A stretch of 64,000 bases of DNA, taken from positions 496,001 to 560,000 of the forward strand of contig OZ024753.1 of NCBI GenBank assembly GCA_964016885.1. The letters are read 5' to 3'. The translations under genes were made by a program, and so were the position numbers. The stretch comes from Eledone cirrhosa (taxonomy: Eukaryota). Shown here piece after piece: positions 1 to 64,000 of the stretch (position 1 is its first letter; the number at the start of each line of letters is the position of its first letter). A model generated the notes under the pieces. It saw only the letters and a program-made list of their open reading frames with translations, ran no database searches and was not told where the DNA came from.

Positions 1-84
1 TACCCTAAGTATTGAGTACTCTGGTGCGTCTGGTTCCTTACCACAATTCCTTCATTATATATATAATAAATGGAAAATATCTTT

Positions 85-390
85 ACAAAACCAAGTCAGA
101 AAACAGCACAACTCCCATCAGAAACATTTTTTCACGCTCAGAGTTGCTGAAGCATGGAACAAAATACCTGCATCAGTTGTTAGCTGTCGAGACACTGCAT
201 CCTTTAAAACCTCCATACTTCCTGAGATTCGCCAACACTACACCTAATGTTCCCCCACCATACACATGCACACATGTATATCTTGACTCATACACTATTC
301 ACTTCCCTGACATTTGTATATTATTCTATGTACTATACATGCAATTTGACAAATTGTAGTGCACCTGAGCACTGTACACAATAATTTCAT
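85..390 (+). mobile_element. 3'-end fragment of the same CR1/L2-like LINE family
   Basis: High similarity to the reverse complement of 6765-7210 (ttttcacgctcagagttgctgaagcatggaacaaa...gtagtgcacctgagcactgtacacaataatttcatt). Confidence 0.9.
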
Positions 391-521
391 TCATTCATAT
401 TTATTTTATTATACGTATTTCAAGGGTACTTATTGGTATAAGCACAATGAAGACTATCTTCATTGTGCTTATATCAATAAGTTCACATGAAGATATGTCA
501 CTATCTTAACACCAAATATAG

Positions 522-576
522 TTTATCTGACGAAAGCGTACTTAAATATTAGTATCCTTGAAATACGTATAATAAA
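522..576 (+). ncRNA. Type I hammerhead ribozyme motif with palindromic stem III
   Basis: TTTAT CTGACGA AAGCGTACT...AGTATCCTT GAAA TACGTA TA ATAAA. An inverted partial copy lies at 405-430. Confidence 0.68.
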
Positions 577-711
577 ATATGGTTTTGTAAAGATATTTTC
601 CATTTATTAATATTGTTAATATTAATGATACTCCAGATAAATACTGTAGAGTGCTTCTAATCTGTTGTAAAATTAACTTTGTTGAATAATCAACAAACCA
701 TATAACTCATT

Positions 712-772
<61 letters not shown>

Positions 773-1338
773 GATAAATCTACCAAGAGTTTACGGTAGT
801 GTCCAATCCGTATGAAGAACTTATATATATATATATATATATAGCGTGGAAGATGGATGTTAAACGATGATGATGATGATGGTAGTAATAATAATTATGA
901 AGACTAAAATCCGAAGAAGGCTCGATAAGGATTATAGATAATATGTATAAAAAAAAATTATATATATACACACGCACACATGTATATCATAACTCATCCA
1001 CTTTTCATTTTCCTGACATTTGTACATTATTCTATGATCTATATGTGCACCTTTGATTAGTTGTAGTTGATCTTCTTGAGAAGATCCTGTAAAAGGGTGA
1101 AAGCAATTCTTTGCTTAAACTTTAATCTGTACAAATAATAAATAAATATATATATTCAATGTGCATTACAAGCTGATGTGTACTATTATTTTCATAGAAG
1201 TGCCCCAGCATGAGCATAGCTCAGTTGAAAACAGTAACAAGGAAATGCCTATCTCTTTCTTTTCACACTGACACACACAGACACATGCACACACAGTCAC
1301 AGAGTCACACACACACACACACACAATGCTGTACATAC

Positions 1339-1482
1339 CTCAGTCCAAACACAATTTGGATCTTCAGCATGAGCAACAAGTCTGCTCAGTGACAGGTAAG
1401 TCTGGCAGGCTTTCTCCATGGGCAGAGATTTTATAACCATAGTAAATACTTCATCCAAAAGAGACATACTCCATGCCATTAT
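1339..1482 (-). CDS. BTBD8: BTBD8-like exon 9 (IMAWSMSLLDEVFTMVIKSLPMEKACQTYLSLSRLVAHAEDPNCVWTE); gene continues beyond window start
   Basis: aaccag| acceptor and GAG|gtatgt donor. 144 nt, phase 0-0, no stop codon. Confidence 0.82.
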
Positions 1483-2363
1483 CTGGTTTTAATAAAAACA
1501 AAAGAGTAAAGAAAAGAAAAAGTACACAGATTACAATGTTCTTAATATTGTTTAACCTTTTAACATTTACATTACTCTATATATACTATTGTATTTTCTT
1601 GTAAAAGCTTCATCTCATAATTATCTCACATAATATTGAATCCATGAGATTTTGATAACAATACCTTAACATAAGTATGAGCAGCTGGTTTGAACAGAAA
1701 GAGGTGAGAGAATTCTGGCCAAATATGGCCGGTTTAAATTCTAAAGGGTTAATCTTATTTTTAAAAAAAAGAAACAATTTAATTTCACCTTTATTTAACC
1801 TCATATCTACATCAGAAAAGAGAAGTACAGATCAGGGTGAGAGTGTAGTTGATTAAATTGACTCCAGACTAAGGAATACTCTCAAACACAAGTTGTCTCC
1901 ATTTAACGACTTCACAACGTGTAGTGAATACATTTTATTATGGCACCAGCACTAGAGGCTGCCTGCCTACTGCAAGTTTAAACAGACCTCTCCCTGCTAT
2001 ACAGTTTCTTCTTTCAAGGCAAACATAACAGAGTGTACTGGCTGCATTTTATTATGGCACCAAAACTAGTGAGGTTGCTTTGTACCAACCAAATACTATT
2101 TAAATAGACTTCTTCAAGAATGCTTTTAAACATTTTCCTCTTTCAACCGTAAAACAATTTGTAAACTACAAATATAATTAAAAATAATAGTCTGGTGCTC
2201 AAAAAACCCCACAGGTATACAAGGGAATTTGTTTTAGAACATCACCAATGAGGGCATATGTCCTCAAAATGGTTCCGTTTTGTATTTTTCACAAGTAATG
2301 TAGTTTTATGTAGTACAGGAAGGAAGCTAAAAGTGAATATATCATTTAAATTGAAAAACATAC

Positions 2364-2546
2364 CTGGTCTAGGGACATGAAATGTTTACTAGCAATAACA
2401 CTAGTAAAATGTTGACCAATAAATTCTATAGCAGCATCCATCAGCTGAGTAACAACATTAAGAACTGGTTCTGACCACTTGAGGCGGGGTAAACAGCTGG
2501 ATATTTTTTGGCACTCCATTATGACTTCCAGAACATTCTCACAGGT
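2364..2546 (-). CDS. BTBD8: BTBD8-like exon 8 (TCENVLEVIMECQKISSCLPRLKWSEPVL...FMSLDQ)
   Basis: gtgaag| acceptor and CAG|gtatg donor. 183 nt, phase 0-0. LPRLKWSE resembles BTBD8 LPRVKWTE. Confidence 0.9.
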
Positions 2547-2830
2547 CTTCACAAGAAAAAATAATTAATATAAGAAGTTATTGAAATTCACAGATATTAA
2601 ATGTTAAAGCAGGTTTTAAATATTGAAGACAAACAGAAGAATCTCAGAAGACTATTGGCAGACTGTGTCAGGAAATAGTAAGAACAAAAGAAATTTGCAA
2701 AGTAGAATAAATTATTTTGCAGTGAATCAGAGGAGATGGCTAAGTTTTCAGGCAAGATCCATTACTGAAGAGAGTGGGGGGAGATAAAAATGTATTTTAA
2801 ATATGGTAGCAAGCATATATGTTTATAAGG

Positions 2831-2986
2831 CAGGGTTTCCCAAACGCGGAACCCTTTTTGGTTCAGAAACTTTTGGGGAAACCCAAAAGTCTAATACTGT
2901 TATATGGTCGTAATATAAATATACTCCTCTACTTTTTTCACAGGACCCCAGACACTCCTTTGAAGAATCCACTTTGTGAACCACTA
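2831..2986. mobile_element. hAT-type (Charlie-like) MITE
   Basis: Imperfect TIRs cagggtttcccaaac / ctttgtgaaccacta, flanked by an exact 8-bp TSD TTATAAGG (2823-2830 and 2987-2994). Confidence 0.8.
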
Positions 2987-3744
2987 TTATAAGGTATAGT
3001 TTTATTCTTTATATTTTATCAGTTACTACAAAAACAAAAAATGTGTAAGGCTGATTAGAATGAATCATTGACCTTGTAAAACTGTTAAATTAGACTCCAC
3101 AAGTTCATGTTGTATATTACACAAGTTATAATTATAACCAGAATATGTACTAATAACTATTATAATTTAACTGCAATAATTGGTACAGATTGGTGGCTGG
3201 TTTACTGGGAGGTGGGGACATAGTTAAAAGGACGTGTGTGATTTAGTTTATCCTTGTGTGGCATGGTTTTCGTGTTTGAGGTCGAATATAAGTGTGTGGT
3301 TTAAATTTGCTTGGGTTTGTGATAGGCTTTGATTTGATCTGGATGTTCAAGTTAAGGCAGTTTTAATTGTATATAATAAATATTTGAATTATCAAATCTA
3401 TAACCTAGATCTACATTGGAAATAGGGAGGATGGAGTAGTTCCGAGATTCAAGAGAAGTAACTCCATTTTTATAGTATATAGTTGTGGGAAGGGAAATAA
3501 TGCCTAGTTTCAATGGTTAGGTGAAATAAGGATGAAATGTTTTACTTATAAACACAAAGATACATCAGCAGTGGATTTGACACGTGACTAATGAGTAGGT
3601 AGTTCAATATCTTATCCACTTGCATTAACTATTGTAGATTCTAAGGATAAATCCGCCACAAACACAATATGGCAAGGTATAATATGTGATTTTTAAGATG
3701 TATAAATGACAGAAGAGAAAAATGAATAAATAGTTGTACTGTAC

Positions 3745-3936
3745 CATATCTTTGATTGCTCTCTGACAGCACGCATTCATGAGGTTGTCATGCATCATCG
3801 AAAAGGATTTGGTTGGCCATACTTTGCTGAAGTTTTTGTTGATCCATTTAAGGCAACGTTCATATAAATCAGCCATGTTATACATCTTTGACAAGACAAA
3901 AACCTCTGGAACTCCAGCAATGCAACCAGGACATGG
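3745..3936 (-). CDS. BTBD8: BTBD8-like exon 7, BACK-like region (PCPGCIAGVPEVFVLSKMYNMADLYERCLKWINKNFSKVWPTKSFS...)
   Basis: tttaag| acceptor and ATG|gtacag donor. 192 nt, phase 0-0. CLKWINKNFSKVW resembles vertebrate BTBD8 CMKWIVKHFARFW as recalled. Confidence 0.9.
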
Positions 3937-4051
3937 CTTAAAAGATAGATAAAAATCATATATTTAACAATGTTTAGATTAATGGTAGGATTATATCTAA
4001 CAAAATACTAAGTTACTTTATAGAAAAAAAAAAAAAAGAATTACATATTAA

Positions 4052-4268
4052 CCCTTTAGCATCTAAACCGGCCATATCTGGCCAGAATTCTCTCACCTCT
4101 TTCTGTTCAAACTGGCCATAACTGGCAGCTCTAAGTATGTTAAGATATTGTTCTCAAAATAAATATCAAAATCTTGTAGATTCAATAATATGTGAGACAA
4201 TTATGTAAGATAAAGCCTTTACCAAAAAAATACAAATGTATATATAGAGTAATGTAAATGCTAAAGGG
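4052..4268 (+). mobile_element. piggyBac-like MITE (about 200-220 bp), representative copy
   Basis: TIRs CCCTTTAGCAT(T/C)TA / TAAATGCTAAAGGG with TTAA on both sides. Other copies at about 1556-1748(-), 9747-9937, 14487-14707, 20190-20362, 21340-21594, 26006-26348, 26968-27148 and 37250-37455(-); fragments at about 6430, 8730 and 12790. Confidence 0.85.
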
Positions 4269-4937
4269 TTAATGATTAAAAAAAATTATTTGACAGTTAA
4301 TATCCCTAGTCAATCATTTTACTATTACTATAATAAATTTTAATGAATGATAAAGGCATTAATGCATTGTCTAATGAATATTCAGCAATAGCTAGAATCA
4401 AGATTTACTTAGAAATAGTGAGCATAACTCTAAATATTTAATAGAAAATGTCACGACAAAAAAAAAAAAAAAAAAAAAACAGTCCACACTGTAATGTGGT
4501 CATGTAGATAACACAGTAAAAAGCTCCCAGACCAAACTGTAAATGTGGTTGGTGTTAGGAAGGGCATCCAGTTGTAGAAAACCTGCCAGTTAGTCCTATA
4601 TGAGTGAGACACAGTCACCCGACCAATCTTGCCTCAAATGGGACAATTCCCGTCTAACCCATGCTAGTGTGGAAGATAGACATTAAACGATGATGATGAT
4701 GATGATGAGAGAAGCACAAAAACACAAAACACACTGACTGATATTTAGTATAAGATTACTGTCCATAGCTAGTATTGTACAAAAAGATCAAAATATTCTA
4801 TATGTTAGGAGAACAGAGTTATTTATTTTGTTAATGTAGCATATATCAAGGAAATGGAAATAAACAAAATAAATAATAGAGTAATGATAAGAGTGATATA
4901 AAATTGATTTAGAAAGTAGGAAGATCAAAATATTTAC

Positions 4938-5115
4938 CTTATGAAAGAAGTGACACTTTTCATATCTCAAATTAAAGCAGACAACATCTTTGAGTCCATC
5001 GATAGCATACATATCTGCGATTACCAGCAGTTCAACAACATCACAATTGTCAATGAGATCAACAACCCCACCATATAGAAAAAGTAATAACTGTTCTAAA
5101 ACAATTGAACTGATA
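4938..5115 (-). CDS. BTBD8: BTBD8-like exon 6 (ISSIVLEQLLLFLYGGVVDLIDNCDVVELLVIADMYAIDGLKDVVCFNLRYEKCHFFHK)
   Basis: acacag| acceptor and AAG|gtaaat donor. 178 nt, phase 2-0. FLYGG, ADMY.I.GLK and C.FF.K motifs are characteristic of BTBD8. Confidence 0.93.
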
Positions 5116-6484
5116 CTGTGTCCAGATAAAAAAGAAAAAAGTTAAACATATGAAAGTATAATATACAAGTCATTGGGGAAAATAAATCCATTTTATACAA
5201 CTTAAGAGAAAAAAAAAGAAAAAAGATTTTCCTGATTTTAATTTCTATTAAAAAATTAAATGGAGTCTTCATAAAAACAAATTTTAAATTCAATTTTCAT
5301 TAATTTTATATAAGAAAAATTACTTTTTCTTCTTTGAATATTTGAGGGTAGCAGATTAACACGATCGGTAGAGCGTCTGACAACATGCTTTACGGCATAG
5401 GGTTACGTTCCCTTATAACCTTTACATTTTGAGTTCAAATCCTGCCAAGATTAGCTTTGCCTTTCATCCTTGCAGGGCCGATAAAATAAAGTACCACTTA
5501 AGTTGATTTATACTATGTATAAATAAATATTATATATTTTATATTTTACTATATTTATATATAATATGTATCATTTAAGAGAGTTGGGGAGAGCAGGAAA
5601 GACAGAGGCAGTGACAGTGGGAGTTTGGTTCCTTTGTGTTCTGACCTGGTGTACATGTATATGTTTATTTACTGCACCTAACTTACATTCATCAAAACAC
5701 GTGTTTGAGATTTCATTAAACTTTATCTCATTTTCTCGCTGAAGTAACTATAACTAGATAGAACCAATTGTACACTCTGTTAAATGGTTTATCTTATGAA
5801 AGGCATTCAGCTGTAGAAACCATGTCAAAAGTTGGAATGTATAAGCAAGACAGTCCTCTGCTCTCCCCAACTCTCACTATTATGAGCAAATGGAGGCCCA
5901 CACACTGGCTGCCCTGAGGATGGAGAGGGAGATGCACTGGTTCTATATTATTATTATTATTATTGTTGTTGTTGACTCATTTGCTACTAATGGTTCCTTG
6001 ATCTCTCAGAAAGTGGAAAACAACAAAGTTGAGAAAAGAAAACACTATTGTAGGGCTTATGATGATAAATCTATAATTTCTTTCTGTAACTGAATATTCA
6101 TGCAATATTGTTTCAAAGTAATCACAGTAGAGATAGTTTACAGAAGACTTAACAGAGAGAGGTCATATTATATTTGAAAAATAAGATGAGATGGCACAGG
6201 ACCAAGTTTCATAGAGTGATCTTATGACAAATCAAATGCATGCCAAAACTCTAATTTGGATGTTAAAACTATAAAGGGTTATTTAAAAGCAATCATAATA
6301 TATAATGACTAGAAACAGCAACAAATTATTTTTCTAATATATGCAAATATTTTAATATATTTTGTATTTATATATATAAACAATAGACACTTGGACATAT
6401 AGGAATGTTTTATTGGTATTGTGTTGCTTAACCCTTTAACATTTAAACCAGCCATACAAATAAAAAAAAGAATATCTTATTTAC

Positions 6485-6574
6485 CTTTCTAAATGTAATT
6501 TCTCAGCATCTGTCTCTGCCCATGATCCATTGAACATAGAATAGAAATATTTTGATCGGCTTGCTAAAATACAC
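6485..6574 (-). CDS. BTBD8: BTBD8-like exon 5, BTB2 core (CILASRSKYFYSMFNGSWAETDAEKLHLE)
   Basis: tgtcag| acceptor and |gtaa donor. 90 nt, phase 2-2. Matches the BTB motif HKxILxxRSxYFxxMFxGxWxE. Confidence 0.93.
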
Positions 6575-6744
6575 CTGACAGAAGCAAAAAAGGAAATTCA
6601 AAGAAGTGTCAACACACGGACACACACATTATGTAGTAAATAATGAACAAAATAAATTATATTAATTAATGACTAATATTTTTCTTTCTCCAAGTAGTAT
6701 GGGAGAACACTTTTTACAAGTTTTAGTCTTATTTAGACTTTATA

Positions 6745-8463
6745 ATAATGATAATAATAATAATGAAATTATTGTGTACAGTGCTCAGGTGCACTACAAC
6801 TCATCAAAGGTGCATGTATAGTACATAGAATAATGTACAAATGTCAGGAAAATGAACAGTGTACGAGTCATGATATAATAACAACAACAATAATAATAAT
6901 GAAATATTGTGTACAGTGCCCAGGTGCACCACAACTCATCAAAAAGTGCATGTACAGTACATAGGGCAATGCACAAACATCAGTAAAATGAACAGTGCAT
7001 GAGTCATGATACACACATGTGTGCATGTGTATGAAAGGGGTACATCAGGTGTAATTTTGGCGTATTTCGGGAAGCATGAGTGTCTTAAAGGATGCAGTGT
7101 CTCGGCAGCTAACAACTGACGCAGGCAGTTTGTTCCATGCTTCAGCAACTCTGAGCGTGAAAAAATGTCTACGAAAGTCATGGGAGCTGTGCTGTTTTCT
7201 GATTTTGTAGGCATGTCCACGCGTGTTAGACACATGGAGATCAAAAAGGTGCTCAGGGTTGCAATTGGCGAGATGGTTAATAACTTTGTGGGTATTCACC
7301 AAGTCCATTGCCAGACGTCGGAGCTTCAATGAATCCATGCCCAGGGAAGGAAGGCGTTCAGAGTATGGTAGGTGTCTGATGGAGGGTATGCGCTTGGTTG
7401 CACATCTCTGAACAGTTTCCAGGAGGTCAATGTTCTGAGCAAGATAGGGGTTCCAGACTGATGATGCGAATTCCAAGTGTGGTCGTACCATAGCTGTATA
7501 CAGTTTTAAATAGATGGCTGGAGAGCGGCTAACAAAGGTCTTGCTGAGTGATGCCAAGACACCCTCGGCCTTCTTGACAATCTTAGAGACATGCTTTGTC
7601 CAACGCAAATCGCTGCTGACAGTAATGCCCAGGTCACGTTCACAAGAGGACTTCTTGATATCAGTGTTGTGGAGGGAGTATGTGGACGCTGGATTTTTCC
7701 TTCCAAAATGCATGGTGGTACACTTGTCCACAGCCAGCTTCAGTTGCCAGTCTGTGATCCATTGCTGCATTGTGTCTAGGTCTGATTGTAGGAAAGAGTT
7801 GTAAATTTCAGGATCAGTCCTTTTGATGTCATCTGCATATTTCAGTACCGTGGCATTCTATAAGTTGGCATCTATGTCATTAATATATGCCACAAACAAA
7901 AGGGGACCAAGAACAGATCCCTGTGGTACACCAGATGACATCTTATATGGTGAAGAATGCTGTCCTAGAACCGTGACTACTTCTTTTCGGCTGAGAATGA
8001 AGGATTTCAACCAGTCGAAAAGATTATCCCTCACACCCATTGCAGAGAGTTTTGCCATAAGTCTTTTGTGTGGCACAGAATTAAAAGCCTTAGCAAAGTC
8101 AAGGTAAACAACATCCACCCATGAGCTGCTGTCAGTGATCTGGGTGATGTCTTCAAGGAACTTGATAAGCTGATCACAGTAGCTGGAGTTAGGGATAAAT
8201 CCAAACTGTGAGGGCCGGATGAGGCTGTGAGAGCTCCAGAAGTTCCAAAGTGTTTCTCTGACACAGGATTCCATCAGTTTGGCCATACAGCTAATAAGAC
8301 TGACTGGACAATAGTTGACAGGTGACATGCGGTTGCCCTTTTTGAACAGGGGAATGACACTGGCAGTTTTCCACTGCTCCGGAGTAGCACCATTGTTGAG
8401 ACAGTATTGAAAGAAGAGAGAAAGCTGGCACAAAAGGAAATACCCGCCACGTTTGAATATCTG
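6745..8463 (-). mobile_element. 5'-truncated CR1/L2-like non-LTR retrotransposon (RT domain and C-terminus, 3' UTR, (ATT)n tail) in BTBD8 intron 4
   Basis: ORFs 7858..8466 and 7045..7770 carry YLDFAKAF and GVPQGSVLGPLLF, YADD lies near 7830, and RPHLEFASSVWNP and FFTLRVAEAWNKLP follow. The frame is disrupted near 7860 and the 3' end is tandemly duplicated. Confidence 0.93.
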
Positions 8464-10317
8464 CAAAATTAGCCTTCACATAATTATATGCTGAAGTAGC
8501 GATGAAGGTATAAGTAAATATGCAAAAGTATCTAATTTCTGGAGTAGAAAAACAGAACTGATTAAAGATAATTCCGACATGCCACCCACATAAAATTAAA
8601 CTAATATTTATTTCATATTTGCTTTGCAGTTATAATTTTTCTTTTTGAGCTAGAAAGAATTTCATATATTTTTTATTACAATTAACGATTTTGATAATTT
8701 TGCTTTGAATATCAGTAGACAATATTTTAACCCTTTAGCATTTAAACCAGCCGTATCTGGCCAGAATTCTCTCACTTCTTTCTGTTCAATATGTAAAATT
8801 AACTTCTTAGGAAGCTTCTTTTGTGATATAATAAATAATTAAACCCATAATTTATGACTCAGTTTATCAACACAAAGGATTAACTGTGTGGGTTTAATAA
8901 TAGGTCATCAAAGATTTTAAAGCTTAGCATTTGTAGGAACATGAAGGCTTTAGATGTATGATTATTGTGACTAGGGGAGATTTAGTGCTGTGATATTTTT
9001 GTTTCTTTTTAACATGTGTAATGTTTATGAATTGGTATCACTAAATGAGATTAGCTTATGTCCACATTGAAGGATATTTTTTGTTTATTCCATTCAGAGT
9101 ATATGCATTTCTTGTGGGAAGTGTCACATGTGTGTAGATATAATAAGCTACACTGCATTTGATTATGTATATATGTAAAGTTATATTGGTACCACAACAT
9201 CCAGCCCGAAACAAATGAGGTCGTGTAGGTGTCACGACAAAAAAAACACACAGTCCACACTGTAATGTGGCCGTGTAGGTAACACGGTAAAAACCTCCCA
9301 GTTCCACACTGTAAATGTGGTTGGTGTTAGGAAGGGCATCCAGCCATAGAAAACCCCCCAGACAGTCCTATGCGAGCAAGACAACCACTCTTGCCTCAAG
9401 TGGGAAAACTCCCGTCCAAACCCATGCGAGCGTGGAATATGGACGTTAAACGATGATGATGATAACAAGTGACAACAATTCACAATGGCTGGGTTTCTTC
9501 TTCAAAGTCAGAAGATATTTCAGCCCTAAACAGTTGCTATCTTTCTACAAGATATTCACTACATCAGAATACTGTTTACACATTTGTTATGGTGCACTAC
9601 ATATACATATATACTATATAAAAAAAACTGGTATATGTCTAATTAGACAAGTTATTACTCATTATCTCAATGTTCTGTACAACATGACTACATCAGCAAG
9701 ACATTCCTTTAAAATATAAAACAGCAAAATGACTGCATCACATTAACCCTTTAACATTTAAATTGGCCATATCTGGTTAGAATTCTCTCACCTTTTTCTG
9801 TTCAAACTAGCCATAACTGGCCACTCATACTGATGTTATGGGTTGTTGTCAATATGAATATCAAATTCTCAGATTTGGTATTATGTGAGGTAAAGCTTTT
9901 ACCATGAAAATACAATAGTAATGTGTATGCTGAAGGGTTAAAATATAAAACAGCACAATGGCTGCATCTCATTAAAGAATAAAGCTTTTACTTTAGTTAA
10001 TTACGAATTTTCACAATGATTTATCTACTCATAAAAATATTATAAACATTTATAATAGCAAAACTGCTTTTAGATATTTTCTGCGAAATCATTACAGGAT
10101 GTTAAGTGTTAATATGCTGTAACCATTAGCCTGATAAGGCTACACTGATCTCCAGCCCAATAATATCCTTATCTAAAATACTTGGTATACTTTGTCTTCC
10201 CATCTTCCCTACTATATCAGATTCCACTTAATTCTCACTCTTACTAAACATTTCACTCAATGCTTTCATTGCAGAACTTTATTACTTTAGCATTTTCTCT
10301 GTTAAATTTTCCACTGT

Positions 10318-10755
10318 AACACCAATCTATATATTATCAAACTAAACACCAATCTGTATATGTTCAAATTAAACACCAATCTATATATGTTCAAATTAAA
10401 CACCATCTATATATGTTCAAACTAAACACCAATCTGTATATGTTCAAACTAAACACCAATCTGTATATGTTCCAACTAAACACCAATCTGTATATGTTCA
10501 AATTAAACACCAATCTATATATGTTCAAACTAAACACCAATCTGTATATGTTCAAATTAAACACCAATCTATATATGTTCCAACTAAACACCAATCTGTA
10601 TATATTAAAACTAAACACCAATCTGTATATGTTCCAACTAAACACCAATCTATATATGTTCCAACTAAACACCAATCTGTATATGTTCCAACTAAACACC
10701 AATCTATATATGTTCGAATTAAACACCAATCTGTATATATTAAAACTAAACACTA
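10318..10755. repeat. 27-bp minisatellite, about 16 copies (aaactaaacaccaatctgtatatgttc)
   Basis: Directly visible. It explains the 9-aa periodic ORFs on both strands. Confidence 0.95.
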
Positions 10756-11558
10756 ATACTATCAGTACTATCAAGATATCCTTATCCTTCCATCTAAAAT
10801 ATACCAGTAAGACATTGTGTTTTTTTTTTTTCTCAGACCAAATAATGATAATAAAATAATAAATAACTATATTAGTTAAATTGTTGAAACGACAGGCAGT
10901 CTAAAAGCTGATGATATTATTGAAATGTTTGTGTGATCTCTCATCCATTTTATTCCTTTTCTCGTTTCTTCCTATCACTTATGTGGGCCAACACACTTCT
11001 AACCTCTGATTTCTATCTTTTGAGGTAAATTTTACCCAACGCTGTCATTAATGGCATTTTGCTGTTTTAACAGCTTCGTTGCGTTGTATTTTTCCCATTA
11101 TCCTACGAATTCTAATACACTCGCTTTTCGAGATAACTTTGTTTAAATAATTATATATTTTAAAAACTTGAAGAGAAGAGTGAAATCAGTCTTATGATAA
11201 CTTAAAATCATAAATAACACATAATTTAATATTGTGAACAATTATATTTTCTGCAAAAAAGACAATACAGTACTAAAGAATATTTTTTCCCATTATCTCT
11301 TAATTATATGACAGACTTATTTTGAGAAAAGCCACTAATTATTTATATTAACACTTTATCTTCTACCCAAATTATTTATGGCATACTTGTAATATTGTTT
11401 TTAATAACAAAGCAACATTAAATTCATAATGGGAATTCGCAAATGAAATTTACATTATTTAAATATAAATTATTCTTTACATATATAAATATATAGAGAA
11501 GTTTGTAAACATTCACATTATACAACTGTAAGTGTAGTTATGCTTTAAATTTTCTTAC

Positions 11559-12287
11559 TTGTGGCTTTGAAAATCTTGTGTACGTGCTGTTAAAACACAG
11601 TTTGTAGTAGTCCCCTGTAAAAGCATCCGTAATAATTGACTTCCAAGTTTACAACAAGCCTCATGAGGTAAATTGGTTGAAGCTATAATCAAATCTGGAA
11701 GCCGTTGAGAGGCTAATAAACCACTTGTAACAGTCTCTGGGGTGGGTTCTTGTACATCTTTGGCCATTTCTTCTAATGGAGGAACAACACTATCACAATT
11801 GACAAATGACGCTTGCCGAATCTCGTTAAACTGCTGACGTTGGGCTTCTGGGCTTATTGAAGGACTAATATTTTCAACTGATTGTGAGGAGCTGTAGCTC
11901 GTACTTGGTCTTGTGGTTAGCTCAATAAAACTACCATTTCCACTGCTTTGAGAAGAAGATAAAGCAGATGAACAAGACATTTCAGTAATACTACTGCCAT
12001 GACTACTGCTATAACTACTACTGTTACTACCACCGCCATAATTACACAGGAAATACTGAGACGACCTCTTTGTGGGAATAGCTTTAGCTCTTTGTATAGG
12101 AATATGGAAGCCATTGTTTAGAGATGTTTCAGCATGTTCTGAATACTGTTCTAACTCTGTGCTTTCCTCAGGATTACCATTCACACAGGAGGACTCAGCA
12201 AGGATGCCATTCTCTGAAGTTTCATTTTTAAGTTTCCTGAGAAATTCTTGTACAAGAGTGTCAGCACACTGCGTCGTGTAGAGTTGC
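11559..12287 (-). CDS. BTBD8: BTBD8-like exon 4: end of BTB1, long Ser-rich linker, start of BTB2 (...CKLGSQLLRMLLQGTTTNCVLTARTQDFQSHK)
   Basis: ctgcag| acceptor at 12288 and AA|gtaag donor at 11558. 729 nt open frame within ORF 11555..12418, phase 2-2. Confidence 0.9.
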
Positions 12288-12399
12288 CTGCAGAATAAAA
12301 GATTTAAAATAATTGAGTAAAAAAAAAAAGAATTCTGCAACAACACATTCAGAGAAGTAAATTGCGGTGAAACATGAATAATATTTGTGATAATGGAAT

Positions 12400-12525
12400 A
12401 TTTCGGTATTCGTGCCAACCTTCACTTATGATCATGGATCTTGGGTAACGACCGAAAGAATATGATCGCAAATACAAGTGGCTGAAATGGGGTTCCACCG
12501 AAGGTCTTTGGAGTAACGTTACTTC
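12400..12525 (+). mobile_element. Short RTE LINE fragment in BTBD8 intron 3
   Basis: Similar to the reverse complement of 49000-49110 (gggtaacgaccgaaagaata...caaatacaag...atggggttcc...ggtctttggagtaacgttac). Confidence 0.7.
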
Positions 12526-12665
12526 AAAGGAATAGCTTGAAGCTAAACAAAAACATGTGGTACAGGATGTTAAAAGTTAAGTTGATAAAAAAAATGACAA
12601 CTTTAGCAAAGAGGTTGTTAGAACTAGAGTTGTAAAGAGATGGAGGAAATGAAGTCTGAACTTAC

Positions 12666-12764
12666 CTTATAAAATCCCGGACCTCTTTGTGAGTGACAGT
12701 ATTGATATCTGTAGAGTTATCATTGGCCAGGTTATTTAGCAACTGGTTGTAGATATCCCCTTCC
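12666..12764 (-). CDS. BTBD8: BTBD8-like exon 3 (EGDIYNQLLNNLANDNSTDINTVTHKEVRDFIR)
   Basis: ctatag| acceptor and |gtaag donor. 99 nt, phase 2-2, keeps the frame between exons 2 and 4. Confidence 0.85.
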
Positions 12765-12905
12765 CTATAGAGGAAATATGTTCAAGTTTAAACCTTTAGC
12801 ATTTACATTACTCTACATTTACTATTATATTTTCATGGTAAAATTACTAAGATATGGTGAAAGCTAATTAAATTTAATTTTCATATATAGAAATATTTAA
12901 ATTAC

Positions 12906-12992
12906 CTTGCTTGAAGGATGATTTTATGAGCAGAAATTTCATTGTTGCCAATATAAAATGTAATATCAGGATGAATTGCTTCATCAAACATG
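12906..12992 (-). CDS. BTBD8: BTBD8-like exon 2, start of BTB domain 1 (MFDEAIHPDITFYIGNNEISAHKIILQAR)
   Basis: ttccag| acceptor and |gtaat donor. 87 nt, phase 2-2. Canonical BTB motif D(I/V)xF...AHKxILxAR. Confidence 0.92.
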
Positions 12993-13479
12993 CTGGAATG
13001 GAAAGAAAAAAATTATCTTCATAAAATTATGTTTCAAACTAGTCAAGAATTTTGTATTGTTTGCATCATCCTGTAACTCCTGATAGAGTCACAGGGGCGC
13101 TGTATTGACATATTGTGTTTCTTGGGCATTTTAAGCCTGTCGAAGCCCATCCCTCTCCAGGCCTGAGTACAGCAGATTTCTTCCAGAGAGAGATAGAAAG
13201 TGAGAGAGAATCGACCCCAGTACTAGACTGGTACTTTTTTTTTCGACCTCGAAGTTGACCTTGGCGGGATTTGTATTCAGAGAGCCGGAATGAATACCAT
13301 AAAGCATTCTATCTGACGTTCTAACGACTCTGCCAAATATATCAAGAATATATACAGTTAAAAGTCAGTCAATTTTGTCTTTTTAACAAACATGACACTA
13401 ACTTAAATAAATAATTTGTTCATATATTTCTGCTATTGCTCTGTAATCAAAACCCAATACTTATGAGCTAACACAGATT

Positions 13480-13750
13480 ATGACTAGGTCTAAAGTCTGT
13501 CAGAAGGCTTGTTAGACTGGTGTTTATCCTGGTTTCATGGTGTGAAGCGACTGACAGTACAATACTCCCCTCTGGATAGGATGCCAGTCCATCGCAGGGT
13601 TAAACCTCCAGTTATTGTACTCATTTTCAGTTGAGTATACTAAAGCAATCTGAAATGAAATGTTTTGCTCAAGAACACAACACGCAACCCAGTCCAGGAA
13701 TCAAACCTACAACTTATGATTGTAAGTCCAACACCCTTACCACTAGGCCA
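13480..13750 (-). mobile_element. tRNA-derived SINE family B (CORE-like domain), representative copy
   Basis: Minus strand has A box ggcctagtggtaaggg, B box ggtttgattcc and CORE-like gtgttcttgagcaaaacatttcat. Related copies at about 14360-14770(+), 35020-35300(-) and 50828-51020(-). Confidence 0.75.
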
Positions 13751-13819
13751 TATTAGGTAGCATAAATAAATATTTATAAAATCTTTTGAGTAAACTTATG
13801 TATATGCATCTGTCCATCC

Positions 13820-14075
13820 ACCCATTCCACTACACATCTACCACCCATTCCACCACTCATCTGCCACCCATACCAAACCCCTCTGCCACCCATTCTACCA
13901 CCCATACCACCACTCATCTACCACCCATCTGCCACCCATACCAAACCCCTCTGCCACCCTTTCTACCACCCATCTGCCACCCATACCACCACTCATCTAC
14001 CACACATCCCACCACCCATCTGCCACCCATACCACCACCCATTGGCCACCCATCCCACCACACATCCACCCAGCC
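13820..14075. repeat. C/A-rich degenerate minisatellite (ccacccataccaccactcatctg-like)
   Basis: Directly visible tandem ccacccat units. Confidence 0.8.
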
Positions 14076-15226
14076 AATCACACATACCTACATTATATTA
14101 CACAGAATGTTTCCATCTACAAGCAAATGGGGAATTCATCAAACAGCTGAAACGTTGCTTCCATCTTATCTAAAATACGAGAAAGAGGTCAAAAGCAAAG
14201 CTGTTTACTTCATGTCAACACATACTTATAAACAAGATGGTGGATTGGCAGAATCATTAGAATGTAGATATTTGTTCTGATTCTCTATATTCTGAGAGTT
14301 AATCCCACTGAGGTCAACATTGCCTTTATCCTTCCAGGGTATTTGACTTATGATCATAATGTCATGAGTTTGATTCTTGGACTGGGTTGTGTGATGTGAT
14401 CTTGAACAAAACACATCATTTCACATTACTTCTGTTCATTCAGCTGAGAATGAGTACCAGCAGTACCAGCAACAGTTGGGGCTTAACCCTTTAGCATTTA
14501 AACCAGCCGTATCCAGCCAGAATTCTCTCACCTCTTCCTGTTCAAACTGGCTGTAACTAACCATTCATACTGATGTTAAGGTAGTGTTCTCAAAATAAAT
14601 AATATCAAAATCTCATAGATTCGATATTATGTGAGATAATTATGTGAGGTAAAGCCTTTACCATGAAAATATAATAGTATATATAGAGTAATGTAAATGC
14701 TAAAGGGTTCACCCTGCCAGAGACTGACTTTCTTCTCTGACTCTTAACACCAATGAAACCAGAATAAGCACAGTCTTGATGAACCTGGAATAGACTTAAC
14801 TGTAGATCTGCGCCAACATGCATGGACCATTATAGTACATCATCATTATTGTTGCGGTGAATTGGCAGTATCGGTAGAGAGTCGGACATGCTTTCCAGCA
14901 GAGTTACCTCCCTTTACGATCCGAGTTCAAATCCCGCCGAGGTTAACTTTGCCTTTCATCCTTACGAGGTCGATAAAATAAAGTACCAGTAATGTACTGG
15001 GTATTTGCTGGCCTTGTGCCAAAAGTAGAAACAATTATTGTTTAATCCTTTAGCATTTATTTTTCTTCTACGTTTCTACTTACTTTATTTACACTCTGCA
15101 CACCACAGCTGCCTTAATACAACCCAACACGAGACGAACCTCCTAACAGCATTGCGTGCTTCGAATGGCCCACCGCCTGTAACTGTAGTTACACACCTAA
15201 TACACACACACATATATATATATGTA

Positions 15227-15259
<33 letters not shown>

Positions 15260-15987
15260 TATACATACATATATATACATATACATACATATATAAATAC
15301 ATATACATACATATATATATCCCCATCTACACCTAAAGTTATGTTGGTGCCACAACATCCAGTCTTAAATAAATGAGGTTGTGGAGGTGTCACAACAACA
15401 AAAAAAAACAGACAGTCCAGGCTGTAATGTGGCCATGTAGGTAACACGGTAAAAACCTCCCAGTCCACACTGTAAACGTGGTTGGTGTTAGGAAGGGCAT
15501 CCAGCCGTAGAAAACCCGCCAGACAGTCCTATATGAGCAAGACAACCAATCTTGCCTCACGTGGGACAATTCCCATCTAAACCCATGCTAGCGTGGAAGA
15601 TAGACGTTAAACGATGATGATGATGATATACACACATATACATATATACATATATACTTACATACATATATATAGGAGACGATCGACTTTCGTCAAATCG
15701 GACCGAGGGAAGAGTGTTTCCGTTGGTCTTTCCAATTGCTAATACTATCTATCGGTCGCAACTCCAGGTAGAAGGAGCAACGTGAAATAAAGTGTCTTGC
15801 TCAAGGACATAACGCATCGCCTGGTCCAGGAATCGAACTCACAACCTTACGATTGCGAATCCAATTCTCTAACCACTCAGCCACACACCTTCACTATATA
15901 CATATATAGACATATATATATATATATATACATACATATCATCATCATCTTCGTTTAACGTCCATCTTCCACGCTAACATGGGTTAG

Positions 15988-16102
15988 ACATATATATACA
16001 TACATATACATATATACATACATATATACATATACATATATACATACATATATACATATACTTACATACATATATACATATACTTACATACATACATATA
16101 CT

Positions 16103-16140
<38 letters not shown>

Positions 16141-16338
16141 CTTACATACATATATATATATATACTTACATACATACATATATATATATATATATACTTA
16201 CATACATATATATATATATATATACTTACATACATACATATATATATATATACTTACATACATATATATATATATATATACTTACATACATATATATATA
16301 TATATATACTTACATACATACATATATATATATATACT

Positions 16339-16370
<32 letters not shown>

Positions 16371-16920
16371 CTTACATACATACATATATATATATACTTA
16401 CATACATACATATATATATATACTTACATACATACATATATATATATATATATACTTACACATATACATATATATACTTACATATATACATATACATATA
16501 TATATATATACTTATACATATACATATATATATACTTACATATATACATATACATATATATATACTTACATATATACATATACATATATATATACTTACA
16601 TATATACATATACATACATACATATATATATATATATACTTACATACATATATATATATATACTTACATACATATATATATATATACTTACATACATATA
16701 TATATATATATATATATACTTACATACATACATATATATATATATATACTTATATATATATATATATATACTTACATATATATATACTTACATACATACA
16801 TATACATATATACATACATACATACATATACATATATACTTACATACATACATACATACATATATACTTACATACATACATATACATATACATATATATA
16901 TATATACATTATATATATAT
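15988..16920. repeat. Compound TA/TACA microsatellite with higher-order cttacatacata(ta)n units
   Basis: Directly visible. Confidence 0.95.
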
Positions 16921-17109
16921 AAGAGTATTAAAATAAGTATTAAAAGAGCACTTCCGTTGATCTTTATCATCACTACCATTACTACATGTAGCACCAGAGA
17001 TAATATGTTCTAGTTATCTATTCCTATGATAATACATAAAAGAAATGAGAATCTCTTAAAACAGCTGCATTGCTACAAGAAGGAAAATATTACAAGTAAT
17101 TTTACTTAC

Positions 17110-17252
17110 CGCTGCATGTCTCTCTTCAGCCCCTCTGTCAGGCGTTCTTGCAGTTTCTCCTTTTCTTTTGCACATTTTTCTAAGAACGCTATACTTTGTC
17201 GTTGTCCACTGCGGTCTTTTGGACGGCACATTACTCCACCACTTGGCCTCAT
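17110..17252 (-). CDS. BTBD8: BTBD8-like gene, first coding exon (MRPSGGVMCRPKDRSGQRQSIAFLEKCAKEKEKLQERLTEGLKRDMQR)
   Basis: ATG at 17252 and donor CG|gtaagt at 17109, phase 2. An upstream acceptor (ttcag| at 17293) implies a further 5' exon, and the frame is open back to 17292. ERLTEGLKRDMQR resembles the pre-BTB helix of vertebrate BTBD8 as recalled (EQLSQDLLR). Confidence 0.8.
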
Positions 17253-18429
17253 ATTGGCGCCAATTACGGCACACTTTAAATGTTCAACTAATCTGAACAG
17301 TTATAAAACACTTTAACTGGCATACTTCCCACAACATTGGTAGACAGTTCGTGTAGCAGGTAATGTCATCGATGTAGCATTAGGTAAAAACAAAAGGGGT
17401 TCAGGTAACAATTCCAGGTACAAGGAACTATTTACTGAACCAGTAATAGATGTTATACTTAGACAAAAGCTTATATAAGTCAAGAGATGAAACTATAATG
17501 GTTTACACCACATAGTGAAGGAATTGTAATAATTTCAAAGAGTGATAAACTGATATTTGTAACAGATCAACAAATATACTATGCTGGTAGTTTAGAATTT
17601 ATAAACAAGCTCTCAAGATGACTAATAAATAATTTAATGAAAGGATTCCAAAAGTTGCAAATGTTACTGTAAATAAACTGAGCCTGTTTATTTTAGATAC
17701 CAACTGAATTAAGTCCAGTGTATATTTTACTATCAGAAAACCAATTTATGTTTTACCCTCCTTGCTGTTGACAGCCCTAGAAATATATAGGGGAATATTT
17801 ATGTTAACTGCCAATTCTGATGAAAGCGTCTTTTCATGATCTGTAATAAATAGAAATTATTATTGAGAAAGGCAACAAAAACTAACCATGGGTGCAAATA
17901 TTTATAAATACTGAATATAACATTACTTTGAGATTTATTGTATAACTTGAATGTAGGATGGGTAGGATGATAAACATGGTCTTAAATTGACTTGTATTGC
18001 CTTTCTGCAAATATATTATACCCATCCTCAAATCGACTCAACTTCTCCTTCCAACCTATGCCAACATGGAAAGCTGAGAGTACATTCCACAACATAATGC
18101 CAAACACAATCCACTTGTTTCGAGGCCAATTCTATGACCTAAAGTTTCCTCTTGAATGTCAGGATGTCCCTCAACCTCACCCTTGTTCTCACAAATATGG
18201 GAAAATAGAAGCTAGATGATGATGATGATGATGACGATGACGATGAGAGAGAAGAAGTGAGAAAGAGATATAGGGGAAGAATCAACTCCAGTACTAGACT
18301 GGTACTTTTTTATTGACCTTGAAAGGTAAAGTTGACCTCGACAGGATTTGAACTCAGAGAGCAGAGAACCAAAACAAATACTGCAAAGTATTTTATCCAA
18401 TGACTGCCAATTAACTGTCTATCTATAAT

Positions 18430-18940
18430 TACCAAATCCGGTTGACCACCGAGTCCATTATTGCAATCAAACCGCCACCTTCCTTCAAAAACGAAGGAGA
18501 GGCGGTTTTCCTCTGTGTAAGGGCTATGGTGAAAGCGGCTGAAAGGGCTGAGGTCAGATACCTTTCTCTCTGGTGAACAACTGGTTCCTTCTTCAAATAT
18601 CATTTTAGAAGAAGAATCAGATTGGAGAGAGAGGTGCTGCACCCCAGCAAATTTTACGAAAGGTGGGTGAATGTGGCAAGGATGGCCCGAGTGGTTGGGC
18701 CTTCTCTTTATATAAACCTGTAGGTTGAGGAAAAAGAGGAAGAGAGGAAAGGAGCGCTCACTCTTCGTGCTCCTGGAGATGAGGGTCGTTCATTTTTTCG
18801 TGTAACGCCCCCCCCCCCCCCCCCTATTGGGGATTTCAATTGTTAATTGTTATTTATTATTTTTATTAATTCTATTTTTTTACACACATGTATGTAAACT
18901 CCCCACTTGGGCCCTTGTGGCAAATAAAGAAATATATCTA
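18430..18940 (+). mobile_element. Tx1/L1-like LINE 3' fragment
   Basis: Degenerate frame ...FFKYHFRRRIRLEREVLHPSKFYERWVNVARM. Its 3' end gcccttgtggcaaataaagaa recurs at about 49450 and 49580, followed by (ATCT)n. Confidence 0.55.
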
Positions 18941-19288
18941 TAATTACATATAGAAAATAAAAGAAAAACTTTTTGATGAAAGGGAAAAGAATTGTAGAAG
19001 GGGCCTTAACAGTAATGGCCTTTTGATTAAAAAATCTGCTAAAGTAATTAACAAGTTAAACAGAGAAGCTAAATATTAGGCAAGAACATGTATGGTGAAA
19101 ACTGCCAAAATATCAATGGAGTCATATCAAACTAGAATATTAATGTAGGCATTAGAAGGAGAAAAAATTATATGAACCAATCAATCAATGGAGTTTATCA
19201 GCTATAGTCCCAAATAACTTCAATAAATATTTAACATTTTAACAATGTTAAACCATTTGCAGACACTAGCTTTCACTTTATCACTATT

Positions 19289-19353
<65 letters not shown>

Positions 19354-22176
19354 ACAAAGGCAGTTTTTAACCATTATCATCATAGCCATCATCATATGCC
19401 CATTTTTTGTTGGAGAGATGCTGGCACGGCTTGATTCATCACCATCATCGTTTAATGTCTATTTTCCATGCTTGCAGAGGTTAAATGGGTCTTTCTTGTG
19501 TGCCTCCATCTTGACTTGATTTTTATGGCTGGATGCTCTCCCTAATACCCACCACTTTACAGCTTGTGCTGAGAGCATTTTATCATGACTCCAGTATTAA
19601 CATCTTACAGAGTGCTTTTTAATGGCACTTTCACTTCTGCCTTACAGAGCACACAGGGTGCTTTTCATTGAAGCACCAGTACTACCACTTTACAGAGTTG
19701 GTTGGGTTTATTTTATCATGGCACCAGCCACTACCACTTTACAGAGAGGACTGGGTGCTTTTATCATAGCACCAGCCACTACCACTTTACAGAGTGGACT
19801 GGGTGCTTTTATCATGGCACCAGCACTACTTTATATTATTGTTGTTAATATTTGCTAAAGAATGTATTTCATGCACACTTATGCAGCTTAGAAACTGATT
19901 AGGATAATGGAGAGAATGAAGTCAAACATTAAACACAAAGATTTATCGACTGGATTCAATATAGAATGAAAGAATAATTCATCAACCTATTCTCAGAATG
20001 TAATTTATATTAATTCTTTTGAACTTTTCCCTATTCAAACAAAACAACAGAAGCAAACAACCAAACCAATATAACATTAATATTCTATACAATATAATAT
20101 TCTATTACAATTTATAATGAAGAATAACAACTATTTTCTACTAATTCATACAACTATAGTTCTACTAATGAACATAATCCAAGCTTTAACCCTTTAGCCA
20201 TATTCAGCCAGAATTCTCTCACCTCTTTCTGTTCCAACCGGCTGTAACCAACCACCCATACCAACATTAAGGTATTGTTCTCAAAATAAAAAATATCAAA
20301 ATCTCAGATTCGATATGTAAGGTAAAGCCTTTACTGTGAAAATATAATAATAAATATAGAGTATTTTGAAGGAGACTAAACTTTTGTGTTGATCTAAGTT
20401 AAACAAATGTCTCTCTCTGATAAAAGTCTCAAAACCTCTTGAGTATACCTGTGTGTGTGTGTGTGCTTGCGTGCACATGCGAAGTAAGACATGCAACTGG
20501 GATGAAGCCAATACATTTGGCTGATCAAAGGTTGTTACAGTAGTGGAAGTAGAGAACATGTATTTCAAGAATGACCTCCATTTAGTACAGAGTATGTAAA
20601 ATGCTACCATACTATTGGTGACAATAAAACACACCCAGTACATTCTGTAAAGTGATTGGTGACAGGGAGGGCATTCAGTTTTAGAAAACTTGCCAAATAA
20701 AGGGTTAAGGTAAGGACTCTTTAGTTGTATCTAAGACATGACAACCTCATCCATGATGAAGTACACCTGGAACACTCTGTAGAATATGGGAGTGTGTGTA
20801 TGAGAGATACTGGACCCTTGAATAGTTTGGAAAGTCAGAGGCTCCGATTGAGAACTGACTCAGTTTGTGACAACTTGTTCAACCTTACTAGCAAGCAGAG
20901 TAGACTTTAAATGATAACCATGATGATGATGATATATATATATATACACATAATGATGATGATGATGATATGTATAATGATGATGATGATGATATATATA
21001 TATAATGATGATGATGATATATATATAAATAGTATTCAATGAGGATGGAATAGTGTCAAGTGATACAAATTAAGCTGTTGTAGTTTATATTAAGAACAGG
21101 AAAAACAAGCATAAAATAGGGCAGCTACAAAACAAAACCAAAAAGCCTGCTTTATCATATTTCAATAAAATTGGAATAGTGTCAAATGATACAAATTAGT
21201 TTTATGTAGTTCATATTAAGCTTTATTAATACAACCATAAAATAGTAAACATTTAAAAACTATGGTTTAGCATAGGAGGGTAGGCTGAAAAGTTCATAGG
21301 CTGTGAAATCTAAAAAAAACAAATAAAGTTTGTCTTCATCCTTTAACATTTAATCTAGCCAGAATTCTCTCACCTCTTTCTGTTCAAACTGGCTCTAACT
21401 GGCCACTCATACTTATGTTAAGGTATTGTTCTCAAAATAAATAATATCAAAATCTCAGATTCGATATTATATGAGATAATTATGCGAGATTAAGTGTTTA
21501 CTGTGAAAATATGATAATATATATAGAGTAATCATCATCATCATCATCATCGTTTAATGTCCATCTTCCACACTAGCATAAATGCTAAAGGTTTAAACTA
21601 TGTTGAAGAGCAGTAGTTCCCAATATGAACTGGCTCAGACTGTAACAATCTGTCAATAAGGCAAGCAGATGTATGATGATGATGATGATATCAACAGTGA
21701 CAAATGTCTTAATACTGCCATACTTAACAGATGTGTCTACATGAAGTTTGAAATTTAAATGCCTTATAATTATTGCAGACTATTTTAATTGTTTCATAAT
21801 TGCTAAGGTGAGGGATCATTTCCTTTGTATAATAAGCTAACAGCTTAACTAGATAATCTCATATAATCTTCCAATATCTATTAATGAGATCTGCACAATT
21901 AAGAGAATAGTTAAATATATGATAATAAAAAAAATACAAATATTATTAATGACAATTTACTTAAGATAGTTTATCAGGCTGTATAACAAAATACTGATTC
22001 ATATCTTTGAGAAAAATATTTATGACTATGAGAAGAGGGGTCAATATAACATTGTAACTTCTTTAATTCTTAATATCCTGTACCACACGAAACCGATTTA
22101 TATTATATATAATTATATTATATCAAGATATTCTTAAAAAGTGCAAAACAGCACTTTTGACTGTATTATATTAAGT

Positions 22177-22370
22177 ACTAGCAAAAGAGCCTGTCGTTGC
22201 CGAGCACACCTTTCACCACTGTAAATAAAGACACCCTCTCTCCTTAGCATGGCTGTCTTTAAATAGCCCCAGAACCCTGCTATTTTAGGGGAGAGAAAGA
22301 TTTAAACGATATGTTGACATGCTCCTGGAGTTAAATAACCTATGTAGCAAATTTGGTGTTATATTTACAA
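22177..22370 (-). mobile_element. Possible non-autonomous Helitron 3' end
   Basis: The minus strand ends with an imperfect GC-rich hairpin (gctcggcaacgacaggc) a few nt before CTAG|T. Confidence 0.4.
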
Positions 22371-23042
22371 GTTGTGCTTTGGCCATTATTTATCCCTAGT
22401 TAAACAGAACTACCGTGAAAAGCAGTCCAACTGTGACTATCCTCTATTCTATTCAGACACTGTATAAGACAACTTTATTCAAATATGTACTTGCTTTATT
22501 AAGAGGGTTGGATACAATTTGACTATTATTTCTAGTAGGTTGAGCAAGCATGCAGAGGCTCTGTCATTGGTTCAACTTATTTGTAAATTGAAGTTTTCTG
22601 GAGATCTCAAATTAGATATGATGAAATAAATCTCAATGTAAAAAGTATTGCAACTGCCAATTAACAATGAAGGAGGTGTGAAGAAAATAGATAACAAAAT
22701 GTGATTGAATAAATGTACAAGTTGTAGTGAATGGGAGGATTTGAGGTGGAGAGAATTAGCAATGGTGGTAATGGTGGGAAAAAACATTAAAATTTAACAG
22801 AAACAGGTAGTCACTGCCATTATCAATCATAATTCATCATCATCATCATCGTTTAACATCCATTTTCCATGCTAGCATGGATTAGATGGGTTGTCCCATT
22901 TGAGGCAAATTGGGTCAGGAATTGTTTCTGGTTAGGTTTCTACAGCTGGATGCCCTTCCTAACACCAACTAGATTTACAGTGTGGGCTGGGTGCTTTTTG
23001 TCGTGACTCCTACACAACCACTTTACAGTGTGGTGGTATATT

Positions 23043-23075
<33 letters not shown>

Positions 23076-23506
23076 CTGTCACTAACTCTTTAAAATTTAC
23101 ACACATATACACACGATACATTTCCTTAGTAATGTTACCACAATATGAAGTTCACTTTCCAATCACAAGGTCTTGAATTCTAACTCAACATTTGTCCCTG
23201 TAAATAGTTATTTCTCCAAAGTTACTCATACATTTAATCCTATAAGTCATTTGTACATATATGCTGAACATTTATGTAATTATATCCTAGAAATAAATTA
23301 TTAATATATCATTATCTTTAAATCACTTCATGTCAGTAATCAACATAAGCTATAGGGTTTCCTTTATGCAAACTATTAATTTATGAAAATGCAAATTTCC
23401 CAGTTTGTATGATTGTTCATATATCCAGTAATCCTGGTATATATGGCATACTGATTCTTGACTCTAAAAATTAAATACATTCAATATTACTACCATCACT
23501 GGCTCA

Positions 23507-23541
<35 letters not shown>

Positions 23542-24954
23542 TAGATAAGACCATTATTGCTCCAATCAGTCTACTAATCCTCAGCAAACACTCTAAACCA
23601 AACACCAACCTGTATCCATGACTCCTGCCAAACAAACTATACTCTCCAAATTCGGCAAATCAAACACAGACCGCCCACCCTCTCAAACTCAGCTTACGCA
23701 ACAGGGCCACAATAACCAATGGGGAAGAGAGACAATATATATATATATATATATATTTATTAAAATAACAGATTAAAGTTTAAGCAAAGAATCGCTGCTT
23801 TCACCCTTAACAGGATCTTTTGACTTTTTTAGTTCCAGAAGATCCCATTAAGAGTGAAAGCAGCGATTCTTTGCTTAAACTCTAATCTGTTATTTTAATA
23901 AATATTTGCTCTACGGTTCTTATATATTTGATATATATTTATCCTTATCGAGCCCTCTTTGGATTTTAGTCTTCAAATTTATTATTATTACTATATATAT
24001 ATATAGGAAAATGTTTGACCCCGACGGCAGTACTCAAGCCGTTTCGACTCAAGTCCAGAAATAGCCGTCGAAACGGCTTGAGCTCTGCCGTCGGAGTCAA
24101 ACATTTTCCTATTACCCACTCTACTACCCTAAGTATTGAGTACTCTGGTGCGTTATGGTCCATCAGGTTCCTTACCACAACTCCTTCATTATATGTATGT
24201 ATATATATATATATATACATATATATAGCAGCAGTAAGTTTTATATAGCAAAGCAAGTTCATAACTTAGTTTTGATTCCTAATTAAAATTGCCATTACAT
24301 CATTTGTGTCCTTTAGAAAGGCTTAACTGTCTCCTTTCCAGTGTGACAGGCTTTTTACACCACAAATACACCACCTTTAAAATATAATAGATTTAAAATA
24401 TCATATCAAATATGAAATATAATAATACTGGGAACTGATGTTGGACTAATAAATGGCTTGATACTAGTCAATAATGAAGTTAGTAAATGTGGAATTAGGG
24501 ATGGTTTTAATAAAGACAAACATAGTTGAAGCAATACAGAAAATGCTGGTGGTTGGCTTGTTGGTTGGTTGGTTCTGAATTTGCAGACAGAAAATATAGG
24601 GTCTTGAGGGATTTACATTTGTTGTTAGAAATGTAATTTATTTGAAGCATGGTTTTTATTTAAATGCCAAATACTGTAGCCATTAAATGGCTTATTAAAT
24701 AAAAAAGAATTAACCAGTATATTTACTAATATATTTATAGAAATTCTTCAAAGCAAATATAACATAAAACTAAAATAGCATTTGATTTTGGCTTTGACAT
24801 GGACAGCTTTAATCAATATATTTGTTGAACCATCACTAAATTTTTGTAAAAGAATCTTTGTTTGAGCCATAATTTGCATTTTAAACATATTAACTATTAT
24901 ATAAATATATTTTTTAATAGTTCAATAAAACATTTATTAGATTTTGTATTTAAC

Positions 24955-25019
<65 letters not shown>

Positions 25020-25120
25020 GTATGTATATATGGAAAGGAGACAGTATGTGTATATACAAGAGTGTGTGTGTGTGTGTGGCAGCAGTGATGGTTGCAGCAA
25101 TGCCAATTTTGTGTGTATTT

Positions 25121-25184
<64 letters not shown>

Positions 25185-28100
25185 TCACTCTTAGTCTTGC
25201 CAACTGAGTAGAAACTTCTACTGAGAAGGTTTAATAAGACTAAAAGAATCCTGCTTTCACTAGTTGGTTTTACAGGCCAGATTCACTGCAATCTGTATTG
25301 TCTATATTGTCCAAAAAATTCTATCAACTGATCTTATTGTAATCTTCTACTTTACTTCTTTTCAGTGTTTAAACCTCTATAAAGAGAGTTTTTATCTATT
25401 AATGGCATAAATAATATCAGTTGCTCTAAGTGGTTTTTCAACTGAGTTTATTATAAATGTGTGACCCAACCATATTTGAACTGTTGTTATTTGAATCTGT
25501 AGTTCAGCACTTTCACCACTCAGTAAGCAAAACACTTGTCTTTCCATTTTTCGTAGTCCATTCACAGAAGCTGTCCTTTCCATTCAAAATCATTTGAGCT
25601 TACACATAAGAGAAAAGACGTGAAAGTACTAAACAACAACAAACGTCTTTAGGACTATTCAACAGAATTCGTAATATAATCGGCTTGTCGCCCCACAGCC
25701 CTGGCGGACAAAATGGAGAAGGCGTTTCCCCAGAGGATGGCAAGGGAGACATGCTGGAAAAGCCACTCCAACTCGTGGGGCTCACACCTGCAGCTGGCCA
25801 GCTCAGCGCCTATGGTGGTGAGTAGGGAGGTAGCCTAGGGCCGAGGACACCAGAAGTTTCCACTGCCAAGAGTACAACCGCAAACCTCCTGGAGAGCAAC
25901 TGGTATTTGAGGAGTTTGGCCTCCTCAGCCCGACATGCAGCAGAACCTGGGTTAGTTGCAGACTGCACCACTCAGTTATATTTGAAACAACTATGTTCTC
26001 ATTAACCCTTTAGCATTTAAACCGGCCAAATCCGGCCAGAATTCTCTCACTCCTTTCTGTTTAAACCAGCCATAACTGGCCACTCATACTGATGTTAGGG
26101 TATTGTTCTGAAAATAAATACTATCAAAATCTCATAGATTCAATATTATGTTAGATATTATGTAAGATAAAGCCTTTACTGCGAAAATACAATAGTAAAT
26201 ATAGAGTAATTGTTTCTACTTTTGGCACAAGGCCAGCAATTATCCCAGTGTTTTACTGGTGCTTTATTTTATCGATCCTGTAAGGATGAAAGGCAAAGTT
26301 AACCTTGGCGGGATATAATAAATATAGAGTAATGTAAATGCTAAAGGGTTAAATATTTTCCTTTCATTTTAGTTAGCTATTATTGCATTAGAGATGTATA
26401 CCATCCTCTTATTTTTTCTGTTGGTGCTGGATTTAATAACGAAGAAGACCATGAGGGATCTAACATATGGCCTCAAATGAGAACAGAGGACACCCAGACT
26501 GATTTTGCAATTGATCTTGAACTCTTTAGTACCACATCTATGGTAATGCAAATTCCTGATCACTAATCATAGTAACAGCCACTCAAAACTTGGTCTTCAG
26601 ATCAGCATTAAAAAACACCAAAGTGATATTGAGAGAGGCACAACAGCAACCAGTTCAGCTGGAAGCCCAGACTTTGGAAATTATTGACACTTTCACATAC
26701 TTGGTAATTCAAGAACTGATGTGGAGAAGAGACTCAGCAAAGCAGCAGCTGTCTTTCAGCATCTGAAGCCTGTAAGGTCCAACTCCTCCATTAACCAAGG
26801 CAAAAAGTTCCACCTGTATAAGCCAGTAGTTGTGATTTATGCTTACAAGACATGAAAAGAGAGTATGTCTGGCTCCCAGCTCACCTGGAGGTCAGTGGCT
26901 GCACTTGTGTAGTGATCAGTCTGTAGTGATGTATCTAACCCTTGCTAGCAGGGAAAGCAGACATTAACCCTTTAGCATTTAAACCAGCCATAATTCTCTT
27001 ACCTCTTTCTGTTCAAACTGGTCGTAATCGGCTGCTCATACAGACATTAAGGCGTTATTCTCAAAATAAATAATGTCAAAATCTTGTATTTTCAATATTA
27101 TGTAAGATAAAGCAGTAGTAAATATAGAGTAATGTAAATGCTAAAGGGTTAAATGATAATGATTAGGATGGTGATGATGATGATTGGGTTTTGCAGACTC
27201 TCAAAGATGAGTGAGATTAATGAAGCAATTAATATTCCCCTTAAACTATTGCAAGTCAGCATCTACAGACAAACATTATGTACAGGGAGGTAATTCCAGA
27301 GAGGTGATGTTCCAGACATCAAGGAATAGACATAATGTGACTGTAGGGCCTAGGAGGGGGAAGAATATAGAAATGAGTGGAGGAGACATGAGGTGGATGC
27401 ACCAGAATGAGAAGACCAGCCAGCTACAAAGAGCTGGGGGTTACTGTAATAATGGTAGTGGGGTAGGTGCAGCAGGGAGAGGTCAGCACATCTGTGGGTC
27501 AGAAACTGGAGTGTATTGCTAACTTCATACTAATTAGTCATGTGGTCTATCTTTGGATGCCGTCTATGATATTATTGTGTGTGTGTGTTTGACAACAACT
27601 CTGTCCCAGATGTGTGAGCAGTACAGTATTCTGAGCATCACCTGAGTTTTGTAAAGAATTTAGTAATTTTGGGGTACTGAGGAATTTTCTGATGCAGTTT
27701 TGACTATGTTAAGAATGTGTTTTCACCCGGGAAGATCCTTAAGCCTAGTATTCATATCAATCTAGAAAGTTCTAGCTGCATATTGCTTAAGTTTAGGAGT
27801 TGGTGTGCAATAATGTTTCCTTTATATGTGTACTTGTTTTCATAAATCTTTTCACATTTTAGCTATGTGTTTATTACTCAAATATTGTCAATATGTATGT
27901 AAGGTTATCTTTGCCAGGTGGGAGTAGGCCTGAGAATCTAGTCTCTACTAAAATGCCCCAAACGTCTTGCATCTCATATAGCCTAGGACACATCGAAGCC
28001 AAGCTCTTGGCCTTCCCATGACAATAATAAAAGGGAGAGTTACTGACACCTTAAAACTAGTTGCTACAGGTTGGCAGAACTCATCAGCCTTGGGTGGCAG

Positions 28101-31100
28101 TCTGATTTGGAAAAGGATCATTCTGATTTCAAAACCAGGGTAGATGGAACTCATAATTATAACAAACCATCTATTCACGGGAACTCAGAAACACCCTTGT
28201 TGATGTCAGAGCACACAATAAGTCCACTGGGAGTGAAGGACACAGCTGTTATTACAGCATTCTTCTAAAAGAGAGAAAGTCAGAAGTGAAACCTATGGTT
28301 TATGTGATCATTGGTCATCTTGCTGAGGCTTGTCATCAGATAATAATCACTAAGACTTAGAGAGTGGCACTCATGTTGTACAAGCATTTGTCACTATAAT
28401 CCAATGATGTCTCTTTTGTAAACTTATCTGTCATTTCATTTCTCCAGCCAATGCAGGCCGGGACTCTGTATTCTTGGCACCATACAGACATTGGACTTAT
28501 TGTTACAGCTATAAGTAGGGCCTATGAGAGGTGGGCCCAGCTGGTACTTTGTTCCGGAGCCCAAGAGCTATGAAGGCCCCATGCAGCATCTATTTTGAGA
28601 AAAATCTTTGCCTGCTTCAGGCCCCAAAGAGGTCTTTTATGAAATACCATCACTCCTATAGTTTCAAGAGATGTATAGACAGGAGGGATCATGTTTTCCC
28701 AGTCACCTGTGTTGATGAGTCCTATGTTGGAGTGTTGTCAGTGCTTGGAGGTGGGGGGAACTTGGTCTTGCTTTTTATTGCTGGACTGAAAAGTGTCACC
28801 TTCGTGCACATGGGAGGGTGTAGACTCAAAGGAATGGTTGGAATAATGTTGAGATAGTTATCATCTGACAAGATGAAGCAATCGCCATGTGTGTGTGTTT
28901 GTCTTAGAAGTGTGAGAAAAACAAATTTACCATACATATATCTACTGTACATATGGGATTTCTACTAGGTAACAATAGAAGTCAAAGGAAGTGTATGATG
29001 ATTCATGTCTTAATATTAATGTCAGAATTAAAGAAAGAAAAACAAGCTCCAACCCACTTTAATAATAAAGTTGACATGATTTCACTATAAAAGTGTAACT
29101 TTCATTTACTTGAATGATTTCTGCTAAAATGATCAAGTTTAAAATAGGCAGTATATATATTGGGCAATACAGCCATGGATATACAGAAAAAAGGTGGAAT
29201 GTTCACAAGACTACTCCATAAAGATATGTTGATGATTCAACAGGTTCAGTGGAAGGTCTTGGATTAAGATGATAAAGAGAGCATCTAATCCTAATTAAGA
29301 TCAAATTTGTCATCCTCAGGTTTTATGACTCAACATACCGGAATAAAAACTACAACTCATACACATTATAATTTTTTGAATGTATTAAAAAAATATATAT
29401 ATTATGAAATGATAAGTTTCACTAAGATTTAACTTTAAAAGCATTAAGTGGGAATTTATACTTTGATTACGTTAAAGTAGAAACAATTATGACAAGATCA
29501 ATTTTAAAGAAATGATATCTTAATAGCTTCTTAAGCTTAACTAGTATGTGTGTGTGTGTGTGTGTGTGTTTGTGTGCTTATGATATAGTTATAGGCGCTT
29601 TCATTTCAGAAATAATAGTACAATAGTAAAAATTAGTGTATCATAAGATCACTGGGATAGAACCATAACTCCTAGCAACTGGCAAATAATGTCTCGTGAC
29701 AATCAATAGAGCAGAGTTATGTGTATATGATCGCATGTGTATGTATGTATATATATACACACACACTCCAGTAGTTCTCTGAAATAGTATTCGTTATTTG
29801 GTAGCTATGTTTACAGCAGACCAATGACCTATTATAGACATAAATATATATGAATGAATATATGTTTGACTGTGCCAAATATATTCACGAACACTAACAT
29901 GCGTTTACAAGGAAATAATGCAACAGTGGGAAGAAATACATTAACTGACATTACATCTACTAATTAATTCATTAAACTTTCAACTGAGGATTGCTCCGGA
30001 AATCTGAATCAGCAAGACATTTATTAATTGATACGGTTTGACATAAAAATCAGATATTTATACAAGGGTACAATATAAAAATAAAATGCATCTATTCACA
30101 GAATGAAATTATTCAACCGTAAATGCATTTGTATTCATACATTCCGTTATGACTATAAACATTATCGTTTATTGCATTCATGCTACTTATGCACCATAAC
30201 GTGAGTGTATTCGCTAGTCTTCACATGTTTACATAAACATCTAAATATGATGTCAACATTAAGTTATGTTGCAGGCTCACAGTAATTCCATTTTACTAAA
30301 CTACTCAGAAGCTTTTACTATGTTCATTTCGTAATAAAAACAATAGCAGTTGCAAATTTAAAATGAATAAATCCATTCAAATGACAACTGGTTATACAAT
30401 AAATTTTGCAAAAGGAAAAACAAAAATAATCAAGAAAAATAAAATAATTGTTAACAGGTCTTTGGTAATTTGCTTAAAAAAGACAGGGGGTTAAACTAAG
30501 ACAAACAACAGACTATCTTCTAAGATAGTCCTGGAACAAATGTCAGCAAGTGCCTGTCTTTCTCGCATCACATCCATCCTAACCTATTATGTTTCATGAC
30601 AGTATGGAAAGCGAACTTGTTTCTATATTAAATACAAATAATTTAGTGTTGTTTAAGCACATATCGGTCTTAATTCAAGCAGATATACTAAGACGTCTCA
30701 ACTGTGGCCATTCCGTCTTTTTATTAATAAAAAAAAACAATTCTGGGATTTCGTTTTCCAACGTGTCCGTATATATTTATTATGGTAGGATATGATTTGA
30801 GGGAGAGTGAGCTGCTATTTCTAGCAAGTTGTTGACCAGATAGTTTTGTTTTGTTACAGTAAACATAGTCGACTGTATTTTGACGATTAGAAGAAGGAAT
30901 TCGTGTTCATTTATATATATATAATGATTATAAATCGAAGCTGTAGCCGTAATATAGCAGATTCCAATCGAATATACATACACACACACATATATATATT
31001 ATATATATATATATATATATACATACACACATATGCAGACATATACACACATATATACGTACAGACACGCACATAAAGTGTAGGTGATTGAGTGTAAAAT

Positions 31101-31922
31101 TAAGCTAATGTATGTTTAGATACCTGATAAAAAAAATGCAACAATTTAATTCATTATTTTAAACCATATCAAGTAATAAATTCGATTTTTTTTCCTTATA
31201 TATAACAAAATTCTGTTAGTTTTTTTTACACGCTGCTAAAATGTAAGGAATTATATTTTTTGTATATTATATTTATACGGTTCCTAGCAATAATTAATTG
31301 TGTATATTATAGGTGTTTATATTTTCATTCTGTAAGAATTATAAACAATTTGTAACGTTATTTATACAACTGGGAATAAAATTAATGTTTCTTTTTAGAA
31401 ATTATAAATAAAATTCTCTCTTTCCTTTTATTTCTCACGTTCTTTCTTTCTACTCACCATTATGTTATAATTACAGTTTGAATGAGTCCAAAACGATAGG
31501 AACAATTTTTGTCCAGGCTGAATCAACATCTCCAATATAGTGAATTATATTTTTGTAAATTGTTCACAGATACATTCATTTACTTTGGAAAGAAAAAAAT
31601 CCGAATTTGTGACAGGTTACACTAGAAGAAAGGTTTACAGTGGGAAGTAAAATGAAAAAAATATATTCTCGTTGGTTTTATAGAGAGAAAAAAACACTTA
31701 AATTGCACATGAGTTGATAGCAATTGTAATAAGCGAACAACATGTAAAGTAATCCCAACACAACAGACTGGAAGCAGACAGCATTCTGTTGTTATGTCTA
31801 AATTTCCGACACTCTTCGTTTGTTGTCGTAGTTCCGAAAAGATCAGTTGATAATTACATCACAGTTACTACAGTTACTTCCCTTTGTATATCGATTATAT
31901 TTTTGGCATGTGCTATATATAT

Positions 31923-31963
<41 letters not shown>

Positions 31964-32219
31964 TAGTCACAGTTGCATATTGTTTATAATTCTTATAAAA
32001 TAAAAATATAAACATATAATAAATAAAATTAATTATTGCCAGGAACCTCACAAATATAATGCACAAAAATATATGATGAAAGCAAGAAAAAAAAAAAAAA
32101 CAACAACAAAAGCAACCGTCAATTCACCACCAAGTGCAACAATCGGTTGCACACCACAGGGGTCAATAGTAAGACCATTATTCAGCAGAGTACTCGATAC
32201 TTAGCATAGTAGAGTGCAA

Positions 32220-32835
32220 ATATATTAAATATTCTGGAATTTGCTATCGAATCGGCTACCCTTAATGGATTTCCTTTTTCGGGTGAATTTTATCAGCAGA
32301 TCTCTGGGGTAGCGATGGGAACCAGAAATGGGTCCAAACTATGCCAACTTGTTTGTTGGCTACGTCAAAGCCCAGATCTTCTCCCAGTACGCTGGACCGA
32401 CTCCTGAGCTATACGGTCGTTATATCGACGACTGTATCGGCGCCACCTCTCTTTCACGAGAACAGCTCGACTGTTTTCTTTCTTTTTTCTAATCTTTCCA
32501 TCCTGCTCTCAATTTCACCGCCTCCGTCTCCGATTCTTCTGTCGCTTTTCTAGATATCTCTCTATCTATTAATCACTCTCACCACACCTTCTCTACTTCC
32601 ATCTTCATTAAACCAACAGACTCCCAATCTTACCTCGACTTCACCTCCTTCCATCCAACCTACACCAAACACTCCATACCCTATTCCCAATTCCCCCGTT
32701 TTCGTCGGCTCTGTAGTCAGGACGACGATTTCGAAACTCATGTCCCCTCAATGTATCTTATTTCTCATTCTTTCTTCTGATGAAAGAATAGCGTCCGAAA
32801 CGTTAAGACCCTCTTCTTGCTATACCAAGCGTTAA
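32220..32835 (+). mobile_element. Penelope-like element RT fragment with 3' hammerhead motif
   Basis: Manual translation across frameshifts gives GVAMGT..GPNYANLFVGY...YGRYIDDCIG...HPALNFT...FLDISLSI...KPTDSQSYLDFTSFHP...SIPYSQF.RFRRLCS, the diagnostic PLE RT/thumb motifs. Confidence 0.88.
32773..32808 (+). ncRNA. Minimal PLE-type hammerhead motif
   Basis: TCTT CTGATGA AAGAATAGCGTCC GAAA CG TT AAGA, with palindromic AACGTT and a weak stem II, at the 3' end of the Penelope RT fragment. Confidence 0.6.
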
Positions 32836-32836
32836 A

Positions 32837-32875
<39 letters not shown>

Positions 32876-32878
32876 ATT

Positions 32879-32929
32879 GGCTTCTACAGGACTAGAACTG
32901 TTTCATTCGGGAGAAATCATCAGGAAGCC
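32879..32929 (-). ncRNA. Type I hammerhead ribozyme motif
   Basis: Minus strand reads GGCTTC CTGATGA TTTCTCCCGAAT GAAA CAG TTCTAGTC CTG TA GAAGCC: 6-bp stem I, intact CUGAUGA/GAAA core, stem II TTC/GAA, stem III ACAG/CTGT, GUA cleavage triplet. Confidence 0.78.
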
Positions 32930-33052
32930 CTGATGATGTCTCTCGAATGAAACAGTTTTAGTCTTGTAGAAGCCATTTCTATATTAAATATTTATACTCT
33001 ATGTATTGAGAACTTTACTTACTGTGGTTACCCCCGATTGAACCTGGGATAA

Positions 33053-33089
<37 letters not shown>

Positions 33090-33727
33090 ATGTTATACAT
33101 TGGGAGGGTCATACTGCCAATAAAAACACACGCACCCGTTGGTTTTCACTTTAATTTATCATAAGTTTCTGTTTGGTTCGATAACCGGAAGGTTGTGTTT
33201 CTCCTTTGTTCTGTCCTACACTATCTTGTATATATATATATATATATGGGGAGGGGTTAGGTTTGTAACTACAGTTACAGACGGCGCACCGGTCGAAGCA
33301 CTCAATGCTGCTACGGAGGTCCGTCTCCTGTGGATTGTACTTTATAGTTAAGGCGGCTGTAGTGCACGCACACACGGACACGGACACATACACACACACA
33401 TACATAGGAAAAGAGAGAGGTTTCTATATTTTCTCATACTTGCATTGTGAAATGAAATGGTACATTATTAGCCCTCATCAAAGCTAAATATAAAAGGCTG
33501 TAGCTGGAGGGGAGATGTTCGCTACCCAAATGATGCATGCCTGGACGTTGGGGAGGGGGAAATCCTTCTCTGGCGTGCAGATCCCAGGGGCAAGCTCCCT
33601 TGTGGTCCCAGCGGACAGAATAGGGAAAGTGTTGCCCTGGTGGAGGGCGAGAGAAAAGCGTTAAAATAACCATTCCTCCAAAATGATCATAGAATAAGTG
33701 TAGGCATTTTCTTTCTTTTTTTTTTTT

Positions 33728-34285
33728 AGTTCTTTATAAATATACCCGACTCGGGTTCATGAAAAAAATTAGCCACGGTTTTTTCGTGTGTTTTCAATAA
33801 ATCTTACCACTAGACCCGTCGGAAATGACTTGTTTTTTCAGGTTTTGAAGGACGGAGGAAACCTTAGATTTTCCCACTCTCAAGGATTTCGTTACAATCA
33901 CACCTGTCTCGCCTTCGAGGGGAAGCATTTTTTCCTGGGTTTTTAGTATGTTTTGAACAACCGTGAACCCACAAAACCGTCGGAAATTATTCGGTTTTTA
34001 GTTAGGTTACATGCGGGGAAGGTACCCTAACCCTAACCCCAAAACACACACACAAAACTCCCAAAACAAGGAAAAATGCTTATTTTCAAACGTGAGACAG
34101 TTGTGATAGTAATGAAATCTCTGAGGGTGAGAAACTCCGAGGTTCGTGCCCGTTTCCCTTTCCATATCTGAAAAACAAAATTTTCCGACGTGTTTGGAGG
34201 GCAGATTCGTTGAAAATACACACACAATAAAAAGGAAAGTAATTTCTATTCGAACCAGAGACGGATGTACTTATAAAAAATTAAC
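33728..34285. mobile_element. Diverged fold-back/MITE-like element with about 220-bp inverted arms and central telomere-like repeats
   Basis: 33728-33945 aligns colinearly by eye to the reverse complement of 34060-34285. The centre has ttagttaggttac...gtaccctaaccctaacccc. Confidence 0.65.
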
Positions 34286-37200
34286 TTTTTTTTATTTTTT
34301 CGTTTTTATTATTCATTGTAACGGTTCTTTTCGTGTGTGTAACATTAATTTTAAAATTAAAAAATATATTAAAACCTACAAAGCAAATTTCTTTTAAAAA
34401 TAATGTAAATATAATTTTATTTGAACACAATTGAAATTATTATTTTGGTGGATTGGTAGAGGGGTCGGACGCCATGCGTTGCAGCAAAGAGTTACGGCCC
34501 TTTATGGTCTGAGTTCAAATCCCGCCGAGGTTAAATTTTCCTTTCATCCTTACGGGGTCGATAAAATAAAGTACCAGTAATACACTGGGATAATTGCTGG
34601 CCTTGTGCCAAAAGTAGAAACAATTATTTTATTTATGATATTTTCCAGAATATGTTGTGAATCTTGATTTATACAATAATTAATATTTCATTATCACTAC
34701 TGTTTTTTTTAAAAATCATTTTCTTCACAGCAAAATAAAAGTACGGATTAATAAATTATAAGCCATATTTATGTCTTGGTGTAAGCAGAGAGTAGAATGA
34801 ATATATCAGTAAGCTGAGTTCATGACACACTTTCAGTTCCGGCTTTGACTCATTACTCTTTACTCACCTGTTTCGCCAGCTTCTAAAGAAAGTCTTTCAC
34901 AAGAGACGTCATTATGCTCTCTTGTTCAAGATATTTTTTTATTTTTTTTTACTTATTTCAGTCATTTGATTGCGGCAATGCTAAGGCAGCGCTGTGATTT
35001 ACTTTATCATATTGTTTAAAATCTAAAGTCTGTCTTAAGCCATTTAAGGCTTGTTAAACCGGTGCTTTTCACGGTTTCATGGCATGAAGCGACTGAGAGT
35101 ACAATACCCACCACCGCACCCCACCCCCCGGACAGGACGCCAGTCCATCGCGGGGTTAAACCTCCAGCTATTGCTGGTACTCATTTTCAGCTGAGTATAT
35201 TGGAACAACGTGAAATGAAGTGTTTTGCTCAAGAACCCGATACGCAACCCACCAAGGTATCGAACCTACGACAAATACTCTTACCACTAGGCCACGCGCC
35301 TCCACAATCGTATCGACTCCAGTCTTTTTATTTTTTTAAATTTTGGTACTTAGTTTATCGATCTCTTTTTATTGAACAGCTAACACAGACAGGGACAGGG
35401 ACACGTGTACCCCCTCCCCCTCCCTCACATACATGTATGGATGTATGTACACACATTTAGTATACAGTTTTCGCCTACCAAATTCGGCTCACAAGACATT
35501 GGTCAAAGCATGAGCGGAGGGGGGAGGTTCCACTCGGCCACAGAAAACGAGGTTCTTGTTATATCTATTGTTATGTCATACAGACGCATTTGGTGCATGG
35601 CTGCTTGGTTATTCCAGCGTCTTAGCCTCGCTATCACCCGTGGCAATGCAGCAAGTATTTGCTTGCCTTAACAATTAGTAGAGGAAACTCTAGTGTACCT
35701 TATGGCTTAGGATTGAGTGTGCAGGACTTCGATATTTTTATTTTCCTCGTTTTTTTTAAATTTATATGAACGTTTGCGTGTTTTGATTAGGCCCAGTAGA
35801 AGGAGAAGAAAAAGAAGGTTACAACTCGACATCTGCAGAAAATATATCTGGAGGTGAGGAGGCAAGCTATGGGTGATGAGTAGAGGAGAGACATATCTGT
35901 AAAAATTTCATAACAATATGTGTTATGCCAACACACTTGAATAATTGATTTATTCCTAATCTACTATAAATATACACAACACCATCATGTCTCCTGGCTT
36001 TACTGTGTTTAGCATATTGTCTTCTTGTTTGCTCTTTTTCTACACACTCAGCAGAACCAATTACACATTAAGCTGTGAAAGTCATGAATACAAACACATT
36101 GATCAATCAATAAGCATTTTATCTCACACAACTGGTAGTGGATTGGCAGTATCAGTAGAGTGTCAGACAACATGCTTTATGGCATAATGTTACGTTCTTT
36201 CACAATCTGAGTTCAAATCCTGCTGATGTTAGCTTTGCCTTTCATCCTTACGGGGTCAATAAAATAAAATACTAGTAACGCATTGGGGGTTGATTTAATC
36301 GACTTTCCTCTCACCCAAATTGATAGTCTTGTGCCTAAATCAGAAACCAATGATCCAACACCTTAACCTTGCTATCACATGGCCAATGCTGGATGAGTAT
36401 TGGCTTACCTCTAACTTTAGAGGGTAACTCCAGAATCCCTTTTGGCATATGATTGAGGGTGTGGTTTCTTTTTTTAGTTATCTCTACATGGCAGTGAATG
36501 GGCAGAGCCGTTAGAACATTGGATAGAATGCTTTGTGGTATTAGTTCCGGCTCTCTGCTCTCTCAGTTCAAATCCCGCTGATGTCAACTTTGCCTTTCAT
36601 CCTTTCGAGGTCGATAAAAAAAGTATCAGTTAAGTACTGGGGCAATTCTTCCTGAACTCTGCCAGGTTTAAAAATGCCCTTGTAATGTTAAATGTCAATA
36701 TGGTGCCTGTACGATTCCTTCAGGTGTTACAAGACCATGCATGTCTACATAAAGCGTCGACCAGCATACTTTTTGGCATATAGTTACAGCCCTTTATGTT
36801 CTGAATTCAAATCCTGTCAAGGTTGGCTTTGCCTTTCATCTTTACCGGGTCGATAAAATAAAGCACCAGTAATGCACTGGGGTTGATTTAATCAACTTTC
36901 CCCTCCCCCCTTCAAATTGCTGGCCTTGTGCCTAATTCAGAAACCATTATTTATTATGTATATTGTATTGATACATTTAGTATACTTCTGTTGCTGTAAC
37001 ATTAGGTAATGTTATTAACAATAGTAATATACCACATGGTAGAACAAACCTATGATGGTTGTGATAATTGTCATCATTATGGCTGTTGTCATCATCATCA
37101 TCATGCTACAAAACATAGTGAGAAATTACAACTCTGTCATTAAATCTAAAAATAGTGTCAAAGTATTATTACTGGTCATCAAGTCAGGAAATTAGATATA

Positions 37201-39656
37201 TTTTAAATGTAAAAACAGTTCTGAGTCAGGATAAGAAGAAATGTTTTAACCCTTTAGCATTTACATTACTCTATATTTTACTATTGTATTTTCATGCTTT
37301 TTCCTCACATAATTATCTCACATAACATCAAATCTATGAGATTTTGGTATTATTTATTTTGAGAACAATACCTTAACATCAGTATGAGCGGCTGGTTATA
37401 GCCAGTTTGAACAGAAAGAAGTGAGAGAATTCTGGCCAGTTTAAATGCTAAAGTTTAAATTTGTTTTATTTTTTCCAGTTTGTGGTGTTGGAGACATTTG
37501 AGGGAATTGATCTGCTGATAATAAAGTTCTTGTCACTGCTGGTGGCTCTCATTATCAACGTACCATGTGATGCCTATGAGAGTGCTTGGTTATTCCAGCA
37601 TCCCAACGTTGCTATAGCCCATGGCAATGCTGTAAGTTTATTGGCTTGCTTTAAAAATTATTAGAGGGAGGCTCCAGCATCCCTTGTTATGGCATGTGAT
37701 TGAGTATTGGGTCTTCTTCCTACCCTCACCTTTTTTCTTCCTGATCCCCCACCCCATTTTTTTTTTGTACTGTATATATCTTTTTCTTCTTTGCTTTTGC
37801 TCAATAGGACTGGAGTTGTAGGGGCACTGTAGTTACATATGGTGTTTCTTGGGCATTTTAACCTCTTCAGTACCATGGACAAGATAACTTGTCCTAACAT
37901 ATATGCATTCCAGTGCCATGGATGACCTAACTCATCTGAACATGTTTGAACTCGTTTCCAAACAATTCATAACTTTGAATCTAGATGGGGTTACTAGTTT
38001 ATTGATGTGACTTTTGTCAATCATTCAGATATGTGTTGTTAATAAATGTTTGTTTTAAAAAATAGTCATTTTACTGGAGAAAAAAACCCCAGCACTGCAA
38101 CTGTAGCTGTGTAAAATATACACAGCAGTCAACAGATTAAGCTTGCTGGAGCCCATCCCTCTCCAGGTTTGAATACAGCAGATTTCCAGAACAAGATAGA
38201 AAATGTGTGTGTGAGAGAGAGAGAGAAAGAGGGGAAAAATTTGCCCTAGTACTAGACTGGTACTTTTTTTATTGACCTCAAAAAGATGAAATGCAAAGAT
38301 GCTTTCAATAATAAATTCATATTTTAAAACTACTATTTCAGATATTGTAACATTGTCTGTTTACGGTGGTGGATTGATGGAATTGTTAAAACATTGAAGA
38401 AAAAAATTTTACAGTATTTAATTATAGACATGTAGGACAAAATACCTTGCAGTATTTATTGTGATGTTCAATGCTTTGTGTTTAAATTACACAGAGGTTA
38501 GTTTAATTGACTGTTGGACTGATGAAATACTAGTTGAGTAGTGGGGGTGGGATGGGGGTAAAGTTGAGAGTTGGGGGAGTCTGTTTAATTGACTGTAGGT
38601 CAGTTGTGTGTTGCCTATATATGGAGGTCCAGCTGGCTGCTCCATAATGGACATTTATCAAAGATTGCACAAGTATGGGAGCCTATGAGCATCAGATTTG
38701 AATGCTGTAGATGTATAGAGGCCTATGAGCACCAAATCTGAATGTACATGTATGTCTGTCCTCAATAGAAAGCTAATCATAGCAATGATAAACCATAATC
38801 ATATAGTTGGAGGAATTTAATAAAACAACTAACTCATTTATTACTCAACTGGTATTTAAATCATTACTTAACAAAAATTCCTTTGATAAAATTGTGAAGG
38901 AAGGTTTTAATATAAGGAAAAACCTTTTAAAATGAGCAGTTTTTTATATCATATATCCATGGTGATTTCAGGCAGTTTTGTATCAAAAGAGTTAATTTAC
39001 ATCTTCAACAGTTCTTAAATTTACAAATACCATCTTAACAAAAACTGTATGTATGATTTAGCTGCCTCCTAATGAAAATATAAGGCGGTGAATTAGCAGA
39101 GTCGTTAGAACATCGGATAAAATGCTTTATGGTATTCGTTCCAGCTCTCTGCTCTATGCGTTCAAATCTCACCGAGGTCAACTTTGCCTTCCTTTTGAGG
39201 TCGATAAAAAAAGTACCAGTCTAGTACTGGGGTCAATTCTTCCTCTATAGTTCTTTCTTATTTTTCCTCTCTCACTCTCTATCTTTCTCTGGAGGAAATC
39301 TACTGTACTCAGGTTTGGACAGGGATGGGCTCTGCCAGGATTAAAATGCCCGAGAAATGCTGTATATCAATACGGCGCCCCTACAACTCTAACAGGAGTT
39401 ACGGGACCATACATACAATGTAAATATATGACATCTTTCTTTGTAGAGATCTGGTAAAACCATCTTTGTGTCAGACTCTTCTAACCCAGTTCATTGCCTT
39501 CAAAACTCGGCTAACTTTCTAGCAAAAATCAATAATCAGCAACCCTGACAATAGTAATCAATACAATGCACTTCTCACATAAGCTGTTCAATAAATCCAG
39601 TTTCTATCAGCCATGAGCAACAACATGAACATCAACAAATATTTTTTTTAGCTCAG

Positions 39657-39825
39657 CCACCACCACCACCACTACCACCACTTTGACTGCCATTGCCGCC
39701 ACCACTGACACCACCACAACCACTGCTACCACCACTGACACAATCACCATCACCACTGCCACCACCACCACCACCACAACCACCACTAACCATCACCACC
39801 AACACCACCACCAATACCACCACCG
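39657..39825. repeat. Degenerate (CAC)n microsatellite
   Basis: Directly visible. Confidence 0.9.
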
Positions 39826-40693
39826 ATCAATGGTCAGAAGACACATCAACTGTTTTCTAACACAACATCCTGTTCATCTTGCATAATTGTATCTTTAAAA
39901 AAAAAACAAAAAACATTTTCTATGTATCCTCTACAGTTGTTTACTTATCTATATTTCAGTGAATATTAATTTCTTTCTAAGGCACATAATAATAATAATA
40001 AAAGATTTCCCTTTCATCCTTAGGGGATCAATAAAATAAAGCACCAGTAATGCACTGGGGTAATTGCTAGCCTTGTGCCAAAAGTAGAAGCAATTATTAT
40101 TAGGGCAGTGAATTGGCAGTATCGGAAGAGCGTCAGACAACTATATGCTTAGCGGCATAGAGTTACGGCCCTTGGCGTTCTGAGTTAAATCCTGCTGAGG
40201 TTAGCTTTGCCTATCATCTTTCTGGAGTTGATAAAATAAAGCACCAGTAATACACTGGGGTCTATTTAACTGACTATCCCTTCCCCCTTGTATTTGTTGG
40301 CCTTGTGCCTAAACCAGAAACCATTATTATTATTATATATTTTTGCTAAGTTAATTGAATGAATCACAGTATATTACAGATACTTATGTGTAGACTGGCA
40401 GAATCATTAGAGCACCAAACAAAATATACTTTTGTACTATTTAGTTATGACCCTTTATGTTCTGAGTTCAAATACTGCTAAAGTCATCTTTGCTTTTCAT
40501 CCTTTCAGTGTTGACAAAATAAAGAACCCTAAGCCTAACCTTGAATTAGAAACCAGTATATTACAGATATCTATTTTATTAACTTTGAAAGATCAAATCA
40601 GTGAGCCAACCCTGTTAAACTTAGAATTCTGAAGTAAAGTTCTTAAATAAAATTATGATGGAAAGTTTTAATTTAGATATAACATTTTAAAAT

Positions 40694-40768
40694 GGCCAGT
40701 TTTATCACCAAAACAGGGACAGTTTTATCACTGAAACAGGGCCAGTTTTATCACTAAACCAGGGACAA
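40694..40768. repeat. 23-bp tandem repeat, three copies (ggccagttttatcactaaaacag)
   Basis: Directly visible. Confidence 0.8.
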
Positions 40769-42133
40769 CTGAACCAGAGACAGGTAAGAAAGTTTAGCCT
40801 AATTATAGCTTGATTCTTTTTGCAATGAATAAATTTGTCTCCAGCAGAAAGTTAAAAATTTAAAGCTCTTTAATTGTGACATGTCCCTTCCCTTCCCACA
40901 GCTCTTTTAACACTAATTATCTACTTCCATCTCCATTGAACCACAACTCTTAGTTCAGCTTCTTATATACAGGTACATTAAGCAATTGATTTTGAAATGT
41001 TGACTTAACGTCAGCTTATGAGAAATACCAATATATGGGTATACTTAATTGCACTGATTAATTAATATTCTTATTTACAAATGTCAAGCAACTTCTTTGA
41101 GGCTGTCAATCTATTTTGAGGACTAAACTCTTACATCAGTCTTTTAACATATTTGCTAACAAGCCTTAAACAGCCCATTAACCCTTTCATTGATGCATAT
41201 TTCTAATGGAAGATGCTCCCTATGATTTTCAAATAATTTTGAAAATAATTAATGTTTGGAGAGATTTAGTAATATAACTAACTTTCCCATTATTAAGCTG
41301 GTGTCTGCAACATAACTTAACAAAGTTTCTTACATAAAATTATTGTGGAAGACTTTTATATAGTTAAAACAGTTTTGTGTTGTAGAGCCATGGGCAGTTT
41401 CTGATGCTTTGCTTTTAAATTCAAAAACCGATGTAAACTTCAATTGCTTCAGTATTTGTAGTTTTAGTATTTTGGATATAAAAGTTCACTTTTCTCCATG
41501 TCTTATTTCTCTGATTTATCATCTTCCCAGTCTTCACAAGACAGACACTCAATATATGCTAGGGATGGTCTATCTCTAAAAGAGAGAGAACTCAATGTAT
41601 ACATGGTATATTTTTTATTCAAATGAATTGAAGGTACAAATCCTCAGTGTTTGACCAGTCCTATCTCAGAATGATTATCTTTCTTTCTGAATATATATAT
41701 ATCTTTGGTAATGGAGTAGTTATATTTTGTGTTGTTCACTTTCTAATTAAATATCTCTGTTCCATACATAGAGCACTCTTTTTTCCTTTGGAATTACCTA
41801 ACACACACACATATATATCATCGTCATCATCATCATTTCATTTTACGTCCACTTTTTCCCTGCTTGCAAGGGTGGGACGGGAACTGATTCTGGCTTGATT
41901 TCTACAGCTGGATGCCCTTCCTAACACCAACCTCATTTACAGTGAGTGGTGGGTGCTTTTTTTGCCGTGGCACCTCCACGACTACTTTGCAGTGGAATGA
42001 TATGGACCCCAGTCCCTATCATCTCATTTCTACAGCTGAGTAAACTGGAGCAATGTGAAATAAAGTGTCTTGTTCAAGGAAACAACACATCACCCGGTCT
42101 GAGAATTGAACTCACAACCTTTCGATTGCCAGA

Positions 42134-42202
<69 letters not shown>

Positions 42203-44099
42203 AACCTCCAGAATACACAAGGGGTTGGAATTGTGATAATATGATAATAGGTCACAATTTCAACCCCTTGTGTATTCTGGAGACCTTAGGTAGCGCTTTT
42301 GTTCCAAGTATGAACATAAATAAATCATATATTTCTGCTCTCTTCCTGATTTAGCACTATTTCCCTTTTTCACACCTACAGATATTGCCACATACATGGT
42401 TTGTCTTGTTTACTCTTTATTTTTGATTTTTTTTGGTTTACTTGGCCTACCTTTATTTTCTGTATCTATCCTTTGTGATCCCTTATTTTTGAACTACTGA
42501 AGAAGGGGTAAAGCCCGACACATTGATTTTTCTTTCCCCTTTTCCATATAAAGCGTGAAACTAATAAGACTTTTTGTACCTCTGTTTGTTGTTTCCTTGA
42601 ACTATGTATGTATGTGTGAGTGAGTGTGTGTATGTATGTATGTGAGTGTGCATGCGTATTTTTTTATGTATTTATTACAATATAAAATAAACAATGGTAT
42701 TACTATTTTATATTCAAATAATACTGAAATATAGAATGAGCTGCTATTGAATCTATTTATAACTGTTACGATCTTCATTTCAGATAAACAAAATGACATA
42801 TATAATATTATTCTTCCACACAATAAATATATATATATAAGTAAGTTTATCCTGGGTTCAATCAGGGGTAACTATAGTAAGTAAGGTACTCAATACATAG
42901 CAGAGTATAAATATTTAACATAGAAATAGCTTCTACAGGACTAGAACAGTTCTAGTCCTGTAGAAGTTATGTCTATATTAAATAAAATTTCATTCTGATG
43001 AGCGATTTCGGACGTCTGTGTTGAGCTCGTCTGTCTTCGTGAAACCTTTGGATGGAATAATTGTTTATTACATAACTAAATAGCTTACACAGAGCACTCT
43101 CCTTTCCTTTACCCTTCCTATGGAAATACTTATATATATATATATAACATTTAATCTTTTTTACATAATGGAGATTATGCTTAGTTGATGTCATTACAAA
43201 TCAATGTAATTTAGATACGTGCATGATCTTGATATTTTTAATCTTGAAAATCTAAAGTAATCGAATCGTTCATGCTAATCTTTGACAAGTTTAATAAAAA
43301 TTTGTGAAATTTGAGTACGATTAAAGCCGAACACGAAACTACAGTTATGCCCCTTCGCAGTAAATGACTTCTAACCTTTTAAGAAGCAAAAGTTAACATG
43401 ATACAGTTATGTTAAATATTTTTGTCAAAATTCAGTATAAAAATCAGTTAAATCAGATTTGTAAAAACCCTTGCAATGAAAAAAAAAATTGAAATACGAA
43501 TTTGGTGTTTAATAGTGAAGCTATTATAGAAAAGAATAAATGGTATTTATTAAGGCTTTCTTGGTGTCTGCTACTTCAATGTCATAAATCATTTATTCAA
43601 TTAAAATATATGTGGCATAAAGGATACAACAACAGCTATTATGACAACCTAACTAATAACATGAATAAATTTTATAAATTACATACAGATAAATTACGCA
43701 GTTGGGTTGGAAGTGGTATCAAGACTGGTGGGTGTAGGATCAGTTGGCTGGAATTTGTGGAGAACATGGTACTACTTAACTCATCAGAGGGTGATCTCCA
43801 ACATGCAAGAATCACTTGGATTTTCCTCAAAGAAAAACCAAGATTCGTTTGATAAGAATAACTAGGAAATTCAGGAGCTCATTGTAAGGAAGAGGTCAGC
43901 ATCCAAGCCTATTTGACTCCGCCTTTCTATTCTCAGAAGAAGGTAGCCTTTCGTTTCGCTTGTGGTGAGTTCCAGTGCAAACTTCAGGAAATTTAAAACA
44001 AGTGATAGCTTGGTCTTACGGAGAAAATCCAAGCATATGTAGATACCGGAAATTATCAGTTGTTCCATCAAGTCTTGAAAGCAGCTTACGGTCCATTGT

Positions 44100-44470
44100 A
44101 CCCGACGCCATGCCCTCTCTGAAGCTCTGATAGAGAGATCTTGCTAAGAGACAGGGGCTCCAACATGACCCACTGGTCTGAGCACTTCCAAAGCCTCTTT
44201 AATGCCAACCACATGGTCCATGATACAGTGGTTGACTATACCACAGCTGCCTGTGAAAGACAAACCCCCAACACTCCAAGAAACCATACAAGCTATTAAG
44301 ATGATGAAGACCAGCAAAGCTGCAGGTGTCAACAGCATTCCCCCAGAAGTCGGGATCAATGGCAGTCCTTGCCTCCACTCCAGACCGCCAAGATACAATT
44401 ATCATTACCCTTTATAATAACAAAGAGGAAAAGGCAGACTGCTCCAAGTACAGAGGCATTGCTCTGGGAC
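44100..44470 (+). mobile_element. Degenerate RTE/BovB-like LINE fragment
   Basis: PPTLQETIQAIKMMKTSKAAGVNSIPPE and IITLY..K.EKADCSKYRGIAL motifs, in broken frames. Confidence 0.7.
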
Positions 44471-47024
44471 TTTTTCTACTTGTACAGTTTGTGGCAAAAT
44501 CTGCCTGTCAGAAGCTGGACTTCAATCTCACATGTGAGCACACAATAGGACACTTCCAACTGACTTCAGAACATACCAAACTGTTCACACTTATCAATGT
44601 CACAAAATATGGAAATCTAAAGGTCTAAACAGACATTTCAAGGTTCATCAAGATCAGACAACTCAGGCAGTCGAAGCTACACCGAAACTAAGGTGCAATT
44701 TATGCGGGTGACAATTTAAATGTGTTTAGTCTAAAAAGCCAAATAAGCTCCCATGCCAGAACTGAGCTCCATGTACATTGAGGTGGTCAAGCTTTCTATT
44801 GGGCGAATCATCACACACACACACATATATACGAGATAAGGGAAATAACTGAAGTAAACTAACTGCGTGAAATGAAATTAGATAGATAGGTTATTTAGAT
44901 AAAATATTTCCTAGACCTAAATAAAACCCAAGCCCATTACTACTATTTCTAGAAATAATTAAACGAGATATATATATACGATCACATTGTTGAAGACAAA
45001 GCAACTTCAAAGTAGACTAAGAAATAATATAGTAGTAGCTCTGGAAATCTGGAAAAGAACTAGACTGTAGAGATTGTGTAGTTAACAGTGTTGGTGAAAG
45101 TAGCTTTCCTATCAAGCAGATGGCTTTATTTGACGTTGTGTAGAATAATTAATATACGGTAGAAATTCACTTCCAGATGCAGTATTCTCAGTCATGCAGC
45201 TTCTTAGTATTTGAAACTTTATACTCATTACAAAATTACGATTATTTAATAATGAAAAGAATGAAGTATCAAAGGCATTTAAGCGCTGACTGTTCCGGCT
45301 TTGTTTCTAATTGAGATCCTTCTCCGGTGTTTTAGTCAGGCATGGAGTGAGTGATATTTGACTGCTGTTTCTTGTAGATCGATTGACCATAAAGTGTCCC
45401 TCGCATTCAGGTTGATCACTTTCACTCCACTGTAATAGTAGTAAAGAACAAGTTATTAAAACCAAAAATATTTTGGTCCTCCAAACGCCTCATCTTCGCG
45501 AAAGACAATAGATTGGAATGAAATAATAAAATATGGTTTATTTATTTATGTAAAGTTGTGTAACAAACATTTTCCTGCAGTGTAAAGGTATGTGTTTATA
45601 TGAATATTAAAAATTTAGAAAATGACTGTAGTCGCGCTTAACCCGCTAGTGTAGTAGATATAAAGTTAAAATGTTCATCTTGCAACCACGTTATGATGGA
45701 ATGTACAGTATGATTTCCAAATGAAATAAAATCAAAGGGTATTTATCTATATATTTATTTACTCGCTATTATTATTATTGTTATTATTCGAATATTCCAA
45801 ATTACTACTTTCTAAAAGACTATTTTCTTGCTATCTAAAATCTTGATTACGATCTTTAAAGCGTTTTAATAACATCAGAAGATTCGTTTTACAAATTAGT
45901 CCTTACTGCATGTTACCAAAAAATGAATCAAGGTGCGACATTTAGAAGAAATTAGACCTATATAGTAGTAGTAATATCTTACAAGGCAGCAACTTTGCTT
46001 CTTTTTATTCAATAAGCTGCATTTACTTATATAAAAAGAAATCAAAATTTAAAGAAACCAACTAACATGAATGCCTCAACAAAAACGGAATTTCAAATTT
46101 TATTTACATGAATTATCAAAAGATTAAAAACTTGCAGTAAAAGAAAAATATTTATAGCTGTAATTTTAATAAATGTTCAATAACCATATTTAATAAACCT
46201 AAATAGAAGTTATTTTTTTTTATCAGCGGTATCAAACATATATATTTCCCAAATTGTTATGATACAAAGAAAAAGAAACTTATAATACAACATTCCCCTC
46301 ACATATGGTGTGAAAGTATTAATCTTTTTTATAAACTAAAGCAATTACAATATCGGCATCACAGATAAATAAATGTTTAAAGAATAACAAGTCTAGTTTT
46401 TAATAAATTTTATGTATAATAAATAATTGTTTCTACTTTTAGCACAAGGCCAGCAATTATCAGTGTATTACTGGTACTATAATAGTAACGGAATATTTCC
46501 CTCTTTGTTATCAAATTATTATTTCACAAAAACGAAACAAAATTTAAAAAATTAAATCAAACACGAATAATTTCTTTGTAAATGTTTTTATAAAAATCAT
46601 TATTCATTTTCGATTAATATTTTAGCATTTTTGGACAAAAGAAAATGAATTTTTACTTGAAAATATGTACAATACAGAAAAAATGTTAACGAAGTCTATT
46701 TTGAATTCATTTAAAAAACATGCGAAAACGATGAAAATAGAATTTTTCAGGGTAGAATTCACAAACATTTTTCAAAATTGATTTAAAATCACACAAGGGG
46801 TCGAATTTATTTCGACAGTGTTTGTTGTTTAAAGTCTGATTGAGCAGGCTTTTTATGAAAGGTATTCCAGCCGCGATCATCAGTATTTTTAAGGGTTTAT
46901 ATAGGAAAGACCGCATTAGGTATCCTGTCCTTATTCATACTGATGTAAATATCTGGTGGCATATGGTTGATGTTAGCAGATATTTTCAGGAAAATAGTTG
47001 TTAGGTGTAAGGGTAAAATAAAGT

Positions 47025-47240
47025 TCACTTCAACTCAGCTTTAAGTTGTTGTATACACTTCATCACTGGTGGAGGGTAGGCGCAACCATAGATCTCTATA
47101 TTGACATAACACATGGACAGACATACCAATCTTTCTTCGTCAAACCTATCTTGATGTGCTTTAAGGAACTTTTTTCGAATCCCCCATTCAGCACTACTCT
47201 CACAGGAATTTCGGTATTTTGCAATTTTTTTGTCAGACAT
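47025..47240 (-). CDS. Stand-alone XRN2-binding domain (XTBD) protein, PAXT-1/CDKN2AIPNL-like, 71 aa
   Basis: The translation has the XTBD signature R...ES..EW..RKKF+..H...(F/Y)...RLVCLS..(Y/F)VN....GC.Y...VM..I..L, with an intact ATG and TGA. A mostly repeat-free AT-rich downstream region contains AATAAA candidates (e.g. near 46100). Confidence 0.88.
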   Translation of the reverse strand: MSDKKIAKYRNSCESSAEWGIRKKFLKAHQDRFDEERLVCLSMCYVNIEIYGCAYPPPVMKCIQQLKAELK

Positions 47241-47354
47241 TGCGAGAAGATTAATTGTATATATATTTAGAAGATATACAGAGTTAAAGAGATATGTGTG
47301 TGTGTATATATAAATATATAATATATCAATGCACCTAAACTTACACCTGGTTAA

Positions 47355-47400
47355 TAACGACCGGAAGTTTAGTTTAAAATACAGCCATGATGGCTATTGC
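47355..47400. promoter_or_regulatory. Probable housekeeping-type promoter of the XTBD gene: ETS site CCGGAAGT and opposed GCCAT/ATGGC YY1-like motifs
   Basis: ccggaagt at 47361-47368 and agccatgatggct at about 47383-47395, some 120-150 nt upstream of the ATG. Motif-only evidence. Confidence 0.5.
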
Positions 47401-48699
47401 ATTATGGGTACAGACGGTCTATATTAGAATCGTCTGAACTGTAATGTCTTTTCATGCTAACATTTCTTCAGCAGCATGCAGTGAAAAACAACTCATTTGA
47501 CTATTTCTTTTGCATAATATCAGTGTATTAATAAATATAGGAATCAGGATACTCTCTCCGTATACCAACTACCCAATTAAATTAATTTTATTCCGTTTAC
47601 CAGATTTAACAAAGTACATTCTTTCCTCTTAAATATTGCTTAGTTTTGGGGTTTTTTTAAAGGAAAAAATCTCAAGTGTGTATTATTTCTGATAGAGTGA
47701 CATAGTTTCTTATTAAAATGTGGGATTTAATTATTTTCATACACGAGAAGAAATCAGGAAGCAGAGGTTCAGGGTGTGGTTTCAAAGTAGGCCTGACGTT
47801 GGGTGTGTACTGCAAATATAATAAATTAAAGAGATAAACATACAAACTAGATAAATATAATTTATAGTAGATATAATAGTTTCTAATTAGGGCGCAAGAC
47901 CAGTCATTTTAGAGGAAGAGGAAAGTCGATAAAATTCATTTGGGTTTTGAATAACTATATATTATTACTATGATTAATTGCGAGAATCGGTAGAGCGTCG
48001 GACATCCTGCTTTGCGGCATAGAGTTACGGCCCTTTACATTCTGAGTTCAAATCCCGCCGAGGTTAGCTTTGCCTTTCATCCTTACAGGGTCGATAAAAT
48101 AAAGTACCAGTCATGCGTTGGGGGTTCGATTTAATCGACTTTCCCCTCCCCCCAAATTGCTGGCTTTGTGCCTAAATAAACCATTATTATTATAAATAAT
48201 ATATATATATATGTGTGTGTGCAGGCATGGTTATATATTTTTTCTGTTGAAACCATGCGTGTGTATGTATGTGTGTCTCTGTGTGTGTATGTAAATGTGT
48301 GTATATATGTATGTGTATATGTATTGACTTGTTTATTTAATGCAGCTGATTAATGTAATGGTATCAATAAAGTAAGCCATGAAAAGTTTTTTCTATTGAG
48401 TCCAGTTTATTGAGAATAAATTTTGGCCAAAGAAATAATAGATTCGATTGTTCACCTCTACCACTCCTCTATTATTCTCATCCTCCTTTTCTTATTTTTT
48501 ATTCTTTATCTTCTCTCACTTGATCTCTATTACTCTCTCTCTCTCTCTCCATCTATTACTTCTCTCTTTCCATATGTTACTTCTCTCTTTCTCTCTCTCC
48601 ATCTCTATTACTTCTCTCTCTCTCTTTCCATCTCTTACTCTCACACATTCTCCTCATTAACGTAATTTTTTTCCTCACATCTTTCAATTCTTCTTCCTT

Positions 48700-49345
48700 T
48701 ACTTATTCCTGGTAGGGTCATGGGGGAAGAGACCTCAAACTCTCCTTCCAACGGGTCCTATCAGAAGCACCCGTCTCCAACTGATCCGACTGGATCCCCA
48801 AACGAGACCAACCAAACTCATAGATGTTATTCAACCATCTTGTTCTGGGTCTCCTCCCGGTTGGTTTTGCCCGTAAAATCTATCCAGCGATTCTTTCCTG
48901 AGACATTCTAACCACACGCCAACATTAATAGTATCGTAATTGATTTCTCATAGCAGCTCTACCTGGAGTGACTCTCTGATCTTCGAGCTCCGCAGTCTAT
49001 CGGGTAACGTTACTCCAAAGACCCTCCTGCGGAACCCCATTGCGGCCGCTTGTATTCGCAATCGTATTCTTTCGGTCATTACCCATGATTCATGACCATA
49101 GGTAAGGGTTGTCAATCCTGTTCATGTAAATAATTAACAGGAGAGGTGACAGTAGGCACCCTTGGCGGAGTCCGACTCTTACATTGAATGGTTTCGATTT
49201 AGCACCATTTATCCGAACACAAATATTCGGGCATTCGTATAGAGACATCAGGGCAGCAAGAAGCTGACCATCGATGCCATTCTTCTGCAGAACCTTCCAC
49301 GGCAGGTACCGAAGAACGCGGTAATACGCCTTTTCAAGGTCAACA
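48700..49345 (-). mobile_element. RTE-clade LINE fragment with internal deletion
   Basis: FVDLEKAY...GLRQGCLLSPLL..IYMNRI is joined directly to TYGHESWVMTERIR (post-RT region) and the 3' end. Confidence 0.85.
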
Positions 49346-50193
49346 AAAAAAAAGAATATACATAGATAAATCAACTGATAGATAGAGGGGTCGATGTAGG
49401 TTCTTGTTTTGTCGACTTCTCTCTCTCTCTATCTATCTATCTTTTGTGCCCCTGTGGCTAATAAAGAAACATATCTATCTATCTAGTTATAGCTTATTGT
49501 TATTTATTAATGTTAAAGTAATACGATTTTTATGTAAGACCCCCGCCGTCACGTCTTGTAATGTCCCATTTCTTGTATGCCCTTGTGGCAAATAAAGAAA
49601 GCTATCTATCTATCTATCTATCCGTCTGTCTGTCTCAACTCTTGTAATTTTGACTTCAATTTCTCATTTTCAGTCTCGTTTCTTTCACTTCACCTCTAGA
49701 CCCCCAACCACATCACCGCTATTTTCACCTCGCCATCACACCTCTTCTCTCCAAACCTCATCTCCATATGCCTCTCTCTCTCATCTCCATATGCCCCTCT
49801 CTCTCTATTTAGAAAGTTGTTAGAATAATTTCATCAATTTCATCAATATTAATATAAGTCGATTGACCAAATCTGAAAGATCGTTATTGCTGTACCGATC
49901 TACGGTCATTGTTAGATTGATTCCTTTCCTACAGGTAATACTGCTGCCAATTACTTTTCTATGGCTCATACATCACCATCAATGTTATTGTATTTTTTAT
50001 TTTTTATATATCATCGAATATTCTTCTGGCTGGTAATTTCAAAGGTTCTTTTTTAATTTTTATTTCTATTTTTCTTTCTTTTTTCCTCAGCGTCTTTTTC
50101 TTTTTTATCTTTTTAAAGGAAAATTATCGGAAATCTAATTTTGTTTATAAAGACGAATAATCAGTAAAAAAGCGATTTTGATTCAGACTTTCA

Positions 50194-50248
<55 letters not shown>

Positions 50249-50326
50249 TTCCGGGTTGAATCGGAGATAACCACAGTAAGTAAGGTACTCAATACATAGC
50301 AGAGTATAAAAGTTTTAATATAGATG

Positions 50327-50377
50327 AAATTCTACAGGATTAGAACTGTTTCATTCTTGAGAAATCATCAGGAATCT
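50327..50377 (-). ncRNA. Type I hammerhead ribozyme motif (same family as 32879-32929)
   Basis: Minus strand reads AGATTC CTGATGA TTTCTCAAGAAT GAAA CAG TTCTAATC CTG TA GAATTT. Stem I pairing is retained despite substitutions. Confidence 0.75.
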
Positions 50378-50791
50378 GACTGTCTCAATAAATGTGGTGG
50401 TATTTATATCTTTTATGGTAGTAGGAGAGGGGGAGTGGGATGGTTGGAGGGCATTGGTTGAAAGAAAAGGGAATTCATTAAAAGCTAATTCTTTAAAGCT
50501 ATAATTTATATTTAGAGTGACAAAGGCAGAAAGAATTCTATAAACAAGTTCAAATTGGGGTGCCACTCCTTAATTTTAAGTTTCTCTTAAGCCAACAATG
50601 TCTATATTTCAGGTGTCTATAAGATGGTTGGGGGTCATAAAGGATAAAGATCCCATAACTCCTTGTGGCTTCGTAGAGGCTCCGTCATACGACGTGTCTA
50701 TGGCACTTTTTAAACCTGGCGGGGCCCAACCCTCTTCAGGTTTGAACACAGCCGATTTTTCTATAGAGGAAGAATCGACTCCAGTACTGGA

Positions 50792-50829
<38 letters not shown>

Positions 50830-51513
50830 TCTAAAGTCTGCTTTAAGCCAGAAGGCTCATTTGGCCGGTGGTTACTCCGGTTTCATGGCGTGAAGCTACT
50901 GAGAGTACAAGACTTCCCCTGGACAGGACGCCAGTCCATCGCAGGGTTAAACCATCTCTTGCTGGTACTCATGTTCAGCTGAGTATACTGGAGCAATGTG
51001 AAATGAATCGAACCCACGACATTGTAACAGGTAATAGATAATTTCTATTGATTATGTGAGGTGCATGGATGGTCCATGTTTGAATGGTGAATTTCAAAGG
51101 TAATCAATGTTATACAAAGAAAGAGCAAAATACTGTGTAATATTGGAAATCTGGGAGACGAATGTCTGATATTTGGATCGGGGAAAGGTACGCCATTGTA
51201 GGTTAGGATTTCTGAAGTTGAACAGAAAATATTTGAGTAATAACGATTTTTTTACTCGTTTGTTGTTTTTTTTTTTTACATTGGAGACAACGATATAGAT
51301 TTGTAGGTGAAGACAGTATTATCGAATATATTGATTTTCATACATTACAAAGGCGGCAATATGGCGGGATCGTTAATGCGCCAGATTTTAAATGTTTCAG
51401 TATTTACTCCGGCTCATTGCACACTGAGTTCAAAGCCTACCGAGGGCAATTTTACCTTTCATCCGCTCGAGGTCGATAAATAAAGTACCGCCACTGGAGT
51501 TATATTGTATAAA

Positions 51514-51557
<44 letters not shown>

Positions 51558-51562
<5 letters not shown>

Positions 51563-51750
51563 GTTTCTACTTTTGGCACAAGGCCAGCAATTGCCCAGTG
51601 TATTACTGGTACTTTATTTTATCGACCCCGTAAGGATGAAAGGCAAAGTTAACCTCGGCGGGATTTGAACTCAGAATGGCAAAGGCCGTAACTCTATGCG
51701 TCAAAGCATGGCGTCCGACCCTCTACCGATACTGCCAATTCACCGCCATT
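51558..51750 (-). mobile_element. tRNA-derived SINE family A (MetaSINE-like central domain), representative copy
   Basis: A box tggcagtatcggtagag, B box gagttcaaatccc, central gcctttcatccttacggggtcgataaaataaagtacc, tail ggccttgtgccaaaagtagaaacaatta. Copies at about 5345, 13210(-), 14852, 18275(-), 26211(-), 34447, 36133, 36490, 36760, 39083, 40005(-), 40102, 40390, 47975 and 51350. Confidence 0.85.
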
Positions 51751-51994
51751 ATATATATTATATATATATATATATATATAATTATAACAAGTCAGACAAT
51801 TAGATATCGCCTAGGGTCGCCGAAGTATATATATGTATATGTATGTATATATATATGTATATATATATGTATATATATATATGTATATATATATGTATAT
51901 ATATATGTATATATATGTATATATATATATATATATATAGTTGTACTGCCTCTCTGTTTTGTCCCTGTTCAAATTTTTCCGTTATATATATATA

Positions 51995-52333
51995 TCATTT
52001 TTCATTTCATTTTACGTCCACTTTTCCCTGCTTGCAAGGGTGGGACAGGAACTGATTCTGGCTTGATTTCTACAGCTGGATGCCCTTCCTAACACCAACC
52101 TCATTTACAGTGAGTGCTGGGTGCTTTTTTGCCGTGGCACCTCCACGACCACTTTGCAGTGGAATGATAGGGACCCCAGTCTCTATCATCTCATTTCTAC
52201 AGCTGAGTAAACTGGAGCAATGTGAAATAAAGTGTCTTGCTCAAGGAAACAACACATCACCCGGTCTGAGAATTGAACTCACAACCTTTCGATTGCAAGG
52301 CCAATGCTCTAACCACTAAGCCATGTGCCTCCA
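51995..52333 (-). mobile_element. tRNA/CORE-headed SINE family C with (GAT)n-type tail, full-length copy
   Basis: Nearly identical to 41820-42130. The body (gttggtgttaggaagggcatccagc.gtagaaa...ggacgttaaacgatgatgat) recurs at about 4450-4710, 9185-9462, 15335-15628, 19440-19830, 22836-23040 and 53980-54250. Confidence 0.8.
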
Positions 52334-52454
52334 TATATATATATGTATGATGAAATACCAATGATGGTTGGAAAATCACTGACGAAGGACTATTTTTATC
52401 ATATGTAACCCATGTGCAACCACCTCAGTATTCTTCTTTCTTCTCATGTTTTTT

Positions 52455-53096
<642 letters not shown>

Positions 53097-53129
53097 GGTG
53101 GGTGCCAACTCGTTTTCGAGTACGGCCAC

Positions 53130-53680
53130 TACTTTATATCCATGTAGGAGAACTACCAATGCGCTGAACGAGTGTGACTTTTTAGTCCAGCCAGCGACTT
53201 GAAAACTCTGGTACAAACACTACACTTGTGACAATTATTGACACAGTGCTGGGCCCATGGTACCATGTGACAACAAGTGCAGAGAGATCTCCAGATATAA
53301 AGCAATGCCTGTGCCGTGAAGCTTTTATAGTAAGGCACTGCACGAAGCCAGTCCCACTCTCTTAACCGAGATGATATTTACCAAAAAGAAGAACAAGTCA
53401 ACATCGTTGGATACCATCAGGGTTGCAGGTGTTATATCAGAGTTTTCCTTCTCCTAGAATTCTGCCTTGACAAAGGCTAAGGGGTCATCTCTCCCGGTGA
53501 TTTTGGATGGCCATTGACTCTTAAGAACTCCTTTGCCCTTTGACAGGTTTTGTTTTTAGTCCTGCAGGATGTCCAAAGTCACCCTCCTCACCAAGAAACC
53601 TTGGTGGGGTTGCCAGTTTAGTCGTCAACGACCCGACCATGAGACAGGTTGTACTGGGATACATGTTACCAGTAGCACCA
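53130..53680 (-). mobile_element. RTE-type LINE 3' region with C-terminal C2H2 finger, plus adjacent GC-richer repeat sequence
   Basis: ORF 53153..53338 ends in [24 protein letters not shown], typical of RTE/BovB ORF C-termini. Embedded in TA repeats; boundaries approximate. Confidence 0.5.
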
Positions 53681-53712
53681 ACTGGTGACCTGACATATAT
53701 ATATATATATAT

Positions 53713-53790
<78 letters not shown>

Positions 53791-54268
53791 TCATATATAT
53801 ATATATATATATATATACATACATACATACATACATATATATATATAATAGCCGACCTTACCCAACTACACCTCTCAAAGTCAATGACACACGACCGTGA
53901 CTTCTGGCGTCACGCAGTAATACAGGGTACCCGACCTCCCATGGGTACATGCTGAAGCATATAAACAATATGCCCCCCCCCCCCACCGCAAGGTGGTCGT
54001 GGAGGTGCCACGGCAAAAAAGCACCCAGCCCACACTGTAAAGTGGACGTGTAGGCGCCACGAAAAAGCACCCAGCACTCACTGTAAATGAGGTTGGTGTT
54101 AGGAAGGGCATCCAGCTGTAGAAATCAAGCCAGATCAGTTCCTGTATGAGCAAGGCATGGTCAGCCGACCAGACACTGCCCACAACAGGACAACCCGTCT
54201 AACCCATGCTAGCGTGGAAGAACGGACGTAAAACGGTGATGATGATGATGACATACATACATACATAC

Positions 54269-54929
<661 letters not shown>

Positions 54930-55125
54930 CTATGATCTTCGGGAAATCACTGATGAGGGACTTATTTTATTACATGTTATCCATGTGCTACCTGCAGTAT
55001 TTTTCTCTATATTTTAATACATATATTTACCACTGCGATTCTGTGTTTTTTTCTCTTCTCTTACTGTTCCCCCATTCTCTCTGTTTCTCCCCCTCTGTCA
55101 TGTCCGTTAACTCTTCCTCACACTT

Positions 55126-60849
<5,724 letters not shown>

Positions 60850-60850
<1 letters not shown>

Positions 60851-61540
60851 TTCTCTTTTACTCTTTTACCTGTTTCAGCCATCCGGCTGAGGCCATGCTG
60901 GGGCACCGCCCTTGTTGCTACACATTTTATCTCCAGCCTGTATAGGTTGGCCACTGGTGTAGGAGGGAGTTTGTTGCTGCTGCCCTTAGGTTTCCCTCGT
61001 GTCTTGCTGTGGGCTCATCCGGGATCCTGGATAACAAGGTGTCGAGATGTTTCTTAAAGACATCCACCTCCACGTCATGCAAGTCTCGCAGATGCCTCGG
61101 CAGCCTGTTGAAGAGTTGAGGGCCCTTGAATCCCAGGCTATTGCAATACCTGCTCCTTATTCTAGATGTGGAAGACGGGACCTTTGGCACCACACAGTGA
61201 CGTCCTGTTCGACGGTTGGTCCAGCTCCCAATGCCAAAGTTTGGTGCTAGTCCCTCCAGGATTTTCCACATGTAGATCACTGCGTATCTCTCCCGTCTTC
61301 GCTCCAAGGAGTAGAGGTTCAGTTCCTTCAGCCTCTCCCAGTAGCTTGTCTCCGCTCATCTTGGCAATCCTCTTGGTGTAGCTTCGCTGGATTGCCTCAA
61401 GCTCTGTGGTTAGTTTGACACTATGGGGTGACCACAGCTGGGAGCAGTAGTCCAGGCGGCTTAGGACAAAAGTCCTCCACAGTGTCAACATGGTGTCTCG
61501 ATCTCTTGTAAGGAAAGTCCCTCAAGATCCAGCCAGCGAA
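60850..61540 (-). mobile_element. CR1/L2-like LINE 3' fragment (ORF2 C-terminus, frameshifted) between two TA arrays
   Basis: ORFs 61162..61491 ([12 protein letters not shown]...LEAIQRSYTK) and 60927..61307 (ERRRERY..IYMWKILEG...GPQLFNRLP...IPDEPT). The 3' end reads ...ggctgaaacaggtaaaagagtaaaagag. Confidence 0.88.
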
Positions 61541-61556
61541 TCGTCTACATGCTGTC

Positions 61557-64000
<2,444 letters not shown>

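What the first reader, a model, noticed from the sequence alone, without database searches (positions are those of the whole stretch)
32879..33050. Hammerhead-ribozyme retroelement family (retrozyme/PLE-like) with head-to-head ribozyme copies
Seen: a complete type I hammerhead on the minus strand (32879-32929) abuts a plus-strand copy (about 32929-32974) that lacks its 5' stem I strand and runs into a roughly 75-nt tail (...gtattgagaactttacttactgtggttacccccgattgaacctgggataaac). The same tail plus ribozyme recurs at 42845-42985 and 50245-50377, each beside a TA/CA microsatellite. Known: Penelope-like elements and non-autonomous retrozymes carry type I hammerheads in terminal repeats that are often inverted. 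Inference: this is an abundant, possibly undescribed, self-cleaving element family in this genome. It sits directly next to a Penelope RT fragment that could represent the type of mobilising partner.
Basis: partly seen in the sequence, partly recalled or inferred. Interest (0 to 1): 0.75.

Follow-up and report, generated by a model that had tools for sequence, protein, structure and literature searches.

The report
Penelope ribozyme stubs joined head-to-head
This back-to-back pair of ribozyme motifs is a short stub of a very abundant Penelope-type jumping gene, and it likely formed when two DNA copies each ran off the start of the element's RNA and were joined, which would help explain how these elements make their mirror-image ends.

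Summary
The sequence is real: a complete type I hammerhead fold (32879-32929, minus) meets a plus arm that lacks its 5' stem I strand and carries the tail. Of the two other copies, one has no catalytic core. It is not a stand-alone retrozyme. The unit is the first ~135 nt of a Hydra-clade Penelope-like element (PLE) with intact 713-aa ORFs in this 3-Gb genome (at least 17,133 tails; 4,054 head-to-head core junctions). The neighbouring RT fragment belongs to another PLE family with its own ribozyme motif. Stubs stop sharply at stem I, 29-32 nt behind a TATA box, often with an untemplated G (26 of 58), and exactly one arm carries the tail (69 of 74 pairs). Best reading: both nicked target strands prime on the uncleaved, likely capped RNA at two fixed sites, run off its 5' end and are joined. 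Cleavage and expression are untested. The scan noted this run-off model before on other DNA of this genome. Added here: 11 loci with +172-to-+1 jumps, and a satellite of at least 354 kb built from a 78-bp ribozyme unit.

The parts
32873..32929 (-). Short arm: complete type I hammerhead fold (32879-32929 = element positions +1 to +51), ending a few nt past stem I in the GA/TA repeat; predicted cut between 32885 and 32884
   Evidence: 50 of 52 nt identical to ORF-linked copy L308
32929..33054 (+). Long arm: core to stem I 3' strand (32930-32974) plus tail ending GGATAAAC; lacks the 5' stem I strand; stem II and III each carry a change
   Evidence: 113 of 124 nt identical to ORF-linked copy L308
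32924..32930 (.). Head-to-head junction GGAAGCC|CTGATGA; the same junction recurs at other loci; 1-2 nt microhomology inferred
   Evidence: listing (e.g. C1:17028581, 23261022, 26514663)
32836..32876 (.). (TA)n(GA)n target microsatellite, left flank
33053..33089 (.). (CA)n(TA)n target microsatellite, right flank
32231..32774 (+). Broken RT fragment of a different, non-Hydra PLE family (GVAMG / YANLF / RYIDD); not the parent of the finding
   Evidence: no Pfam hit
32777..32812 (+). That family's own minimal hammerhead motif (CTGATGA...GAAAC GTT); stem II is damaged relative to the copy in L002
42845..42984 (.). Second family insertion: long arm 42845-42951 (-) and short arm 42945-42984 (+), both starting in stem III; no catalytic core
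50245..50637 (-). Third insertion, AGATTC-type subfamily: 260 nt of upstream pLTR with TATAAATA (50401-50408), complete hammerhead (50327-50377), tail

Best explanation
The feature is a stub insertion of a Hydra-clade Penelope-like retrotransposon, likely made of two run-off cDNAs from the 5' end of the element's RNA, joined head to head. Shown: full elements read pLTR (TATA box, ribozyme, tail), a 713-aa RT/GIY-YIG ORF, a 2-3.6-kb spacer (TA/TG-rich in the part read), then pLTR. Stubs sit in (TA)n/(CA)n, have two fixed 3' ends (about +70 and +135) and a sharp 5' wall at stem I. Inferred: transcription starts at the first base of stem I, so the ribozyme is the capped 5' end of the RNA. The element's enzyme nicks both target strands and primes one at +135 and the other at +70 on the same, uncleaved RNA. 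Each cDNA runs off the cap, often gaining a C that reads as an extra G, and the two 3' ends are joined by short microhomology. Longer and tandem copies would arise when a cDNA jumps to a downstream RNA end or is primed in the 3' pLTR of a read-through transcript. The ribozyme is predicted to be weak as a monomer and to cut as a dimer or with protein help.
For: Parent: 12 of the 16 regions fetched around long-frame RT hits gave a 713-aa ORF from the first Met, 97.3-100% identical, with RWR, DKT, CxCx5C, CxxC, CxH and C-terminal VY..YIG. The window's own subfamily runs TATA-ribozyme-tail-ORF in L308 (ORF 77% to the young one over 158 aa). 5' wall: 71 of 75 non-passenger arms end within 11 nt upstream of C3 (52 at 0-8 nt, 18 inside core or stem II, 1 at 11 nt) and 4 run further. 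TATAAATAY lies 35-38 nt before C3 in 93 of 96 copies, across divergent subfamilies, i.e. 29-32 nt before stem I; the commonest flanking 7-mers are CCAGATT and TCAGATT (the Inr consensus and -30 spacing are recalled). Extra G: the base before a complete stem I in microsatellite-abutting copies is G 26, C 14, T 13, A 5 of 58 sites (hand count of the 100 rows listed of 604; script on L271-L300: G 7 of 17). Donor-type copies have C in 92 of 94. Two ends: 98 of 170 arms end <=35 nt after the cut site, 67 at >=76 nt and 5 between. One tail in 69 of 74 pairs, none in 5, both in 0. Same template: loop II identical in 44 of 60 pairs against 13% across loci. The short arm holds stem I that the long arm lacks in 9 of 45 pairs, as in the window, with the reverse in 14. 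In vitro a PLE enzyme nicks and extends both strands from two internal starts that define the tail, on uncleaved RNA (PMC11167929, parts 1-2 of 4). Stem I covaries (G-C/A-U, C-G/A-U; 43 cells with two-sided change, 0 of 500 shuffles). Stem III is an imperfect palindrome: duplex -12.8 against hairpin -1.4 kcal/mol.
Against: No RNA data: start site, cap, expression and cleavage are all inferred. RTs can add untemplated C without a cap (recalled), so the G supports run-off more than capping. 21 of 45 short-centre pairs had neither arm matching my strict stem I pattern. The 5' end call was ungapped and lacked a reference for the 7-bp stem I subfamily. Later asymmetric deletion at palindrome centres could mimic independent stops. 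Arm concordance fits snap-back equally well. Covariation rests on two pairs and few events, stems II and III show none, and pair-level shuffle measures were not significant. The ribozyme fold is not favoured in a 260-nt context of the young subfamily (stem I probability about 0). No intact ORF was found for the window's exact subfamily. D. virilis Penelope uses a TATA-less internal promoter with an intron (PMC2377424, passages), so this layout is not general.
Confidence: 0.7

Rival explanations
1. Snap-back or self-priming: one cDNA (or an antisense RNA) folds back near the ribozyme and copies itself, giving the palindrome; centres were later trimmed.
For: Arms share subfamily and private variants. 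Self-priming on an antisense template was proposed for PLE palindromes (PMC3846280, passages).
Against: Solo copies stop at the same base with an extra G and no partner arm. In 9 of 45 pairs the tail-less arm holds 5' sequence that the tailed arm lacks, so neither arm can be a pure copy of the other without a later deletion. Junctions vary and some carry inserts.
Confidence: 0.13
2. The ~135-nt unit is an independent non-autonomous retrozyme that spreads through a self-cleaved circular RNA.
For: High copy number and a conserved core. One derived 78-bp tandem array of at least 354 kb. Head-to-tail +172/+1 junctions at 11 loci.
Against: Stubs lack the promoter and match the ORF-linked 5' end. 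Ends fall at stem I and the two tail sites, not at the cut site: about 10 of 48 listed sites start at the cut site against about 12 at a control TA in loop III (hand count, 100 of 221 rows). Same-strand spacings under 1.5 kb were single, non-recurring values. Described retrozymes are 150-450-bp tandem repeats (PMC7229834, passages).
Confidence: 0.07
3. The 5' wall is a structural stall of the RT at the base of stem I, or a 3' splice site, not the RNA's start.
For: The wall coincides with the helix boundary. The young subfamily has a pyrimidine tract plus AG there. In D. virilis an intron ends at helix I (PMC4209133, Results).
Against: TATA spacing is held across subfamilies. The extra G precedes the AG and is followed upstream by target DNA, not by a constant exon. 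The window's subfamily has TCGG, not AG, at that place. An RT reaching this point has already displaced the 3' strand of stem I (inference).
Confidence: 0.1

Closest known systems
Hydra clade of C-terminal EN+ Penelope-like elements (Craig et al. 2021, PMC8557442; passages, section 11, supplement part 2 of 59 read)
   Same: Single ORF with RW[KR], DKT, CxCx5C, CxxC, CxH and C-terminal GIY-YIG; (TA)n target; hammerhead of the ctgatgaT...Tgaa type listed for Penelope-1 to -6_HM; inverted 5'-truncated copy with a tail at one end.
   Different: Its ribozyme differs entirely from that listed for Hydra-1_oBim. Ribozyme-to-ribozyme length is 4.8-6.3 kb (not <3 kb) because of a long microsatellite-rich 3' spacer. 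The tail is about 60-70 nt (not 30-40). Stem III has an 8-nt loop. Most copies are promoterless stubs.
Poseidon element PAc of Anolis carolinensis (Frangieh et al. 2024, PMC11167929; parts 1-2 of 4 read)
   Same: Two internal RT start sites downstream of the ribozyme define the tail; both strands extended; uncleaved RNA is the template; AT-rich targets.
   Different: There the ORF starts inside the ribozyme; here the first Met is at +182. The parts read do not describe a run-off end at the ribozyme or head-to-head joining.
Metazoan non-LTR retrozymes (PMC7229834, passages; bioRxiv 10.64898/2026.07.22.740005, part 1 of 5)
   Same: Type I hammerhead, no coding capacity in the stubs, PLE origin; axolotl HHR_Amex2 also has a U-U at the base of stem II and cleaves weakly, better as a dimer.
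   Different: Window copies are inverted pairs or solos, not tandem repeats. Only the derived C28 array is tandem, and its 78-bp unit is shorter than the 150-450 bp described.
Adineta vaga Penelope pLTRs (Arkhipova et al. 2013, PMC3846280; passages)
   Same: Putative TATA plus Inr in the pLTR, inverted pLTR, optional tail, palindromic junctions.
   Different: Interpreted there as self-priming on an antisense template; the data here favour a sense template copied twice.

Membership tests
Hydra-clade PLE (parent element) | Single ORF with RT and C-terminal GIY-YIG endonuclease | tested here: met
   713 aa; YRDD; VY...YIG at frame positions 631-649; Pfam GIY-YIG E=0.019, below the curated cut-off
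Hydra-clade PLE (parent element) | RWK motif, DKT in place of DKG, GxKF/Y not conserved | tested here: met
   RWR (variant of RWK) at 83, DKT at 161, no GxK[FY] (criteria)
Hydra-clade PLE (parent element) | CxCX5C linker; CxxC and CxH in the EN | tested here: met
   CNCLNKEAC, CDLC, CPNC, CMH
Hydra-clade PLE (parent element) | CCHH motif absent from the EN | not tested
   No alignment to reference PLE ENs was available
Hydra-clade PLE (parent element) | Canonical hammerhead in the pLTR; insertion into (TA)n | tested here: met
   format matches Hydra entries in File S2
Hydra-clade PLE (parent element) | Generally shorter than 3 kb | tested here: not met
   4.8-6.3 kb between ribozymes; a descriptive trait, explained by the long 3' spacer
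Hydra-clade PLE (parent element) | Groups with Hydra RTs in a phylogeny | not tested
   Reference proteins could not be brought into the tools; the assignment rests on motifs
PLE insertion structure | Inverted 5'-truncated copy and a tail on one end only | tested here: met
   69 of 74 pairs with one tail, 0 with two
Type I hammerhead ribozyme | CUGANGA and GAAA core, NUH site, three stems | tested here: met
   93% of cells paired in 59 copies; copies were picked by core pattern, so core conservation is built in
Type I hammerhead ribozyme | Covariation of helices | tested here: inconclusive
   Two compensatory pairs in stem I, none in stems II and III
Type I hammerhead ribozyme | Match to Rfam hammerhead models | tested here: not met
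   No hammerhead row for the region at E<=10
Type I hammerhead ribozyme | Self-cleavage | not testable with these tools
   No genomic sign that cleaved RNA was copied
Non-LTR retrozyme | Tandem repeats of 150-450 bp, each with a hammerhead | tested here: not met
   Window copies and sampled loci are inverted pairs or solos; one 78-bp array elsewhere
Non-LTR retrozyme | Expressed as linear and circular monomer RNA | not testable with these tools
   No RNA run was available to test it

The most novel reading that the evidence does not exclude
Hydra-type Penelope elements use a retrovirus-like strong-stop step. The ribozyme is the capped 5' end of the RNA, and both target strands make short run-off cDNAs. 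The outcome depends on what those cDNAs do next: joining gives head-to-head stubs, and jumping to a downstream RNA end gives tandem pLTRs (11 loci keep a +172-to-+1 jump, often with the extra G). Repeated jumping can seed ribozyme satellites, such as the 78-bp array of at least 354 kb. This would explain inverted ends, tails, partial tandems and the birth of retrozymes with one mechanism.
Probability: 0.4. Interest if true: 0.78.

Novelty: new member of a known kind. Interest (0 to 1): 0.55.

Why it matters
How PLEs form tandem and inverted pLTRs is stated as open (PMC8557442 and PMC2377424, passages), and the one published idea I read invokes an antisense template (PMC3846280). Thousands of stubs with fixed ends, a TATA-spaced wall and an untemplated G give a genomic read-out of template strand, RNA start and priming sites. 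The young 713-aa copies make this directly testable in vitro. The element class and layout themselves are known.

Tried and rejected
Rfam scans: only microsatellite- and hairpin-driven miRNA matches, treated as chance. The repeat finder was swamped by TA arrays. Pfam found nothing for the window's RT pieces. Long inverted pairs were mostly unrelated insertions or broken ORF pieces. 19 of 94 sampled 30-mer matches were a core-less passenger fragment in another repeat and were dropped before the 5' end count. Enrichment of 5' ends at the cleavage site: not seen. The protein Atlas gave no result. Literature searches found no paper on this family, on cap-G or strong-stop products in PLEs, or on a cephalopod hammerhead satellite. 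Subscription papers, Repbase and Dfam are not covered, bioRxiv supplements were closed, and only part 2 of 59 of the Craig supplement was read, so prior cataloguing of the family is not excluded. The host lineage was not determined by my calls; earlier scan notes call it cephalopod or octopus.

Full report
Observation. The minus strand of 32879-32929 holds every element of a type I hammerhead: a 6-bp stem I, CUGAUGA, a 3-bp stem II flanked by U and U, GAAA, a 4-bp stem III with an 8-nt loop, and GUA before the 3' stem I strand. The plus arm begins at the core, lacks the 5' stem I strand and continues into the tail to 33054. Rfam does not list it as a hammerhead. The copy at 42845-42984 has no core. 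The copy at 50245-50637 is longer than reported and keeps a TATA box.

Abundance. The window lies in a 3.0-Gb genome. An exact 30-mer of the ribozyme occurs 5,881 times; 19 of 94 sampled matches were a passenger fragment in another repeat. An exact tail 22-mer occurs 17,133 times, and two cores meet head to head within 12 nt at 4,054 sites. Reversed-pattern controls gave 0, 0 and 1. These are exact-match lower bounds. Sampled copies mostly sit in (TA)n or (CA)n.

Parent element. A minority of copies extend upstream into a pLTR and ORF remnants. An RT search gave 108 scored matches, many in long open frames. Of 16 regions fetched around such hits, 12 gave a 713-aa ORF, 97.3-100% identical. The layout is pLTR with ribozyme and tail, ORF, a 2-3.6-kb spacer, pLTR, often with an inverted copy. 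The motifs are those that Craig et al. give for the Hydra clade (PMC8557442 section 11), and the U-flanked stem II matches their Hydra ribozyme table, though not Hydra-1_oBim. No phylogeny was run. The window's subfamily is older. In L308 it runs from TATA box through ribozyme and tail into the ORF, with 113 of 124 nt identical to the window's long arm; I found no intact ORF for it. The RT fragment beside the finding is another PLE family. It aligns poorly to the parent, has its own ribozyme motif, and that family's end turns up in 8 of 300 sampled loci, which fits a shared microsatellite target.

Ends. 3' ends are bimodal: 98 of 170 arms stop within 35 nt after the cut site, 67 at 76 nt or more and 5 between. 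In 74 head-to-head pairs, 69 have one tail, 5 none and 0 two. This matches the two internal RT starts and two-strand extension shown in vitro for an anole PLE (PMC11167929, parts 1-2). 5' ends form a wall: 71 of 75 arms stop within 11 nt upstream of C3. In copies that keep upstream sequence, TATAAATAY sits 35-38 nt before C3 in 93 of 96, or 29-32 nt before stem I. Donor-type copies have C before stem I in 92 of 94. Microsatellite-abutting stubs have G in 26 of 58, C in 14, T in 13 and A in 5 (hand count; 7 of 17 by script). That G comes from neither donor nor target. I read this as run-off from the RNA's 5' end, likely a cap; the -30 spacing, the Inr consensus and the cap-G signature are recalled knowledge.

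Mechanism. The two arms come from one template or one source: loop II agrees in 44 of 60 pairs against 13% across loci. That fits both twin priming and snap-back. Twin priming is preferred for two reasons: solos stop at the same base, and in 9 of 45 short-centre pairs the tail-less arm holds stem I that the tailed arm lacks. The reverse holds in 14, both arms have it in 1 and neither matched in 21. Later deletion at palindrome centres could still produce this. The copied RNA was uncleaved: stubs span the cut site, and 5' ends at the cut site (about 10 of 48 listed sites) are no more frequent than at a control TA in loop III (about 12; hand count). Stem I shows two compensatory pairs and stems II and III none. 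Stem III pairs far better between two molecules than within one, in line with dimeric, weak PLE ribozymes (PMC4209133, Results and Discussion). A U-U at the base of stem II is compatible with weak cleavage in axolotl (PMC7229834, passages). Cleavage here is untested.

Jumps and a satellite. Among 17 loci of the window's subfamily that read past the tail, 8 join position about +172 directly to +1, often through an extra G. A second search added 3 more: 6 of 30 loci examined, 3 already seen; 18 were inverted-tail junctions and 6 other. These look like a run-off cDNA that jumped to a downstream RNA end; a small circle or a third priming site is not excluded. The same search exposed an array on contig C28 of a 78-bp unit (about -14 to +64 of the young subfamily). 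It starts with a normal inverted long arm in (TA)n, has 1,287 anchors in the first 101 kb, and is present in all 10 probes out to 354 kb and absent at 404 kb. 958 units in that 101 kb keep the core, and 926 of them keep at least 5 of 6 stem I pairs.

Comparison and verdict. Inverted truncated copies with a one-sided tail are typical of PLEs, TATA and Inr motifs in pLTRs have been noted, and retrozymes have been tied to PLE pLTRs. Ten literature searches found no report of this family or of cap-marked run-off stubs in PLEs, with the limits given under Tried and rejected. I wrote the run-off reading down before looking at scan notes. Those notes show the scan reached the same model on other DNA of this genome; they are not independent support. 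Confidence: about 0.93 that the stubs are Hydra-type PLE 5' ends, and 0.7 for the twin run-off mechanism. Interest 0.55.

Noticed in passing
G000:C28:30496770 to at least 30851000 (L358:9063 onward, L348, L349, L359-L376): A satellite of at least 354 kb made of a 78-bp unit that is almost only this family's hammerhead (about 4,500 units by length; 96% mean identity). It begins with a normal inverted, tailed PLE arm in (TA)n and borders other satellites. The unit is shorter than the retrozyme monomers I read of. The right edge was not mapped (between 30851000 and 30900001).
   Followed up: partly
L301-L304, L306, L307, L313, L316, L329, L331, L345: Head-to-tail junctions joining element position about +172 (just before the start codon) to +1, often with an extra G; seen only in the GGCTTC-type subfamily.
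   Followed up: partly
L031-L035, L039, L042 and others (19 of 94 sampled matches): A ribozyme fragment lacking C3 is carried inside another young repeat with near-identical flanks; that host repeat was not identified.
   Followed up: no
L240-L255, between ORF stop and 3' pLTR: Young intact elements carry a 2-3.6-kb spacer; the 1.5 kb read in L240 is mostly TA/TG/CA repeat. The element may spread its own target sequence, and inverted arms can end in this spacer (L043).
   Followed up: partly
window 23753-23905: A palindromic insert of another repeat family beside (TA)n; similar sequence in 21 of 300 loci.
   Followed up: no
window 52379-52450 and 54950-55030: Two related repeats beginning with a CTGAYGA half-core next to TA arrays, without the usual GAAA spacing; found in 11 and 12 of 300 loci.
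   Followed up: no
window 42995-43130: A third ribozyme-like motif (CTGATGAG...GAAAC) directly after the second insertion, from another repeat family seen in 8 of 300 loci.
   Followed up: no
window 55126-64000, 15990-16921, 52455-53096: Very long degenerate TA/TATG arrays; the first is at least 8.9 kb and runs off the window end.
   Followed up: no
L061:7614-8177, L062:811-1901, L191:9299-9799: ORF pieces with Hydra-like motifs from other families lie directly after the tail of this family's stubs, consistent with nested insertion into the flanking (TA)n.
   Followed up: partly
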